NCBI GenBank assembly: GCA_902584915.1
Contig: CACIBQ010000001.1
Coordinates: 659 to 64,658 of the forward strand
DNA from: an uncultured Pelagibacteraceae bacterium
GTDB lineage: Bacteria; Pseudomonadota; Alphaproteobacteria; Pelagibacterales; Pelagibacteraceae
Reading direction: 5' to 3'
DNA: 64,000 bases
Positions within the stretch are counted from its first letter, which is position 1. Each line of letters starts with the position of its first letter. Positions 1-64,000 of this stretch are shown one piece after another. The notes beneath the pieces are model-generated. The model was given only the letters and a program-made list of their open reading frames with translations, was not told the DNA's origin and searched no databases. The position numbers were made by a program, and so were the translations under genes.

Positions 1-177
1 AAAATAAGAAATGAACGTAAATTAAATTTTAAAATTGAAATCGATGGAGGAATAAATTTTGAAACTTCTAAAATAGCTATTGAAGCTGGAGTAGATATTT
101 TGGTTTCAGGCACTACAGTTTTTAAAGAAAATAATGGAGATTTAAAAAAAAATATCAAAATTTTAAAACAAATCTAA
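1..177 (+). CDS. rpe: Ribulose-phosphate 3-epimerase, 3' end only (cut by window edge)
   Basis: Frame 1 reads ...FKIEIDGGINFETSKIAIEAGVDILVSGTTVF...KQI*; IEIDGG and AGxDxLVxG motifs; TAA at 175-177; usual rpe-heparinase-purH order. Confidence 0.9.
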   Translation, partial: KIRNERKLNFKIEIDGGINFETSKIAIEAGVDILVSGTTVFKENNGDLKKNIKILKQI

Positions 178-1808
178 ATGTTTATAAAAAGTGCATTTTT
201 AAACTTTGGTTCTATGCTCTTTCAGTTATTAAATCAGTTAAGAAAGATTTATTTAAACTCTCCCATTTATAATAAAAAAATATCAAAAATTGACGATAAG
301 GTTATTATATATAAACCTAGTCAAAGTATTTTAAACTGCTTAATTAAAATTGATAAAAAAAATATAATATTGAAGATTTTTCATTAAATTCAGTTTGGAA
401 GGAATCAATAAATTTAAATAGTAAAAATTTCAAAAAACTTCATAGCTTTTTTTGGTTATTTTCTTTAGATTTAAAATCTTCGAAAAAAATTACCCAAAAT
501 ATAATTTCCAATTGGATTGAAGAAAATTACAAATATAAACAACACATTTGGGATTTGGATATTTTATCAAAAAGAATTATTGCTTGGATTTCAAACTCAA
601 AACTAACTTACGAAAATTCTGAAACTGAATACAAATTACATTTTAATAACTTAATAAAAAAACAAACAAATCATTTAATATATGAAATAAAAAGATCAGA
701 TAAATTAGACGATAAAATAATTGGAAGCACAGCTATAATTTTAGTTGGTTTGACTTATGGAGATGTATTTTATCTTAAATTTGGTATTGATCTTTTAAAA
801 AAAATATTGAATTTTTCTTTGGACTCTAGTGGATTTCCTAAATCTAGAAATCTGAGACAGTTAGTATTATATCTTAAATATTTAATTATAATAAGAGAAC
901 TTTTAAAAGAATCTCAAACAAATATTCCTGAGTTTTTAGATGAAGAAATTTTTTACCTAGGCAAATCATACAATCTTTTATGTAGTAATAAAAAAAAAGG
1001 AATATTATTCAATGGCAACTTCGAAGATTCAAATAAAGAATTTGATGATTATTTAAATTTTCACAAATATAAATTTAAAGATGATACAAATGAGGCAGGA
1101 GGATATGTCATTTTAAAAAATAAAAAATCCTCATTAGCTATTGATCTTGGCTTAGTTCCTGAAAAAAAATTTTCAAAAGACTATCAAGCTGGAGTGTTTT
1201 CTTTTGAATTTAGTTTTTCAGGTGAAAAAGTAATTACAAATTCAGGTTATTTTCAAAATCATAAGCACCAGCTGAATATTATATCTAAATCAACAGCTAC
1301 ACATTCTACGTTAATTTTAAATAACTCTTCCTCAGTAAGATTTCAAAGAGATAAATATGGACATATGTTGGTAAATAAAAGTTTCAAAGTTTTTAATAAA
1401 GATATTAAATTTGAAAAAAATTTGTGGTTTATAAAAGCTTCCCACGATGCCTATTCTAAGTCTAACGGAGTAATTCATGAAAGACAATTACAATACTTTC
1501 ATGAAAACTGCAAACTAGTTGGTTGTGATAAATTAATAAAAACAAAAAACTTTAAATCTAGTAATTTTGAACTAAGATTTCATCTGCTTCCAGAAATTAA
1601 ATTAACTAAATTATTAAATAATGAGTCTATACTTATTGAAAACAATAATGCTGGTTGGAAATTTACTTGTAAAAATCATAATATAGATATTGAAACCGGT
1701 TTATATTTTGGAAGAAAGAATAGGTATATAGAAAATAAAAATATACTAGTAACTGGATTAACTAATAGTGAAGTGCAAAATATTTTATGGGAAATATCTA
1801 AAGTATGA
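178..1808 (+). CDS. Heparinase II/III family protein, split by a one-base frameshift in an A8 run (355-362)
   Basis: ORFs 178..387 and 555..1808 join into one 543-aa frame if one A is added (..IKIDKKKYNIEDFSLNSVWKE..); C-terminal motifs FSFEFS, ITNSG, STATHSTL, ASHDAY, LRFHL. Confidence 0.75.
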
Positions 1809-3346
1809 AAATTAAATCAGCATTAATTTCTGTATCAGATAAAACTGGACTTAATAAAATTTTAAAAGAACTAAAAAAATATAGAGTACAGCTAATAAGT
1901 TCAGGAGGAACTTATAAAAAAATAAGATCACTAGGATATAATTGTGAAGAAGTTTCAAGTTTTACAAAATTTCCAGAGATTTTGGACGGAAGAGTGAAGA
2001 CTTTACATCCAAAAATACACTCAGGAATACTATATAAAAGAGATAAAAATTCTCATAAAAGAACCATTAAAAAACTTAATTTTAAAAGTATAGATTTAAT
2101 TATTACTAACTTTTATCCTTTTGAAAATTCAGTTAATCTGAAAAAAAATCATCAAGAAATAATTGAAAATATTGATATTGGTGGTCCAACTTTAGTTAGA
2201 TCAGCCGCAAAAAACTATAAAGATGTTGTTGTTATTACGAAGATTGATAGTTATCAAAAATTTATTGATGAGTTAAATTCATTTAATGGAAAAACTTCAT
2301 TAAAATTTAGAGAAAAAATGGCTAGAATTGCTTTTGGAGAAACGGCCAGCTATGACTCGGCAATTTTTAATTATTTTAATAAATCCTTAAAAAAAGAAGA
2401 AATACCTGAGATATTAATTTTCAAAGCAAATTTAATTCAAAAATTAAGATATGGTGAGAATCCTCATCAGCTTGGAGCAATCTATGGTGATAGAGAAAAT
2501 TTTGGATTAAAAAAATTGCAAGGAAAAGAACTAAGTTACAATAACTATAACGATATTTTCGCCTGTTTAAATTTAATAAAAACATTGCCAAAAAATAGAG
2601 GAACAGTAATTGTTAAACATGCTAATCCATCAGGTGTATCAGTTGAGTTTGATCATTTAAAAAGTTATATTTCTGCTATTAATTGTGACCCCGTAAGTGC
2701 TTTTGGGGGAATTTTAGCTTGCAATTATAGAGTTAATTTAAAAATAGCTAAAGAAATAATAAAAAATTATTATGAAGTAATTATTGCAGATGGTTTTGAT
2801 AAAAAATCTATTAAATTATTTAAAAATAAAAAAAATCTCAGATTAATTGACAGTTCACAAACTAAACTTGAGAATTACAATAAAGTATTATCTGGAATAA
2901 AATCTTTATTATTTCAAACTGCTGATAATAAAGTATTTAATAAAAATAATTTTAAAGTTGTTTCAAAAATTAAACCGTCTAAACACTTAATGGAACAACT
3001 TATATTCTCTTTTAATGTATGTCGTTCAGTAAAATCTAATGCAATAGTTATTGCTCAAGATAATAAAACATTGGGTATAGGTTCTGGTCAACCAAACAGA
3101 CTTGACAGCTGTAAAATTGCTGTAGAAAAAATGAAAAGATTTAAACAATTTAATGAAAAAATTCCTATCGTAGCTGCTTCAGATGCTTTTTTCCCTTTTG
3201 TTGATGGAATTGAAAATCTAGTTCAATCAGGTATCTCAGCTATAATTCAACCATACGGTTCAATAAGAGATAGAGAAATAATTAAATTTGCAAATGATAT
3301 GGGAATTGTCTTGATATTTTCAAAAACAAGACATTTTAATCACTGA
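1805..3346 (+). CDS. purH: Bifunctional AICAR transformylase/IMP cyclohydrolase
   Basis: ALISVSDKTG, GRVKTLHP, IDIGGP, LRYGENPHQ, ASDAFFPF motifs. Confidence 0.98.
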   Translation: MKIKSALISVSDKTGLNKILKELKKYRVQLISSGGTYKKIRSLGYNCEEVSSFTKFPEILDGRVKTLHPKIHSGILYKRDKNSHKRTIKKLNFKSIDLIITNFYPFENSVNLKKNHQEIIENIDIGGPTLVRSAAKNYKDVVVITKIDSYQKFIDELNSFNGKTSLKFREKMARIAFGETASYDSAIFNYFNKSLKKEEIPEILIFKANLIQKLRYGENPHQLGAIYGDRENFGLKKLQGKELSYNNYNDIFACLNLIKTLPKNRGTVIVKHANPSGVSVEFDHLKSYISAINCDPVSAFGGILACNYRVNLKIAKEIIKNYYEVIIADGFDKKSIKLFKNKKNLRLIDSSQTKLENYNKVLSGIKSLLFQTADNKVFNKNNFKVVSKIKPSKHLMEQLIFSFNVCRSVKSNAIVIAQDNKTLGIGSGQPNRLDSCKIAVEKMKRFKQFNEKIPIVAASDAFFPFVDGIENLVQSGISAIIQPYGSIRDREIIKFANDMGIVLIFSKTRHFNH

Positions 3347-3684
3347 TTTATCTTGTCTATTTTTGCAGCTAAAACGAAATCACTTTCGTGTAATCCCTTA
3401 ATAGCATGTGTAAATATTTTAATTTTAGCATATCCCCAACCAAACCATATGTCTGGATGATGACCTTCGTCCTCAGCTATTTCTCCAACTTTATTAACAA
3501 AATTTTTACTTTCTATAAAATTTTTAAATTTAAATTCTTTTATTAGATAATAAATTTTGTCATCATTTGCTGTTACTTCCCAACCATCAACCATTTTCAG
3601 ATATTTATGTATTTCTGTTATATCAAAGCCAGGTATTCCACCATCACAAGGTATGCATTTTTTTTTTGATAAATCTTCACTCAT
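3340..3684 (-). CDS. Pterin-4-alpha-carbinolamine dehydratase
   Basis: AEDEGHHPDI, FTHAIKGLHESDFVLAAKID; N-terminal CxPC. Confidence 0.92.
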   Translation of the reverse strand: MSEDLSKKKCIPCDGGIPGFDITEIHKYLKMVDGWEVTANDDKIYYLIKEFKFKNFIESKNFVNKVGEIAEDEGHHPDIWFGWGYAKIKIFTHAIKGLHESDFVLAAKIDKINQ

Positions 3685-3696
3685 AATTTTTTAGTA

Positions 3697-3771
3697 TGGA
3701 GCGGGCAATGGGACTTGAACCCACGACCTTCTCGTTGGCAACGAGACGCTCTACCACTGAGCTATGCCCGC
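3697..3771 (-). tRNA. tRNA-Gly(GCC)
   Basis: Reverse complement GCGGGCATAGCTCAGTGGTAGAGCGTCTCGTTGCCAACGAGAAGGTCGTGGGTTCAAGTCCCATTGCCCGCTCCA: cloverleaf, anticodon GCC, GTTCAAG T-loop, encoded CCA. Confidence 0.98.
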
Positions 3772-3874
3772 TTATTTCAATGATATAATTAAATATTTTT
3801 AGACATTAAATCAACTAAAAACTATATAATTAATTTCAATCATGATTTAACAAAATATAATTTTAATTTTAATT

Positions 3875-5440
3875 TTAAAAATCATCTAACTTATTCAAAA
3901 AATCAAAATAATTACTATAATTTTGGCTACTATTTACTGAATTTTGATATATGGGTTTTTTAACTTGGTACAAACTCACTGTTCTTATGGGTTTTGCAGA
4001 TTTATAAAAATCAAAAATATTCTCATCCCACTTCATATTGCAGAAGTTAAATAATTTCTTTGATTCTTGATGTTTATTTTTTACCAGATCGTCATATTTT
4101 AATTCATAAATAAATTCTCCAAATTTTTTTTTCCAATATTTCATTACGTCTCTATAATTTATGATATACCTTAAAATATTTGTTTCATTATAGCTCCAAT
4201 CCAAATCTTTACTCCCAAAAATATTTTTATAAAGTGAGAGGCAATTATCTTTAATATTTCTACTCGTATGAATTACTCTAGAGTTTGGAAATAATAATTT
4301 AATAAATCCAATCCAATAAAAATTCGGTGGCATTTTATCTATAAATATGTTTTGTTCACTTTTTGAATTATATTTTTTTCCAATTTCGTTTGAAATATGA
4401 ATTATATGATCGTTCATTGTTTTTTTATTTAATAAATTTGATAAAAAGTCTTTATTAAAAATCTTTTCACGTAAATAAATATCTAAAAAAACTGATTCTC
4501 CAAAACCATAAGTATTATCTGCTGATGATAATAATTGATGAACTAATGTAGTCCCAGATCTTGGAAGTCCCACAATAAATATCATTTTTTTTTGAAAAAG
4601 ATCTTTAGTATCTTCTACTTTTAAACTGTAATTATCAAATATTTTTCTTATATTTCTAAATTTTAAAATTTCATTTTTAATAATATTTTTATCAACTTCT
4701 TTGTTTTTGATTTGATTAGCAATTTTAATAAATTCAGCAGATTGAGAGTATTTTTTTTGATCCTCAAATGATTTACCAATAGCAAAGTTAATAAAAGATT
4801 TGTGAAAATCATTAAAATCTAAATTCTTAATTTTATTCAACATTATTTTTTGATGAAAATCATTTAATGCATAGTCAGTGAATGTGCTTAAAACATAGTC
4901 AGTTCCTCCAATTAAAGGAAAAATTTTACTATGTAATAACAAATTTTTTCTAGCAAGATCATAATATTCTTCTTTATTTGTTAGATGACCTAGATCTAAA
5001 TAAGTTTGGCCCAACAATGTTAAAGCATCTGTAAATTTAACATTTTTTTCGCAAACTCTTTTTAAAGCTACTACTGCTTCTTCGTATTTTTGTTGCTCTC
5101 TTTTTAATTTACCAATTACAAATAAAGTATAAATATCATCTTCATTAATTTTAATTGCTTTATTTAAATTTTGTTCAGCTTTATCTAATTCATTAAGTTT
5201 AATTTGAGTTAATGCAATATTAGACTTTAAACTAATTTCATCAGGAAACTTGTTTATACCCTTGATAAAAAAATTTTCTGCATCTTGATTTTTATTCAGC
5301 TTTGATAATGATAATCCAAGTAGATTATAATAAGGCGCTATAACTTCTTCAGAGTTAATCAAAATTTTTGTTTTTTTTACAACTTGATTCCACTTATTTT
5401 CTTTAAAAAGTTTGTCTAGTTCTTGTAATTCTTTATTCAT
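3875..5440 (-). CDS. TPR-repeat sulfotransferase family protein
   Basis: N-terminal TPR helices (YYNLLGLSL, LTLLGQTY); PAPS-binding IVGLPRSGTTL, DKMPPNF, RNIKDNCLSLY, IRTVSLYQVKKPIY. Confidence 0.9.
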   Translation of the reverse strand: MNKELQELDKLFKENKWNQVVKKTKILINSEEVIAPYYNLLGLSLSKLNKNQDAENFFIKGINKFPDEISLKSNIALTQIKLNELDKAEQNLNKAIKINEDDIYTLFVIGKLKREQQKYEEAVVALKRVCEKNVKFTDALTLLGQTYLDLGHLTNKEEYYDLARKNLLLHSKIFPLIGGTDYVLSTFTDYALNDFHQKIMLNKIKNLDFNDFHKSFINFAIGKSFEDQKKYSQSAEFIKIANQIKNKEVDKNIIKNEILKFRNIRKIFDNYSLKVEDTKDLFQKKMIFIVGLPRSGTTLVHQLLSSADNTYGFGESVFLDIYLREKIFNKDFLSNLLNKKTMNDHIIHISNEIGKKYNSKSEQNIFIDKMPPNFYWIGFIKLLFPNSRVIHTSRNIKDNCLSLYKNIFGSKDLDWSYNETNILRYIINYRDVMKYWKKKFGEFIYELKYDDLVKNKHQESKKLFNFCNMKWDENIFDFYKSAKPIRTVSLYQVKKPIYQNSVNSSQNYSNYFDFLNKLDDF

Positions 5441-5460
5441 TTTTGTATCATTGCTGCATT

Positions 5461-6105
5461 ATGGATATATCAAATAATTTGCCAACTAAAATACCTATTT
5501 TTCCACTATCAAACTTTATAGTTTTTCCAGATACTACTGTACCACTTAATATATTTGAACCTAGGTATCTTCAAATGATAAATGACACTATGGCATCAAA
5601 CAGACTTATCGGAATGATACAGCCAAAAAAAACAGGTAATTTAAAAAAGCCAGATTTATTTGATGTAGGTTGTGTTTGTAAAGTAATTAGTTTTAATGAA
5701 ACCGATGATGGCAGATATATAATTATTATTAAAGGTCTTAATAGATTTAAAAAAATCGAAGAAATTGAAAGTACAAAACTTTATAGAGAACTAAATGTTG
5801 ATTATAAACTTTATAAAAATGATGAAAATTTAAAACAAGAAAATTTTGAATTTTCTAAAATAAAAAAAATAATGAATGAGTTAAAAATTTTATTTGAAAA
5901 AAGAGGATTTCAAATAAATTGGAAAGATCTTGAAGAACAAAACGTTTATCAAACATTGTCAGCGCTATCAATGGCCTCCCCATTTTCAATAGTTGAAAAA
6001 CAGATACTTTTGGAAACAAAAAATTTAGAAGAAAGAAAAGTTAAATTTGAGGAAATACTAAGTACTTATAATACAGATTTTACAAATTTAAAAACTGTTC
6101 AATAA
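5461..6105 (+). CDS. Lon peptidase substrate-binding (N-terminal) domain protein
   Basis: IPIFPL, VFPDTTVPLNIFEPRYLQMI, ETDDGRY; ATG at 5461 preferred over TTG at 5443. Confidence 0.9.
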   Translation: MDISNNLPTKIPIFPLSNFIVFPDTTVPLNIFEPRYLQMINDTMASNRLIGMIQPKKTGNLKKPDLFDVGCVCKVISFNETDDGRYIIIIKGLNRFKKIEEIESTKLYRELNVDYKLYKNDENLKQENFEFSKIKKIMNELKILFEKRGFQINWKDLEEQNVYQTLSALSMASPFSIVEKQILLETKNLEERKVKFEEILSTYNTDFTNLKTVQ

Positions 6106-7202
6106 TTTAAATTTCCTTTATTTGCTATATTAATACTAAGTTCTTTTAACTTCTGATTTTTATTTATAAATTCGAAAATTTTTTTCGAAATATTTTTTGG
6201 AATAAAATTTTTATTAAATTTAAAAAATTCGTGAATAAAATCAACTCCAAAAGAAAACATTGAATTATAACTTTTTGATTTTTTTTCAAACTCTTTATAT
6301 ATATGTTTATCAATACTTAATCCTAATTCAATTTTTTTATCCAAAATTTCATCAAGCTTTATTATATCTCTAATTGTCATATTAAATCCCTGTCCAACAA
6401 GAGGATGGATTGAATGAATTGAATCTCCAAAAAAAAGAATATTATTATAATAATATTTTTTTGCTAATCTTAAATTCAAATTAAAACTTTCAATTTTTTT
6501 GTAAGACAATATTTTATAGAGGGGATTAAATTTTTTAATTAATTTAATAATTTCACCACTAGATATTTCTTCTTTTTTTTTAATGTCAAATGAAAAGACT
6601 ACTGAGGTAAACCTGTCTGATAATGGAAGATATGCAATGGGTCCGTATTCTGTGAAGATTTGTGTGGCTCTATTATTTTTTACTTTTGTATGCTCAATTA
6701 TAGTTGTAAATGCTCTGTTGTGATAGTTTTTTGAAATTATTTTTTTTAAAAATTTTTTTGTAAAAAAATTTGAAACTTCACAATTAATAACTAATTTAAA
6801 TTTTTTTTCATTAATTAAGTATTTTAAATTAGAATTTTTTTTTATATACTTAAATGAAATAAATTTATTTCTTTTAATCTTTGACCTAATAAATGAAATT
6901 AATTTATCGTATTTTATCATATTAAAAAGTACGGATGAATTTTTCTTAAATAAAACTTCCTCATTAATTTTTTTATTTTGGATTAAAATCTTTATCTCAT
7001 TTATAGGTTCTGTTTTTTTGTAAATATTTTTAAAATAAATATTTAAATAATTTAAATTATGATTGGTTATACCTAATGTTCTTGTTTTATAATTTGTTTT
7101 CTTAGATTTTATTGAATATATCTGTGTATGAAAATTTTTTTTAGATAAGATATAAGCCAAAATCAAGCTAGTAAGATTATTTCCGATTAGACAAATTTTC
7201 AT
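6099..7202 (-). CDS. UbiH/UbiL-family FAD-dependent ubiquinone hydroxylase (divergent)
   Basis: GPIAYLP, FFGDSIHSIHPLVGQGFNMTIRD; divergent from ftsK as in other alphaproteobacteria; likely start MKICLIG at 7202. Confidence 0.8.
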   Translation of the reverse strand: MKICLIGNNLTSLILAYILSKKNFHTQIYSIKSKKTNYKTRTLGITNHNLNYLNIYFKNIYKKTEPINEIKILIQNKKINEEVLFKKNSSVLFNMIKYDKLISFIRSKIKRNKFISFKYIKKNSNLKYLINEKKFKLVINCEVSNFFTKKFLKKIISKNYHNRAFTTIIEHTKVKNNRATQIFTEYGPIAYLPLSDRFTSVVFSFDIKKKEEISSGEIIKLIKKFNPLYKILSYKKIESFNLNLRLAKKYYYNNILFFGDSIHSIHPLVGQGFNMTIRDIIKLDEILDKKIELGLSIDKHIYKEFEKKSKSYNSMFSFGVDFIHEFFKFNKNFIPKNISKKIFEFINKNQKLKELSINIANKGNLNY

Positions 7203-7265
7203 AAAATTTTTTAATTTTACCAATAATAATTAAATGGTACAAATCAACTGATTTGATTCATTTAT

Positions 7266-9350
7266 ATGAAATTTGCAAATTTTTTAACTAAAACAAAAGA
7301 ATTTTTAATCAGAAGAATTACAGAATTCTTCGGATTAATAGTTATATTCTTTGCTTTATCAATATTAATTTCACTCGCCAGTTATTCACCAGATGATCCA
7401 AATTTTATTATAAGTCATACAAACGAGATACAAAACTTAATGGGATATAAAGGAAGTATAGTTTCTGATTTCCTTTTTCAGTCTGTGGGATTGATAGCTT
7501 TTTTAATACCAATTACTTTATTTTTTTCAGGTATAAATATTTTAATTTATAAAAAACAAATTGTATTTATTGATAATTTATTTTTTTGTATAATTTATAT
7601 TATTCTTGGTAGTCTTTTTTTATCTTATTTTAAAAATGAATCGTTTTTGTTAACTGTTAATGGTAATGGTGGTTTTATAGGATTATTTCTTGAAGATAGT
7701 TTTTTAGCTTCTATTTTAGAAATTAATAACAAAGTTTCATATTATGTTTTAGCTATCATTATTTTTTTTATTTTTTTAAAAAGTATTAATTTTAAAATTT
7801 CTCATACAATAAATTATATAAAATTTTTAAGATCTTTATCTTTTCGTAAAAAAATTAAAAATGTGAATGAAGATAGTTATTTAAAAGAAAGTATCTATAA
7901 TCAAAACTTAAAAGAAGATAAGAGAGTACAAGAAAATTTACCATTTGAAAATAAAACTAATAATGATATTAAAAAATTTATTCTTCCAAGTTTAGAATTA
8001 CTTAAATTGCCATCTAAAAATGAAAAAATTGCAAAAAAAAATGAAAATATTAATGAAGAATTTCTTGAAAAAGTATTAATGGACTTTGGAGTTGAGGGTA
8101 AGATAAAAAAAATAAATTATGGTCCAGTGGTAACGCTTAATGAATTTGAACCAGCCGCTGGGGTTAAAGTTTCAAAAATAATTAATTTATCTGAAGATAT
8201 AGCAAGAAATACTAGCTCTGAATCTGCTAGAATTTCAATTATTCCAAGCTCTAACAGTATAGGAATAGAGCTGCCAAACATAACTAGAGAAAATGTTTAC
8301 CTAGGAGAAGTTATTAAAGACTCTCAATTTAAGAAAAAAGATATCAAACTACCAATAGCCTTAGGTAAAAGTATTTCAGGAAACCCTATCATTGGTGACC
8401 TAAGTACAATGCCACATCTTTTAATTGCTGGTACAACTGGATCTGGTAAATCCGTATGTATTAATACAATAATATTATCTTTGTTGTATAGACATACGCC
8501 TGACAAATGTAAATTCATTCTTATAGATCCAAAAATGTTAGAACTTTCTACCTATGAAGGTATTCCTAATTTATTATGTCCTGTAATTACAGAAGCAAAA
8601 AAAGCAGCTTCTGTTTTAGGCTGGGTCGTAAAAGAAATGGAGAATCGGTACAAATTAATGACTAAAGTTGGTGTAAGAAATATAGATGGATATAATTCTA
8701 AACATAAAACTTTTATGCCTTACATTGTAGTGATCGTTGATGAAATGTCTGACTTAATGTTGGTATCTGGAAAAGATATTGAAAGTTATATTCAAAAACT
8801 TTCTCAAATGGCTAGAGCTGCAGGTATACATATTATAATGGCAACTCAAAGACCGAGTGTTGATGTAATCACTGGAACTATAAAAGCAAATTTTCCAACT
8901 AGAATCTCATTCCAAGTATCTTCAAAGATTGACAGCAGAACAATTTTGGGTGAGCAAGGAGCTGAACAACTTTTAGGTAAAGGAGATATGTTATTTATGT
9001 CTTCAGCAAATAAAATAACAAGAATACACGCTCCTTTTGTTACAGAGGATGAAATTGAAAAAATAAATAACTTCTTAAGATCTCAAGCGGAACCAGATTA
9101 TGTTGATGAAATCTTAGAGTTTTCAGAAAATTCAGATATTGATACGGAAAATTCTGAAATGAATGATAAAGATGAGCTTTATCAAAGTGCTTTACAATTA
9201 GTAAAAAGTGAAGGAAAAGCTTCAACTTCTTTTCTACAAAGAAAACTTCAAATTGGATACAACAGGGCAGCAAGAATTATTGATATGATGGAAGAAAATG
9301 GAGTAGTTAGTAAAGCAAATCATGTTGGTAAAAGAGAAATTCTTAAATGA
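7266..9350 (+). CDS. ftsK: DNA translocase FtsK
   Basis: N-terminal TM segments, MPHLLIAGTTGSGKS, DPKMLELS, ATQRPSVDVITG, gamma domain LQIGYNRAARIID. Confidence 0.98.
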   Translation: MKFANFLTKTKEFLIRRITEFFGLIVIFFALSILISLASYSPDDPNFIISHTNEIQNLMGYKGSIVSDFLFQSVGLIAFLIPITLFFSGINILIYKKQIVFIDNLFFCIIYIILGSLFLSYFKNESFLLTVNGNGGFIGLFLEDSFLASILEINNKVSYYVLAIIIFFIFLKSINFKISHTINYIKFLRSLSFRKKIKNVNEDSYLKESIYNQNLKEDKRVQENLPFENKTNNDIKKFILPSLELLKLPSKNEKIAKKNENINEEFLEKVLMDFGVEGKIKKINYGPVVTLNEFEPAAGVKVSKIINLSEDIARNTSSESARISIIPSSNSIGIELPNITRENVYLGEVIKDSQFKKKDIKLPIALGKSISGNPIIGDLSTMPHLLIAGTTGSGKSVCINTIILSLLYRHTPDKCKFILIDPKMLELSTYEGIPNLLCPVITEAKKAASVLGWVVKEMENRYKLMTKVGVRNIDGYNSKHKTFMPYIVVIVDEMSDLMLVSGKDIESYIQKLSQMARAAGIHIIMATQRPSVDVITGTIKANFPTRISFQVSSKIDSRTILGEQGAEQLLGKGDMLFMSSANKITRIHAPFVTEDEIEKINNFLRSQAEPDYVDEILEFSENSDIDTENSEMNDKDELYQSALQLVKSEGKASTSFLQRKLQIGYNRAARIIDMMEENGVVSKANHVGKREILK

Positions 9351-9898
9351 AAAAAATTTTTTTTTCCTTTATAATTTTTATTTTACTTCAAAATCATTTA
9401 AATGCTTCTAACAAAGATAATGTTTTGGAAAAATTAAGCAAAACTCAAAATATAAGTTTTGATTTTATTCAAACTATTAATGGAAAAGATGAAAAAGGTA
9501 AATGTATTATTCAATATCCAAAAAAAATATTTTGCCAATATGAAAAGAGAAATAATAAAATCTTAGTATCAAATGGTACTAGTTTAGTAATCAAAAATAA
9601 TGAGCAATACTATCGTTATCCAATAAAAAGTACACCTTTTCACTTTCTTTTAGATAAAAATTTTTTAATAAATAAAATCAAATCTTCAAGTTTAGATGAA
9701 GTAGAAAATAAATACTTATTTTTTCAAATAAACGAAAATAATAGTAATATTAATATTTTTTTTAGCAGGGAAAATTATGATTTAATTGGCTGGCAGATAG
9801 AAGATATTTATCAAAATTTAGCTGTTACATATATTTTTAATACTTCAATTAATAAAATAGTTGATGAAAAATTATTTAAGCTTCCTACTAATGATTAA
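9347..9898 (+). CDS. lolA: Outer-membrane lipoprotein carrier LolA
   Basis: Signal peptide, FDFIQT, LVSNG, TPF, C-terminal FKLP; directly after ftsK. Confidence 0.85.
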   Translation: MKKIFFSFIIFILLQNHLNASNKDNVLEKLSKTQNISFDFIQTINGKDEKGKCIIQYPKKIFCQYEKRNNKILVSNGTSLVIKNNEQYYRYPIKSTPFHFLLDKNFLINKIKSSSLDEVENKYLFFQINENNSNINIFFSRENYDLIGWQIEDIYQNLAVTYIFNTSINKIVDEKLFKLPTND

Positions 9899-10401
9899 CT
9901 ATTTTGTAAGTTTATTGTTTCTTTCTTAAAAATTTTCAACCCCCTATTTAAATAGTTACTTAGTGCATGTTTGTGATCAAGTGAGCATGTATGGACCCAT
10001 ACTTTTTGAGGTTTAAGTTGAAAACATATTTTTATAGCTTCAGATAGTAAGTAACTTCCAAATTTATTGCCAATATAATCATCAAGTATTCCAAAATATC
10101 CTATTTCAATACTTTTTGTTGATAAATCTTGAATTGTTTCAAAATATCCAACTAAATCATTATTTAATTTTAGTGTGTAAGTATTCACGTTTTTATTTTC
10201 TAAATAAGAAATCCATTTTAAATTATCCCAGGCTAATCTATCAACCCATCGATGATTTTTTCCTATGTTTTTATAAAAAAACTTATTTAACTCTATATTT
10301 GGAGGATTCACTTTTTCTAGAGTTAAATCTTGATTAGGAGAATTAGTTTGATTTAAACTTTTTAAAGAATTTATCTCTAAATAATATCTATCTACTTGCA
10401 A
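9895..10401 (-). CDS. GNAT family N-acetyltransferase
   Basis: EIGYFGILDDYIGNKFGSYLL, VWVHTCSLDHKHALSNYLNRG. Confidence 0.88.
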   Translation of the reverse strand: MQVDRYYLEINSLKSLNQTNSPNQDLTLEKVNPPNIELNKFFYKNIGKNHRWVDRLAWDNLKWISYLENKNVNTYTLKLNNDLVGYFETIQDLSTKSIEIGYFGILDDYIGNKFGSYLLSEAIKICFQLKPQKVWVHTCSLDHKHALSNYLNRGLKIFKKETINLQNS

Positions 10402-10403
10402 TG

Positions 10404-10769
10404 TTATTGAACCATTTTTCCAATTTTTTCTCCACCAAATAAATGGAAGTGAAGATGGGGAACTTCTTGACCTCCAAATTCACCAATGTTAACAAGAGCC
10501 CTGTATCCTTCTCCATTATCCATAGTTATCTCAAGTTTTACAGCAACTTTGTTAACGCCCTTTATAAATCCAACTATTTCTTTGTCTGTCGCTTTTTTTG
10601 CAAAATCGTCTAAATCAGTAAATTTACCTTTTGGAATTACGAGTGCATGAATTTTTTTCTGAGGATTAATATCGTGAAATGATAAAACATATTCATCTTC
10701 ATAGATTTTTTTACAAGGTATTTCCCCTCTGAGAATTTTTGCAAAAATATTATTATCGTCGTAACTCAT
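10404..10769 (-). CDS. Histidine triad (HIT) nucleotide-binding protein
   Basis: NIFAKILRGEIP, GGQEVPHLHFHLFGG. Confidence 0.95.
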   Translation of the reverse strand: MSYDDNNIFAKILRGEIPCKKIYEDEYVLSFHDINPQKKIHALVIPKGKFTDLDDFAKKATDKEIVGFIKGVNKVAVKLEITMDNGEGYRALVNIGEFGGQEVPHLHFHLFGGEKIGKMVQ

Positions 10770-11038
10770 TTTTTTCTTTTGTCTAATTCCTCCATTACAT
10801 CTTCAATTTTAACATCGTTTGCTTCTAGATACATTATTAAATGATAAAAAACATCTGCAGCTTCATGAATTTTGTTTGTCTTTTTTTCTACTGCTTCTAT
10901 CAATTCATTTATTTCCTCTAAAACTTTATCTTTACTTAATGATTTATCACTCAATAATCTATTGGAATAAGATCCATCTACTGGATTATTCTTTCTGTCT
11001 CTAGCAAGTTTAAAAAGGCTCTCTAATGTACTAAGCAT
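10766..11038 (-). CDS. hisE: Phosphoribosyl-ATP pyrophosphohydrolase
   Basis: GSYS, KVLEE, HEAADVFYHL; position in his operon. Confidence 0.93.
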   Translation of the reverse strand: MLSTLESLFKLARDRKNNPVDGSYSNRLLSDKSLSKDKVLEEINELIEAVEKKTNKIHEAADVFYHLIMYLEANDVKIEDVMEELDKRKK

Positions 11039-11039
11039 A

Positions 11040-11796
11040 TTAAATCCTAACAGGTATTCCTTTTGAGTCCAAATACTCTTTAGCCTCTTTTACAGAATAT
11101 TTTCCGTAATGAAATATTGATGCCGCTAGAACAGCGCTAGCATTTCCAAGTTTAATACCATCAACTAAATGATCTAAGTTCCCTACTCCACCTGAAGCTA
11201 TAACTGGAATATTTACTTTTGATGAAATTTTAGACATTAATTCAATATCATACCCTATTTGAGTTCCATCTCGGTCCATAGAGGTAACCAGCAATTCTCC
11301 AGCTCCGCTTTCTTCCATTTTTTTTTGCAAATTCTATTGTATTAATTCCAGTATTTTTTCTTCCACCGTGGGTGAAAATTTCCCATTTGTCACCATTCTT
11401 TTTTGCATCAATAGCAACCACAATACATTGTGATCCGAATTTTTTTGAGCTGTCTTTGACTACTGCTGGGTTTTCAACCGCGGCAGTATTTATTGAAACC
11501 TTGTCGGCTCCAGAGTTTAATAATTTATTGATATCTTCAATGCTTCTAACACCTCCACCAACTGTCAATGGTACAAAGCATTTTTTAGATGTTTTTTCTA
11601 CAACATCGTAAATAGTATCTCTATTTTCATTAGATGCTGTGATATCTAAAAAACAAATTTCGTCAGCTCCACCATCGCTATAAATTTTAGCTTGTTCAAC
11701 AGGATCTCCTGCATCTTTAAGATCAACAAAATTAATTCCTTTAACTACACGACCATTCTTAACATCTAAGCAGGGAATTATTCTATTTTTAAGCAT
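11040..11796 (-). CDS. hisF: Imidazole glycerol phosphate synthase cyclase subunit, split by one extra A in an A9 run (T9 at 11318-11326)
   Basis: N-part [16 protein letters not shown]..., C-part [15 protein letters not shown]...ASGGVG...LAASIFH; removing one A gives a 251-aa HisF. Confidence 0.95.
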
Positions 11797-12505
11797 CTTC
11801 TCTCACTAGTTCTTCTAATTGAATGTCACCATCATAGATGGCTTTACCAACTATTATTCCTTCAATATTTTTTAAATTCTTAGCTTTTTTAATATCATCT
11901 ATGGATGAAACTCCACCAGAAATAATCACAGGACAATTTGATTTCTCGGCTACTTTTGATGTTTCTTCAAAATTTGGGCTTTGTTTCATGCCATCGCGAT
12001 TAATATCTGTGTAAATTAATCTACTAACGCCATAATCATTAACTTCTTTTAAATAATCTAAAGTTAATTGATTAGAATTTTCTTTCCATCCAGATACTGA
12101 CAAAAACCCATCTTTAGCATCTAAACCCAAAGCAATTTTATTTGGAAATTTTTCACATGCTTTTTTTAAAAAATTTTTATCTTTTATTGCTGCACTTCCT
12201 AAAATAACTTTTTCAACTCCTACATCAGTATATTTTTGTATACTTTTAAAGTTTCTTATGCCTCCACCAATCTCAATTTTAAGATCAAATTTAGTAACAA
12301 TATCCTTGATAATATCTAAATTTACTGTTTCTCCTGTTAAGGCGCCATCTAAATCAACAATATGTAAATTTTTGAAACCATGATCTTTGTATTTGCCTGC
12401 TTGATCAACAGGAGAAATTTCGTACTCAGTTTTATTATCAAAGTCTCCTTTTATTAATCTTACACATTTCTTATCTTTAATATCTATTGCAGGAAATATT
12501 TTCAT
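11789..12505 (-). CDS. hisA: ProFAR isomerase
   Basis: [43 protein letters not shown]. Confidence 0.97.
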
Positions 12506-13132
12506 TTATAAATTTATAAAATTATTAATTATTTTTAGCCCCACCTTATCACTCTTTTCTGGATGAAATTGTGTTCCAAATATATTTTCTTTTTCTACTG
12601 CACAAACTACATTTGATGAATAATCAGTAGTAGCTGAAATTACGTTTTTTTCATTTGGAATAAATTCATAACTATGCACAAAATACATATGAGAATTATT
12701 TTCTATATCTTTAAAAATCTTACTTCCTTTAACGATATTAATTTGATTCCAGCCAATATGAGGAAGTTTATATTTTCCATTTTGATTATTAATTTTTGAA
12801 ACTTTACCTGAAATCCAGCCTAAACCTTTTGTTTCCGTTTCCTCATAACCAATGTCAGCAAACATTTGTAAGCCAACACAAATACCAAGAAGTGGTTTTT
12901 TATTATCAATTGCAAATTCATTTAATGTATCAACCAAACCATTGATATTATTAAGTCCATCGACACAACTTTTGAACGAACCTTGTCCAGGCAAAACAAC
13001 TTTATCGCTCGATTTAATTTTATTTATGTCTGAAGTGACGTCTATTTTTACTTTGTCTTTAGCAACTTCGTTGAACGAATTAATAACAGAGCTTATGTTG
13101 CCCGATTTATAGTCGACAATTGCAATATTCAT
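12506..13132 (-). CDS. hisH: Imidazole glycerol phosphate synthase glutaminase subunit
   Basis: LPGQGSF, GICVGLQ, PHIGWN, YFVHSY, QFHPEKS. Confidence 0.97.
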   Translation of the reverse strand: MNIAIVDYKSGNISSVINSFNEVAKDKVKIDVTSDINKIKSSDKVVLPGQGSFKSCVDGLNNINGLVDTLNEFAIDNKKPLLGICVGLQMFADIGYEETETKGLGWISGKVSKINNQNGKYKLPHIGWNQINIVKGSKIFKDIENNSHMYFVHSYEFIPNEKNVISATTDYSSNVVCAVEKENIFGTQFHPEKSDKVGLKIINNFINL

Positions 13133-13139
13133 TAAATAT

Positions 13140-13730
13140 TTATAATGAGCCTTTAGTAGATGGTATAGCGTTTTTGGTTCTAGGTTCTATTTCTAAAGCA
13201 GCTCTTAAAGTTCTAGCCAATCCTTTAAAACATGACTCGATAATATGGTGACTATTATCACCATAAATATTTTCTATATGAAGAGTAACACCTGCTGCTT
13301 GAGAAAATGCCTGAAACCATTCTTTAAATAATTCCGTATCCATCTCTCCAAGCTTCTCAACTTTTAAATTTACTTTCCAAATTAGATACGGTCTATTTGA
13401 AATATCTATTACAACTCTTGAAAGCGTTTCATCCATTGGAATCATTGCATGAGCATATCTTTTAATACCTTTAAATTTGTTTGATGCTTTTTTTATGCAT
13501 TCTCCAATAGCAATGCCTGTATCTTCTGTTGTATGATGAAGATCTATGTGAGTGTCTCCTTTAGCCTTTAAATTTAAATCTATTAGAGAATGTTTTGATA
13601 ATTGTTCAAGCATATGATTTAAAAATCCTATACCTGTGTCAATTTTATATTTTCCCTTGCCATCAATATTAACTTCAACATTAATTGATGTTTCTTTTGT
13701 TTTTCTGCTAATTTTCGCTTTTCGTTTCAT
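13140..13730 (-). CDS. hisB: Imidazoleglycerol-phosphate dehydratase
   Basis: [39 protein letters not shown]. Confidence 0.98.
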
Positions 13731-13786
13731 TATAGAATATACATATATATAGATTATTTGCTGATATCAATATTTGTAATTTGGTA

Positions 13787-13814
13787 CTTGAACTACAAAA
13801 AATAGTATCCACCT
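13787..13814 (+). promoter_or_regulatory. Putative RpoH (sigma32) promoter of hslVU
   Basis: CTTGAA-N16-CCACCT ending 7 nt before the hslV ATG. Confidence 0.6.
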
Positions 13815-13821
13815 AAGAGTC

Positions 13822-14337
13822 ATGACAACCATTGTATTAGTTAGAAAAAAAAATCAAGTAGTAGTGGCTAGTGACGGCCAAGTCAGTATGGGAAATACTG
13901 TTATCAAGAAAACCGCAAATAAAGTAAGAAAGATTGAGAAAAGAAATGTGATTGCTGGCTTTGCTGGTTCTACTGCAGATGCACTAACATTGTTTGAAAG
14001 ATTGGAGTCTAAACTAGAAAAACATGCTGGAAATCTTGCCAGAGCAGCAGTTGAATTAGCCAAAGATTGGCGAACAGATAAATATTTAAGAAGATTAGAG
14101 GCGTTGATGGCAGTAGCTGATAAAGAAAAGAGTTTTATTATTTCGGGTACTGGAGATGTATTAGAGCCTGAAGGAGACGTAATTGGTATTGGTTCAGGAG
14201 GAAACTATGCTTTAGCAGCAGCTAAAGTTTTAATGAACAATGAAATGTCTGCAGAAGAAATTGCAAAAAAAGCTGTAGAAACTGCAGCTGAGATTTGCGT
14301 GTTTACAAATAATAATATTTCGGTTGAAAAAATATAA
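13822..14337 (+). CDS. hslV: ATP-dependent protease peptidase subunit
   Basis: MTTIV N-terminal Thr, [35 protein letters not shown]. Confidence 0.98.
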
Positions 14338-15704
14338 TGGATAAATCAAACGTAACAACGCTAGTTCCTAAAGATAAAAAAGAAAATAAAAATACTCTTT
14401 CCGATTCATTGTCTCCTAGAGAAATAGTTTCCGAATTAGATAGGTTTGTTGTTGGACAAGATAAAGCTAAAAGAGCAGTAGCAATTGCTTTAAGAAATAG
14501 ATGGAGAAGACAGGCTATTGAAGGGGAGATGAAAGATGAAGTTCTTCCTAAAAATATACTTATGATGGGTCCTACAGGAGTTGGTAAAACTGAAATATCA
14601 AGAAGATTATCAAAATTAGCTGAAGCACCTTTTGTAAAAGTTGAAGCAACAAGATTTACAGAGGTTGGATATGTAGGACGAGACGTTGAACAAATAATCA
14701 GAGATTTAATTGAAATTGCTATTGCAATGGAAAGATCAAAAAAAAGAAAAGAAGTACATGCCAAAGCTCAAAAGCTTGCTGAAGAAAGAGTTTTAAATGC
14801 ATTAGTTGGAAATAGCGCAAGTGTTGCTACAAGAGAAAGCTTTAGAAAAAGATTAAGAAATGGTGATTTAGATGAAAATGAAATAGAAATTGCAATCAGT
14901 GAAAATAGCCAAATGCCTTCTTTTGAAATTCCTGGTATGCCTGGAGCAAATATTGGAATGATAAATATTTCTGATGCCCTGGGAAAATCTTTAGGACAAA
15001 AACCAAAAAAGAAAAAAATGTCGGTAAAAGAGTCTCACGAAATTTTAATTAACGAAGAGTCAGATAAGCTTATAGAAGAAGATAAAATAATTAAATCATC
15101 TAAACACTCAACTGAAAATAATGGAATAGTGTTTCTTGACGAAATAGATAAAATTTCAGCGAGAACAGATAGAGTTGGTGGCGATGTATCTCGAGAAGGT
15201 GTTCAAAGAGATCTTCTTCCGCTAATTGAGGGTACAACTGTTAATACAAAATATGGCCCTATAAAAACTGATCATATTTTATTTATTGCATCGGGGGCTT
15301 TCCAACTTGCCAAACCTTCAGATTTATTACCAGAGTTACAAGGAAGATTGCCGATTAGAGTTGAATTAGATGCATTAAATAGTGAAGACTTTAAAAGAAT
15401 TTTGAAAGAACCGGATAACAGTTTAATAAAACAGTATAAAGCACTTTTAAAAACTGAAAATGTAGAGTTAGAATTCAGCGATGACGGAATTGACTTAATA
15501 GCCAGCATAGCAAGTGAGGTTAATAACACAGTGGAGAATATAGGCGCTAGAAGACTACACACTATTATAGAGAGAATATTAGATGAAATTAGTTTTACAG
15601 CCTCTGATAAATCAGGAGAAACTGTATTAATAGACTCCGATTATATTAAAAAACATATCGGAGAACTTGTTAAAGATACTGACTTATCAAAATTTATTTT
15701 ATAA
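14337..15704 (+). CDS. hslU: ATP-dependent protease ATPase subunit
   Basis: [48 protein letters not shown]. Confidence 0.98.
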
Positions 15705-16254
15705 TTTCATACTCAAAATTCTGAGTTTCTTCATTAACTTGAATTTCTTTAGCACCGTTTTTAAGATGAAAATTTCTTGCCATTTCTGTTAATGGAGAAA
15801 GAGTAACTAACCTATTTAAATGGTTTGATTTTTTTATCATTTTAAATACCTCTTTAACAATTAATTTTCCTCCACCTTTTTTATTTGACCAAACAGTATA
15901 TGCAATTGCTATTTGTCCGACATTTTGATCTCTAGTAGCACTTTGTAAAAAAGCATCTCTACTAAATAGATCTAATTCATGTACTGATTTGGGTATTTGA
16001 TTAGTAAAAGCAAAACACATAACAGCGTGAATTTCATTTTTATATTTAACCCCAAATATTTTTCTTCCATAATTAGTTCTAAACTCATTATCTAATTCAG
16101 GTCTCACTGGATCTTTCTCTGTTTCACATTCTTTTAATTCAACTAGCTCTGAACCTTTTACCCAATCAAAAAAATTCTTAATATTTTTATTTAGATCTTT
16201 CTTGCTTTTTCTGAACCTTGCCTTGATATTTCTAGATACTTTTGCTTTAATCAC
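15694..16254 (-). CDS. Uncharacterised GNAT-fold protein resembling a minimal malonyl-CoA decarboxylase catalytic domain
   Basis: [36 protein letters not shown]; GTG start overlaps the smr stop; ORF is solid, function is inference. Confidence 0.6.
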
Positions 16255-16666
16255 TTTTTTTCTTTAAAATTATATCAAAATTACCTTTTGATGACATTTT
16301 AATAGATTCAAAATCTATTTTCAAAATTTTATTCATTAAATTTTTATTTTCTTTAATATAATTTGGAACAGAATATTTTAATATACTTAAATCTTTAGAT
16401 TGATATGGATCGTCTAAATTCTTTGATCTGCTACCCTTTCCTGTAATGATATTAATTTTTCTTACACCTTTTTCAAAACTTGATAAAATAAACTTTTCAA
16501 TTTTAATATTTGCTTCTTCTAAACTATAACCGTGCAAATCTATAATTTTTTCTATATATGAAAAATCTTTTTTCGTAGATTGTACATCTTTATCTTGTAT
16601 TGCTTCTTTGGAATTAACAAATTTTTCCCAATCTTTTTTATCTTTATTTGATAATTTTTTATTCAA
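16247..16666 (-). CDS. Smr/MutS2 C-terminal domain protein
   Basis: IDLHGYSLEEA, IITGKGSRS. Confidence 0.9.
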   Translation of the reverse strand: MNKKLSNKDKKDWEKFVNSKEAIQDKDVQSTKKDFSYIEKIIDLHGYSLEEANIKIEKFILSSFEKGVRKINIITGKGSRSKNLDDPYQSKDLSILKYSVPNYIKENKNLMNKILKIDFESIKMSSKGNFDIILKKKSD

Positions 16667-17254
16667 TTAAACTTCAGTTTTAATTAATTGCCAATTTGGA
16701 TTTTGAGACCTAATATTTCTAGAAAACTTCCAAGTATCGTTTACTCTTTTTATTTTGTGTGGATCTCCAGAAATAATTTTATTTTCTTTATCTTTGATAC
16801 AAGTGATTATTTCACTTATAAAATTAACACTTACTTCTAACAAGTCTTTGTTTTGATTATGATCTTTAATTTCGGCGGAATTAATCCCTATGAATGTTGT
16901 TTCATTCTTAAGTTGTTTTGTTGATCTTTCTTTAATCGCTTCATTAAACGAATTGTACACATCTTTATTTAGCAGCGTTTTGATTTCACTTATTTTGCCG
17001 TTAGCAAACGAAATAATGATTGTTTCGTATGCAATTTGTGCGCCTTTTAAAAATTCTTTTTTTGCATTTTCATCAAACTCGTATATTTCTTTTTTTACAA
17101 CTGGTTTTTTAAATTCAAAATTGTTGGAGAAGCTAGATGGTACATCTTCTTCATGACCTGTTTTTTTACCTAAGATTCCTCTTAATCTTAGAAAAATAAA
17201 ACCTGCTATCATTGCAAGTAAAATAATGTCTATGTATTCGAAGCTATAATTCAT
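16667..17254 (-). CDS. Tim44/TimA family adaptor protein
   Basis: LRLRGILGKKTGHE, FLKGAQIAYE, DTWKFSR, PNWQL. Confidence 0.92.
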   Translation of the reverse strand: MNYSFEYIDIILLAMIAGFIFLRLRGILGKKTGHEEDVPSSFSNNFEFKKPVVKKEIYEFDENAKKEFLKGAQIAYETIIISFANGKISEIKTLLNKDVYNSFNEAIKERSTKQLKNETTFIGINSAEIKDHNQNKDLLEVSVNFISEIITCIKDKENKIISGDPHKIKRVNDTWKFSRNIRSQNPNWQLIKTEV

Positions 17255-17329
17255 TGTAATTTATATATATTTATAATATTTACTATGTTGGTCTTTTTCA
17301 ATGACCTAAATTTTAAGAATTAAAGACAA

Positions 17330-17743
17330 ATGAACTCACTATTATTAGCAATAATTTTAATTCCTGGTATTGAGATTTATTTATTTATAAAAATTGGAGC
17401 CTCAATTGGAGCATTAAATACTGTATTACTTATATTTCTAACAGCTTTCATAGGGATTTATTATGCGCGCGCTGAAGGTCTAAATACTTTAAATCAGGGA
17501 ATTAGAAAGATGATAAAAAATGAGATGCCTGCATATGAACTAATTTCTGGGGCTTTTATTGCAATAGGCGCTATTTTTTTAATTATACCTGGCTTTGCAA
17601 CAGATTTTTTAGGTTTTTTAATTATATTTCCACCAACAAGAAAAATAATGTTTAAAAAATTTACAAATAAAAATAAAAAAAATGACATTAACGATAAAGA
17701 TTATATTGAAGGAGAATACAAAGATTTAGATGACAGAAAATAA
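17330..17743 (+). CDS. fxsA: FxsA family membrane protein
   Basis: IEIYLFIKIG, LIIPGFATDFLG, IEGEY; tim44-fxsA-secB synteny. Confidence 0.9.
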   Translation: MNSLLLAIILIPGIEIYLFIKIGASIGALNTVLLIFLTAFIGIYYARAEGLNTLNQGIRKMIKNEMPAYELISGAFIAIGAIFLIIPGFATDFLGFLIIFPPTRKIMFKKFTNKNKKNDINDKDYIEGEYKDLDDRK

Positions 17744-18164
17744 AGAGCAAAAATTCAAAATTATTCTAGAATATATAAAGGATCTTTCAATTGAAACTCC
17801 AGATGTTGCGGCTCTCAAGTTTGTCAGAGAAAATTTGACAAATTATATAATGGATATTGATATATCTTCATCAGTACTAAAAAATAAAACTTTAGAAGTA
17901 ACTACAAAATTAGCTCTGCAAGATAAAAAAGATAATGTGTCAAAGGCTTTTTTTGAAATAAAATATGCCACAGTGGTTACTCTAGATAACTCAATAAATG
18001 ATAAGAGTGAAATAGGAAAAGTAATTCTTTGTGATTTACAAAAAATTATTTATCCACGATTAGAAAACATATTTTTAGATTTGATTAAAAAAGCTGGATA
18101 TCCTGAGTTAAAATTTGAAAAAAAAGTAGATTTTGATAAGTTATACAGTGAAAAATTTAATTGA
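17730..18164 (+). CDS. secB: Protein export chaperone SecB (divergent)
   Basis: YIKDLSIETP, AFFEIKYA, GYP, VDFDKLY; between fxsA and dnaQ. Confidence 0.82.
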   Translation: MTENKEQKFKIILEYIKDLSIETPDVAALKFVRENLTNYIMDIDISSSVLKNKTLEVTTKLALQDKKDNVSKAFFEIKYATVVTLDNSINDKSEIGKVILCDLQKIIYPRLENIFLDLIKKAGYPELKFEKKVDFDKLYSEKFN

Positions 18165-18825
18165 AATAATTTTTTTTAATTTCTTTTTTTAAAAAAACAT
18201 CATGTTGTTTTAATTCCTCTTGTGTCGGTTTTATAATTTTATTAAAATATTTAACTTTAAAATTATCACTATTTTTTTCATTAAGACCTTTATCAACATT
18301 TAGTTCAAATGTTGGTTCTTTTTGATCAAGTAAATTTATATATACTTTGGACAACAATTCACAATCTATAACTGCATTATGTTTTTCCCTTTTTGAATTA
18401 TCAATACCAAATTTTTTACATAAAGCATCTAGGCTTGTACCGGAACCTGGGAATTTACCTCTAGCGATTTGCATCGTATCAACCACTTCTTCTTTTATTT
18501 TATTTCTTCCTAGTAAAGATAATTCATTATTTAAATGAGAAATATCAAATTCTGCATTATGTATAATTAATTTTTTTCCATCTATGAATTTTAAAAAATC
18601 TTCTACTATTTCGGAAAATTTTTTTTGCTTAGATAAAAATGCATCTGTATAACCATGAACTTTGAAAGCTTCCTGTGAAACCTTTCTTTCTGGATTTATA
18701 TAACAATGAAACTTATTTTTTGTGGGCATTAAATCTTTAAGCTCTAAACATCCTATTTCAACTATTCTATGGCCTTCGGATATTTTTAATCCAGTAGTTT
18801 CTGTATCTAAGATTACTTCAATCAT
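18157..18825 (-). CDS. dnaQ: DNA polymerase III epsilon subunit
   Basis: LDTETTG, HRIVEIG, HNAEFD, SLDALC, HNAVID. Confidence 0.96.
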   Translation of the reverse strand: MIEVILDTETTGLKISEGHRIVEIGCLELKDLMPTKNKFHCYINPERKVSQEAFKVHGYTDAFLSKQKKFSEIVEDFLKFIDGKKLIIHNAEFDISHLNNELSLLGRNKIKEEVVDTMQIARGKFPGSGTSLDALCKKFGIDNSKREKHNAVIDCELLSKVYINLLDQKEPTFELNVDKGLNEKNSDNFKVKYFNKIIKPTQEELKQHDVFLKKEIKKNYFN

Positions 18826-19384
18826 TTAACTCTTTCTTTATTTGTTTTATTTGTTTTAAAATATTATTTTTAATTAAGGAATTATCAATTACATAATTAC
18901 ATAGTTTAATTTTTTTATTTTTTTTTATTTGTTGTGATTTTAAAATATTTATTATCTTTTTATTGTAATTTCCCCTTTTTTTAAGTCTATTTACGATAGT
19001 TTTATTGGGCGTTTTAATAAAAATTAAAATATCATTTTTCTTGTGAAGTTTATTTTCTAACAATAATGGAATGTCAAGTACTGTATATTTGCATTTATTA
19101 TTTTTTTTTAAAAATTTTTTTAGATTAGATCTTACATATGGGTGTACTATTTTCGATAAAATTTTGATATTTTTTTTATTAATAATTTCTTTAATTTGTG
19201 ACTTAATTACAGGAAAATTTTTTATTTGATTTGGAAATTTTTTTTTTAACTTTCTAAAGCATTGTTTATTTGTTTTGTAGATTTTTTTAACTTCCTGGTC
19301 AGCGTTAAATATAGGATACCCAAAGCGCTTGCTAACATAAGTTTTGCCAGATCCAATTTCCCCTATTAAACCTATTCTAATCAT
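18818..19384 (-). CDS. coaE: Dephospho-CoA kinase
   Basis: IGLIGEIGSGKT, NAD, IVHPYV, LDIPLLLE. Confidence 0.93.
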   Translation of the reverse strand: MIRIGLIGEIGSGKTYVSKRFGYPIFNADQEVKKIYKTNKQCFRKLKKKFPNQIKNFPVIKSQIKEIINKKNIKILSKIVHPYVRSNLKKFLKKNNKCKYTVLDIPLLLENKLHKKNDILIFIKTPNKTIVNRLKKRGNYNKKIINILKSQQIKKNKKIKLCNYVIDNSLIKNNILKQIKQIKKELND

Positions 19385-20198
19385 TTTCCAATAATTGAAG
19401 AACTTTTTTATTAATTAATGGTATGAGTCCGTCCCGCGCATTGGGAGCTTTTGTAAAATAACCAAAAGCTGCTCGGGCTTGGTAAACAAACATCATTTTC
19501 CCGTTCTCGATCTTGTGGCCACGTTTTTTTGCCTCAAAAAGAAAATTTGTTTTTTTAGGATTATAAATAACATCATAAAAAAATTTTCCCGACCCTATTT
19601 GATCATAATTAATTGGCACTTTATCGTTTTCTTTAAGGCCTAAACTTGTAGTATTTATAATCATATCAAAATCTTTAATATCTCCCCATTCCACAAGCTC
19701 TATTTGAGGGAATAATTTTTTTAAATTTTCAGCTTTTTCTTTAGTTCTGTTTGTTAATGTAATTTTTGAAGCTTTCATTTTTTTAAGTGAATAAATAATT
19801 GATGGCGCCACACCTCCTGCTCCTAATATAAAAATTTTCTTACCAGATATATCATATTTTGCATATTTAATTGCCAATTCGAAGCCGATAATGTCGGTAT
19901 TATGACCAATTGTAATTCCATTTTGAAAATAAATTGTGTTAACCGATTGCGTATCTTTTGCTTCTGGACTTAATTCATCTAAAAATGGAATTACTACTTT
20001 TTTGAATGGAACAGTAACATTAATACCATTTATTTTTTTTTCTTTAACTTCATAAATAATGCTTTGTAGATCTTTCTCTTCAAGTATTTTTTTATCATAT
20101 GTAGCATTAATGTTATTTTCTTTTAACCAATGGTTATGAAGTTTGGGCGATAAAGAATGTTCAATTGGATTTCCTATAACTAAATATTTTTTTATCAT
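19377..20198 (-). CDS. aroE: Shikimate dehydrogenase
   Basis: GNPIEHSLSP, NVTVPFK, SVNT, NTD, GAGG, NRT, NTTSLG, DVIYNP. Confidence 0.96.
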   Translation of the reverse strand: MIKKYLVIGNPIEHSLSPKLHNHWLKENNINATYDKKILEEKDLQSIIYEVKEKKINGINVTVPFKKVVIPFLDELSPEAKDTQSVNTIYFQNGITIGHNTDIIGFELAIKYAKYDISGKKIFILGAGGVAPSIIYSLKKMKASKITLTNRTKEKAENLKKLFPQIELVEWGDIKDFDMIINTTSLGLKENDKVPINYDQIGSGKFFYDVIYNPKKTNFLFEAKKRGHKIENGKMMFVYQARAAFGYFTKAPNARDGLIPLINKKVLQLLEND

Positions 20199-20794
20199 AA
20201 AGAATTTATGTATTCCTTAATTTTTTTAACTGGCAGTCCCATAATTGTATCTTCATCTCCTTCTATTTTCGAAAATAATGATCTTCCTTCTCCTTCAATT
20301 TGATAAACATTGTATGCATATAAAGCTTCATCACTTATTTTTTCTAAATATTCTTTTAGTTCTTCATCAGACATTTTTTTCATGGTTAATGCTGCTTTGT
20401 CTGTATAGTTCCATATCATTGATCCATTTTTTGAAATACAAACTGAACTTATTAAGTAATGCTTTTTACCGTTAAGTTTTTTTAAAATATTTAAAGCTTC
20501 TTTTCTATCTAGGGGTTTTGAAATTATTTCACCTTCTAGATCGATAACACTGTCTGCTCCTATCACTATTTCTCCATTTTTTTTTTCACTTATTTTATTT
20601 GCTTTTAATTCTGCTAAATTTTTAGAAATAATTTCAGGCGGGGCCCCTTCATTTAAAAGACTTTTCTTAACACTGTCTTCATCAACATTTGATTTTTCAA
20701 CTACACAATTAATATTATTTTTATCTAATATTTCTTTTCTAACTTTGCTTTGAGAGGCTAATATTATCTTAATTTCTTTTAGAGAATATTTCAT
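20195..20794 (-). CDS. maf: Maf family nucleoside triphosphate pyrophosphatase
   Basis: ILASQSKVR, IGADSV, SKP, TIMGLP. Confidence 0.92.
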   Translation of the reverse strand: MKYSLKEIKIILASQSKVRKEILDKNNINCVVEKSNVDEDSVKKSLLNEGAPPEIISKNLAELKANKISEKKNGEIVIGADSVIDLEGEIISKPLDRKEALNILKKLNGKKHYLISSVCISKNGSMIWNYTDKAALTMKKMSDEELKEYLEKISDEALYAYNVYQIEGEGRSLFSKIEGDEDTIMGLPVKKIKEYINSL

Positions 20795-21593
20795 ACATTT
20801 TAATCACAGAAGCGGCTGTTTCTTCAACTGATTTTCTTGTTACATCAATTACTGGCCATTGATATTTTTTAAATATTTTTTTTGATTCATTTATCTCATC
20901 CTGAATGGTTTCCAAGTTAGTATATTGTATATTTTCATTTTCTTTGATCGTTGACATTCTATTTTTTCTAACATCATGAAGTCTGTTTGGTTCTGCAACA
21001 AGCCCAACTATACAACAAATTTTTGGATTATCTTTTATTTTTTTTGGTATAGAGTTACTATTTATAATGGGGACGTTTGAAGTTTTATAACCTCTGTTAG
21101 CTAAATAAATTGAGGTTGGGGTTTTGCTTGTTCTACTAACTCCTAATAAAATAACATCAGATTTATTTATGTCTATAGTTGAATTTCCATCATCATGATT
21201 CATGGTAAATTGTATCGCTTCAATTCTTTTATAATACTCTTCATTTAATACATGCTGTCCACTTGGTATATGTGTTGCTTTCTGGTTAAGAAGTTTTGAA
21301 AAATTAAGAATTAAATCTCCTAATACACCAAAACAAGGAATGTTTTTTTTATTTGCTTGTTGGGATAAATACTTTGCAAGTTTATTATCAACCACAGTAT
21401 ATAAAATTATAGAATCTTCTTTCTTTTCTGCATCCTCGAGTATTTTTAATATTTGGTTTTCTGTTCTACTAAATGAATATTGGAAAACATTATGTTCAAA
21501 ATTATTAAATTGTGCTTTTAGTGCGCTAAATATTCTATCTAAAGTTTCGCCCGTAGAGTCTGAAATAAGATAAATATTGTATGTAGTAATCAT
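20769..21593 (-). CDS. PEP synthase/PPDK regulatory kinase-pyrophosphorylase (DUF299)
   Basis: ISDSTGET, HDDG, GVSRTSKTPTSIYLA, DVTRKSVEETAA. Confidence 0.95.
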   Translation of the reverse strand: MITTYNIYLISDSTGETLDRIFSALKAQFNNFEHNVFQYSFSRTENQILKILEDAEKKEDSIILYTVVDNKLAKYLSQQANKKNIPCFGVLGDLILNFSKLLNQKATHIPSGQHVLNEEYYKRIEAIQFTMNHDDGNSTIDINKSDVILLGVSRTSKTPTSIYLANRGYKTSNVPIINSNSIPKKIKDNPKICCIVGLVAEPNRLHDVRKNRMSTIKENENIQYTNLETIQDEINESKKIFKKYQWPVIDVTRKSVEETAASVIKMYEIFSKRN

Positions 21594-21862
21594 GTATAAA
21601 TATTTTGTTATGAGGTTAAATTTGCCCTATTTTCCAAAAAAACAAAATTGTTAATTTTTAATGTCATTTATTAACACATTTAAACATGTAAAAAAAAATA
21701 TATTAATTGTATGTAAAATTGTTAATTTTAAATAAAATTTAGGTAAATCAATTGTTTTAGGGCAATATTATTGTTAATAAAATGTGGAAAAAATTGTATG
21801 AAAATTAATCCAATTAATTCACAGGATAATAATATACTAAATTAAAACTATTATAATTATAT
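21594..21862. other. Probable chromosomal replication origin (oriC)
   Basis: Largest intergenic gap in the window, between DUF299 and hemE (the alphaproteobacterial origin position); consensus DnaA box TTTTCCACA on minus strand 21783-21791; 1-mismatch boxes 21668-21676, 21772-21780, 21815-21823; flanking gene runs point outward; parAB/parS nearby. Confidence 0.8.
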
Positions 21863-22864
21863 ATGAGTCTACTTAAAGATTGTATTAATAAAAAAAAAAC
21901 ATCAAGCATTCCAATATGGTTTATGAGACAAGCAGGCAGATATTTGCCAGAGTTTAGGGACATTAGATCTAAAAATACAGATTTTATTAAGTTATGTTTA
22001 AACCCACCTTTATCAAAAGAAATAACCATACAACCATTAAAAAGATTTAAAATAGATGCCGCTATAATATTTTCTGATATATTATTTATTCCTTATGCTC
22101 TTGGACAATCTGTTGAATTTGAAAAGAATTTTGGTCCTAAACTTGGTGAATTGGATTATGGTCATGTTCTAAACACGCCAGACGAAGATATCTTGTTAAA
22201 ATTAAATCCTATTTACGAACTTATTAAAATAACTTCTAAAGAAAAAATTTTAGATAATAAAGATTTAATAGGTTTTGTTGGAGCAACGTGGACAATAATG
22301 GTTTATATGTTAAATAGAATATCACCAAAAAAGAAACTAGATGATAATATTTATAATCATCCAAACGAGAAAGAATTGATTCGTAAAATTATTCATGCTC
22401 AAAAAATCCATATTAAAAACCAGGTAGAAAATGGAGCTTCAATAATACAAATATTTGATAGTTGGGCGGGGCTTTTAGAAGAAGAAAAAAAAAATAAATA
22501 TATTTATCAACCCACAAAAGAAGTTGTTGAATATACTAAAAGTTTAGGTGTAGAAGCAATTTGTTTTCCTAGAAATATAAAATCTTATAAAGAATATTGC
22601 GATATAGTGAACCCTAGCGCAATAAATATAGATTATGAAGTTGATCCTAAAAAGATTGCAGAAAACATTAATATACCGATACAAGGCGGCATGGACCCGA
22701 AATGTCTTCTGTTAGATAAAGATGAGATGTTAAAAAATGCAAAAAAATACTTAGAAATATTTAAAAATCATAAATATATTTTTAATTTAGGACATGGTGT
22801 AATGCCAGAAACTAATCCAGATAATGTTAAAATATTAGTTGATTTTGTGAAAGATTTTAAATGA
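21863..22864 (+). CDS. hemE: Uroporphyrinogen decarboxylase
   Basis: PIWFMRQAGRYLPEFR, DAAIIFSDIL, QIFDSWAG, FNLGHG. Confidence 0.98.
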   Translation: MSLLKDCINKKKTSSIPIWFMRQAGRYLPEFRDIRSKNTDFIKLCLNPPLSKEITIQPLKRFKIDAAIIFSDILFIPYALGQSVEFEKNFGPKLGELDYGHVLNTPDEDILLKLNPIYELIKITSKEKILDNKDLIGFVGATWTIMVYMLNRISPKKKLDDNIYNHPNEKELIRKIIHAQKIHIKNQVENGASIIQIFDSWAGLLEEEKKNKYIYQPTKEVVEYTKSLGVEAICFPRNIKSYKEYCDIVNPSAINIDYEVDPKKIAENINIPIQGGMDPKCLLLDKDEMLKNAKKYLEIFKNHKYIFNLGHGVMPETNPDNVKILVDFVKDFK

Positions 22865-23856
22865 AGGAAGATCACCCAAAAATAAACTTTGGAAAGACAG
22901 GAGTTTTGCTAATCAATTTGGGAACCCCAGATTCTACAAATTGGTGGGACATACGCAAGTACCTTAAAGAATTTTTATCTGACAAAAGAGTAATAGAGGT
23001 AAATCCGATTATTTGGCAGATAATATTAAACCTATTTATACTAACTTTTAGACCATCCAAAACAGCAAAAGCCTATAAAGAAATATGGATGAATGACATA
23101 AATAAATCACCACTAAGATATTATACTGAAATGCAAACTAAAAAACTAAGCAAAAGGATAGAAAGTGAAAACATAATAGTTGATTTTGCAATGAGATATG
23201 GAAATCCAAGCATCAGAAGTAAAATTAATAAATTGCAAAATAAAGGATGTGAAAATTTAATAATTCTTCCCTTATATCCTCAATATGCATCACCAACCAC
23301 AGCTACAGTTTGTGATGAGGTTTTTAGAGTATTGATGAAAATGAGATGGCAACCAGCGCTTAAAATAGTGCCACACTATGAGTCGGAACAATTGTACATT
23401 GATGCTATTGTAAAAAGTATTAATAAAAAAATAAATGAAATAGATTGGAAACCAGATTTAATCGTTGCATCTTACCACGGTATTCCAAAAAAATATTTTG
23501 AAAAAGGTGACCCTTACCAATGTTATTGTCAAAAAACCACAAGACTAATTACGGATAAATTTAAACAAATCAAAATAATTACAACTTTTCAATCTCGATT
23601 TGGACCCCAAGAATGGTTACAGCCTTATACTGATAAAACACTTGAAAAATTACCCAAAGAAGGCACAAAGAAGATTCTGGTAATATCACCAGGTTTCGCA
23701 TCTGATTGCGTTGAAACTCTTGAAGAAATTTCAATTCAGGGAAAAGAAAGTTTTGAAAAATCAGGAGGAGAAAAATTTGGATTTATACCATGTCTTAATG
23801 ATAATGATGATCATATAAAACTATTGGAGCATCTTGTAAGAAAAAATATAGTCTAA
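22861..23856 (+). CDS. hemH: Ferrochelatase
   Basis: NLGTPD, AMRYGNPS, PLYPQY, SYHGIP, FQSRFG, DCVETLEEI. Confidence 0.98.
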   Translation: MKEDHPKINFGKTGVLLINLGTPDSTNWWDIRKYLKEFLSDKRVIEVNPIIWQIILNLFILTFRPSKTAKAYKEIWMNDINKSPLRYYTEMQTKKLSKRIESENIIVDFAMRYGNPSIRSKINKLQNKGCENLIILPLYPQYASPTTATVCDEVFRVLMKMRWQPALKIVPHYESEQLYIDAIVKSINKKINEIDWKPDLIVASYHGIPKKYFEKGDPYQCYCQKTTRLITDKFKQIKIITTFQSRFGPQEWLQPYTDKTLEKLPKEGTKKILVISPGFASDCVETLEEISIQGKESFEKSGGEKFGFIPCLNDNDDHIKLLEHLVRKNIV

Positions 23857-24290
23857 TGAGTTTATACTTAATAATAAAATCTCTTCATCTAATCGCCGTT
23901 ATTTCTTGGATGGCTGGCCTTTTATATTTGCCTAGAATTTTTGTTTATCACGTAGAAAATTATGAGAAGAAAGAAACCACCGATATTTTTGAGATTATGG
24001 AAAAGCGTCTTTATAATTACATAATGAAACCCGCAATGCTCTTTTCTTGGATTTTTGGAATTATATTAATTTATTTAAATGGACTGGATGTTTTGTTAAA
24101 TATATGGATGCAAATCAAGCTAGCATTGATTATCATTTTATCTGGTTATCACGAATATTTAGGAAAATGCCTAACGAGTCTCAAAAACAGAACAAATAAC
24201 AAATCTGCTAGATTCTATCGGTATATAAATGAAGTTCCTACAATATTGCTTATATTGATTGTATTTGTTGTAATTATTAAACCTTTATAG
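23856..24290 (+). CDS. hemJ: Protoporphyrinogen oxidase HemJ
   Basis: HLIAVISWMAGLLYLPRIFVYH, NEVPT. Confidence 0.96.
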   Translation: MSLYLIIKSLHLIAVISWMAGLLYLPRIFVYHVENYEKKETTDIFEIMEKRLYNYIMKPAMLFSWIFGIILIYLNGLDVLLNIWMQIKLALIIILSGYHEYLGKCLTSLKNRTNNKSARFYRYINEVPTILLILIVFVVIIKPL

Positions 24291-24343
24291 GCTTGTAATT
24301 TAAAAATATCACACTATATTAATCTTATCTAAACAAAACCCCC

Positions 24344-25615
24344 ATGAACATTCAAGAATTAAAAGGAAAAACATCAGAACAGCTTATTGATGACGCTGAA
24401 AAACTTGGCATTGAAAATGCTAGCACTTTAAGAAGACAAGAAATCCTTTTTGCTATTTTAAAAAAACATGCAGAAAAAGGTGAGGAAATTACTGGAGGAG
24501 GAGTTCTTCAGCTGCTTCAAGATGGTTTTGGCTTCCTAAGAGCAATGGAGTCAAACTATTTACCAGGACCAGATGATATTTATGTTAGTCCAAGCCAAAT
24601 AAGAAGATTTGGTCTAAGAACAGGCGATACCGTGGAAGGGCCTGTTAGAGCACCAAAAGATGGAGAAAGATATTTTGCACTTCTTCAAGTTAGTAAAATA
24701 AATTTTGAGGACAAAGAAAAAGTTAGGCACAAAATCGCATTTGATAACTTAACTCCACTATATCCAAATAGCCAATTGATTATGGAGTCTGAAAAGAATA
24801 AAGTAGAAAAAAATCCAGATTTAACTCCAAGATTAATTGATCTAGTTAGCCCAATCGGGAAAGGACAAAGGTCTCTAATTATCTCACCTCCAAAAGCAGG
24901 AAAAACAATGATTTTACAGAGCATTGCTAATGCTATCACAGCAAATCATCCAGAATGTTATCTAATGGTATTACTAATTGATGAGAGACCTGAAGAAGTA
25001 ACAGACATGCAGAGAACAGTTAAAGGAGAGGTAATTAGCTCAACATTTGATGAACCTGCTCAAAGACATGTTGCTGTTGCAGAAATGGTTATAGAAAAAG
25101 CAAAGAGATTAACAGAACATAAAAAAGACGTTGTTATTTTATTAGATTCAATAACAAGGTTGGGTCGCGCATATAATGCTGTAGTACCTAGTTCTGGAAA
25201 GGTTTTAACGGGTGGAGTTGATGCAAATGCGTTACAAAGACCAAAAAGATTTTTTGGAGCCGCAAGAAATATTGAAGAAGGTGGATCACTTACTATCATT
25301 GCTACTGCTTTAATTGATACTGGAAGCAGAATGGATGAAGTTATATTTGAAGAGTTTAAAGGAACAGGAAATAGTGAAACAATTTTAGATAGAAAAATAT
25401 CTGAAAAAAGAATATACCCAGCTATCGATATAACTAAATCTGGAACAAGAAGAGAAGAGTTATTATTTGATAAAAATGATCTTCAAAAAATGAATGTACT
25501 AAGAAGAATAATTGCCCCAATGGGTTCTATGGATGCTATAGAATTTATAAACTCTAAATTAAAAAATACTAAAAGCAATGCTGAGTTTTTTAATTCTATG
25601 AATAAACCGGGTTAG
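24344..25615 (+). CDS. rho: Transcription termination factor Rho
   Basis: [49 protein letters not shown]. Confidence 0.99.
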
Positions 25616-25626
25616 TTTTAAAGTTT

Positions 25627-26463
25627 TTAACTTAGATAACCCATATCTTTCATCTCTCTTTCAAATTTTTTTTCTATTACTTCTACTACTTTTTTGTCTA
25701 AGACTTTCTTCCAATCACTCTTAAATCCTAAGTTAAAAAATGGTATTTTTTTGTTTTCTTTTTTTGAAAACATGGCTTCAAAAAAACCATCTTTATTTTC
25801 TTTCTTTTTAAGAATACTAAAGTTAGTTGTTTCTATAGCTTTTTTAAATTTTTGATAATCTACTCCTTTATTATTATTTAAAAGATTATTTATAAATCTT
25901 ATTAAATCAGTTAAAATTTTTTCGCTATTATTTTCTAAATCTTCATATTTTATAATAATTGTCCTAAAACTCTTAATATTAGACCATGAGTTAAGATGAT
26001 TAGACCATGAGCTTAAAAATGAGTAAGTTGCAAAGTTATTGTCATCTGATTTAATTCCTCTATTTTCGTCTAACAACATATTGAGTGCACCATCCACATT
26101 TAATGAAAAATGATTTGTCAAAGAAGATATAATGTTTCTTGGATCTCTTACTATGTATATGCCCCCTACAGTTACCTCTGAGGAAGTAAACTGATTATTA
26201 TTATAAGATCCATAAGCAGAATGAGTTTTAAGAAACTTTACTTTTTTGGACTTAATTAACCTTCTTTGTATAGGGAGCCATTTTTTTGAAGCATCATCTT
26301 TATCATTTATAAAACCATCAAAAAATTGCTTGTCAGGAAACTGTTCTATAAACTTTAATAAATTGAAATCAAATTCTCCGTTATTAGTATAGTAATATGC
26401 GCTTAGAAAAGATCTAATAAATGTATTTCCACTTTTAGGATATGATGCTATCCAAATAATCAT
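25627..26463 (-). CDS. Sulfotransferase (Sulfotransfer_1-like)
   Basis: IASYPKSGNTF, FLKTH, IVRDPRNIISS, KYEDL, FFNLG..DWK. Confidence 0.9.
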   Translation of the reverse strand: MIIWIASYPKSGNTFIRSFLSAYYYTNNGEFDFNLLKFIEQFPDKQFFDGFINDKDDASKKWLPIQRRLIKSKKVKFLKTHSAYGSYNNNQFTSSEVTVGGIYIVRDPRNIISSLTNHFSLNVDGALNMLLDENRGIKSDDNNFATYSFLSSWSNHLNSWSNIKSFRTIIIKYEDLENNSEKILTDLIRFINNLLNNNKGVDYQKFKKAIETTNFSILKKKENKDGFFEAMFSKKENKKIPFFNLGFKSDWKKVLDKKVVEVIEKKFEREMKDMGYLS

Positions 26464-26505
26464 AGAAAAATTATATAATATTTTTAAAATTAAAAATAAC
26501 TAAAT

Positions 26506-27837
26506 ATGACTATATATGCACTGTCATCAGGCCCTGGTATCTCTGGAATAGCAGTAATAAGAGTTTCGGGTAATAAATCAAAAGAAATTATTTCTTCGAT
26601 TACAAATGGGAAATTTCCAAAAGAAAGGGTTGCTACTTTAAAGAAAATTATAAATCCAAAATCAGGTGAATTAGTTGATGAGGGAATTATAATTTGGTTT
26701 AAAGCTCCTAATAGTTACACGGGTGAGGATATGTTAGAACTACATGTTCATGGCAGCAAAGCTGTAGTACAAGAGTTACAAAATATTTTAAGTAAATTTG
26801 AAAATTGCAAACTAGCTGAACCAGGTGAATTTACAAAATTAGCATTACTAAATAATAAAATAAACTTATTAAAAGCTGAGAGCATAGGAGATTTAATAGC
26901 GGCTGAAACAGAGATGCAAAGAAAGCAAGCTTTGAGGATAATGTCTGGTGATAGCTCTATAAAGTTTAATGATTGGAGAGAAAAATTAATAAAAATATTA
27001 GCGAATATTGAGGCTAAAATAGATTTTCCAGAGGAAGATATTCCCACTGATATTACAAATGAAATAACGTTAAAATGTGAAAAAATTAAAAATGAAATAA
27101 AGAAAACTTTAGATGATGATAAAACAGGTGAAATTATAAGAGAAGGTTTTAAAATTGCAATTATAGGACCACCCAATGTAGGAAAATCCAGTTTATTAAA
27201 TTTTCTTTCTAAAAGAGATGCGGCTATAGTTTCTGAAAAGGCAGGCACCACTAGAGATGTCATTGAAATTCATTTAGATTTAGAAGGAATACCTGTAATC
27301 ATCTCTGATACAGCTGGTATAAGAGATTCCAGTGATGAGATCGAATCAAGAGGAGTAAAATTAGCCATAAATAAAGCTGAAGATGCAGATCTAAATATTG
27401 TCTTGTTGGACCCTAAAAACCTTGATTTTAAAGCTTTTTTTAACGATAAAATATCTGAAAAATCAATTATAGTTATTAATAAATCAGATTTAGGAACAGA
27501 AAATCTAACAGAGATTAATAAAAGATTAAATCCTATATTTATTTCAATTAAAAAAAATAATAACGTTAATAAGTTAATAGAAGCAATAAAATCTAAACTT
27601 AATAATCAATTTTTAAAAAACGATAACGTTTTAATTACAAGGTCTAGGCACAGGCAACATTTAAAAGAGTGTTTAAAACATTTAAATAGTTTTTTGGAAA
27701 AAAAAAAGAATGAAGAATTTGATAAAGCAGCTGAAGATTTAAGGTTGTCAATTAGACATCTCGGAACTATAGTGGGAAGAGTTGACGTAGAAGAAATTTT
27801 AGGCTCTATTTTTGATAATTTTTGTATTGGAAAATAA
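26506..27837 (+). CDS. mnmE: tRNA modification GTPase MnmE
   Basis: SYTGED, GPPNVGKSS, GTTRD, DTAGIR, NKSD, terminal FCIGK. Confidence 0.98.
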   Translation: MTIYALSSGPGISGIAVIRVSGNKSKEIISSITNGKFPKERVATLKKIINPKSGELVDEGIIIWFKAPNSYTGEDMLELHVHGSKAVVQELQNILSKFENCKLAEPGEFTKLALLNNKINLLKAESIGDLIAAETEMQRKQALRIMSGDSSIKFNDWREKLIKILANIEAKIDFPEEDIPTDITNEITLKCEKIKNEIKKTLDDDKTGEIIREGFKIAIIGPPNVGKSSLLNFLSKRDAAIVSEKAGTTRDVIEIHLDLEGIPVIISDTAGIRDSSDEIESRGVKLAINKAEDADLNIVLLDPKNLDFKAFFNDKISEKSIIVINKSDLGTENLTEINKRLNPIFISIKKNNNVNKLIEAIKSKLNNQFLKNDNVLITRSRHRQHLKECLKHLNSFLEKKKNEEFDKAAEDLRLSIRHLGTIVGRVDVEEILGSIFDNFCIGK

Positions 27838-27884
27838 GAGATCTCGCTGCTTGTAAAAAAATAAATCAGTAATAAATTGTAGGT

Positions 27885-29756
27885 ATGAAAAACGAACTAT
27901 CATTCGATGTAGTTATTATAGGTGGCGGACATGCAGGATGTGAGGCCGCAGCCGCATCTGCAAGATTAGGAATGAACACAGCTCTCTTTACACATAAATT
28001 TGAAACAATTGGAGAGATGTCTTGTAATCCTGCCATAGGAGGTCTTGGCAAAGGTCATTTAGTAAGAGAGATAGATGCTCTAGATGGTGTAATGGGTGAT
28101 GTAGCAGATAAATCAGGTATTCAATTTAGGCTATTAAATAGAAGCAGAGGACCAGCCGTTAGAGGACCACGTACTCAAAGTGATAGATCATTATATAAAA
28201 AATATATGCAAAAAAAACTTGTAAACTATTGTAATTTAACGATTTTTTCTGATCCTGTAACAGAGTTCATATTTGAAAAAAACGTTATAAAAGGATTTTA
28301 CACACAGCAAGGTAAAAAAATTAAATCAACCAAGCTTATACTAACAACAGGCACTTTTTTGAATGGTGTTATACATATTGGAGAAACCCAAACTCCAGCA
28401 GGAAGATATAATGAGAAACCTGCAACAGGACTGAGTGAACAATTAAAGAAACTTAATTTTAGGATTGGCAGGTTAAAAACTGGTACACCTCCCAGATTGG
28501 ACTCTAGGACTATTAACTTTCAAAATTTAGAGGAACAGTTTGCAGATGAAGATCCCTATTTTTTTTCTTTTCTCACTACCAAAAATTTAAACAAACAAAT
28601 CTCATGTAGGATGACTTACACCAATGAAGCTGTTCATAAGATAATTTCTAGAAATCTAAAGAAGAGCGCTATGTACTCTGGTAACATAAAAAGCGTTGGT
28701 CCAAGGTATTGCCCCTCTATAGAGGATAAAATTGTAAAATTTGCTGATAAACAGAGGCACCAAATCTTTTTAGAGCCCGAAGGGCTCAATGATTACACTG
28801 TTTATCCAAACGGTATATCGACCTCCCTACCCCATGATATACAGCAAGAAATGTGTAGTAAAATCAATGGTTTAGAGAATGTAAAAATTCTAAGAGCAGG
28901 ATATGCGATAGAATATGACTTTGTTGATCCTAGAGAGCTTTTCTTAACATTAGAGACGAAAAAAATAAAGAATCTTTATATGGCCGGACAAATTAATGGA
29001 ACTACAGGTTATGAGGAAGCTGCAGCTCAAGGACTTGTAGCGGGCATAAATGCTGCTTTATCAGTCGAGGGTTCTGAACCATTTATTTTGAATAGATCTG
29101 AAGCATATATAGGAGTAATGATAGATGATTTAGTTACAAAAGGCGTCGCTGAGCCATATAGAATGTTTACTTCTAGAGCTGAGTATAGATTAAGCTTAAG
29201 AGCAGATAACGCTGATCTCAGACTAACTGAGAAAGGTATGAAAATTGGCCTTATAGGAAAAGAAAGGTCTATTTTGTTTAAGGAAAAGTTAAAAAATCTA
29301 AAAATAATACAAAATAACATGGATAAGCTTAAGATAAGCCCATCAAGAGCATCTAAATTTCATATTAATATTTCAAAAGATGGTATTTTAAGAACAGCTA
29401 ACCAAATACTAAGCCAGAAAGGTATAAATATGAGTAAAATAAGGGAAATATGGCCAAAAATACCCAAATATTCTAGTGAAATTGATGAGCAAGTTGAGAT
29501 AAATGCTCATTATAAAGGTTACTTAACAAGGCAAAATTCCGATATATTAGCCTTTAAAAGAGATGAGAATCTATTAATTCCTGACAATTTTAATTATAGT
29601 CATTTATCTGGGCTATCTAATGAAGTTAAGGCTAAATTCATTAAAATTAGGCCAAAAACATTAGGTCAGGCTTTAAGAATTGATGGAATTACCCCTGCAG
29701 CCGTATATATTTTGTTGTCTCATGTCAAAAGAAAGTCTATTAAGCATATAGCTTGA
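27885..29756 (+). CDS. mnmG: tRNA uridine 5-carboxymethylaminomethyl modification enzyme
   Basis: [47 protein letters not shown]. Confidence 0.99.
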
Positions 29757-30388
29757 TTGATTCGAATATTTTAAATTATTCCTGTTTAGAACCTCTGAAT
29801 GTTTCACGTGAAACCTTTACAGATTTAGATAAGTTTTGCCAAATTATAATTGATAAAAATAGAGAAATTAATCTAATTAGCAAACAATCCGAGGGTATTG
29901 CTAAGGAAAGACATATTATAGACAGCGCACAAATAATTGATTTAATTAACTTAAATAGACCAATATGTACAGATATTGGATCTGGCTCAGGATTGCCAGG
30001 AATAGTTCTAGCAATAATAATGAAGCATAAAAAGTCAAATATGAAGTTTGTTCTTTATGAAAAAAGTTTTCATAAAAGTAATTTCCTAAAAGAAGTATCA
30101 AAGAAATTTAATTTAAACGTAGAAGTATTGCAAAAAGATATTTTTGAAGAAGAAAATTTGTGTTCGGATATCATAGTTGCAAGAGCTTTCAAACCACTAC
30201 CAGTAATTTTAGATCTTATTCATAATAATTTTAAATCTTTTAAAGAAGTAATTATATTTTTAGGAAAAAATGGAAAAGAAATTCTAAGAGAAGTAATGAG
30301 CAAATGGAAATTTGAACTTGAACAAAAAAAAAGTATTACTAGCGATGAATCAATAATTATAAAAATTAAAAATTTAGAAAAAAAATGA
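29753..30388 (+). CDS. rsmG: 16S rRNA m7G527 methyltransferase
   Basis: [24 protein letters not shown]; follows mnmG. Confidence 0.95.
29800..29815. promoter_or_regulatory. parS centromere site (ParB binding)
   Basis: tGTTTCACGTGAAACc; perfect 14-bp palindromic core 29801-29814 matching the parS consensus, about 570 bp upstream of parA. Confidence 0.92.
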
Positions 30389-31185
30389 AAGAAAAAATAA
30401 TTTCTATAATTAACCAAAAGGGTGGAGTTGGTAAAACAACGACCGTGATAAATCTAGCGGCTGGTTTAAGTGTGCGGGGGAAAAAAGTTTTAGTTATTGA
30501 TCTTGATCCACAAGGTAATGCCACTACTGGATTAGGTTTGTCAAATTTAGAAAATTCTGAAAAAACAATCTATAGTGTTTTAAATGGTACTAAAAAAATA
30601 CCTGAGGTTATCAAGAAAACAAAGTTTGAAAATCTTGATTTGATAACTTCTAATGTGGATTTATCAGGTTTGGAAGTAGAAACAGCGGGAGATAACAGAA
30701 GAGCCTTCATTTTAAAGGAAGAAATAATGGCTTATTTAAACGATTCTAGAGGGTTATATAGCCATATATTGATCGATTGCCCCCCCTCACTAAGTCTTCT
30801 GACAATTATGGCATTAGTAGCCTCTGACTCTCTTTTAGTTCCTCTTCAAACAGAGTTTTTTGCTCTAGAAGGAGTCACACAACTTATGAAAACAATTGAA
30901 AGAATAAAAAATAATCTTAACCCTGATCTTTCAATTAGAGGGATTTTGTTAACTATGTATGACAAAAGAAATAAGCTTTCTGGAGAAGTTGAAAAAGAAG
31001 CTCGAGATTATTTTAAAGAAAAAGTATATCAAACTGTAGTGCCACGTAATGTGAGATTATCAGAAGCACCTTCTCATGGAATGCCAGTTTTATTTTATGA
31101 TAAGTCTTGTCCTGGAAGTAAATCATATTTTAATTTTACAGATGAGTTTATTAACCAAGAAAAAATAATGGAGAGCGCAGCATGA
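30385..31185 (+). CDS. parA: Chromosome partition ATPase ParA
   Basis: NQKGGVGKTTT, DLDPQGNATT, IDCPPSL, PRNVRLSEAPSHG. Confidence 0.97.
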   Translation: MKEKIISIINQKGGVGKTTTVINLAAGLSVRGKKVLVIDLDPQGNATTGLGLSNLENSEKTIYSVLNGTKKIPEVIKKTKFENLDLITSNVDLSGLEVETAGDNRRAFILKEEIMAYLNDSRGLYSHILIDCPPSLSLLTIMALVASDSLLVPLQTEFFALEGVTQLMKTIERIKNNLNPDLSIRGILLTMYDKRNKLSGEVEKEARDYFKEKVYQTVVPRNVRLSEAPSHGMPVLFYDKSCPGSKSYFNFTDEFINQEKIMESAA

Positions 31186-32024
31186 CAAATACATTTAAAT
31201 TAAAAAAAGGATTAGGGAGAGGTTTATCGTCCCTAATAGGAGATACTAGTACAAACCCTATATCAAATAAAGTTTCTATAAGCTCAATTATAAGAAATAA
31301 ATTTCAACCAAGAAAAAATTTTAATAAAGAGCAAATGGATGAATTAACATATTCAATAAAGGAAAGAGGCATCATTCAGCCAATAATAGTTCGACGACAA
31401 TCTGATAAATATGAAATTATAGCAGGAGAAAGAAGATGGCAGGCGGCACAAAATGCAGGACTTCATGAAGTTCCTGTTGTTGAAATTGAAGCAGATGACC
31501 TAAAGTCTTTGGAGTTTGCAATTATTGAAAATGTTCAAAGAGATGATCTTAATTCAATTGAAGAAGCAAATGGTTATAAAAGACTTATAGATGAATTTAA
31601 ATACGATCATGAAAAAGTTGCAAAATTTATTGGTAAAAGTAGAACTCATATAACTAATTGTCTAAGACTACTAAGTTTGCCAGCCGAAGTAATTAAATTG
31701 ATAGAAGAAAAAAAATTATCTCAAGGACATGGAAAAGTACTAGTAGGATTAGAAAATTCATATCAAATAGCCAAAAAAATTATTGAAAAAAAATTATCTG
31801 TCAGACAAGCTGAACATTTAGTTAGAATTTATAAATCTCCAAAAAAATACAAAGTAATTACAAATGATAGTAACATTAAAGCTTTAGAAAAAAGTCTCCA
31901 GGAAAAAACTGGCCTAACAGCTAAAATACATCATAAGAAAAATAATAAAGGAACTTTATTTTTTGAATACAACAACACTGACCAACTTGATAGATTGGTA
32001 ATGGTTATTAAAGCTAACTATTAG
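31182..32024 (+). CDS. parB: Chromosome partition protein ParB
   Basis: GLGRGLSSLI, QPRKNF, IAGERRWQAA, ENVQR, GKSRTHITN.LRLL. Confidence 0.97.
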   Translation: MTNTFKLKKGLGRGLSSLIGDTSTNPISNKVSISSIIRNKFQPRKNFNKEQMDELTYSIKERGIIQPIIVRRQSDKYEIIAGERRWQAAQNAGLHEVPVVEIEADDLKSLEFAIIENVQRDDLNSIEEANGYKRLIDEFKYDHEKVAKFIGKSRTHITNCLRLLSLPAEVIKLIEEKKLSQGHGKVLVGLENSYQIAKKIIEKKLSVRQAEHLVRIYKSPKKYKVITNDSNIKALEKSLQEKTGLTAKIHHKKNNKGTLFFEYNNTDQLDRLVMVIKANY

Positions 32025-33009
32025 CATTTTTTGAAGTATTGATAATTAGATCAAAAATTAAGTTATTTGATAACTCATAATTTCTTTTAAATTTAAGCTC
32101 AAGAGTATTGAGTTCTTCGATAAGAATATAAATTCTTTCTAGCGTCCAAAATTCCATTTGTTTTTGAACAATTTCTTTATCTTTCCAAAAAATAGAAGGT
32201 TTAAAAAAATCTATTGTTTCTTTTATATTTCCTTTTTTATTTTGGATTTTCTTTAATTCCACGAGTCTTTTTAATCTTGATAAAAAAGATCTGATTAGAA
32301 TAATTGCATCATTTTTATTAAATGAATTGTTATTAATTATATTGATTACTTTAAAATGATTCATAGCCAAACATAGGTCAATTAATTTAAAATAATTTTC
32401 TCCTTCTTGTGAGCTGACTAATTTAAGAATTTCTTCCTTTGTAATTTTATTTTTTTTAAAACTAAAATTTAAAATTTTATTCATTTCATTTTTAAGATTT
32501 TTTCTATCTCCAGAACATTTTTCTAATATCAAGTTTATATTCTCACTTGATATTGAAATATTATTAGTTTTAAAAAAATTGTATGCAATTTTATATAGTG
32601 ATGAAGTATTATCTTGATAGAAAGCTACACAAACAAGTTCTTCTTCCGTTTCAAATAATTGTCTTATTTTGGATTTTTTTTCCAATAATTGTGAAATAAA
32701 AATAATTTTTTTATTATAAATTTTTTTATTTGTTAATTCTTTGATTATTTCATACATTTTTGATGTTACTCTAGAGATTAAAATAATTTTACTTGATTCA
32801 AATAAAGACTCGTTAAAACAAGTTTCCAAAAACAAATTTTTATTTTCTAATATTTGATTTTCATCATATCTTACTACCTCGCCTTTAAAATCTTTTAAAA
32901 AATAATTTGAAATTGCCTCTTCTTTATGACCATCGTTCTCTCCATAAAGCAAAAAACAATTAGATTTAGATTTTTTTATATCATTCAAATTAAATGACTT
33001 AATAATCAT
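32014..33009 (-). CDS. holA: DNA polymerase III delta subunit
   Basis: LLYGENDG, ESLF, LEKKSKIRQLFE, PSIFWKDK; parB-holA-lptE-leuS synteny. Confidence 0.88.
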   Translation of the reverse strand: MIIKSFNLNDIKKSKSNCFLLYGENDGHKEEAISNYFLKDFKGEVVRYDENQILENKNLFLETCFNESLFESSKIILISRVTSKMYEIIKELTNKKIYNKKIIFISQLLEKKSKIRQLFETEEELVCVAFYQDNTSSLYKIAYNFFKTNNISISSENINLILEKCSGDRKNLKNEMNKILNFSFKKNKITKEEILKLVSSQEGENYFKLIDLCLAMNHFKVINIINNNSFNKNDAIILIRSFLSRLKRLVELKKIQNKKGNIKETIDFFKPSIFWKDKEIVQKQMEFWTLERIYILIEELNTLELKFKRNYELSNNLIFDLIINTSKNANS

Positions 33010-33012
33010 AAA

Positions 33013-33468
33013 TTATTGGCTGGATAAGAAAAAAATTATATCTTCACTTAATAAATTTGAGAGGCTTTCTTTATATTTTTTTTCTAATTCATTTTCATCA
33101 ATTTTTTTTACTTGCACTGTTAACGATCTGTTTCTTTCAAAACTTTTATTTATTTCGTTACCTTCATTCGAAATAGCAGTAACATTTGCTTTAATTCTAA
33201 TATTATAATTTGTTGGATTCCCTGATCTGTCTTTGCTTGCAATAGTTTTTTCATAAATTGAAGTGATATTAATATTATAGTTTTTTGTATTTTCGTTAGG
33301 TTTTTGATATTTCTTTAAATTGTTCAAAATATAGTTACTTATTTTTTTATCACCAGAAAAATTTAAATCAGTTATGTAAAAACTAATTTTTTCTGTATTT
33401 AATAATGGTGAGTAGCCACAACTAGTAAGAAATATAAAAAAAGTAAGTATAGTTATTTTTTTTGTCAT
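33013..33468 (-). CDS. lptE: LptE-like LPS assembly lipoprotein
   Basis: Lipobox LTSCGYSPL; between leuS and holA. Confidence 0.75.
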   Translation of the reverse strand: MTKKITILTFFIFLTSCGYSPLLNTEKISFYITDLNFSGDKKISNYILNNLKKYQKPNENTKNYNINITSIYEKTIASKDRSGNPTNYNIRIKANVTAISNEGNEINKSFERNRSLTVQVKKIDENELEKKYKESLSNLLSEDIIFFLSSQ

Positions 33469-36002
33469 TAAATTAAAAAATTTATTAATCTATTTTTTAC
33501 GTAAAAACGTTTTTTTATTGTATTCTCTTTTAAGAATTTAGCAAAATTTTTGCTTTTTAAAATTTCTTTAACCAGGTCTTCCTCTAAAATATCTTTTTTT
33601 GTACTAAGAATTCCTCTTTTTTTACCATTAAATTGCACCACAATATTTATGTTTTCCTCTATTAAAAATTTTTCATCAACATTTGGCCAATCGATAGTAC
33701 TTATTTTTAATTTATCTAAGCACTCAGATGATAGATGAGGAACCACTGGTAAGATTGATATTAAAAATTTAGAATATTCTGTTATTAAATTAGAATAATT
33801 TTCGTTTTTCTTTGTAATTTGACTTAAAAAAGAATGCGCCTCATAGATATTTGCGATTATCACATTATAGTGAAAATTAGATAGATTTTTTTCAATTTTA
33901 TTTAAATATTGATTTATAAACTTTGAAAGTTCATTTGATGATACTGTTTTTTTTTGATTATTTAATTCTTTAATTTTTTCGTTTAGTACAAATAATTTTT
34001 GAATAAACTTATAAGATGAAAGCATACCTTGCTCAGACCACTGAACGTCTTTTTCAGGTGGACTATCCGACAAAATAAAAAATCTTACTGCGTCAGCTCC
34101 ATAGAGATTAATAATTTTTTCTGGATCTATGGTATTTCTTTTTGATTTTGACATGGATTCAGAAGATCCAACAAATATTTTATTTGAATTATCAGATTTT
34201 AAAAAATAATTTTTCCCATCCTTTGTTGTCACTTCATCTGGGCTTCGCCAGTTATTTTCTTGATCCTTATAAGTTTCATGGCACACCATACCTTGTGTAA
34301 ATAATCCTTTGAACGGTTCTTTTAATTTAAATTCATTATTTTGATAACTAATTGCTCTCATGAAAAATCTGGAATATAGAAGATGCAAAATAGCATGCTC
34401 TACACCTCCGATATATTGATCAACTGGCATCCAATATTTTACTTCTTCATTATCAAATGGTTCTTCCTTATTTTTAGGAGAGCAAAATCTTAAATAGTAC
34501 CAAGAAGAATCTACAAAAGTGTCTAAGGTATCTGTTTCTCTATAATAAGTTTTTCCATCCACTTTTATTTTGCGCCACTCTTCTGTGTTCGAAAGTGGGT
34601 TACCCTTAGTATTTAAATTAATATTTTGAGGTAATTTTATTGGAAGTTGTTCTTCGGGAACAGTTTTGTATGATCCATTTTCATCATATATAATTGGTAT
34701 TGGACAGCCCCAATATCTCTGTCTTGAAACTCCCCAATCTTTTAATCTAAAATTAATTTTTTTCTTTCCAATCTTTTTTTCTTCTAAAATTTTTATGGTT
34801 TCAATTACAGATTCGTCAGGTGCGTTAAAACCATTTAAAAATTTTGAATTAATAATAACACCTGGTCCAGGATATGCTTCATTTGTAACTTTAAAATCAT
34901 CTTTCTCGTTTAAAGGTTTAACTACAGTTTTGATTTCTAATTTATATTTTTTTGCAAAATCAAAATCTCTTTGATCATGACCAGGGCAACCAAATACAGC
35001 TCCGAATCCATAGTCCATTAATACAAAGTTTGCAAAATAAACTGGTACTTTTAAAGTTTTGTCTAGTGGATTTATTGCCAAAAGATTTGTTTTAAATCCA
35101 ATTTTTTCTGCATTTGCTATTGATTCTTCAGTAGTTCCACTTTTTGAACATTTTTCTCTAAAATCTATAAAATTAGGATCATTTCTATAAAATTCAGATA
35201 AAGGATGATCCACAGAAATAGCTAAAAATGAAAAACCAAACAATGTATCTGGTCTAGTAGTAAAGCATTTAATTTTTTTAACTTTATCGTCCCCAACAAT
35301 ATCAAAATCTATTTCACAACCAAAAGATTTTCCAATCCAGTTTTGCTGCATAACTTTTACTTTATTTGGCCATTCATCAAGATTATCCAATTCATTTTGA
35401 AGTTCATCAGCAAATTCAGAAATTTTAAAAAACCACTGACTTAATTTTTTTCTTTCAACAACTGCCCCTGATCTCCAACCCTTGCCATCTATAACTTGTT
35501 CGTTTGCCAGAACTGTTTGGTCTACAGGATCCCAATTTACATAATTTTCTTTTTTATAAACTAATCCTTTATTAAACATTTCTATAAAAAATTTTTGTTG
35601 ATGTTTATAATATTCCTCAGAGCAAGTTGAGATTTCCCTGTTCCAATCAATCGAAAGACCTAATTGTTTCAACTGATTTTTCATAGTTTCAATATTATTT
35701 TCAGTCCAAATTTTTGGATCTTGTTTATTTTCTTTTGCAGCATTTTCAGCTGGCATACCAAATGAATCCCATCCCATTGGATGAAGAACATTAAAACCTT
35801 TTAGAGATTTAAATCTCGATAAAACATCTCCAATTGTGTAATTCCTTACATGCCCCATATGAATTTTGCCAGAAGGATAGGGGAACATTTCTAAACAATA
35901 GAATTTTTTCTTTTTTTTATTTAGTTGAGTTTTAAATACTTCGTTCTTTTCCCAAAATTTTTGCCATTTAGCTTCAATTATTTTGAAATTGTATCTTTCC
36001 AC
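33468..36002 (-). CDS. leuS: Leucine--tRNA ligase
   Basis: [48 protein letters not shown]. Confidence 0.99.
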
Positions 36003-36008
36003 TGATGG

Positions 36009-36587
36009 TTAATTTCCCTGCTGATCATCCAGGGCCTCATTGATATATGGGTTTTCTTTTTTATTTTTTTCAATTCCTTCTTTTTCATATTTTGCTGCTT
36101 TTTTTAAAATACTAACCATCAATTGATTTGATAATTTTCCTTTGTTTTCTGTAACAGAACAATTAAAATTTTTATCGCATTGTTTTAAAAAAACTTTTAC
36201 ATCAAGAGCGTCAGCTCTAATTTCATTAGTGAGAAATCTAATTGAAATTTTTATAGCTTCATCAGTTTTATTATTTTCTGAATACCAGTCAGTTATTACT
36301 ATACCTCCACTATAATTTGCAGAAACTAGAGGCATAAAATCAATTGTATCTAATGCTGCTCTCCACAAATAATTAGAACTTGCAAAATCAAATTTTCCTC
36401 CCTGAACTCCTCCCATTAATCTAAATCCTCGACCTTCTTCGATGTTTTTTCTTACTCTCTCCTCAGGGTTAATTGGAACTTCACCTGCTTTGGTAGGTTT
36501 GTATTTTAGAGCCTGGCAAGACGTTAAAAAGGGCAATATTATAATAAGTAGTACAAACAAGTTTTTATAATTAATGCAATTTTTCAT
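36009..36587 (-). CDS. DUF3576 family lipoprotein
   Basis: Lipobox LTSC, LWRAALDTIDFMPL, GGIVITDWY; conserved upstream of leuS; start at 36587 preferred. Confidence 0.85.
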   Translation of the reverse strand: MKNCINYKNLFVLLIIILPFLTSCQALKYKPTKAGEVPINPEERVRKNIEEGRGFRLMGGVQGGKFDFASSNYLWRAALDTIDFMPLVSANYSGGIVITDWYSENNKTDEAIKISIRFLTNEIRADALDVKVFLKQCDKNFNCSVTENKGKLSNQLMVSILKKAAKYEKEGIEKNKKENPYINEALDDQQGN

Positions 36588-36827
36588 TGTATTTTTGAGT
36601 TTAACCCTTATTTTAACACAGATATTCAATATTTATCATCTAACCTTAAAGTGCCAATAAATAAATATAAAAAAAAACTGCAATATATATATCAAAATTG
36701 AAATTGATGTATTTATGCAACACTTCTACAAAATAAATAGATTATTAAACGTTTTTCCGACTAAATACTTAAATTATTTGCTAATAATCGACCAATTATA
36801 ATTAATTATAATAATTAAGGAGAAACA

Positions 36828-37775
36828 ATGGACAAACTAAGAAAAATAGGTTTGACGGCTCTTGCTGGAACATTTGCAGCAACTTCTGCTCAAGCTTTAG
36901 AAATGTCTGTATCAGGTAGTGCTGGATTCACATTTGCAACAGCAGATAATGATGAAACTACTGGTAACAGATTCTCTTTCGGTGATAGCTTAACGTTCTC
37001 TGGATCAGGTGAAACTGACCAAGGTTGGACTATAAGTGCATCAATCGAAGCTGATGGTGCGTCTGCAAACAACTACTATGATGACAGATCTTTAACTGTT
37101 GACATGGGCGATGCAGGTGCATTAAGTCTTAAACAATCAGGCGCAGTAGGAACTCCTGCAACGCAAACATCAAGTGCATACGGTTCAGTTTCGCACTCAT
37201 TGATTGCAGCAGCAGGTGCTGGTGTACACACAGCAGATGGTCTAGGAAGCGGTACTGATGGTGACACAAACATCGGTTACACAAATACTATCGGTGGAAT
37301 AAGTGTTGCTATAGGTTACACTGCAGGTATAACAGGTGGTTCTGACCATGCAATTAATTTAAGTTATTCTGACCTAATGGATGGCTTAACTGTATCATAT
37401 GGTATGTCAGACTTGAATAGTGCACAAGCTAGTGGAACAGAAGAGACACAAATTTCTGCTAAATATTCTATGGGCGGCATTACAGTTGGTTGGCATGATA
37501 TGTCAGCTGATGATGAAGCTGCTAGTGGAACAGACTACGATGCTAGAGCATGGAGTGTGTCATTTGCAGTTAACGATGACTTAACAGTATCTTACGATAC
37601 GTCAACTTCTGATAAAACTGGAACAGCTGTAGATGAAGAAGTAACTTCAATACAAGCTTCTTACACTATGGGATCTATGAAAATCAAAGGTCACGTGTCA
37701 AAAGCTGATAACTCAAACTTTGTATCAGGAAGCGAAGATAACGCAAAAGCAGTTGCAATATCTTGGTCATTCTAA
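36828..37775 (+). CDS. Major outer-membrane porin
   Basis: Signal peptide ending SAQA, amphipathic beta strands, terminal SWSF, strong AAGGAG RBS, intrinsic terminator, many C-ending codons typical of high expression. Confidence 0.88.
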   Translation: MDKLRKIGLTALAGTFAATSAQALEMSVSGSAGFTFATADNDETTGNRFSFGDSLTFSGSGETDQGWTISASIEADGASANNYYDDRSLTVDMGDAGALSLKQSGAVGTPATQTSSAYGSVSHSLIAAAGAGVHTADGLGSGTDGDTNIGYTNTIGGISVAIGYTAGITGGSDHAINLSYSDLMDGLTVSYGMSDLNSAQASGTEETQISAKYSMGGITVGWHDMSADDEAASGTDYDARAWSVSFAVNDDLTVSYDTSTSDKTGTAVDEEVTSIQASYTMGSMKIKGHVSKADNSNFVSGSEDNAKAVAISWSF

Positions 37776-37800
37776 TCTAAAGTTAGAACTTTAAAAAATT

Positions 37801-37834
37801 AAAAGGCCCCAAATTATTTGGGGCCTTTTTTTTT
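37801..37834. terminator. Intrinsic terminator after porin, probably bidirectional
   Basis: AAAAGGCCCCAAA-TTA-TTTGGGGCCTTTT perfect 13-bp stem; T9 run 37826-37834. Confidence 0.92.
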
Positions 37835-38359
37835 GAAAATGCTAATTCCAGCAATCCCTTTAAAATTTGATAGTTTTAGTAGTTTTATATTCTTATAATT
37901 AATTCCACCCAAAGCAATTTTTTCAAAGGCTGTATCTTCAAAAATGTACTTAAGTTTATGAATTCCTAAGGGAGATTTATTCTTATGTTTAAATATTGGT
38001 GATATGAATATTTCTTTAATTTTCTGTTTTTTTTTAATGTTTATTTCAATCTGGCTATGAGCTGAGCCAATTATTTTAAAGTTTTTTTTTAATTTATAAT
38101 TATTAAACCTAAAATCTTTGTTATGTGCTGAAATATATGCTCCGTTTAATTTTAGTTTTAAAGCTAATTTAACGTCATTTGATAAAAATAAACTCCTTTT
38201 ATATTTTTTGCAAAAATCAGCTAATTTACTAATTAATTTTAAATTTCTTTGTTTATATTTACTTCTCCAAATTAAAGATATATTTTTATCTAGCGCCTTT
38301 AAATGAACAGGATTAAAACTATCAATAAAATAATATTTTTTAAATTTTAATAAATGCAT
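37814..38359 (-). CDS. Thiamine phosphate synthase/TenI-like protein (divergent)
   Basis: IGSAHS, FISPIF, LGI, IALGGI, GIAGIS; lies next to yggS as in other alphaproteobacteria. Confidence 0.8.
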   Translation of the reverse strand: MHLLKFKKYYFIDSFNPVHLKALDKNISLIWRSKYKQRNLKLISKLADFCKKYKRSLFLSNDVKLALKLKLNGAYISAHNKDFRFNNYKLKKNFKIIGSAHSQIEINIKKKQKIKEIFISPIFKHKNKSPLGIHKLKYIFEDTAFEKIALGGINYKNIKLLKLSNFKGIAGISIFKKKGPK

Positions 38360-39016
38360 CAGAGTGTTAAAAACATAATTGATTTAAACAATAAAGTTAA
38401 GCAAAAGATTCAAGAACTAAATTACACAAATTACAATCCAAAGATAATTGCAGTTTCCAAAACCTTTAGCATGGATAATATTTTACCATTAATTGAATAT
38501 GGACACCAACACTTCGGTGAAAATAAAGTTCAGGAAGCATATGCAAAATGGGTTGAAATTAAAAATAAAAAAAATGACTTGATGCTTCATATGATTGGAA
38601 GATTACAATCAAATAAAGTAAAACAAGCAGTAAAGATATTTGATTATATACATTCTTTAGATAGTCTTAAATTAGCAAAAAAAATTTCTGAGGAGCAAAA
38701 TAAACAAAAAAAAAAATTAAAATTTTTTATACAAGTAAATATTGGAGAAGAAGTTCAAAAAAACGGTTTATCTTTAAATGAGGCGAACGAGCTAGCAAAG
38801 CAGTGCAAAGATATGAATTTAGATGTAATTGGTCTAATGTGTTTACCCCCAATAAACTATGCTTCTTCAAAATACTTTTCTATAATTAAAAAAAAAAATG
38901 ATGATTTAAAATTTAAAAGTTTAAGTTTAGGAATGTCCGATGATTATATTGAAGCTATACATTATAAATCTACTTTTTTTAGAATAGGAACAAAAATTTT
39001 CGGAAAAAGAATTTAA
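38354..39016 (+). CDS. yggS: PLP homeostasis protein (YggS/PipY family)
   Basis: IAVSKT, FGENKVQEA, HMIGRLQSNK, GLMCLPP, LSLGMSDDY, RIGTKIFG. Confidence 0.96.
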   Translation: MHQSVKNIIDLNNKVKQKIQELNYTNYNPKIIAVSKTFSMDNILPLIEYGHQHFGENKVQEAYAKWVEIKNKKNDLMLHMIGRLQSNKVKQAVKIFDYIHSLDSLKLAKKISEEQNKQKKKLKFFIQVNIGEEVQKNGLSLNEANELAKQCKDMNLDVIGLMCLPPINYASSKYFSIIKKKNDDLKFKSLSLGMSDDYIEAIHYKSTFFRIGTKIFGKRI

Positions 39017-39507
39017 AAAATTTTAATTTTTGTATGTTTATTAATTAAGTTTAGCATCACAAAAAAATCTTTCTTTTTTAAAGCTATACAGCCAGCAGTT
39101 GGTTTATAATTTTTCGTTAAATGTAGAAAGATAGCGCTACCTTTATTCTTAATTGGTTTATTAAAGTTATAACTTATTGGAAGTATAAAATCATAATTAT
39201 GGTTTATTCTGTGTAATTTTTCATAAGAATATTGAGTGTTTTTAGTAATTCTAACCAAACGATTATAGTAATTTGAATTGGAATCATTGCACCAACCCAT
39301 ATTTTTTTTAATAACTTTTGATTTTAACTTAGATTTAAAGTTATTTATTCTGTCCGACCTGTAATATAATTGTCCTATTCTGAACAATCCTTTTGGAGTT
39401 ATATTGTCTCCTTCTTTATGTTTCTTTTTAATTCCACCTTTTCCTACAGAGCATTTTAGTTTAAATTGATCTATATAAATTGTATTTTTTTTTAACTTAA
39501 TTATCAT
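39013..39507 (-). CDS. L,D-transpeptidase-like (YkuD) family protein
   Basis: EGDNITPKG, GWCND, GSAIFLH, PTAGCIAL. Confidence 0.9.
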   Translation of the reverse strand: MIIKLKKNTIYIDQFKLKCSVGKGGIKKKHKEGDNITPKGLFRIGQLYYRSDRINNFKSKLKSKVIKKNMGWCNDSNSNYYNRLVRITKNTQYSYEKLHRINHNYDFILPISYNFNKPIKNKGSAIFLHLTKNYKPTAGCIALKKKDFFVMLNLINKHTKIKIF

Positions 39508-39513
39508 ATTATT

Positions 39514-40080
39514 ATGAGTAAACTTAATGTTGCAATATTTAAATTACCTGCATTATACGAAATATTAATGGAGATTAAATCAGAATTAGATTTAAATTTA
39601 TTTAATTTTACAGAAAATAATGAGAATTTTAGAAATTTTATCTCAAAAAATCCATATGCATTAATTATTTCATCTGAAAAAAATAAAAATTTTAAAAATT
39701 TTATACATTATAATAAAATTTTAAAACTTAAAAACCTATTACATCAAATCAATATTTTTTGGTTAAAAAATAATTATGGAATTAAATCAAATATTACTGT
39801 TGGAAAATATAAAATAGATACAAACTCAAGACTTATTTCCAAGGAAAGTATATTTTTAAAATTAACAGAAAGGGAGATTAATTTGTTGATTTATCTCAAA
39901 AACTCAAAAGAAGAAAGAACAAGTTTAGATTTACAAAAGAATGTTTGGAAACATTCCAACGATCTAGAGACACACACAGTTGAAACACATATCTATCGTT
40001 TAAGGAAAAAAATTTTTGATAGTTTTGGTGATAATGAATTTATTATAAACAATAAATCAGGATATAAGATATTTGAATGA
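39514..40080 (+). CDS. OmpR-type winged-helix regulator, CenR-like, with degenerate receiver domain
   Basis: LTEREINLL..VW..ETHTVETHIYRLRKKI..GY; N-terminal half lacks the DD..D..K receiver residues. Confidence 0.8.
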   Translation: MSKLNVAIFKLPALYEILMEIKSELDLNLFNFTENNENFRNFISKNPYALIISSEKNKNFKNFIHYNKILKLKNLLHQINIFWLKNNYGIKSNITVGKYKIDTNSRLISKESIFLKLTEREINLLIYLKNSKEERTSLDLQKNVWKHSNDLETHTVETHIYRLRKKIFDSFGDNEFIINNKSGYKIFE

Positions 40081-40184
40081 AAAAAAGAAATTTCATAGCT
40101 AAAGATCTTTTTTCAAAAAAATTTAGACCAAAGAAAGTAAAACCTAAAAAAGGAAAGGGGAGTTTTAAGAGAAGAAAAAAATAG
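40077..40184 (+). CDS. arfA: ArfA-like alternative ribosome rescue factor, 35 aa (not in ORF track)
   Basis: MKKRNFIAKDLFSKKFRPKKVKPKKGKGSFKRRKK*; KKGKGS(F/Y)xR signature; ATGA overlap with upstream stop; fills the gap to the next gene. Confidence 0.78.
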   Translation: MKKRNFIAKDLFSKKFRPKKVKPKKGKGSFKRRKK

Positions 40185-40186
40185 AA

Positions 40187-41116
40187 CTATAGTCTAGCAC
40201 CTATTTGCTGAATAACTTTAGATGACATTTCTGTTCCCTTTTCTAAACTTTTTCTAATTGATAAATTATTTATATATCCATGCAAAAATCCAGCAGCAAA
40301 AAGATCTCCAGCGCCAGTTAAGTCAATAATTTTGAGATTTTTTTGAACACCACATTCGACAACCTCATCTCCTTTTATTGCTATGGCTCCATTTTTTCCT
40401 CTAGTAAGAACTATGAGTTTATTAATTTTTTTAGAAAAATTTACTACCTCTTCAAAGTTTTTAGCATCAATCAATGATGTAATTTCTTGTTCATTAGCAA
40501 ATGTAATATCTAATTTATTTTTTACTAAATCTAAAAAATGAGATTTATGTCGATCAACACAAAATTGATCCGATAATGACATTGCTACCTTGTTTGCATT
40601 ATTAATTGCTTTATCAAATGCTTTCTTTGGCTCACCCTCATCCCAAAGATATCCTTCGAGAAATATTATTTCACTTTTTTTAATTGCATCTGAACTAACA
40701 TCCTCCTCATTAATTTTTCCTGCAGTACCCAAAAATGTGCACATAGTTCGCTCTGAGTCTGGTGTAACTAAAATTAAACAAGTTCCTGTTGGTAACTCCT
40801 CGTTTTTTTTAGAATAAAAATATTCTACATTTTCTTTTTTTAACCCCTCTTCGTATTTATTTCCAAGATCATCATCAGATACTTTACCTATAAATCCTAC
40901 TTTATTACCTAGTTGAGATATACCCACGATAGAATTTGCTACTGATCCACCAGAAACAGTTTTTTCTATTTTAAGACTAGTTAATAATTTTTTAAATTCA
41001 TTTTCATCAAAAATTAATTTCATGGTGCTTTTTGTTAAACCATTTTGAGTAATAAAATTGTCATCAACTTTGCAGATAACATCAACAATTGCATTTCCAA
41101 TTCCTAAAATTTTCAT
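40187..41116 (-). CDS. PfkB family carbohydrate kinase (adenosine kinase-like)
   Basis: GIGNAIVDV, SGGSVANS, ERTMCTFLG, FANEQE, DLTGAGDLFAAGF. Confidence 0.93.
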   Translation of the reverse strand: MKILGIGNAIVDVICKVDDNFITQNGLTKSTMKLIFDENEFKKLLTSLKIEKTVSGGSVANSIVGISQLGNKVGFIGKVSDDDLGNKYEEGLKKENVEYFYSKKNEELPTGTCLILVTPDSERTMCTFLGTAGKINEEDVSSDAIKKSEIIFLEGYLWDEGEPKKAFDKAINNANKVAMSLSDQFCVDRHKSHFLDLVKNKLDITFANEQEITSLIDAKNFEEVVNFSKKINKLIVLTRGKNGAIAIKGDEVVECGVQKNLKIIDLTGAGDLFAAGFLHGYINNLSIRKSLEKGTEMSSKVIQQIGARL

Positions 41117-41118
41117 AA

Positions 41119-41772
41119 TTAAGCTTTCTTTGTTTTAATTGGTGATTTTCTTTTAGGATAACAAGTAGTACAAATTTTACAAGTTAAACCATAACATTCT
41201 CTAGCTTTACAATATTCTCTTCCATAATAAATAATTTGAAGGTGAAGTTTATTCCAAAACTTTTTGGGAAATAATTTTTTTAAATCCTTCTCAGTTTGGA
41301 CAACATTTTTGCCATTAGTTAAGCCCCATCTTTGTGCTAGTCGATGAATATGTGTATCCACAGGAAATGCTGGATGACCAAATCCTTGAGCCATAACTAC
41401 ACTTGCGGTTTTATGACCCACACCTGGTAACTTTTCAAGTTTCTCAAAATTATTAGGAACTTTTCCACCATGTTTTTTAATTATTTGTTTTGATAATAAA
41501 TAAACACTTTTTGCTTTAACTCTGAATATTCCAATACTTTTGATAAGATTTTCAATTTTTTTTCTTCCTAATTTTACAAAATGTTCTGGTTTATTGTATT
41601 TTGGATAAATATTTTTTGTTACATTATTTACATTAACATCTGTAGTTTGGGCAGATAACAAAACAGAAATTAATAGAGTGAATTTATTTTTATGTTTTAA
41701 TGGAATTGTTGTTTTTGGGTAAATTTTATTAAGAATTTTTAGTATTATTTTAGATCTTTGAACTTCATTCAT
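41119..41772 (-). CDS. nth: Endonuclease III
   Basis: LLSAQTTD, LPGVGHKTA, FPVDTHIHRL, C-terminal Cys cluster. Confidence 0.95.
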   Translation of the reverse strand: MNEVQRSKIILKILNKIYPKTTIPLKHKNKFTLLISVLLSAQTTDVNVNNVTKNIYPKYNKPEHFVKLGRKKIENLIKSIGIFRVKAKSVYLLSKQIIKKHGGKVPNNFEKLEKLPGVGHKTASVVMAQGFGHPAFPVDTHIHRLAQRWGLTNGKNVVQTEKDLKKLFPKKFWNKLHLQIIYYGREYCKARECYGLTCKICTTCYPKRKSPIKTKKA

Positions 41773-42545
41773 TTGAAATTCAAAACATCTCTCATTGAAT
41801 AAAGTCCTGGTTTTTTATTCATTAACCATTTAGCTGCTGCGAATGCTCCTTCCGAATAAAGAGCTCTATCAAATGCTTCATGATTTAATGTAATTATTTC
41901 TTTACCACTTGAGAAAGTTACCTCATGTTCACCTATAACTTCACCTTTTCTTAAAGAATTAAAATTAATTTTTTTTCCATATGGAAAAGATTTTTTGTTT
42001 AAATATTTTTTTCCTATTAATTTATAAAAGTCTTTGTTCTTTCCAATGGCTACACCTTTTCCAAGCATTAAAGCAGTACCTGAGGGATGATCTTTTTTGT
42101 GTTTATGATGAATTTCAAAGACTTTACTTAAGAAATTATTTCCAAGAGATCTTGATGCTATTTCTGTTAAATACATCAGTAAATTTATTCCTAAACTCAT
42201 GTTACCAGCCCTAAGTATTGGTATTTTTCTTGAATATTTTTTTATTAAGTTTTCTTCTTTTTTAGAAAAGCCAGTTGTTCCAATAACTACCCTTTTTTTA
42301 AGTTTTGATGCAATTTTTAAAACTTCAAAAGTGCATTTTGGAACTGTAAAATCTATTATTAAATTTACTTTTTTAAAAGCTTCTACAGTATTTAAGCTAG
42401 GTTTAATTCCATGAATTTTTTTATTTATTTTTCTATTTTCAGTAAGAGTTACTATTTTAAAATTTTTATCAGATTTGGCTGATTTAATAATCTGTTGCCC
42501 CATCCTTCCCATACATCCAGTAATAGCTAAATTAATTTTTTTCAT
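41769..42545 (-). CDS. dapB: 4-hydroxy-tetrahydrodipicolinate reductase
   Basis: GCMGRMG, IDFT, IGTTG, EIHHKHKKDHPSGTA, GEH. Confidence 0.97.
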   Translation of the reverse strand: MKKINLAITGCMGRMGQQIIKSAKSDKNFKIVTLTENRKINKKIHGIKPSLNTVEAFKKVNLIIDFTVPKCTFEVLKIASKLKKRVVIGTTGFSKKEENLIKKYSRKIPILRAGNMSLGINLLMYLTEIASRSLGNNFLSKVFEIHHKHKKDHPSGTALMLGKGVAIGKNKDFYKLIGKKYLNKKSFPYGKKINFNSLRKGEVIGEHEVTFSSGKEIITLNHEAFDRALYSEGAFAAAKWLMNKKPGLYSMRDVLNFK

Positions 42546-42712
42546 TTAAAGATAAGATATGAAACTATCATAACAGCTAAAACAATTATAGCCCAAATGG
42601 ATAAATTTGTTAAAAACTGCTTTAATTTTGAATTAGATCTAAGAAATGCAGGAAGAATTAATATCAAAACTGCAATTAAAGAAATTGTTGGAACGATCTC
42701 TTCTAGTCCCAT
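42542..42712 (-). CDS. Small two-TM membrane protein, 56 aa (not in ORF track)
   Basis: MGLEEIVPTISLIAVLILILPAFLRSNSKLKQFLTNLSIWAIIVLAVMIVSYLIFK*; starts 3 nt after the dnaJ stop; its TGA overlaps the dapB ATG. Confidence 0.8.
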   Translation of the reverse strand: MGLEEIVPTISLIAVLILILPAFLRSNSKLKQFLTNLSIWAIIVLAVMIVSYLIFK

Positions 42713-42715
42713 ATT

Positions 42716-43846
42716 TTAATTTTTCCAAAAACTTTTAGCCTTTTCAAAGAATTTTTTAATAGTGGGGTTAGATTTTTCATTTTCTATTTTTCTAAACTGT
42801 TCAAGCAATTCTTTTTGTTGTTTGTTTAGATTAATTGGAACTTCAGTATTTACCTGTACATAAAGATCTCCATAGCTACCACCTCTCATTAATGGCATAC
42901 CTTTTTCTTTTAATCTGAACTGCTTTCCTGATTGTGTACCCGATGGTATTTTAATTTTAGCTTTACTTCCATCTATTGTTGGAATTTCAATAGACGTTCC
43001 AAGAGCAGCATCTGCAATAGATATTGGAAATTCGAAGAAAAGATTTTCGTCTGACCTCTTAAATAGCTCATGAGAGTAAACATTTATAAATAAATATAAG
43101 TCTCCATTTCCTGCACCTCTAGATCCGGCTTCACCTTTGCCTGATAATCTAATTCGAGTACCATCATCCACACCTTTTGGAATTGTAACCGATAATCTTT
43201 TGGTTGCTTGTTTTTTACCTTGTCCTCCGCAACTTGTACAAGGATGAGTTATTTCTTCTCCTGCACCTCCACATTGAGGGCATGTTTGTTGTACAGTGAA
43301 GAATCCTTGACTTGATCTTACTTGTCCTCTTCCTCCACACATTGAACAAGAACCGGCATCATGGCCAGGCTTTGATCCACTTCCACTACATGTGTTACAT
43401 TTGTCTGATGTTGAAAATTTAATATCTTGCTTTTTTCCTTTATAAGCCTCTTCCAAAGTAATTGATAAATCATATCTTAAATCTGAACCTCTATAATTTG
43501 ATTTTCTTCCTCTTCTACTTCGTCCCCCACCGAAACCTTCTCCAAAAAAATCTTCAAAAATATCTGAAAAATTACTTGAAAAATCGAAATCAGAAAATCC
43601 ACCTCTTCCTCCACCAGAATTTTCAAACGCTGCATGTCCAAAGTTATCATAACTTTGTTTTCTCTCAGGATTAGACAAAACATGGTAAGCCTCAGACGCC
43701 TCTTTAAACTTGTCTTCAGCAGTTTTATCACCAGGATTTTTGTCAGGATGAAATTTTATAGCAAGTTTTCTATATGCTGTCTTAATTTGATCTATGTTAG
43801 ATGATTTGCTAACACCTAAAACGTCATAATAATCTCTTTTTGCCAT
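42716..43846 (-). CDS. dnaJ: Chaperone DnaJ
   Basis: J domain HPD, G/F region, four CxxCxGxG repeats. Confidence 0.99.
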   Translation of the reverse strand: MAKRDYYDVLGVSKSSNIDQIKTAYRKLAIKFHPDKNPGDKTAEDKFKEASEAYHVLSNPERKQSYDNFGHAAFENSGGGRGGFSDFDFSSNFSDIFEDFFGEGFGGGRSRRGRKSNYRGSDLRYDLSITLEEAYKGKKQDIKFSTSDKCNTCSGSGSKPGHDAGSCSMCGGRGQVRSSQGFFTVQQTCPQCGGAGEEITHPCTSCGGQGKKQATKRLSVTIPKGVDDGTRIRLSGKGEAGSRGAGNGDLYLFINVYSHELFKRSDENLFFEFPISIADAALGTSIEIPTIDGSKAKIKIPSGTQSGKQFRLKEKGMPLMRGGSYGDLYVQVNTEVPINLNKQQKELLEQFRKIENEKSNPTIKKFFEKAKSFWKN

Positions 43847-43872
43847 AATTTAATTATAGACAAATAGTTGTT

Positions 43873-45792
43873 TTAAGCGCTTTTCTCTTTATTTTCGTCT
43901 TTTACTTCTTCAAAATCAGCATCAACAACATTATCGTCTTTCTTTTCCTCTTTGTTAGAATTATCTTTGTCTTCAGGTTTAGCGCTTTGTTGAGATTTAT
44001 AAATTGCTTCACCTAATTTCATTGACGCCTGAACAAGGTCTTGTGTTTTTTTCTTAATTTCTTCTACATCAGTTCCTTTTAAAGCATTTCTTAAGTTAGA
44101 AGACGCATCTTCAATAACTTTTTTATCGGTATCTGAAACCTTAGATCCATGTTCTTTAAGGTTTTTTTCAGTTGAATGAATAAGTGTGTCTGCTTGATTT
44201 CTTGCATCTACAGCCTCTCTTTTTTTCTTATCAGCTTCTTTATTAGACTCAGCGTCTTTAACCATTTTATTTATTTCTTCATCACTCAATCCACCTGATG
44301 CTTGAATTTGTATTTTTTGTTCTTTTCCAGTTCCTTTATCTTTAGCAGAAACATTAACAATTCCGTTTGCATCAATATCAAATGTAACTTCAATTTGAGG
44401 CACACCTCTTGGAGCTGGTGCTATTCCAACAAGTTCAAAATTACCTAACAACTTATTATCCGTAGCCATTTCTCTTTCACCTTGAAGTACTCTTATCGAT
44501 ACAGCGGGTTGACTATCTTCTGCTGTTGAAAATACCTGGCTTTTCTTTGTTGGTATTGTTGTATTTTTATCTATTAATTTTGTTGATACTCCGCCCAAAG
44601 TCTCAATTCCAAGGGAGAGAGGTGTTACATCTAAGAGAAGTACATCTTTAACATCACCTTGTAGTACACCTGCTTGAATTGCTGCACCCATCGCAACAAC
44701 TTCATCGGGGTTAACTGATTTATTTGGATCTTTACCAAAGAAATTTTTAACTTCTTCAATTACTTTTGGCATTCTAGTCATACCACCAACTAATATCACT
44801 TCATGAATTTCACTTGCAGATAGACCAGCATCTTTTAAAGCTGTTTTACATGGAGGCAAGGTTCTTAAAATTAAATCTTCTACTAAAGCTTCTAGTTTAG
44901 CTCTAGTCATTTTTAAATTTATGTGTTTTGGTCCAGTTTTATCAGCTGTAATAAAAGGTAAATTTATTTCTGTTTGTGTTGCTGATGAAAGTTCTATCTT
45001 TGCTTTTTCAGCTGCTTCTTTGAGTCTTTGTAAAGCAAGCTTATCAGATTTTAAATCAATACCGCTTTCCTTTTTAAATTCGCTTAATAAATAATTTACA
45101 ATTGCATTATCAAAGTCTTCTCCTCCTAAAAAAGTATCTCCATTCGTAGATTTAACTTCAAATACACCATCTCCTAATTCTAGTATTGAAACATCAAAAG
45201 TTCCTCCACCTAAGTCATAAACTGCGATTTTTTTATTTGTTTTCTTATCTAGACCATATGCAAGAGAAGCGGCAGTTGGTTCATTAATAATTCTTAAAAC
45301 TTCAAGTCCAGCAATTTTACCAGCATCTTTAGTTGCTTGTCTTTGTGCATCGTTAAAATAAGCAGGCACTGTAATAACTGCCTTAGTTACTTCTTGACCT
45401 AAATACTTTTCTGCGGTCTCTTTCATTTTTTGAAGTACAAAAGCCGATATTTGAGAAGGTGAATATTTTTTACCTTTTGATTCTATCCAAGCATCATTAT
45501 TGTCTGATTTAATTATTTTAAATGGAACAGTCTCAATATCTTTTTTTACAGTAGGATCTTCAAAATTTCTTCCGACCAATCTTTTGACAGCAAAAATTGT
45601 ATTTTCAGGATTAGTTACAGCCTGTCTTTTTGCAGGTTGTCCAATTAACTTTTCATCTTCATCTGTAAATGCAACAACTGATGGAGTTGTTCTTGCTCCT
45701 TCTGTATTTTCTAATACTTTTGGTTGTGTCCCTTCCATAATAGCTACGCAAGAGTTTGTTGTTCCAAGGTCTATTCCAATTACTTTGCTCAT
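43873..45792 (-). CDS. dnaK: Chaperone DnaK
   Basis: [35 protein letters not shown]. Confidence 0.99.
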
Positions 45793-45810
45793 ATTTTTTT
45801 TCTCTCTTTC

Positions 45811-45838
45811 ATATATGTTTAATTTCTCTATCTACAAG
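45811..45838 (-). promoter_or_regulatory. Putative RpoH promoter of dnaK-dnaJ
   Basis: Minus strand CTTG-N17-CATATAT, resembling alphaproteobacterial sigma32 promoters. Confidence 0.6.
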
Positions 45839-45846
45839 TGATTTAC

Positions 45847-46479
45847 TCACTTTTTTTCATCATTTTTTTCCTTATTTTCCCTCAAATTTTGCTCTTTTTT
45901 TTCGACATTCTTAGAAACAGCCACTAAAGATGGTCTTAAAAGCCTGTTCTTCATCATAAATCCTTTTTGAATTTCTTGTATAATTATTCCACTATCTTTA
46001 TTTTCATCTTCAATTTCCATCATTGCTTGATGCAGGTTAGGATCAAGTTTTTTCCCTATGGAGTCTATTGGACTGATATTATTTTTTTTAAGTATAGTCA
46101 TCATATCTTTGTAAATAATGTCTAGGTGATTAATTATTTTTTTTAGAGCATCCGAATTTTTGATACTTTCATCTTTTTCTATAGTTATTTTTGATCTTTC
46201 TAAGTTATCAATTAAATTTAATGTTTCTTTAGCAAGAGAAAATCCACCATACTCAAATGCATCTTCTCTTTCTTTTTCATATCTTCTTCTTTGATTTTCC
46301 ATTTCTGCATATAGCCTAACAAGCTTTTCTTCCAATTCAGATACTTTGGTCTCCAGTGTTTGTTCTTCTTTATTTTCATTTTCTTGTTTAGTTTCTAATT
46401 CAGACTCAATTTTTTCTTCTTCCATAGATCCATCTTTTTTTTCAACATTTATCTGATCTTCTGTCTTTTCTTTTTCCAT
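45847..46479 (-). CDS. grpE: Nucleotide exchange factor GrpE
   Basis: AEMENQRRR, DNLER, DPNLHQAM, QKGF, RLLRPSLVAVSK. Confidence 0.97.
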   Translation of the reverse strand: MEKEKTEDQINVEKKDGSMEEEKIESELETKQENENKEEQTLETKVSELEEKLVRLYAEMENQRRRYEKEREDAFEYGGFSLAKETLNLIDNLERSKITIEKDESIKNSDALKKIINHLDIIYKDMMTILKKNNISPIDSIGKKLDPNLHQAMMEIEDENKDSGIIIQEIQKGFMMKNRLLRPSLVAVSKNVEKKEQNLRENKEKNDEKK

Positions 46480-46485
46480 GATCGG

Positions 46486-46514
46486 TATATGGTAAGAAAA
46501 TTCACAATTTCCAG
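46486..46514 (-). promoter_or_regulatory. Putative RpoH promoter of grpE
   Basis: Minus strand CTGGAA-N16-CCATATA, 6 nt before the ATG. Confidence 0.5.
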
Positions 46515-47114
46515 ATGTATTATAAAAAAATAAAAAAATTGATTATAGGCACAAATAACCAAGGAAAAGTAAGGGAAATTAAGAATTTACTACCTGAACA
46601 CATTGTCCTAGATACTCCGAAAAACCTTAATATAAAGAGCCCAAGGGAAATTGGTTCTTCATTTTTAGAAAATTCATTAATTAAAGCTAAATACTTTTCA
46701 AGAAAAGCCAAAGAAATTTGTCTTGCAGATGACTCCGGTTTAGAAATAGATATTTTAGGAAAATTACCAGGCATATATTCAGCTAGATGGGCTGGCAAAA
46801 AATCAAATTTTAAATTAGCCATTAAAAAAGTTTATAAAGAACTAAGTAAAAATGATGTAAATTGGAAAAATAAAATTAAATGCAGGTTTGTTTGTGCTCT
46901 AACTATTTATTGGCCGAATAAAAAGTTTTATCAATCTGAAGGAGTAGTAGAGGGTATAATATCTAAAAAACCAAATGGTAATAATGGTTTTGGATATGAT
47001 CCAATATTTATACCAAAAGGTTATAAAAAAACTTTTGGAGAAATGTCATTTAAAAAAAAATTTAAGATAGATCATAGATACAAAGCATTTAAAAAAATTA
47101 AAAAATTTTTCTAA
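46515..47114 (+). CDS. rdgB: Non-canonical purine NTP pyrophosphatase
   Basis: TNNQGK, ENSLIKA, ADDSGL, PGIYSARW, GFGYDPIF, DHR. Confidence 0.95.
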   Translation: MYYKKIKKLIIGTNNQGKVREIKNLLPEHIVLDTPKNLNIKSPREIGSSFLENSLIKAKYFSRKAKEICLADDSGLEIDILGKLPGIYSARWAGKKSNFKLAIKKVYKELSKNDVNWKNKIKCRFVCALTIYWPNKKFYQSEGVVEGIISKKPNGNNGFGYDPIFIPKGYKKTFGEMSFKKKFKIDHRYKAFKKIKKFF

Positions 47115-48249
47115 TATCTTTATTTTCAATTACATAAAAATTTAATTGATGAGTGATTATATTTTTATTTATTTCAAAAATACCAATTTTTCCTTTAAAT
47201 ATATTTTTTTTATAAAAAATTTTATTATCTACAATAAAATTATTTTTATATAGTAAATAATAAACTAAACCTATTACATCGTAGCTTAAAAAAGCTATTT
47301 GATTTGAATTTTTCAAATAATTATTTTTATACTTGCTCAAATAATTCATGTAATTTTTATAGTTTACCGATGGAAAATAAATAGGCTGCATCATGTTTTC
47401 ATTCAATAAGCTTTTATCAAACCATTGATTTAATGTTATATAAGTTATTCTCGTGGGTGGTATATCTGTATAAATTAAAGATGTTGCAACACTTTTTAAA
47501 GCTTCCTCAAAATCAGCTATAATAACAGAATCAAAATTAATTCCACCTATTGTATCAAGTGTTTCTAAATGAGCTATTTTTTTTTCCTTATTTATCTCAT
47601 CAGAATTTTTAACTCTATTAATTTCATCTAATAAATTTTGTTTTCTTATTCTATATCTTGTTACATCTTCTATTTGTTTTGTAATTTTGGTTGGGTCTTG
47701 ATCATAAAAGAATTTATCTTTAAGTTTAATTTTAGATTTTTTTACTCCAACATTTATTTCTTCAATAATATTGTTATTAGGAGCCAAAAGGAAGCTTCTT
47801 TCAATTTCTTTTAAAGATTGAAATTTTTTTATAGCTTTAAACTGAGAAATAGAGTTGACGCCTGCACTTATAACATTTTTTTTAGTTTTACTAATTTTAT
47901 TTGTAAAAGATAAGAAGATTAAGTCATCATTCAAATTATCTAATTTCACTGCATTTTTTTTAAATATTGGTCCAATTATAATTTTTACTCCTTCATTATA
48001 TAACTCTTCTGAGACCTCTAAAGTTTTATCCGGATTACTTTGATTATCTTTTGGTAGAATAATAATTTTATTATCATTTATATCATTTACAGCAAGTCTA
48101 ACAGATTTTAAGATACTTTCTCCAAGATCCTTATTTTCTCCAGACAAAGGTATGACTAGTCCAATTTTAATTTTATTATTTGCAGATGCATTAGATATAA
48201 AAAATATTATAAATAATGGTAATATTAAAAATTTAATTAGATATTTCAT
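47098..48249 (-). CDS. LppC/penicillin-binding-protein-activator-like periplasmic binding fold protein
   Basis: Signal peptide, KIGLVIPLSG, IIIGPIF, LSYD, FKGKIGIF; divergent from rsmI. Confidence 0.8.
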   Translation of the reverse strand: MKYLIKFLILPLFIIFFISNASANNKIKIGLVIPLSGENKDLGESILKSVRLAVNDINDNKIIILPKDNQSNPDKTLEVSEELYNEGVKIIIGPIFKKNAVKLDNLNDDLIFLSFTNKISKTKKNVISAGVNSISQFKAIKKFQSLKEIERSFLLAPNNNIIEEINVGVKKSKIKLKDKFFYDQDPTKITKQIEDVTRYRIRKQNLLDEINRVKNSDEINKEKKIAHLETLDTIGGINFDSVIIADFEEALKSVATSLIYTDIPPTRITYITLNQWFDKSLLNENMMQPIYFPSVNYKNYMNYLSKYKNNYLKNSNQIAFLSYDVIGLVYYLLYKNNFIVDNKIFYKKNIFKGKIGIFEINKNIITHQLNFYVIENKDIRKIF

Positions 48250-48276
48250 TTTATTATAAATATTATAGCGTACGAT

Positions 48277-49131
48277 ATGACACTTAAAGAAGACAAAAAT
48301 AAGATTAAAAGTGGTTTATATATAGTATCCACTCCAATAGGCAATCTTAGAGATATAACTTTGAGGGCGCTGGATATATTAAAAAAATCTAATATTATAT
48401 TGTGTGAAGATACAAGAGTTTCTAAAAAATTATTATCTCATTACGAAATTCAGACAAAATTAATTTCCAACTACAAATTTAATGAAAAAAAAAATTTAGA
48501 GAAAGTCATAAATATTATAAATCAAGGAAAGATTGTATCTTTAATTTCTGATGCTGGAACTCCGGCCATTTCTGATCCTGGAAAATTGTTAATAAATAGA
48601 TGTATAGAAGAAAACATTTTAATTGTACCGATTCCAGGACCTTCCGCTGTAACAGCATCAATTTCTGTCTCAAACTTTTCAGACCAATTTTATTTTCACG
48701 GATTTTTGTCTGATAAAATTAATTCTATTAGAAAGGAATTTGAAATTTTTAAAAATTTAAAGTGCTCAATAGTTTTTTTTATATCGGCACAAAAATTAAA
48801 AAAAAAATTTGAAGTTTTAAAAGAATTTTTTTCTGATAGAGAGATATTAATTTGTAGAGAAATTACAAAAATTCACGAAAGTTTTTATAGGGGTAAAGTA
48901 TCTGAAATTGACAATTTTCAATTTAATCCTAAAGGAGAAGTAACAGTAATAATTTCAGAAAAATATAATGAAAAATTAAAAGTTAATTTAGACGAATCAG
49001 ACAAAGAAAAAATTAAAAAATTAATTTTAAATAAAAGTATTAAAGATATAGTCAGCATAATTTCAGAAGAAAAAAATATTTCAAAAACAAAAATTTACAA
49101 TTATTGTCTTCAAATCAAGAATGAAATATAA
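48277..49131 (+). CDS. rsmI: 16S rRNA C1402 2'-O-methyltransferase
   Basis: LYIVSTPIGNLRDIT, CEDTR, SDAGTPAISDPG, REITKIHE, KGE. Confidence 0.97.
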   Translation: MTLKEDKNKIKSGLYIVSTPIGNLRDITLRALDILKKSNIILCEDTRVSKKLLSHYEIQTKLISNYKFNEKKNLEKVINIINQGKIVSLISDAGTPAISDPGKLLINRCIEENILIVPIPGPSAVTASISVSNFSDQFYFHGFLSDKINSIRKEFEIFKNLKCSIVFFISAQKLKKKFEVLKEFFSDREILICREITKIHESFYRGKVSEIDNFQFNPKGEVTVIISEKYNEKLKVNLDESDKEKIKKLILNKSIKDIVSIISEEKNISKTKIYNYCLQIKNEI

Positions 49132-49714
49132 ATTTTTAAAACCTTTAATTATTCTTATTTTTTTAACATCTTGCGTAGGAACATCTTCAACTGGAATTTT
49201 TGGAACTGGAGTTACTATAGCGATGGATCCAAGAACTTTAGGTACACAAATAGATGACTCTATTATGGATAAAAGTTTAGATGCTAAACTCTTATCAACT
49301 AACAAAAATTATTTTTTAAACGTAAAAACAAAAATAATTGATGGCAGAATCTTCATTACAGGTAAAGTTGATAAAATAGAAGAGAAGTTAAATATAACTA
49401 AAATGGCGTGGGAAACTAAAGGAGCTAGATCTGTTAAAAATGATTTAAAAATTAAAAATGAATTTAATTTTAAACAATCTGCAAAAGATTTACTTATTAC
49501 ATCTCAACTTAGATCAGCACTTATATTCAACAAAAAAACTAAAGCAGTAAATTACAACATTGATACATACAAAAAGAAAATTTATATTTATGGAATAGCA
49601 GAGACAACCGAAGAAAGAGATCAAGTAATTGATGAGGCTAAACAAATTTTAGATGTTGAAGATGTAATTTCAAGTATTTTACTAGTTGAAGATTTAAGAA
49701 TTCAAAAAAATTAA
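49121..49714 (+). CDS. Double BON-domain lipoprotein
   Basis: Lipobox LTSC, DPRTLGTQIDD, two BON repeats; follows rsmI. Confidence 0.9.
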   Translation: MKYKFLKPLIILIFLTSCVGTSSTGIFGTGVTIAMDPRTLGTQIDDSIMDKSLDAKLLSTNKNYFLNVKTKIIDGRIFITGKVDKIEEKLNITKMAWETKGARSVKNDLKIKNEFNFKQSAKDLLITSQLRSALIFNKKTKAVNYNIDTYKKKIYIYGIAETTEERDQVIDEAKQILDVEDVISSILLVEDLRIQKN

Positions 49715-51999
49715 TTTTTTTTATTATAGTCTATAACCCCAGCTGAATAAGCAGCAACTGATGCTAAATTTAAAATATCCGAAGTAGACGATCTTAATGG
49801 AGCAATTTCTATAGCCTGTCCTAAACCAACAAGTAAAGGACCAATAACCTTAGCTTCACCGAGAGTCTTCATTATCTTATATGTTATCGCGGCGCTATGT
49901 TGACCTGGCATAATCAAAACATTTGCATTACCAACTATTTCTGAAAAAGGATAAAGTTCTTTATATATATCATCAAGAGCAACATCAGGCTGCATATCTC
50001 CATCAAATTTAAAATCTACATCTTTGTTTTTTAATATTTTTACTGCATCTCTAATATGTTTCGTTCTACTTGTAATTGGTTGCCCAAAAGTTGAATGAGA
50101 TAAAAATGCAATTTTTGGATCAAAACCAAAAAGTCTTACAACTCTAGCTGAAGATATAGCAATTTCTGCTAATTGAATTGAAGAAGGGTATTCGTGAACT
50201 GTGGTATCAGCAATGAATACTGTTCTTCCTTTATTTACTACCATGTTTAGTCCAAACATAATTTCACCTGGTCTTGGATCAATAACTCTTTTGATTTTTT
50301 GAAGTGATTGAGAATATCTTCTTGTATTTCCAGTAACCATAGCGTCTGCATCACCACAAGCAACCATGCATGATCCCCAAACAACCCTATCATTTCTGAC
50401 CATCCTATCACAATCTCTTTCTAGAAGTCCTTGATCTCTATGTAATTTTTTAAATATGTATTTTGAATATTTTTCTCTTTTCTCTTTTATTGTAGAATTT
50501 ACTATTTCAATATTAAAATTTTCACTGTATCCGATTTCTTTTAGTCTCTGCTTAACAACTTTTTCTTTTGCTACAATTATCGGAATACCCAACCCGCTAT
50601 TTTTGAATGCAATAGCAGCTTTAAGTGTATTTTCATCCTCACCATCTACAAAAACAACTCTTTTTTGTGATTTTTTAATTTGTGAGTTGATTCCTTGCAT
50701 TATAGTCACTGAAGGGTCTAATCTTTGCTTTAACTGTTCAGAATAAACATCAAAATTTTTAATTTCTTTTCGAGCAACACCACTCTTAATTGCTGCTTTA
50801 GCTACAGCAACTGGAATAACACTAATTAGTCTTGGGTCAAATGTTGATGGTATTATATAATCCTTTCCATATTTTGGTCTTTCACCTCCCATTGCAGCAA
50901 CTACTTCATCAGGAACTCTTTCTCTTGCTAATGTAGCTATTGCATTAGATGCAGCTATTTTCATCTCTTCATTAATAGTTTTTGCTCTAACATCTAAGGC
51001 TCCTCTAAAAATATAGGGGAAACCAATTAAATTATTTACTTGATTTGGATAATCAGATCTACCAGTAGCAATTATTGCATCACTTCTAACTTGTTCAACT
51101 TCTTCTGGAGTTATTTCTGGGTCTGGATTAGCACAGGCAAAAACAATTGGATTTTTTGACATTTTTTTAACCATCTCTTTTTTTAATGTTCCAGCTTTAG
51201 ATAATCCTAAAAAAACATCAGCGTCTTTAATTGCTTCTTCTAGTGATCTTGATTTTGTTTCTATAGCATGTAATGATTTCCATTTACTTAAATTTTTTCT
51301 ACCTTTGTAAATAACTCCTTTACTATCTAGCATTGTAATATTTTTTTGAGAAACACCCTGATTTTTAAATAAATTTGCACATGCCATAGCTGATGCACCA
51401 GCACCATTAATTACAACTTTTATTTTTTTAATATTTCTTTTAGTTATGTCTATTGCATTAATCAATGCTGCTGTGGTAATTATAGCAGTTCCATGTTGAT
51501 CATCATGAAAGACAGGAATATCCAAAATTTCTTTTAGTTTTTTTTCAATTATAAAACATTCAGGCGCTGCTATGTCTTCTAAATTAATTCCACCAAAACT
51601 TTTTGAAAAGTTTTTTATTGAATTAATTATTTCTTCTGGATCATTTGAGTCTATTTCAAGATCAATAGAATCAATATCGGCAAATCTTTTAAACAAAACA
51701 GCCTTACCTTCCATTACTGGCTTCGAGGCTATTGCACCAAGATTGCCAAGTCCTAGAATAGCAGATCCATTACTTATGACTGCCACAAGGTTCCCTTTAG
51801 TAGTATAATCGTAAGCGAGATCAGGATTTTTATAAATTGCTTTAACAGGAGCCGCAACTCCTGGAGAATATGCTAAAGCAAGATCTCTTTTAGTTGTCAT
51901 CGGTTTTGATGAGATTATCTCAATCTTGCCAGATTTATTTGAATTATGAAATTCTAATGCTTCTTTATCTGAATAATGTTCGATTTTATTTTTTTTCAT
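49711..51999 (-). CDS. maeB: NADP-dependent malic enzyme with PTA-like C-terminal domain
   Basis: LAYSPGVA, KPVMEGK, INLEDI, HDDQHGT, GAGAS, TGRSDYPNQVNN; C-terminal ADAMVTG, FLSHSTFG. Confidence 0.97.
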   Translation of the reverse strand: MKKNKIEHYSDKEALEFHNSNKSGKIEIISSKPMTTKRDLALAYSPGVAAPVKAIYKNPDLAYDYTTKGNLVAVISNGSAILGLGNLGAIASKPVMEGKAVLFKRFADIDSIDLEIDSNDPEEIINSIKNFSKSFGGINLEDIAAPECFIIEKKLKEILDIPVFHDDQHGTAIITTAALINAIDITKRNIKKIKVVINGAGASAMACANLFKNQGVSQKNITMLDSKGVIYKGRKNLSKWKSLHAIETKSRSLEEAIKDADVFLGLSKAGTLKKEMVKKMSKNPIVFACANPDPEITPEEVEQVRSDAIIATGRSDYPNQVNNLIGFPYIFRGALDVRAKTINEEMKIAASNAIATLARERVPDEVVAAMGGERPKYGKDYIIPSTFDPRLISVIPVAVAKAAIKSGVARKEIKNFDVYSEQLKQRLDPSVTIMQGINSQIKKSQKRVVFVDGEDENTLKAAIAFKNSGLGIPIIVAKEKVVKQRLKEIGYSENFNIEIVNSTIKEKREKYSKYIFKKLHRDQGLLERDCDRMVRNDRVVWGSCMVACGDADAMVTGNTRRYSQSLQKIKRVIDPRPGEIMFGLNMVVNKGRTVFIADTTVHEYPSSIQLAEIAISSARVVRLFGFDPKIAFLSHSTFGQPITSRTKHIRDAVKILKNKDVDFKFDGDMQPDVALDDIYKELYPFSEIVGNANVLIMPGQHSAAITYKIMKTLGEAKVIGPLLVGLGQAIEIAPLRSSTSDILNLASVAAYSAGVIDYNKKN

Positions 52000-52049
52000 T
52001 TGATTTAATTAGATATACAAATAGAGCTAAATTAAGACTAATATGATTT

Positions 52050-53579
52050 ATGAACTTAATTAAGTCAACAGGTACATTTAGTATCTTTGTTATAATCAGC
52101 AGGGTTCTCGGTTATTTAAGAGATGTTCTAATTGCAATTTACTTAGGATCAGGGCCAATCGCTGATGCTTTTTTTGTAGCTTTCAGAATACCAAGTACTT
52201 TTAGGAGACTTTTTGCAGAAGGATCTTTTAATGCTGCATTTGTACCGAGTTATTCATCGGAATTAACTAAAGGAAAAAATAAAGCTAAAAATTTTGCAAA
52301 CGATGTTTTTAATTTTTTAATGTTAGGATTACTTATATTGGTAATACTTGTTGAAATTCTTATGCCTGGTTTTGTTTTTTTAATTGCGCCAGGTTTTTAT
52401 GAAGATCAAAGCAAACTAGAATTAACAACACTATTAACACGTATCACATTTCCTTTTTTGCTTTTTATTAGCCTAGCGTCTTTCTTTTCTGCAATTTTAA
52501 ACTCTCATAATAAGTTTGGTGTTGCGGCCGCTGCCCCAATAATTTTGAATTTTATTTTAATTTTGATAATTTTTTTGGAAAAAAATTCAGATGATAATCT
52601 TGTAATATATTTATCTTATGGTGTATCAATAGCAGGTTTAATACAACTAATTTTTGTTTACTTTTTTGCCAAGAAATATTTTTTTCCAAAATTAAATTTA
52701 AAATTTAAAATTACAAAAAAAATAAAAATTTTTTTTAACAAATTTTTACCTGGTATTTTTTCTTCTGGAGTTACTCAAATAAATATTCTTGTTGGAACAA
52801 TTATTGCCTCATTTCAAGCAAGTGCTGTCTCATATCTTTATTATGCTGATAGAATATACCAAATAAATCTTGCTATTGCTGGGATTGCGATTGGAACGGT
52901 TATACTACCAAGTCTAAGTAAATACATAAAAACCAAAAACAGAGAAAAAATAAATTTTATTCAAAATAAATCTTTCGAATTATGTCTATTTTTAAGTTTG
53001 CCAGCTTCTCTTGCATTAATAGTTGGATCAGAACAAATCACATCTGCTTTATTTGGCTATGGTGCTTTCGATATCATTAGTGTTAAAAATTCAGCTGAAG
53101 CACTATTCTATTTTGCATTAGGATTACCAGCATTTGCGATTATAAAAGTTTTTTCAACTTTTTTATTTGCTAGACATAATACAAAATCTCCATTTTATTT
53201 TTCTCTAATTTCAGTAATAATAAATATTTCAATAAGTATTCTTTTTTTTGAAAGAATTGGCTTTATTATAATACCTATAGCAACAACAATATCTTCTTGG
53301 ATAAATGCCTTTTTATTATTCTTAAAATTGTCAAAAAATGATTATTTTAATTTAAAAAATATTTTAATTATTTCAAATTTAAAAATAATTTTAGTATCAA
53401 TTATCTCAACATATTTATTCTACATGTTTATAAATTTTTTCGAGGAATATTTGGCTTATAATAGCGAATTGAAATTATTTACTATAATTTCATTAGTTGT
53501 TATTACTATTATAATTTATATTTTGATATCATTATTAACAAAAACTTTTAAATATTCTGATATTAAATTAAAGTATTAA
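52050..53579 (+). CDS. murJ: Lipid II flippase MurJ
   Basis: [37 protein letters not shown]. Confidence 0.97.
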
Positions 53580-53583
53580 ATAT

Positions 53584-54585
53584 ATGAGTAAAAAAATTTT
53601 TTCTGGAGTTCAACCAACAGGAAATCTTCATTTAGGAAATTATATTGGTGCAATTAAAAATTTTGTAGATTTACAAAATGATCCAAATAACTTTTGTATT
53701 TATTGTGTTGTAGACCTTCACGCAATTACTGTTAAACAAAATCCAGAAGAGTTGAAAAAAAATATTAGAGAAACTACAGCTGCTTTTATTGCAAGCGGAC
53801 TAGATTATAAAAAAAGTATAATTTTTAACCAATCTTTAGTCCCGGCTCACTCAGAAGGATCTTGGATATTAAGCTGTATAGCTAGAATGGGTTGGTTAAA
53901 TAGAATGACACAATTTAAGGAAAAAGCTGGTAAAGATAAAGAAAAAGCAAGTGTTGGGCTATATATTTATCCTATCCTAATGGCTGCTGATATTCTTTTA
54001 TATGATGCAACACATGTTCCAGTAGGTGGTGATCAAAAACAACATTTAGAACTATCAAGAGATATAGCAAACAAATTTAATTTAGATTTTAATTCACCAG
54101 ATTTTTTAATTGCACCAGAACCTTTAATACAAAAGAATTTTGCAAGAATAATGAGTTTGAAAGATGGAAATAAAAAAATGAGTAAATCAGATCCTTCTGA
54201 GTTAAGTAGAATAAATTTAAATGATAGTACTGATGAAATTTTTAATAAAATAAAAAAAGCAAAAACAGATACTCAACCACTTCCAGAAAATGAAAATGAC
54301 TTGGCTACTCGCCCAGAGGCAGAAAATTTATTAGGGATTTATTCTAGTTTAAATGATCAATCTATAAAAAATACGATTAATGAATTTTCAGGAAAAAATT
54401 TTTCAGAGTTCAAAGAAAAATTAGCTAGCTTAGTTGTAGATAAAATTTCACCTATATCATCCGAAATAAAAAAATTATTGAAAGATGAGAAGTTTATAGA
54501 TGAAGTTTTAAATAATGGTGCACAAAAAGCTGATAAAATAGCATCTGCAAAAATTAAGAATTTAAAAAAAATCATTGGTTTATAG
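53584..54585 (+). CDS. trpS: Tryptophan--tRNA ligase
   Basis: [34 protein letters not shown]. Confidence 0.99.
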
Positions 54586-54632
54586 TAAAAATTAAATCTT
54601 TAAAAAAAAATATTTCTAACTATATAGATAGT

Positions 54633-55175
54633 ATGTTCGTTCAAACGTTAAATACTCCAAACCCGAATTCGCTAAAATTTTTACCTGGAAAAAAGGTTTC
54701 ATTATCTGGACCTAAAGAATTTACTGATAAAAATGAGACTTCAAATGAACTTATTAGAAATATTTTGTCTATAAATGGAGTGTTAGGAATATTTGTTTCA
54801 GAAGATTTTTTGTCAGTAAATAAAAATTCAAAAACTGAATGGGAAGATATAAAACATATTATTATCTCGTTTATAAATGAATTTTATTCTGATGGAAATG
54901 AACATGTCTATGAAAATTTGTCTTCAGAAGATGTAAATATTAATTTAGATGAAATAGAAAAGAAAATTATTAAAATTTTAGAAACAAAAATAAGACCAGC
55001 AGTTGCTAAAGATGGAGGTGATATTAAATTTAAAGAATATAAAGATGGAAAAGTAAAAGTAGAAATGCAAGGAAGCTGTTCAGGTTGTCCAAGTTCAACT
55101 ATGACGCTAAAACAGGGTGTAGAAAATTTGCTTAAACACTATATACCAGAAGTTCAAGAAGTTATTCCGGTATAA
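54633..55175 (+). CDS. Nfu/NifU family Fe-S cluster carrier
   Basis: TPNPNSLKF N-domain; IRPAVAKDGGD, GSCSGCPSS. Confidence 0.95.
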   Translation: MFVQTLNTPNPNSLKFLPGKKVSLSGPKEFTDKNETSNELIRNILSINGVLGIFVSEDFLSVNKNSKTEWEDIKHIIISFINEFYSDGNEHVYENLSSEDVNINLDEIEKKIIKILETKIRPAVAKDGGDIKFKEYKDGKVKVEMQGSCSGCPSSTMTLKQGVENLLKHYIPEVQEVIPV

Positions 55176-55187
55176 TAAATAATTGTC

Positions 55188-56345
55188 ATGATAAAAAATG
55201 TTAAAATAAATCCAATGGATATAAAAAATTTAAGAAAGATTCTTATGAAGAAAGGTTTTCTTTTATCTAGGAAATCAATCATAACAAAACAGACAAGCAT
55301 ACTAAACTTATTCAAAATTTCTTTTGTGTCTTTGTTAGTTATTTTATTTTTTTACTTGCTACCTCCTTCATATAAATTTGTTCATAAATTACTCCAACCT
55401 AATTTAGAGATAGAAAATTCATCAAACCAAAAATTAACTCAAATATTAGAAGGTAAAATAATAGATGAAGATGAGCTAAATAATGAAAACTTTAGTATTA
55501 CTGATCAAGATTTAGTTTACCAAGAACTTTATGGTGAAGTTACAGAAGAAGATTCTCTAGAAAGCGGTGTAAGATTAAAGGCTTCAGTATTATATCAACT
55601 GTTTAAAGATACAGACTATAGTTTAAAAGATGTTAGAGTAAATAAAATTGCGAAACCTGTAGAGATTGGAAAACTTCCATATGAATTAAAGGAAATTCAA
55701 AATGTAAAGAAAAGGAAAGAATTATTTATACAAATAGTTTTGCCACTTATTCTTGAAGAAAATAATAAAGTTCTTTTAGATAGAAAAAAACTTTTTGCTA
55801 TTTTAAATAAAAATAATAATTCGAGATCAGACAATGATTGGTTAAATAAAAAATTTAAACAATATGGGATTACTAAAAAAGATATACCAACTTTAAAAAG
55901 AAGAATGGATATAATTCCTCCTTCGATGGCAATAGCACAAGCTGCAAAAGAAACAGGATGGGGAACCTCAAGATTTGCTCTTGAAGGAAATGCTTTATTT
56001 GGACAATGGACATATACATCAAAAGGAATAAAACCTGCGAACGCTGAAGCAGGTAGTACTCATAAAGTAATGATGTTTAATGTATTAAAATCATCAGTAA
56101 GAGCTTACACTAGAAATTTAAATACTCACCAATCTTATAAAATGATGAGGTATGTGAGAGCAATCCAAAGAGATAATTTAGGTGAGCTAAATAGTCTTGA
56201 ATTAGTTGATTACCTAGATAATTACGCAGAAACTGGAAAAGAATACACTGTAATTTTAAAAAAAATTATTGAACAAAATTCTTTAACTGATTTTGATGAT
56301 GTAAAAATTTTACCAACAAGTGAAGCTGTAAAAAATTTAATTTAA
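55188..56345 (+). CDS. Bax-like glucosaminidase-domain (GH73-like) membrane-anchored protein
   Basis: N-terminal TM; RKELFI, AIAQAAKETGWGTSRFA, NALFGQW, NLNTH, YAETG; exact start uncertain. Confidence 0.85.
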   Translation: MIKNVKINPMDIKNLRKILMKKGFLLSRKSIITKQTSILNLFKISFVSLLVILFFYLLPPSYKFVHKLLQPNLEIENSSNQKLTQILEGKIIDEDELNNENFSITDQDLVYQELYGEVTEEDSLESGVRLKASVLYQLFKDTDYSLKDVRVNKIAKPVEIGKLPYELKEIQNVKKRKELFIQIVLPLILEENNKVLLDRKKLFAILNKNNNSRSDNDWLNKKFKQYGITKKDIPTLKRRMDIIPPSMAIAQAAKETGWGTSRFALEGNALFGQWTYTSKGIKPANAEAGSTHKVMMFNVLKSSVRAYTRNLNTHQSYKMMRYVRAIQRDNLGELNSLELVDYLDNYAETGKEYTVILKKIIEQNSLTDFDDVKILPTSEAVKNLI

Positions 56346-56346
56346 T

Positions 56347-57411
56347 TTAATTTTCTTTTATATTTTTTAAAACAAATTGAGTTCCAAACCAACGCCATCC
56401 CTCACCATCTTGTATAGAACAATTAATCCTACCTCTTCTTGTATAAAATTTATCTCTAAAATTAATTTTTAAAACATTATCTTCTATTATAAATTTTGAT
56501 TTATTCCACCCGTCCCCTTCATTTGAAAAGCAATTTATATTAGAAATATTTTGATCTTTAAAAAATTCTACCTTCATTTTTGGGGGGTTATTATCTACTA
56601 TCATTTTTTCATCAGGGTAAATTTTCTTGTATTGAAAAGGTAGAAGCTCAACTATAAATTTAAATCTATCTAAATCTCCATACTTTTCATTTATTGGAAA
56701 TCTTGGTAACTCATATCTGTCTTTATTTAAATCAATTACACCAGAATGTTGGCCAAATGCAAATTCAAAAATACTACTTATAAATTCTTTTTGATTTTTG
56801 TCCCATTCTCCAAATGGATAAGAGAAGAAGGTAGGATTATATCCAATATTAGCCTCAAAGATCTTAATTGAATTTTTTATATCTTTTTGAAAGCTATCAA
56901 AACTATAATTGACCAAGTAATCATGTGAATGTGAATGGTTTCCAATTGTAACAAAATCATACTCTTCAATCTCTTTGATCTCACTCCAACTCATATATCC
57001 TTTTTTTCCAACTGCTTCTGTTGATATAAAAATAATATAAGGAATTTTATTTTCTTTTAAAAATGGCCATGCATTCTCATAGAAAGATCGATAACCGTCA
57101 TCAATTGTTAATAAAATTTTTTTTTCTAACTTTTCTTTAAAAAAGATTTCAGATAGAACTTTAGGGTTTACAAAATCATAACCAGATGACTCAATAATAT
57201 TTATGTGTTTTTTGAAAATATCCATTTGAATATTTGTTGAAGGATACTTTGACTCATTAAATCTATGATACATTATTGAAACAATACCTTTTTCATTGAT
57301 GAAAAATTTATTATAACTTTCTTGTGAATATGATATGTCGCTTATTAAAAAAAATATTATGACTAGTTTTATAATAGACACCACAGGTGAAAAAATTTTT
57401 TTAAAAATCAT
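56347..57411 (-). CDS. Exported polysaccharide deacetylase (CE4/NodB)
   Basis: MYHRF, LTIDDGY, GNHSHSH, FSYPFGE, LPRFP; signal-peptide-like N-terminus from Met at 57411. Confidence 0.88.
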   Translation of the reverse strand: MIFKKIFSPVVSIIKLVIIFFLISDISYSQESYNKFFINEKGIVSIMYHRFNESKYPSTNIQMDIFKKHINIIESSGYDFVNPKVLSEIFFKEKLEKKILLTIDDGYRSFYENAWPFLKENKIPYIIFISTEAVGKKGYMSWSEIKEIEEYDFVTIGNHSHSHDYLVNYSFDSFQKDIKNSIKIFEANIGYNPTFFSYPFGEWDKNQKEFISSIFEFAFGQHSGVIDLNKDRYELPRFPINEKYGDLDRFKFIVELLPFQYKKIYPDEKMIVDNNPPKMKVEFFKDQNISNINCFSNEGDGWNKSKFIIEDNVLKINFRDKFYTRRGRINCSIQDGEGWRWFGTQFVLKNIKEN

Positions 57412-57736
57412 ATCAGGTGATAAAGAATATATTAATAACAATAATAACTGTAGAGAAAACTTTGATAAATTTGTAAAAATAATTTTCAGTTTTCTTGAGC
57501 AAAATAATATTAATTTATCTAAGATTGATAATATATTCATAAATCAAGGACCTGGGCAATATACCAGTATAAGGTCAGCTATAAGTATTGTTAAAGCATT
57601 GAAAATTTCAAAAAAAATTAATATTTATGGTTATTATTCAACACAAATTATCAATAATAACTATGATATTTTATTTAATCTATTAAAGGAAGGAAGGTTG
57701 ACAAAAAATTTTATTCAACCACAATATTCAAATTAA
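57359..57736 (+). CDS. tsaB: Short TsaB (YeaZ)-like protein, 125 aa
   Basis: FIIDTT, NQGPGQYTSIRSAIS..KAL, terminal PQY; usual tsaB slot upstream of fur-miaB. Confidence 0.75.
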   Translation: MTSFIIDTTGEKIFLKIISGDKEYINNNNNCRENFDKFVKIIFSFLEQNNINLSKIDNIFINQGPGQYTSIRSAISIVKALKISKKINIYGYYSTQIINNNYDILFNLLKEGRLTKNFIQPQYSN

Positions 57737-57744
57737 TATTAATT

Positions 57745-58155
57745 ATGAATGAAACTATAGAACAAAAATGTATCTCCAAAGGTGTAAAACTCACTGAGCA
57801 AAGAAAAATTATTGCAAAAGTTATGTCAGAGGCAAATGACCATCCAGATGTTGATGAGCTTTATAACCGTGTTTCAAAAATTGATTCAAAGATAAGCATT
57901 GCCACTGTTTATAGAACTGTAAAACTTTTTGAGGAGGCGGGTATAGTTACTAAACATGATTTTAAAGGTGGTAAAGCACGTTATGAAGAATTAAACGAGA
58001 GTCATCATGATCATTTGATTGATATTAAAACAGGAGAAATCATTGAATTTGTTGACGATGAAATTGAAAAACTTCAAAAAAAAGTTGCAGAAAAATATGG
58101 ATATGAACTTGTAGACCATAAGTTGGAACTTTATGGAGTTAAAAAAAATAAGTGA
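57745..58155 (+). CDS. fur: Fur family metal-responsive regulator (Fur/Mur type)
   Basis: LTEQRK, HPDVDELY, SIATVYRT, HHDHLID, EIIEF. Confidence 0.93.
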   Translation: MNETIEQKCISKGVKLTEQRKIIAKVMSEANDHPDVDELYNRVSKIDSKISIATVYRTVKLFEEAGIVTKHDFKGGKARYEELNESHHDHLIDIKTGEIIEFVDDEIEKLQKKVAEKYGYELVDHKLELYGVKKNK

Positions 58156-59483
58156 GTAAAAAAATTTATATCAAAACTTTTGGCTGTCAAATGAATGAGT
58201 ACGACAGCAACAGGATATTTGATATCGTCAAAAATATTGGATATGAAAAATCAAATGATCAAAATAATGCTGATTGTTACATTATAAATACTTGCCACAT
58301 TAGAGATAAAGCAAAAGAAAAAGTTTTTCATGAAGTAGGGAGAGTTAAAAAAATATATTCAAATAAAGATAAACCAGTAATGATAATTGCTGGATGTGTC
58401 GCTCAGGCTGAAAACCAAGAAATTTTAAAACGAGAACCTTACATTGATGTTGTTATTGGACCGCAATCTTATCATAAAATAAATAAGATTTTATATAACT
58501 TTCAGAAAAATAAAAAAGAAGACGAAACAGAATTTGACACAGTTGCCAAATTTGATTTATTGGAAAAAATAAAAAACTCAGATAACAAAGTATCATCTTT
58601 TTTAACTATCCAAGAAGGCTGCGATAAGTTTTGCCGTTTTTGTGTAGTACCTTATACAAGAGGACCCGAGTGTTCTAGGCCATTCAAAACTATAATTAAT
58701 GAAGCTGAGGAATTAATTAAGAATGGAGCAAGAGAAATTACTCTTTTAGGTCAAAATGTTAATGCTTATAGTTTTAAAGAAAATAATAATGAATATAAAA
58801 TTTCTAATTTGCTAAATGAATTAGAAAATTACTCTGAATTAAAGAGAATTAGATATACCACATCACACCCTGTAGATATGACGGATGACTTAATTGAATG
58901 TTATGCTTCAAATAAAAAATTAATGCCGTTTATTCATTTACCAATACAATCTGGCTCAAATAAGGTTTTAAAACTTATGAATAGAAAACATAAAGTTGAA
59001 GATTATTTAAATATTTATTATAAATTAATAAAAATTAATCCTTTAATTAAATTTTCAAGTGATTTTATAATTGGCTATCCAGGAGAAGAACAAGTTGATT
59101 TTGATAAAACAGTAGAACTTGTAAAAGAAATAAAATTTATAAATTCATTTTCGTTCATATTTAGCCCACGACCCGGAACTCAAGCTTCTAAATTGAAAGA
59201 ATTAAATAATTCAATTTCAAAAGAAAGACTAATTAAATTACAATCTTTTTTATTTAAAAATCAAATTGATCATAATAAATCTTTAGAGAATAAAGAAATT
59301 GATGTTTTGGTTGAGAATAAAACAAAAGACCAAAACAAGTATTTTGGGAGAAACGAATACTTTAATTCTGTTATTTACAGTTCTGATAAAAATGATATTG
59401 GAAAAATAGTTAAAGTAAATATAGAAAACAGTAATCAAAATACACTTTTTGGAAAAATTAAAAATAAAATGAAAGCCGCATAA
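58152..59483 (+). CDS. miaB: tRNA-i6A37 methylthiotransferase
   Basis: TFGCQMNEYDS, NTC, GCVAQ, QEGCDKFCRFCVVPYTRG, TRAM domain. Confidence 0.98.
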   Translation: MSKKIYIKTFGCQMNEYDSNRIFDIVKNIGYEKSNDQNNADCYIINTCHIRDKAKEKVFHEVGRVKKIYSNKDKPVMIIAGCVAQAENQEILKREPYIDVVIGPQSYHKINKILYNFQKNKKEDETEFDTVAKFDLLEKIKNSDNKVSSFLTIQEGCDKFCRFCVVPYTRGPECSRPFKTIINEAEELIKNGAREITLLGQNVNAYSFKENNNEYKISNLLNELENYSELKRIRYTTSHPVDMTDDLIECYASNKKLMPFIHLPIQSGSNKVLKLMNRKHKVEDYLNIYYKLIKINPLIKFSSDFIIGYPGEEQVDFDKTVELVKEIKFINSFSFIFSPRPGTQASKLKELNNSISKERLIKLQSFLFKNQIDHNKSLENKEIDVLVENKTKDQNKYFGRNEYFNSVIYSSDKNDIGKIVKVNIENSNQNTLFGKIKNKMKAA

Positions 59484-59484
59484 T

Positions 59485-60489
59485 TTGAGTAACTTTGTCT
59501 CTAAAAAAATTAAATCAGACTTAAAATTTGTTTACTCAGAAAATAGTACTGTAAGCATAATCTTTTCTAGCAATGAAGATTTACTAGGTGTAGCAGGAGA
59601 GTTTAATAATAATATTAAAGAATTAGAAAAGGTAACTAAAACTTCAATTTACTCAAGAGGTAATTCAATAATTTTAAAAAATGATCAAAAAAAAAATGAA
59701 ATTGTTAAGAATGCTATTAATTTTTTATACGACCAATACATTATTAATGGATCTATTGAAAAAAAAGATATAATTTCTTCAGTAAATAAATTTATGATAG
59801 ATGAAAAAAGCAAATCTAAAAGAAATATTGAGTATATAATTAAAACACCAAAAAAATCTGTAATTCCAAGATCAGAAAAACAAAAAAATTATGTAAGAGC
59901 TTTAAAAGAGAGTGAAATTATAATTTCTGCAGGGCCTGCTGGTACTGGGAAAACTTTTTTAGCAGTAGCAGTAGCTTTAACTATGCTTTTAGAAAAAAAA
60001 ATTGAGAGAATAATATTATCTAGACCAGCAGTAGAAGCTGGAGAAAGATTAGGTTTTTTACCAGGGGATATGAGAGAAAAGGTAGATCCATATCTTAGGC
60101 CACTTTATGACTCTTTATATGATTTATTAGATTTTGAAAAAATACAAAAAAAGATAGAGGTTGGAGACATAGAAATTGCACCATTAGCTTTTATGAGAGG
60201 AAGAACATTAAAAAATTCATTTGCTATTTTAGATGAAGCTCAAAATGCAACTGATACACAAATAAAAATGTTTTTAACAAGAATAGGTGAAAATTCAAAA
60301 ATTGTAATAAATGGAGATCCTTCTCAAATTGATCTACCAAACAAAAGTCTATCAGGTTTAAATAAATCTAAAAAATTATTAGGCCATTTAAATGAAATTT
60401 CCGTTGTAGATTTTGATCATACTGATGTAGTTAGACATCCATTGGTATCAAAAATCGTTAAAGCTTATTCAGATCAAAAAACTGAATAA
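59485..60489 (+). CDS. phoH: PhoH family ATPase
   Basis: GPAGTGKT, RPAVEAGERLGFLPG, AFMRGRT, DEAQN, VVRHPLV. Confidence 0.95.
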   Translation: MSNFVSKKIKSDLKFVYSENSTVSIIFSSNEDLLGVAGEFNNNIKELEKVTKTSIYSRGNSIILKNDQKKNEIVKNAINFLYDQYIINGSIEKKDIISSVNKFMIDEKSKSKRNIEYIIKTPKKSVIPRSEKQKNYVRALKESEIIISAGPAGTGKTFLAVAVALTMLLEKKIERIILSRPAVEAGERLGFLPGDMREKVDPYLRPLYDSLYDLLDFEKIQKKIEVGDIEIAPLAFMRGRTLKNSFAILDEAQNATDTQIKMFLTRIGENSKIVINGDPSQIDLPNKSLSGLNKSKKLLGHLNEISVVDFDHTDVVRHPLVSKIVKAYSDQKTE

Positions 60490-60923
60490 TGATTAAAGCA
60501 AATGTTATTTTAGATTATTCTAAATGGAAAAATAAAATTAAAAATCCAAATAATTATTTAAAAAAAAAACTTAACAAACTTTCTAAAATTCCTTATTTTA
60601 AAAAAAAAAAACAAGAATTTTCAATACTCTTAACAAATAGTAGAAAAATGAAAAATTTAAATTTCAAGTTTAGAAGAAAAAATAAACCTACCGATGTTCT
60701 TTCATTTCAATCTAACGATAGTGTATATATAGGAGATATTGCAATAAGTTATGAAATAATTAATAAAAGATCAAAATTATCAAATTTTTTTCTAGAATTT
60801 GATAAAATTTGGATACATGGATATTTTCATTTAATTGGATATGATCATAAAAAATTAAAAGATTTTAAAAAAATGTCTAAAAAAGAAAATTTAGTCTTAA
60901 ATTATTTCCATAAAATAAATTGA
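60489..60923 (+). CDS. ybeY: rRNA maturation endoribonuclease YbeY
   Basis: FRRKNKPTDVLSF, GDI, HGYFHLIGYDH. Confidence 0.95.
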   Translation: MIKANVILDYSKWKNKIKNPNNYLKKKLNKLSKIPYFKKKKQEFSILLTNSRKMKNLNFKFRRKNKPTDVLSFQSNDSVYIGDIAISYEIINKRSKLSNFFLEFDKIWIHGYFHLIGYDHKKLKDFKKMSKKENLVLNYFHKIN

Positions 60924-62440
60924 CATTATTATCGCAAAAAAAATTATTTATTTATATAATACCTTTTATCCTGGGTTTAATTACGTCTTTTAGCCTTCCA
61001 CCATATAGCTTTATTTTTATAAATTTTATAACTTTTCCACTTCTTTTAATTTATCTAATAAAAAACCATGAAAAGGGAAAATGGACATCTTTTAAAATTG
61101 GATGGATGTTTGGATTTGGATATTTTATTTCAAATTTATATTGGATAACTAACGCACTAACCTTTGAAGAAAATTTTAAACCTTTAATACCAATTGCTTT
61201 AATTTTAATTCCATTATTTTTAGGAGTTTTTTATGGGATAACAACATTCGCTTGCTCTTTTTTTTCTTTAAATAAAAAATTTTCTTCAATCTTAATTTTC
61301 TCATTTTTTTTTTCTTTAATTGAGTTCATCAGAGGTTCTATTTTAGGTGGATTCCCATGGAATCTACCCGCTTTCGCATGGACTGATTATATATATTTTT
61401 TACAAACTTTATCATTTATTGGAACTTATTCATTTAATTTATTAAGTTTAACTTTTTTTTTAATACCTACTATTATTTTATTTAAATATAGAAAAATAAC
61501 AAAACTATTTTTTTTAGCTTTTTCATTGATGATATTAATAATAAATTTTTTTTATGGTTCTTTAATTATCAATAATAATGAAAAAATAAGTGAAACTAAT
61601 TTAGATTTCTTAATTAAAATTATTTCACCTAATATTGATATTTATAGATATTTTGAAAATGAAAATCCTGAAAAAATAATTTCAGAATTAGTTAATATAA
61701 GTAATCCAAAAGATTCAGAAGAGACTATTTTTATTTTCCCAGAAGGAGTACTTACCAATGTTTTTTTGGAAGATCTAAAAAATTATAGCTACATATTTGA
61801 AGATAGTTATTCAGAGCAGCATAAAATTATTTTAGGAATAAATAGTATGGAAGGTAAAAAAGTATTTAATTCGATGGTAGTTTTAGATAGAAATTTAAAT
61901 ATCTTAGATAAATATAATAAAAATAAACTAGTCCCCTTTGGCGAGTTTTTACCTTTTGAAAATTTTTTCAACAAATTTGGTTTGAGGAAAATTACTCAGG
62001 GTTATAAATCTTTTTCAAAAGACAATGAAAGAAAGATAATAATCTTAAATAATATAAATTTTATTCCATTAATTTGTTATGAAATAATTTATTCAGGGAA
62101 AATAAATAAAAATAATGATAATTTTGATTTAATATTAAATATATCTGAAGATGGTTGGTTTGGGAATACTGTAGGACCTTATCAACACTTTTCACACTCA
62201 ATATTCAGATCTATAGAAGAAGGAAAAAACCTCATTCGTTCGGCAAATAATGGTATCTCTGCATTTATAAATTCGAAAGGACAAATAATAAAACAGATTA
62301 AATCAACCGAGAGTGGAGTTATTGAAGTAAAAAGTTTTTATAAAACAAAAAAAACTCTTTTTAGTTCGTTAGGTAACAAGATCTTCTTTTATTTTTTAAT
62401 ATTTTATATTATTTTGATTTTTTTTTTAAAAAAAAAATAG
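60920..62440 (+). CDS. lnt: Apolipoprotein N-acyltransferase
   Basis: GGFPWN, FPEG, YNKNKLVPFGEFLP, ICYE, RSANNGIS. Confidence 0.96.
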   Translation: MTLLSQKKLFIYIIPFILGLITSFSLPPYSFIFINFITFPLLLIYLIKNHEKGKWTSFKIGWMFGFGYFISNLYWITNALTFEENFKPLIPIALILIPLFLGVFYGITTFACSFFSLNKKFSSILIFSFFFSLIEFIRGSILGGFPWNLPAFAWTDYIYFLQTLSFIGTYSFNLLSLTFFLIPTIILFKYRKITKLFFLAFSLMILIINFFYGSLIINNNEKISETNLDFLIKIISPNIDIYRYFENENPEKIISELVNISNPKDSEETIFIFPEGVLTNVFLEDLKNYSYIFEDSYSEQHKIILGINSMEGKKVFNSMVVLDRNLNILDKYNKNKLVPFGEFLPFENFFNKFGLRKITQGYKSFSKDNERKIIILNNINFIPLICYEIIYSGKINKNNDNFDLILNISEDGWFGNTVGPYQHFSHSIFRSIEEGKNLIRSANNGISAFINSKGQIIKQIKSTESGVIEVKSFYKTKKTLFSSLGNKIFFYFLIFYIILIFFLKKK

Positions 62441-62448
62441 GAGAATAG

Positions 62449-63612
62449 ATGAAAAAAAATTTTTTATTTACTAGTGAATCAGTTTCAGAAGGACATCCAG
62501 ATAAAGTTTGTGATAGAATTTCAGACATGGTGGTTGATTCTTATTTAGGTGCAGAACCTCAATCAAGAGTTGCTTGTGAAACTTTAACAACTACAAATAA
62601 AGTTGTTTTAGCCGGAGAAGTAAGAGGGCCTGAAATTAAAAAAGATGACTTAATTCAAAAAGTTAGAGATTGTATAAAAGATATTGGATATGACCAAGAA
62701 GGCTTCACATGGAAAGAAGCTACCAAGATAGAAAGTCATTTGCATTCACAATCTGCAGATATAGCAATGGGTGTTGATTCCGCTGGAAATAAAGATGAAG
62801 GAGCTGGAGACCAAGGAATAATGTTTGGATATGCATGTAACGAAACAGATGTGTTAATGCCAGCGCCTATACATTATTCGCATAAGATTTTAAGATTGAT
62901 GGCAGAAGATAGAAAATCTGGAAAGTTAAAAAATATTGAGCCTGATTCAAAAAGTCAAATTACAATTGAATACAAAGATGGAAAACCAGCAAATGTTAAA
63001 TCAGTAGTAATTTCAACTCAACATTCAGCTGAAGTTAATCAATCTCAAGTAAGAGAATTGGTTAAACCTTATATAGAAAAATCAATTCCAAAAAATCTTT
63101 TAAATGGATTACAAGAAAGTGAAATTTATGTAAATCCAACTGGAAATTTTGTAATTGGTGGTCCAGATGGAGATAGTGGATTAACAGGAAGAAAAATTAT
63201 TGTTGATACATATGGAGGAGCAGCACCACATGGTGGAGGAGCTTTTTCTGGAAAAGATCCAACAAAGGTTGATAGATCAGCAGCATACGCATCAAGATAC
63301 TTAGCTAAAAATGTAGTAGCTTCAAAAATTGCAGACAAATGTTTAATACAACTTGCTTATGCGATAGGAGTTTCAAAACCTTTATCAATTTATGTAGATC
63401 TTTTTGATAACGATGAGGAAAAAAATAGACATGTAGAAAAATTAATTAACGAGAATTTCGATCTAAGTCCAAGAGGGATAAGGGAAATGTTAGGTTTAAA
63501 CAAAGCTATATATGAAAAAACAGCAGCATATGGACATTTTGGAAGAGACCCAGAACCAAATGGTGCATTTTCATGGGAAAAAACTGATAAAGCCGACATT
63601 TTTAAGAGTTAA
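62449..63612 (+). CDS. metK: S-adenosylmethionine synthetase
   Basis: [35 protein letters not shown]. Confidence 0.99.
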
Positions 63613-63618
63613 ATAAAG

Positions 63619-63646
63619 TTGAAAAGATAAAAAAAATACCTATATT
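63619..63646 (+). promoter_or_regulatory. Putative sigma70 promoter of nusA
   Basis: TTGAAA-N16-TATATT just after the metK stop. Confidence 0.5.
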
Positions 63647-63668
63647 CACATCACATTGTTGAAATTTC

Positions 63669-63695
63669 AAAATGGGCCTCGGCCCATTTTTTTTT
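63669..63695 (+). terminator. Intrinsic terminator or attenuator directly upstream of nusA
   Basis: AAAATGGGC-CTCG-GCCCATTTT hairpin with T9 run ending 12 nt before the nusA ATG. Confidence 0.85.
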
Positions 63696-63707
63696 GGAAA
63701 AATAAAA

Positions 63708-64000
63708 ATGTTAAATAGAAGAGCAGATAAATTAGAATTATTAAGAATAGCAGAGGCAGTAGCCTTAGAAAAGTCTATAGATAAAGAACTTATAATCAAT
63801 TCAATGGAAACTGGTATTGCAAAAGCTGCAAGATCAAAATTTGGCTCTGAAAATGATATAGTAGTAAACATAAATAGAGACAATGGTGATATTGAAATTT
63901 ATAGAAAATTAACGATTTCAGAAAATCCAGAGAATCCAAATATTCAAATTAGTTTGGAGCAAGCAGCCACTTTAAATGAAGAAAATAAAGAAAAAAAAGT
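63708..64000 (+). CDS. nusA: Transcription factor NusA, 5' part (cut by window edge)
   Basis: MLNRRADKLELLRIAEAVALEKSIDKELII..AKAARSKFG..V.INR..GDI; alphaproteobacterial NusA N-terminus; usual position after metK. Confidence 0.93.
   Translation, partial: MLNRRADKLELLRIAEAVALEKSIDKELIINSMETGIAKAARSKFGSENDIVVNINRDNGDIEIYRKLTISENPENPNIQISLEQAATLNEENKEKK

Follow-up and report, generated by a model that had tools for sequence, protein, structure and literature searches.

A small gene of an uncultured member of the Pelagibacteraceae (SAR11) encodes a protein, here named mini-MCD, that is considered, with a probability of roughly 0.7, to be a stand-alone and cofactor-independent decarboxylase of malonyl thioesters (malonyl-CoA or malonyl-ACP), of the type represented by malonyl-CoA decarboxylase (MCD) and by the GNAT domains of CurA, GphF and SxtA. 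The protein is homologous to the catalytic core of MCD, is modelled with a GNAT fold, and conserves the three catalytic residues of these enzymes, while its activity and substrate are predicted from sequence. Should the prediction hold, the MCD reaction would need just ~140 residues of a plain GNAT fold, which would offer a minimal scaffold for studies of the mechanism and a reference point for the origin of MCD and of polyketide loading domains from acetyltransferases.

The gene, its locus and its family

The gene is located in a window of 64,000 nucleotides, the whole stretch of DNA analysed here, in the following surroundings:

14337..15704, plus strand: hslU (ORF), convergent to the mini-MCD gene
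15694..16254, minus strand: mini-MCD gene (ORF, 186 aa, GTG start)
16247..16666, minus strand: smr, encoding an Smr-domain protein (Pfam PF01713, E 8.9e-13)
16667..17254, minus strand: gene for a protein with a Tim44-like domain, which opens the local unit (Pfam PF04280, E 1.9e-34)

The open reading frame reported at 15694-16254 in the initial annotation was recovered, and its translation holds both motif stretches exactly as they were quoted. The GTG start lies inside the final codons of smr, with an 8-nt overlap (AGTGATTAA). At its other end the gene overlaps hslU, as had been described, the 3' ends of the two sharing 11 nt. The Tim44-like gene and smr are encoded directly upstream on the same strand, and smr and the mini-MCD gene are probably co-transcribed and translationally coupled. 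The description of the gene as appended to a tim44-smr unit is accurate for this locus, but it does not extend to a conserved unit, given that the arrangement is confined to a few genomes (the source genome and G094). In four sister genomes (G151, G170, G041 and G120) the mini gene is missing and hslU abuts smr directly. Contigs from four metatranscriptome runs, which match by small word shares and belong to other strains, reach the 3' end of hslU up to ~15788 as well as parts of smr and tim44, leaving the interior of the ORF uncovered. The mini-MCD gene is a real one, because many clusters of its family carry the same gene with invariant motifs.

This family is broad: clustering at 90% identity yields more than 8000 clusters, and clustering at 50% yields 586. 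Pfam, NCBIfam and PHROGs give it no name, searches of the window protein against NCBIfam and PHROGs assigned it to no family, and it is uncharacterised. Its proteins are free-standing and hold 140-190 aa, with no member longer than ~230 aa among the best 150 representatives.

The relationship with MCD (MatA/MLYCD, EC 4.1.1.9; PF05292 + PF17408; PDB 2ygw, 4f0x, 4ksa, 4ksf and 4ks9) emerges when the family is compared as a whole. Scored as a single sequence, the window protein reaches PF05292 with an E value of 0.0015 and 18.7 bits, below the gathering cut-off of 23.2, and is placed outside the curated boundary of that family. A single-sequence phmmer search of the PDB yielded NTF2-like matches only, at E ~1, which were discarded as chance matches, and a profile was required. 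With a profile of 49 family members, the sole PDB matches were the five MCD entries (E 5.7e-7 to 6e-4), each falling in two stretches with the MCD-specific insert between them. Comparison by hhalign with 30 bacterial MCDs gave probabilities of 97-98.8% (E 6e-11 to 8.5e-16), with residues 24-186 of mini-MCD aligned to residues 161-409 of MCD. According to these alignments, the resemblance is well above chance and mini-MCD is homologous to the GNAT catalytic core of MCD, at 20-23% identity over ~155-170 aligned residues.

Several parts of MCD are missing from the small protein. [quoted passage not shown] Also missing are the insert between beta5 and beta6 (three to five helices, ~65-90 residues from TLSP to FHL), the GDxSxxGxxQS loop before the last strand, the C-terminal helices, and the loop bearing a conserved Asp (Asp404 in RpMCD). 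The same Pfam scan gave no match to PF09500.

Fold and active-site residues

The AF2 model of the window protein shows a plain GNAT fold (pLDDT 93.9). In Foldseek, the 13 best matches are MCD chains, followed by the GNAT_L domain of CurA, and the best structural matches altogether are GNAT-type malonyl-thioester decarboxylases, namely SxtA, GphF, CurA and MCD. The GNAT fold and the kinship to MCD proposed in the initial annotation are therefore borne out by the model. The features of the protein are:

16150..16254, minus strand, residues 1-35: SAR11-specific N-terminal extension, a Lys/Arg-rich helix
16099..16113, minus strand, residues 48-52: DPVRP motif, aligned with (A)VHPV/I, where the catalytic domain of MCD begins
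15865..15900, minus strand, residues 119-130: beta4 and GNAT motif A (pyrophosphate loop), aligned with FYSIS...G..LIK of MCD
15793..15804, minus strand, residues 151-154: TLSP motif (codons ACT CTT TCT CCA)
15751..15771, minus strand, residues 162-168: FHLKNGA motif, placed by the alignments
15709..15720, minus strand, residues 179-182: NFEY motif, paired by hhalign with NYxY of MCD

Both MCD and mini-MCD present their motifs in the same order, (H/D)PV, FYSIS/YTVWS, G-loop, TLSP, FHLxNGA and N(Y/F)xY, and the equivalents of Ser329, His423 and Tyr456 of human MCD are common to both. By alignment, Ser153 corresponds to Ser329 of human MCD and Thr355 of CurA (with an offset of 35 in chain numbering), His163 to His423 of human MCD and His389 of CurA, and Tyr182 to Tyr456 of human MCD, the second Tyr of NYxY in the numbering of 4f0x. 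Among 354 family sequences, these residues are conserved in 99% (Ser153; 336 of 340 at that position), 98% (His163; 333 of 341) and 96% (Tyr182; 329 of 341), so that the assignment of the Ser and His motifs made from the sequence is well founded. The short spacing of these motifs was likewise confirmed: Ser153 and His163 are 10 residues apart, and only 7 residues separate TLSP from FHL, where MCD holds its insert of ~70-90 residues. The roles of these residues, including the use of His in place of the general-acid Tyr in GNAT decarboxylases and the function of Tyr456 of human MCD in holding the catalytic His, have been reported previously (PMC3701320).

The remaining motifs are also strongly conserved. 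In DPVRP, Asp48 and Arg51 are kept in ~98% of the sequences, human MCD reading HPVK at this position, and Tyr119, Trp122, Gly127 and Gly129 of beta4 and motif A are each conserved in at least 97%. The pyrophosphate loop reads K-K-G-G-G-K in the window protein and K-G-A-G-R in the family consensus, in agreement with the GNAT motif A signature (Q/R-x-x-G-x-G/A). Unlike that of MCD, this loop has the canonical GNAT length, without the 5-residue insertion. Additional invariant residues of the family are Cys80, Trp122, Asp48 and Arg51. Neither the invariant Cys80 nor the DPVRP motif has a counterpart in MCD.

One position departs from MCD in most members. Phe288 of human MCD, which is strictly conserved in beta4 of those enzymes, corresponds to Ala118 of the window protein, and the family usually has Ala here (Ala in 243, Phe in 80 and Pro in 12 of 346 sequences, that is, 70% Ala and 23% Phe). 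As this Phe is the proposed cradle of the departing CO2, its replacement counts against a reaction of the MCD type.

The GNAT domains of CurA (GNAT_L; 2ree/2ref), GphF (6mfc) and SxtA (7uci) belong to the same size class as mini-MCD and share with it the dyad of His and Ser/Thr together with the supporting Tyr (PMC3701320). Starting from a malonyl-type thioester on ACP, they provide a ketosynthase with a primer of the acetyl type (PMC10127204), and the dependence of GNAT-like decarboxylases on ACP has been described (PMC10127204, PMC11685415). However, their identity to mini-MCD is just 9-13%, with no match at the sequence level, and they are fused in cis to other megasynthase domains (ACP, KS and methyltransferase), whereas mini-MCD is free-standing. 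Canonical GNAT N-acetyltransferases (PF00583) agree with mini-MCD in fold and in the pyrophosphate-binding loop between beta4 and alpha3, but on the helix that follows beta5 they carry a general-acid Tyr, in the position that His163 occupies in mini-MCD, and their general-base Glu is not conserved in the clade of mini-MCD (PMC3701320).

By analogy with these enzymes, the substrate, malonyl-CoA or malonyl-ACP, would be bound through its phosphopantetheine arm in the split between beta4 and beta5, and the KKGGGK loop would hold the pyrophosphate. Ser153 and His163, the latter held by Tyr182, would polarise the thioester carbonyl and, once CO2 departs, protonate the enolate, and the product would be acetyl-CoA or acetyl-ACP.

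Occurrence in phages and in SAR11 genomes

SAR11 is the most abundant marine bacterium, and the mini-MCD family, common to SAR11 and its phages, ranks with the more frequent small proteins in metagenomes of the surface ocean. Most of the family is phage-borne. Relatives in marine T4-like phages, which had been suggested in the initial annotation, do exist: Pelagibacter phage Mosig encodes a homologue with 52% identity to the window protein, and ~160 IMG/VR contigs carry further copies in replication modules of the T4 or DnaB type, the origin of unnamed metagenomic representatives being deduced solely from such IMG/VR scans. A tblastn search of 50,697 GenBank phage records with three family members recovered Mosig only, and at those settings cultured cyanophages and other T4-like phages gave no match. 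Among the sampled cellular genomes, mini-MCD is confined to the Pelagibacteraceae; a phylum-wide sample of 400 genomes from outside this family gave no match of the mini type at E <= 1e-8.

The 32 sampled SAR11 copies all group in a single short-branched clade, nested beside viral copies, and keep the catalytic motifs intact. This topology agrees with the host-phage exchange suggested earlier, in a tree that was midpoint-rooted and whose root is the sole basis for a phage-to-host direction.

The gene neighbourhoods in phages bear on a different function. Mini-MCD might instead be an acyltransferase, with CoA or ACP as the donor of an acyl group (acetyl, malonyl or another) and a sugar, small molecule, protein or nucleic-acid base as the acceptor, which in phages would serve the decoration of glycans or DNA. 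Some phage copies are indeed found among glycan-tailoring genes for a glycosyltransferase, a carbamoyltransferase, a radical-SAM protein and an epimerase, and those of the replication modules adjoin a DNA methyltransferase-like gene. The fold and the intact pyrophosphate loop would suit such an enzyme, the invariant Cys80 could bear an acyl intermediate, and some Atlas clusters of relatives show PF00583 on 20-45% of their members. Nevertheless, this function is judged improbable: the general-acid Tyr is replaced by His and the Ser and Tyr of the MCD/CurA type are conserved (PMC3701320), the window protein has no match to PF00583 even at E = 1, its family's sequence matches in the PDB are decarboxylases only, and the stand-alone SAR11 copies have no neighbours from an acceptor pathway.

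If the phage proteins are decarboxylases, the enzyme expressed from early replication modules might drain malonyl units and thereby shut off or re-route host lipid synthesis. The phage copies would then represent an auxiliary metabolic gene of wide occurrence that is directed at the lipid synthesis of the host, a target that, to our knowledge, is little documented for marine phages.

Within SAR11, the presence of the mini gene is patchy, and in one genus (g1) it occupies at least eight unrelated genomic contexts, often between convergent gene ends. The smr-hslU and fabI-pnp junctions are variable spots into which other genes insert too. It could be argued from this distribution, and from the predominance of viral members in the family, that the SAR11 copy is a passenger left by phages, a selfish or neutral element lodged in permissive 3' junctions and without a function for the host. 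This is very improbable, since the sampled copies constitute a single short-branched clade with intact motifs, four genera share the same fixed placement behind fabI, and the SAR11-specific N-terminal extension is conserved. Moreover, SAR11 genomes are streamlined, and retention of the gene therefore implies selection.

Fatty-acid synthesis and the possible role of mini-MCD in SAR11

The most regular context of the mini gene is a fatty-acid synthesis operon. In genera g2, g5, g13 and g19, it directly follows fabA-fabB-fabI on the same strand at all 31 loci, the gaps being 13-87 bp. In these four genera it is located 0.8 kb downstream of fabB, the only ketosynthase gene detected. Since fabI-pnp is a variable insertion spot, this linkage could also reflect a permissive site.

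PF00109 detected a single KAS, FabB, in each of five near-complete SAR11 genomes. FabH was detected with PF08541 in just 11 of 201 Pelagibacteraceae genomes and with TIGR00747 in none of the five near-complete ones (13 of 14 controls were positive), and a FabH-like query from SAR11 was matched in 1 of 41 genomes of its own genus. The decarboxylase Mad (PF09500) was found in none of the 201 genomes. Fatty-acid synthesis in SAR11 thus appears to operate with one condensing enzyme, FabB, and without FabH, FabF and Mad. Both the fabA-fabB-fabI linkage and the FabB-only pattern are new in this analysis, and no paper was found that takes up how SAR11 starts fatty-acid synthesis. Together, the operon linkage and the apparent absence of all three of FabH, FabF and Mad make the initiation step in SAR11 a testable question.

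Two known systems illustrate how a decarboxylase could serve this step. GNAT domains decarboxylate malonyl-ACP and so prime a ketosynthase (PMC10127204), and decarboxylation of malonyl-ACP rescues E. coli lacking fabH (PMC8666670). In the latter case, MadA/MadB (YiiD; PF09500) supply the acetyl-ACP that lets KAS I/II start fatty-acid synthesis without FabH (PMC8666670). These proteins adopt a hot-dog fold, unrelated to that of mini-MCD and equipped with a catalytic Asn; decarboxylation is not the function of the GNAT domain in MadA, and the likeness to mini-MCD extends to the proposed role only.

By analogy with the GNAT-like loading domains that serve polyketide ketosynthases and with the hot-dog bypass of FabH, mini-MCD may provide an acetyl primer from malonyl-ACP or malonyl-CoA for the FabB-only synthase of SAR11, or may tune its malonyl pool, a role to which we give somewhat less than an even chance. 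The full proposal, in which the enzyme is a previously unrecognised malonyl-ACP decarboxylase of the GNAT type that primes SAR11 synthesis as a polyketide loading domain would, but as a free protein of primary metabolism, and that phages turn on the malonyl- or acyl-ACP pool of the host, is more tentative. Several points count against the overall reading of mini-MCD as a decarboxylase with a part in fatty-acid synthesis: the missing Asp loop of MCD, the scatter of the gene in g1, the phage copies among glycan genes, and the Cys80 and DPVRP that MCD does not share. In addition, all 24 genomes of g4 and 5 of the 36 of g1 lack the mini gene, full-length MCD, FabH and Mad alike; given that many SAR11 genomes are without all four, the mini gene is not essential for initiation.

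The same biochemistry would also allow a plainer role, with no special part in initiation, in which mini-MCD substitutes for MCD and converts free malonyl-CoA to acetyl-CoA, either for the use of malonate or to clear malonyl-CoA formed in side reactions. The closest sequence relatives are MCDs, and motif A has a loop of the canonical CoA-binding GNAT type. Furthermore, the mini gene and full-length MCD never occur together in the 201 Pelagibacteraceae genomes, although these related genomes are not independent and the exclusivity may be a clade effect reflecting few evolutionary events. In g1, 24 genomes hold only the mini gene, 7 only the full-length gene, 5 neither and none both; in g14, an MCD match was obtained in 18 of 21 genomes, a tally that includes the unpublished genome G068.

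The genomic setting, however, speaks against this substitution, which is considered less likely than not. While the mini gene is associated with the fab operon, or in phages with replication modules, MCD accompanies TRAP or mat genes, and in SAR11 the full-length gene is linked to Dus and to a TRAP transporter (DctPQM). In g1 genomes without full-length MCD, the locus shows a clean Dus-TauE-HIT order and has no TRAP genes next to it, indicating that the unit of transporter and MCD was lost or gained whole and not swapped for the mini gene. Two candidate observations were rejected in the course of this comparison. A second MCD-like ORF of 190 aa in g2, with weak matches, proved to be BirA-like and a chance match, and TauE was dismissed as a neighbour common to the mini and full-length genes, as the TauE beside the mini gene in g1 and the one beside full-length MCD have no BLAST match to each other at 1e-3.

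The N-terminal extension of the window protein comprises 12 basic and 2 acidic residues, with a helix predicted by AF2 at residues 3-34, and it is kept in the SAR11 copies, while the viral homologues do not have it and start at about residue 19-25. It is possible that this basic helix docks on an acidic ACP or on the membrane.

Mini-MCD and its locus

The gene studied here, called mini-MCD after malonyl-CoA decarboxylase (MCD), and the two genes that it overlaps are the following:

15694..16254, minus strand: mini-MCD, 186 aa, GTG start
16247..16666, minus strand, upstream of mini-MCD: smr, Smr domain (Pfam)
14337..15704, convergent with mini-MCD: hslU, whose 3' end contains the mini-MCD stop, 11 nt in

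Both peptide strings quoted for this gene in the initial annotation (18 and 21 letters long) are present in the translation of 15694..16254. The minus-strand start region reads ...AAA AGT GAT TAA, with GTG ATT AAA in the +1 register; since this GTG falls within the end of smr, mini-MCD starts 8 nt ahead of the smr stop. Pfam also confirmed a Tim44-like domain in the second gene upstream. The AT-rich sequence and the surrounding genes (hisH, hisB, hslV, hslU, secB, dnaQ, and coaE) suggest a SAR11-type alphaproteobacterium, and the genome containing the window is a 0.7-Mb Pelagibacteraceae assembly, 61% complete.

The attachment to a tim44-smr unit and the overlap with the hslU 3' end, both described initially, hold for this genome (8 nt with smr, 11 nt with hslU), but not as a general SAR11 arrangement. 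The order tim44-smr-mini-hslU is that of the genome containing the window and of G094, and in genomes without the mini gene smr meets hslU directly. The smr/hslU junction is a recurrent insertion spot. In the sister genome G108 (L106, G108:C4:11759-15166; 653-1492) it is filled by a different gene of 279 aa, possibly sulfotransferase-like.

A GNAT-sized relative of malonyl-CoA decarboxylase

Mini-MCD is read here, with a probability of about 0.7, as a cofactor-free malonyl-thioester decarboxylase that would use the Ser-His-Tyr machinery of MCD and CurA. The single sequence gave a sub-threshold Pfam match to PF05292 (MCD; E 0.0015, 18.7 bits, cut-off 23.2), NCBIfam and PHROGs scans of the protein gave zero matches, and no curated family, paper, or assay covering these proteins was found. 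The family is very large: over 8000 clusters scored at the 90% identity level, and 586 clusters were obtained at 50% identity (E < 1e-3), all of about 140-200 aa. In A1, an alignment of 49 varied family members, D48, R51, C80, P88, Y119, G129, T151, S153, A159, H163, and N166 are invariant. The A1 profile matched only MCD entries in the PDB, five in all (4ksa at 5.7e-7, then 4ksf, 4f0x, 2ygw, and 4ks9), in two pieces, up to TLSP and then FHLxNGA, between which MCD has 65-90 extra residues. Comparison with 30 proteobacterial MCDs taken from genomes (hhalign) scored 97.1% (local) and 98.8% (global), placing mini-MCD residues 24-186 on residues 161-409 of 433.

The AlphaFold2 model built with A1 (pLDDT 93.9, pTM 0.84) shows a helix at the N-terminus (residues 3-34) and, after it, a standard GNAT beta/alpha core. 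Together with the profile matches, this fold bears out the earlier assignment to an MCD-like GNAT protein.

Structural matches of the mini-MCD model (score; details)
SxtA decarboxylase domain: 15.2; rmsd 2.0, 142 residues aligned
GphF GNAT-like decarboxylase: 14.5
CurA GNAT_L: 14.3
MCD: 13.9; 20-23% identity
Ordinary acetyltransferases: 13.7 or less; 6-16% identity

In this predicted structure the margin of the decarboxylases over ordinary acetyltransferases is small. The sequence signal points to MCD alone. That the protein is an acyltransferase is considered improbable.

Strict conservation of Ser329 and His423 (human MCD numbering) has been described, and their mutation cuts activity (Froese et al., PMC3701320); the His, which is held by Tyr456, takes the place of the general-acid Tyr of ordinary GNATs (PMC3701320). 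The corresponding mini-MCD residues (4f0x chain numbering, offset 35) are S153, H163, and Y182 of the NFEY motif, conserved in 99%, 98%, and 96% of 354 distinct family sequences, in agreement with the Ser-His dyad first proposed. By homology, Ser153 and His163 are presumably adjacent in space. As a caution for the decarboxylase reading, MCD Phe288, the proposed cradle for the leaving CO2 (PMC3701320), is not kept, its equivalent being Ala in 70% and Phe in 23% of the same 354 sequences.

Compared with MCD, mini-MCD lacks the helical N-domain, the beta5-beta6 insert (three to five poorly conserved helices in MCD; PMC3701320), the 5-residue motif A insertion, the GDxSxxGxxQS loop, and the C-terminal helices. 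The missing N-domain and the short Ser-His spacing had been noticed from the start, and hhalign finds both MCD segments absent. Because these MCD-specific parts are missing, mini-MCD represents the MCD catalytic core at normal GNAT size, with the dyad and its supporting Tyr. C80 (98% of the 354 sequences), W122 (99.7%), and the DPVRP motif (D48 and R51, about 98%) are without a conserved MCD counterpart (window 15709-16254, family-wide).

Phage copies and their relation to SAR11

Relatives in marine T4-like phages had been suggested initially, and a tblastn search of 50,697 phage records returned a single phage, the T4-like Pelagibacter phage Mosig EXVC030M, whose homologue (52% identity) is flanked by thyX and a gp59-like gene. 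Scans of IMG/VR yielded 80 viral loci with the window protein and 79 with P0250, a distant family member. The commonest neighbours in the first set are ThyX, gp43 DNA polymerase, gp59 loader, gp32, an exonuclease, and a DNA methyltransferase-like gene. In the second, the homologue directly follows a DnaB-like helicase in 48/78 loci, and primase, DNA polymerase, 2OG-Fe(II) oxygenase, carbamoyltransferase, and glycosyltransferase genes also occur nearby. ESM-Atlas neighbours are unnamed clusters, mostly from Uroviricota. The conserved site in phage early replication modules suggests that the phage copies are expressed during host takeover. The phage enzyme might then drain malonyl units, which would halt lipid synthesis in the host and save ATP and NADPH for making nucleotides.

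In one set of large viral contigs the homologue stands among radical-SAM, carbamoyltransferase, and epimerase genes. In the jumbo-phage-sized contig IMGVR_UViG_3300030329_003470 (L009, 196 kb), the stretch 2790-7917 contains the homologue with genes for a radical-SAM enzyme, a Nol-type carbamoyltransferase, and a nucleotide-sugar epimerase around it. This is a glycan-tailoring setting, whereas most phage copies sit in replication modules.

With the A1 profile, the mini form was found in 68/201 Pelagibacteraceae genomes (genera g1, g2, g5, g7, g13, and g19) and in none of 400 genomes drawn from elsewhere in the phylum, absences here meaning "not found" among the genomes searched. In a midpoint-rooted FastTree phylogeny of 112 sequences, all 32 SAR11 copies form one clade (support 97). 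Its sister group consists of a few viral sequences (support 98); the Mosig-like clade branches next, and the DnaB-linked clade after that. Under this root, the tree can be read as a single transfer between phage and an ancestor of SAR11; the proposed host-phage exchange is thus supported by the sister relationship, but its direction is unproven.

Fatty-acid synthesis and full-length MCD in SAR11

In every locus of g2, g5, g13, and g19 (31/31), mini-MCD lies behind fabA-fabB-fabI in the same orientation, with a gap after fabI of 13-27 bp in g2 and 72-87 bp in g5. Since these copies are basal or paraphyletic to those of g1 in the gene tree, the post-fabI site is probably the older position. In g1 the gene occupies at least eight genomic contexts. 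The fabI-pnp junction is a variable spot, a caution for the fab linkage. That mini-MCD is just a passenger gene is very improbable. In the commonest g1 context (L229, genome G114, 1292-5435, and nine similar loci), a ScfR-type short-chain acyl-CoA regulator and a TauE-family membrane protein stand on one side of mini-MCD, a haem-binding SOUL protein and a putative carbonic anhydrase (Pro_CA_2) on the other. That the putative decarboxylase has such a regulator and a CO2/bicarbonate enzyme as neighbours could be either significant or fortuitous.

Ketosynthases and initiation enzymes were surveyed in five near-complete SAR11 genomes (G008, G170, G120, G012, and G020) and in the 201-genome sample. 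PF00109 detected one ketosynthase in each of the five, the fabB of the fabA-fabB-fabI cluster, and SAR11 thus appears to hold FabB as its single beta-ketoacyl-ACP synthase. TIGR00747 (FabH) was found in 0/5 of them versus 13/14 control genomes, and a SAR11-derived FabH-like query in 1/41 genomes of its genus. [quoted passage not shown] The usual enzymes that start fatty-acid synthesis thus appear to be missing from SAR11: FabF, FabH, and MadA/MadB were not detected in the genomes searched beyond those 11 sporadic genes. A literature search found no paper discussing FabH in SAR11. In E. coli without FabH, acetyl-ACP for KAS I/II depends on malonyl-ACP decarboxylation by MadA (PMC8666670), and in polyketide loading modules GNAT-like domains carry out this same step for the first ketosynthase (PMC10127204; PMC11685415). 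What is new here is the linkage of mini-MCD to the fab operon together with the missing FabH, FabF, and Mad. The favoured role in SAR11, proposed tentatively, would be acetyl-primer supply or malonyl-pool control for a FabB-only fatty-acid synthase; many SAR11 genomes without any candidate initiator call for caution about the primer role.

The enzyme might alternatively be a plain MCD substitute acting on malonyl-CoA, a somewhat less likely proposal that concerns the physiological role only and overlaps with the decarboxylase claim. A search of the same 201 genomes with PF05292, the one tally in which the unpublished G068 counts, found full-length MCD (430-443 aa, E 1e-76 to 1e-93) in g6, g10, g12, g14, g15, and g17 and in seven g1 genomes, and in none of the 201 together with the mini form. 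Weak PF05292 matches in g2 (E about 1e-3) were rejected as false positives: the 182-aa ORF (L103, G117:C6, 2960-3508) is BirA-like by appearance. Among 36 g1 genomes (about 99% complete), 24 hold the mini form only, 7 the full-length form only, and 5 neither. Related genomes are not independent. The low identity (46-59%) that flanking genes share between the two g1 groups suggests that the exclusivity rests on few evolutionary events.

The full-length gene always follows a TRAP transporter (DctP-DctQ-DctM) and lies beside Dus (L101, G170:C1:433000-443000, 86-5860; L095-L100, L104), with no MatB-like ligase adjacent in these stretches. In g1 genomes without it, Dus-TauE-HIT run without a gap (L262-L266; G032, G120, G087, G008, and G151) with no TRAP genes next to them. 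MCD, apparently together with the TRAP genes, is either there or missing as one clean block. This TRAP-MCD block looks like a malonate import and catabolism unit, and its arrangement resembles the rhizobial matPQM-matA.

Follow-up and report, generated by a model that had tools for sequence, protein, structure and literature searches.

A short ArfA homolog encoded on SAR11 chromosomes without the tmRNA feedback design of Escherichia coli arfA

Does a 35-codon open reading frame lying between a regulator gene and a convergent kinase gene of a SAR11 bacterium encode a ribosome-rescue factor of the ArfA family, and can such a factor be controlled in the way that E. coli ArfA is controlled? The ORF is located in a window (the whole stretch of DNA analysed) of 64,000 nucleotides from an uncultured member of the Pelagibacteraceae, whose genome is 61% complete with 28% GC. 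A sequence-only reading of the window had proposed a hidden, minimal ArfA-like factor with no regulatory tail. ArfA has been described in a review as restricted to some beta- and gamma-proteobacteria (PMC8012679), and a 2024 survey of 15,259 genomes using nucleotide HMMs recorded arfA in 0 of 2,376 Alphaproteobacteria (PMC11633108). The features of the locus are as follows.

39514-40080, + strand: OmpR/PhoB-type winged-helix regulator gene (PF00486, from Pfam), the probable co-transcribed leader gene.
40077-40080, + strand: ATGA start/stop overlap with the regulator gene, a candidate site of translational coupling.
40077-40184, + strand: arfA-like gene of 35 residues, equivalent to E. coli ArfA residues 10-44, with TAG at 40182-40184; assigned from translation, profile match and purifying selection.
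40089-40109, + strand: Asn5-Leu11 (E. coli 14-20), with invariant Asn and Leu and a predicted short helix over residues 6-11; Lys9 corresponds to Ala18 and Asp10 to Leu19.
40122-40139, + strand: residues 16-21 (E. coli 25-30), carrying the aromatic/basic/V-I pattern of the strand that adds to the RF2 domain II beta-sheet, a putative RF2-binding segment (alignment; PMC8012679, PMC5378476).
40140-40181, + strand: basic C-terminal segment with KKGKGS and invariant Arg32 (E. coli 31-44), a putative mRNA-channel plug.
40187-41116, - strand: convergent gene for a pfkB-family carbohydrate kinase, which directly abuts the regulator gene where the arfA-like gene has been lost.

The arrangement agreed with the sequence-only reading: the ORF at 40077-40184 on the + strand translates exactly as given there and stops at TAG, its ATG (40077-40079) overlaps the TGA (40078-40080) of the 188-residue ORF at 39514-40080, and the convergent pfkB-family gene ends at 40187, 2 nt beyond the TAG. 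Neighbouring genes are yggS, a YkuD L,D-transpeptidase gene, the OmpR-type winged-helix regulator gene and the pfkB kinase gene, then nth and dapB, the last two named from sequence and gene annotation. Pfam returned no receiver domain in the upstream regulator (39514-40080), and a promoter scan gave no signal beyond chance (15 sites against 13 expected). Contigs from three RNA runs, of low depth and without strand information, extend over parts of the ORF. The regulator gene is divergent from the L,D-transpeptidase gene, with 6 nt between the two starts; an identification as CenR was not adopted, a published study having recorded no CenR in Pelagibacterales (PMC9275681). A 56-residue hydrophobic ORF without a convincing Pfam match lies between dnaJ and dapB (42542-42712, - strand).

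Conservation of the ORF in related genomes, on which the original claim had been made to depend, was found across much of the family. Using a profile of 55 orthologs (E < 1e-10), a single copy was detected in 135 of 180 Pelagibacteraceae genomes, and relatives were present in 30 of the 36 genomes of the same genus, most of which are incomplete. Orthologs are 34-43 residues long and most commonly lie between the OmpR-type regulator gene and pfkB, with a different upstream gene in one genus. In 149 of 184 orthologs the start codon overlaps or directly adjoins the stop of the preceding gene, an arrangement suggestive of translational coupling to the regulator, and the convergent pfkB stop is at most 10 nt away or overlapping in 164 of the 184. 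Among 184 distinct cores, pN/pS was 0.16 in the ArfA frame, a descriptive value only since the sequence pairs are interdependent; the third codon position was more than twice as variable as the other two; and no core had an internal stop in this frame, while the other five frames were often or always interrupted. The ORF is a real protein-coding gene under purifying selection in SAR11. At seven loci (L005, L006, L018, L019, L029, L046 and L057) about 600 nt of extra sequence lies between the arfA-like gene and pfkB. Stop codons of the 184 orthologs were TAA (128), TAG (50) and TGA (6), against 354, 57 and 84 in the long ORFs of this genome; TGA, the RF2-only codon, is rare at ortholog ends and TAG is common, a bias that common descent and the overlapping end of pfkB may explain entirely.

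Membership of the ArfA family was examined with single-sequence and profile searches. Alone, the peptide matched Pfam PF03889 with an E value of 2.9e-5 and 23.9 bits, 1.6 bits under the cut-off, and in the PDB it found ArfA chains alone, weakly (E 0.2-0.4). The ArfA profile test that had been suggested was more decisive with orthologs included: searched against 177,635 PDB sequences, the 55-ortholog profile returned only E. coli ArfA (E 5e-7, ungapped over 32 residues), with no ribosomal protein or other non-ArfA match up to E 10. PF03889 was the sole Pfam family matched by all 55 orthologs, and its cut-off was passed in 62 of 201 Pelagibacterales genomes. In the ESM Atlas the peptide falls among 35-residue clusters labelled as ArfA-domain proteins; NCBIfam gave no match and PHROGs weak unnamed matches only. 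The gapless alignment of residues 5-32 to E. coli 14-41 given in the sequence-only reading holds against the E. coli K-12 arfA gene (NC_000913.3) with the same 13 identities, and phenylalanine in place of Y39 and lysine at Ala18 were both seen against that gene. A one-residue register shift placing Ala8 on Ala18 was rejected, as it breaks the match of invariant Asn14 and Leu20.

Low complexity, together with the sub-threshold Pfam score and the weak PDB matches of the single sequence, might point to a spurious lysine-rich ORF, or to some other small basic (ribosomal) protein whose match is due to composition. This reading is effectively refuted. The best ungapped identity was 15, against a mean of 7.7 and a maximum of 13 in 20,000 composition-matched shuffles, and the ortholog profile scored real ArfA at 31.2 bits against at most 10.8 for 5,000 shuffles; since shuffles never reach the real score, a compositional artefact is excluded. 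The profile gave 62 bits for the ORF and 11.8 for the next best segment of its own genome, and BrfA was likewise missing from its matches to E 10. Selective constraint confined to the ArfA frame also speaks against a spurious ORF, and clean loss from closed genomes is unlike a core ribosomal protein. By these comparisons the 35-residue peptide is an ArfA homolog. It belongs to the ArfA sequence family and is not a canonical E. coli-type ArfA, as four defining features of that type were tested for and none was found.

The columns invariant among orthologs are, in E. coli numbering, N14, L20, K34, G35, G37, S38 and R41. Since the motif KxGKGS also served to select the ORFs, invariance of that part is partly by construction; N14, L20 and R41 played no part in the selection. 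A wider pattern is kept as well, with Y or F at position 25 in all orthologs, R or K at 28, and V or I at 29 and 30, and the last 14 residues of the peptide contain nine K/R, compared with eight in E. coli residues 31-48. AlphaFold prediction of the isolated peptide gave a helix over residues 6-11 (E. coli 15-20; mean pLDDT 78, pTM 0.30), where the E. coli helix spans 15-24.

Of the divergence from E. coli, the sequence-only reading had recognised the change of Ala18 to lysine and had overlooked the rest, namely the absence of residues 1-9 and Ile11 (position 11 is mostly Lys), the changes at Leu19 and Leu24, the loss of the KH motif and the short end. Position 18 is Lys in 81% of orthologs, position 19 is D, E or N, position 24 is K or R, and the KH motif occurs in 0 of 184. 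In the E. coli protein, Ala18 sits between C1914 and Ile11, the minidomain comprises Thr7, Lys8, Ile11 and a small residue at 18, and Leu19, Leu24 and Phe25 bind RF2 Trp319 and account for RF2 specificity (PMC5378476). Two of the three residues of this hydrophobic patch are changed in SAR11 and the aromatic residue at 25 alone is kept. An A18T ArfA binds and recruits RF2 without activating it, and A18C is active. E. coli ArfA has been reported as active down to Asn47, inactive if shorter and dead at Met40; most SAR11 orthologs reach only the position of residue 44 and so lack three residues that the shortest active E. coli fragment still has. Since residues of the activating end are missing, activation of RF2 is something that we infer only. 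The partner itself appears permissive: SAR11 RF2, read from five relatives (the RF1 and RF2 genes are absent from the 61%-complete assembly), has Trp319, Phe217, V/I198 and W at 221, while RF1 lacks Trp319, Phe217 and V/I198. The same contact residues are identical in a genome without the arfA-like gene (G064), so they are not diagnostic. Rescue systems of this kind are adapted to their own species. Complex prediction of the peptide with SAR11 RF2 gave 'no answer' (0.18) and was counted neither way.

In E. coli, a stem-loop within the arfA ORF yields a non-stop mRNA, which is removed by tmRNA, and the full-length protein has an unstable hydrophobic tail. Neither element was found in SAR11, as had been proposed. 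Folding of the 120 nt around the ORF end recovered the stem in the E. coli control (z -3.15) and gave z -0.29 for the query (+0.54 in a separate run), an ortholog median of +0.44 and a value under -2 in one of 136 orthologs; additionally, no terminator-like site was found within 39300-41300 and a U-run precedes the stop in one of 184 orthologs. Mostly three residues follow Arg41, and the longest tail in the 184 orthologs is 13 residues, leaving in most of them no room for a non-stop product that retains the channel residues. Given that tail and hairpin are absent family-wide and that the positive controls worked, the non-stop-mRNA/tmRNA feedback cannot operate here as it does in E. coli, which bears out the original proposal.

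Longer ArfA-like relatives are carried by 11 of about 397 other alphaproteobacterial genomes. Three of these, from one family, retain Ala18 and KH, and ahead of their stop codon, 11-12 codons past Arg41, lies a GC-rich hairpin plus U-run; their z over the whole folded segment is only -1.3 to -1.6, a modest value because the genomes are GC-rich, and the hairpin and U-run were read from structure. Since the feedback design is present in these relatives and missing in SAR11, its loss in SAR11 is the simpler reading of what is an unrooted comparison. Four ArfA-like genes of other Alphaproteobacteria (L271, L275, L276 and L273), previously unreported, have Ala18 or Arg, KH and an in-frame terminator-like hairpin before the stop, and so contradict the published 0 of 2,376. 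Versions lacking GKG were seen at L278-L281, also in other Alphaproteobacteria.

The rescue context of the gene was determined across the order. The genome itself encodes a permuted tmRNA, SmpB and RNase III, and SmpB was detected in 191 of 201 Pelagibacterales genomes. Replacement of trans-translation by the peptide was therefore rejected. ArfB was found in none of the 201 genomes, with E. coli and Caulobacter controls positive, whereas arfB is recorded in 2,022 of 2,376 Alphaproteobacteria (PMC11633108); each of five near-complete genomes has just two release-factor-family genes. The arfA-like gene is the sole alternative rescue candidate in an order without ArfB. The tmRNA (G000 C3:29404-29714) is a permuted, two-piece molecule with the tag ANESYALAA, encoded beside a tRNA-Leu gene.

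Absence of the gene is well defined in many genomes. In 17 of 20 near-complete genomes of the same genus without a match, the stops of the regulator gene and pfkB lie 6-45 nt apart with nothing between, and a PfkB tree requires seven changes to account for absence, at least four of them forced by well-supported branches, on a quick tree of one gene from which nine unresolved loci were left out. The gene is dispensable, and its repeated clean loss fits a back-up role. An essential or core ribosomal protein was rejected on account of the clean losses in closed same-genus genomes. The gene is also absent from the Uisw isolates and HTCC9565 examined, a possible reason for its not having turned up in surveys of cultured representatives. 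Genomes without both ArfB and the arfA-like gene appear dependent on trans-translation alone. Natural present/absent pairs exist among cultured strains, with HIMB114 and nBUS_33 as carriers.

Taken together, the peptide probably acts as a rescue factor dependent on RF2, produced in small amounts through translational coupling and outside tmRNA control. By homology, on a ribosome stalled on a truncated mRNA its basic C-terminal half would insert into the vacant mRNA channel, residues 16-21 would extend the beta-sheet of RF2 domain II by one strand, and the short helix from Asn to Leu would prop RF2 open so that the GGQ motif releases the peptide. The E. coli-type N-terminal loop may have been lost along with the requirement that residue 18 be small, the constraint on that position being gone because Ile11, on which Ala18 packs, is absent; lysines would replace hydrophobic contacts through rRNA binding, and the extra basic residues may make up for the shorter tail. 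Its amount would be set by the regulator transcript and translational coupling, not by tmRNA load, and a low standing level could work beside trans-translation as a dispensable second pathway in which ribosomes are freed and the product is left untagged. We infer that loss of Ile11 and the freed position 18 form one coherent paired change. This pairing, together with the same type of helix in phages and in relatives that keep the terminator, favours RF2-dependent rescue, and relatives in other Alphaproteobacteria that have Ala18, KH and an in-frame terminator link SAR11 to canonical ArfA. Against it stand the altered RF2-opening minidomain and an end three residues short of Asn47.

The altered minidomain would fit a peptide that no longer activates RF2. 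Such a peptide would bind the empty mRNA channel as a plug that protects or parks vacant or non-stop ribosomes, or would hold RF2 closed, as a natural counterpart of A18T that could be useful in a slow-growing oligotroph; the channel-binding half is near invariant, the activating N-terminal minidomain is the part lost or changed, and loss of feedback is more tolerable in a peptide that does not compete with tmRNA. We consider this unlikely, though worth weighing, as Asn14, Leu20, the aromatic residue at 25 and the V/I strand, all on the decoding-centre and RF2 side, are conserved like the channel motif, and the activity of A18C indicates that position 18 is not absolutely fixed. Moreover, dozens of phage homologs share the short N-terminus with K/R at 18, and alphaproteobacterial genes with the same N-terminus retain the non-stop terminator, as would make sense for a rescue factor. 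A broader proposal, about equally doubtful, is that the whole short-N-terminus subfamily of SAR11 and marine phages has changed function: it would plug the mRNA channel of idle or non-stop ribosomes and leave RF2 inactive, or use another partner, and would serve constitutive ribosome protection or compete with tmRNA in place of back-up rescue.

Two further readings keep the rescue function and appear improbable. Polar or basic residues at the RF2-specificity positions 19 and 24 could indicate that the factor uses RF1, or RF1 and RF2 like ArfT, but the aromatic residue at 25, which packs on RF2-specific beta-strand residues, is present in all orthologs, and an ArfA homolog using RF1 has not been reported in the literature examined. 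Alternatively, tmRNA or RNase III might still control the gene by another route, such as an antisense duplex with the pfkB transcript; the tight convergence (at most 10 nt or overlapping in 164 of 184), the missing terminator and the presence of RNase III would suit such control. However, the regulator-pfkB convergence (6-45 nt) also exists in genomes without the gene and so predates it, some orthologs have other neighbours, and with three residues past Arg41 in most, cleavage upstream of the stop would cost the peptide channel residues. Antisense control by pfkB as a specific feature was rejected, the convergence being older than the gene; control by any such route has a slim chance. RF2-dependent rescue remains the reading that we prefer.

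Databases and literature already hold part of this picture. The ORF had been called hidden, which is true of this sequence alone: gene callers predict it, and RefSeq and IMG already name orthologs ArfA, among them the SAR11 proteins WP_143323111.1, WP_435085960.1 and EMH80712.1 (HIMB114), of 34-40 residues. These proteins, auto-annotated as 'alternative ribosome rescue factor ArfA', are direct orthologs with names derived from profile matches, while the present sequence falls under the Pfam cut-off. Full novelty had therefore been overstated, phage ArfAs also having been published. The remark that the lineage lies beyond the published range of ArfA held up, the SAR11 carriers standing against both the review (PMC8012679) and the survey (0/2,376; PMC11633108), and in the literature searched no paper was found that describes or tests a cellular SAR11 ArfA. 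What is new here is that the gene occurs on chromosomes across the family, that tmRNA feedback has been lost, as judged beside working controls, that ArfB is absent, that the gene itself was lost repeatedly and that the end concerned with activation is altered.

Compared with E. coli ArfA (YhdL; PF03889; PDB 5MGP, 5MDV, 5U4I, 5H5U), the SAR11 peptide has ungapped homology over residues 12-44 and shares Asn14, Leu20, the aromatic residue at 25, KKGKGS, Arg41 and the lack of GGQ, with a short helix predicted, in a host that likewise keeps RF2 Trp319 and has tmRNA and SmpB. It differs in length (35 residues against 72, of which 55 are active), in lacking residues 1-9, Ile11 and KH, and in having Lys at 18, D/E/N at 19 and K at 24. 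Its gene, unlike E. coli arfA, has no RNase III stem, terminator or hydrophobic tail, appears coupled to a regulator gene and resides in a host without ArfB. B. subtilis BrfA and F. tularensis ArfT, small and basic like the SAR11 peptide, bring a release factor to non-stop ribosomes, as that peptide would. KH and an internal terminator are present in BrfA and missing from SAR11, and no sequence match to BrfA or ArfT was obtained with the profile against the PDB (including 6SZS) or in Pfam, ArfA alone being returned. The long alphaproteobacterial genes (11 of about 397) resemble SAR11 in their short N-terminus and NPxA helix start, and several differ in keeping Ala18, KH and the non-stop hairpin/U-run design.

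About three-quarters of the genomes searched in the SAR11 family carry this conserved chromosomal gene. In the ArfA and BrfA systems characterised so far, tmRNA acts as the off-switch, and a family-wide version without that switch raises the question whether such feedback is required, and what a streamlined cell pays for or gains from a rescue route that is always available and leaves products untagged. With 35 residues and without parts thought essential for RF2 opening, the peptide is also a natural minimal mutant for the structural model. The family name is already in databases and phage versions are published, which limits the newness, and the rescue role is read from sequence.

Viral relatives are numerous. 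IMG/VR holds at least 166 confirmed ArfA-like stretches, with identity up to 79% among the matches listed; SAR11 neighbour genes were found beside none of the viral homologs in 80 of the at least 166 matches, and tblastn of two query sequences gave no match in annotated phage records. Like the SAR11 peptides, the IMG/VR homologs have a short N-terminus and an NPxAK-type helix with K/R at 18, and many of them a short tail; identity is 70-79% in some. They differ in being viral and patchy, and some are part of longer fusion proteins or have a hairpin downstream. Pelagiphage HTVC027P gp30, described as an ArfA and expressed in infection (PMC12753301), and Citromicrobium phage RXM g10, also described as ArfA (PMC8953757), are likened to the SAR11 peptides by published description alone. 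On 14 viral contigs (L089, L091, L102, L106, L114, L117, L119, L123, L126, L134, L138, L143, L144 and L148) the ArfA-like segment lies inside longer phage ORFs with mutually similar C-terminal extensions of 67-106 residues, a recurrent fusion.

Among other Pelagibacterales, a basic peptide of 41-51 codons was observed in genus g6 (L234, L237, L240) and family f2 (L235, L236, L238, L239, L241, L242, L244). It has the same NPxA helix and strand without GKG, and ends in KKK-Y-N-R or lacks that too; it is possibly a second, more reduced subtype. The copy in family f2 sits behind a RecX-like gene, identified by eye, and a short-chain dehydrogenase gene.
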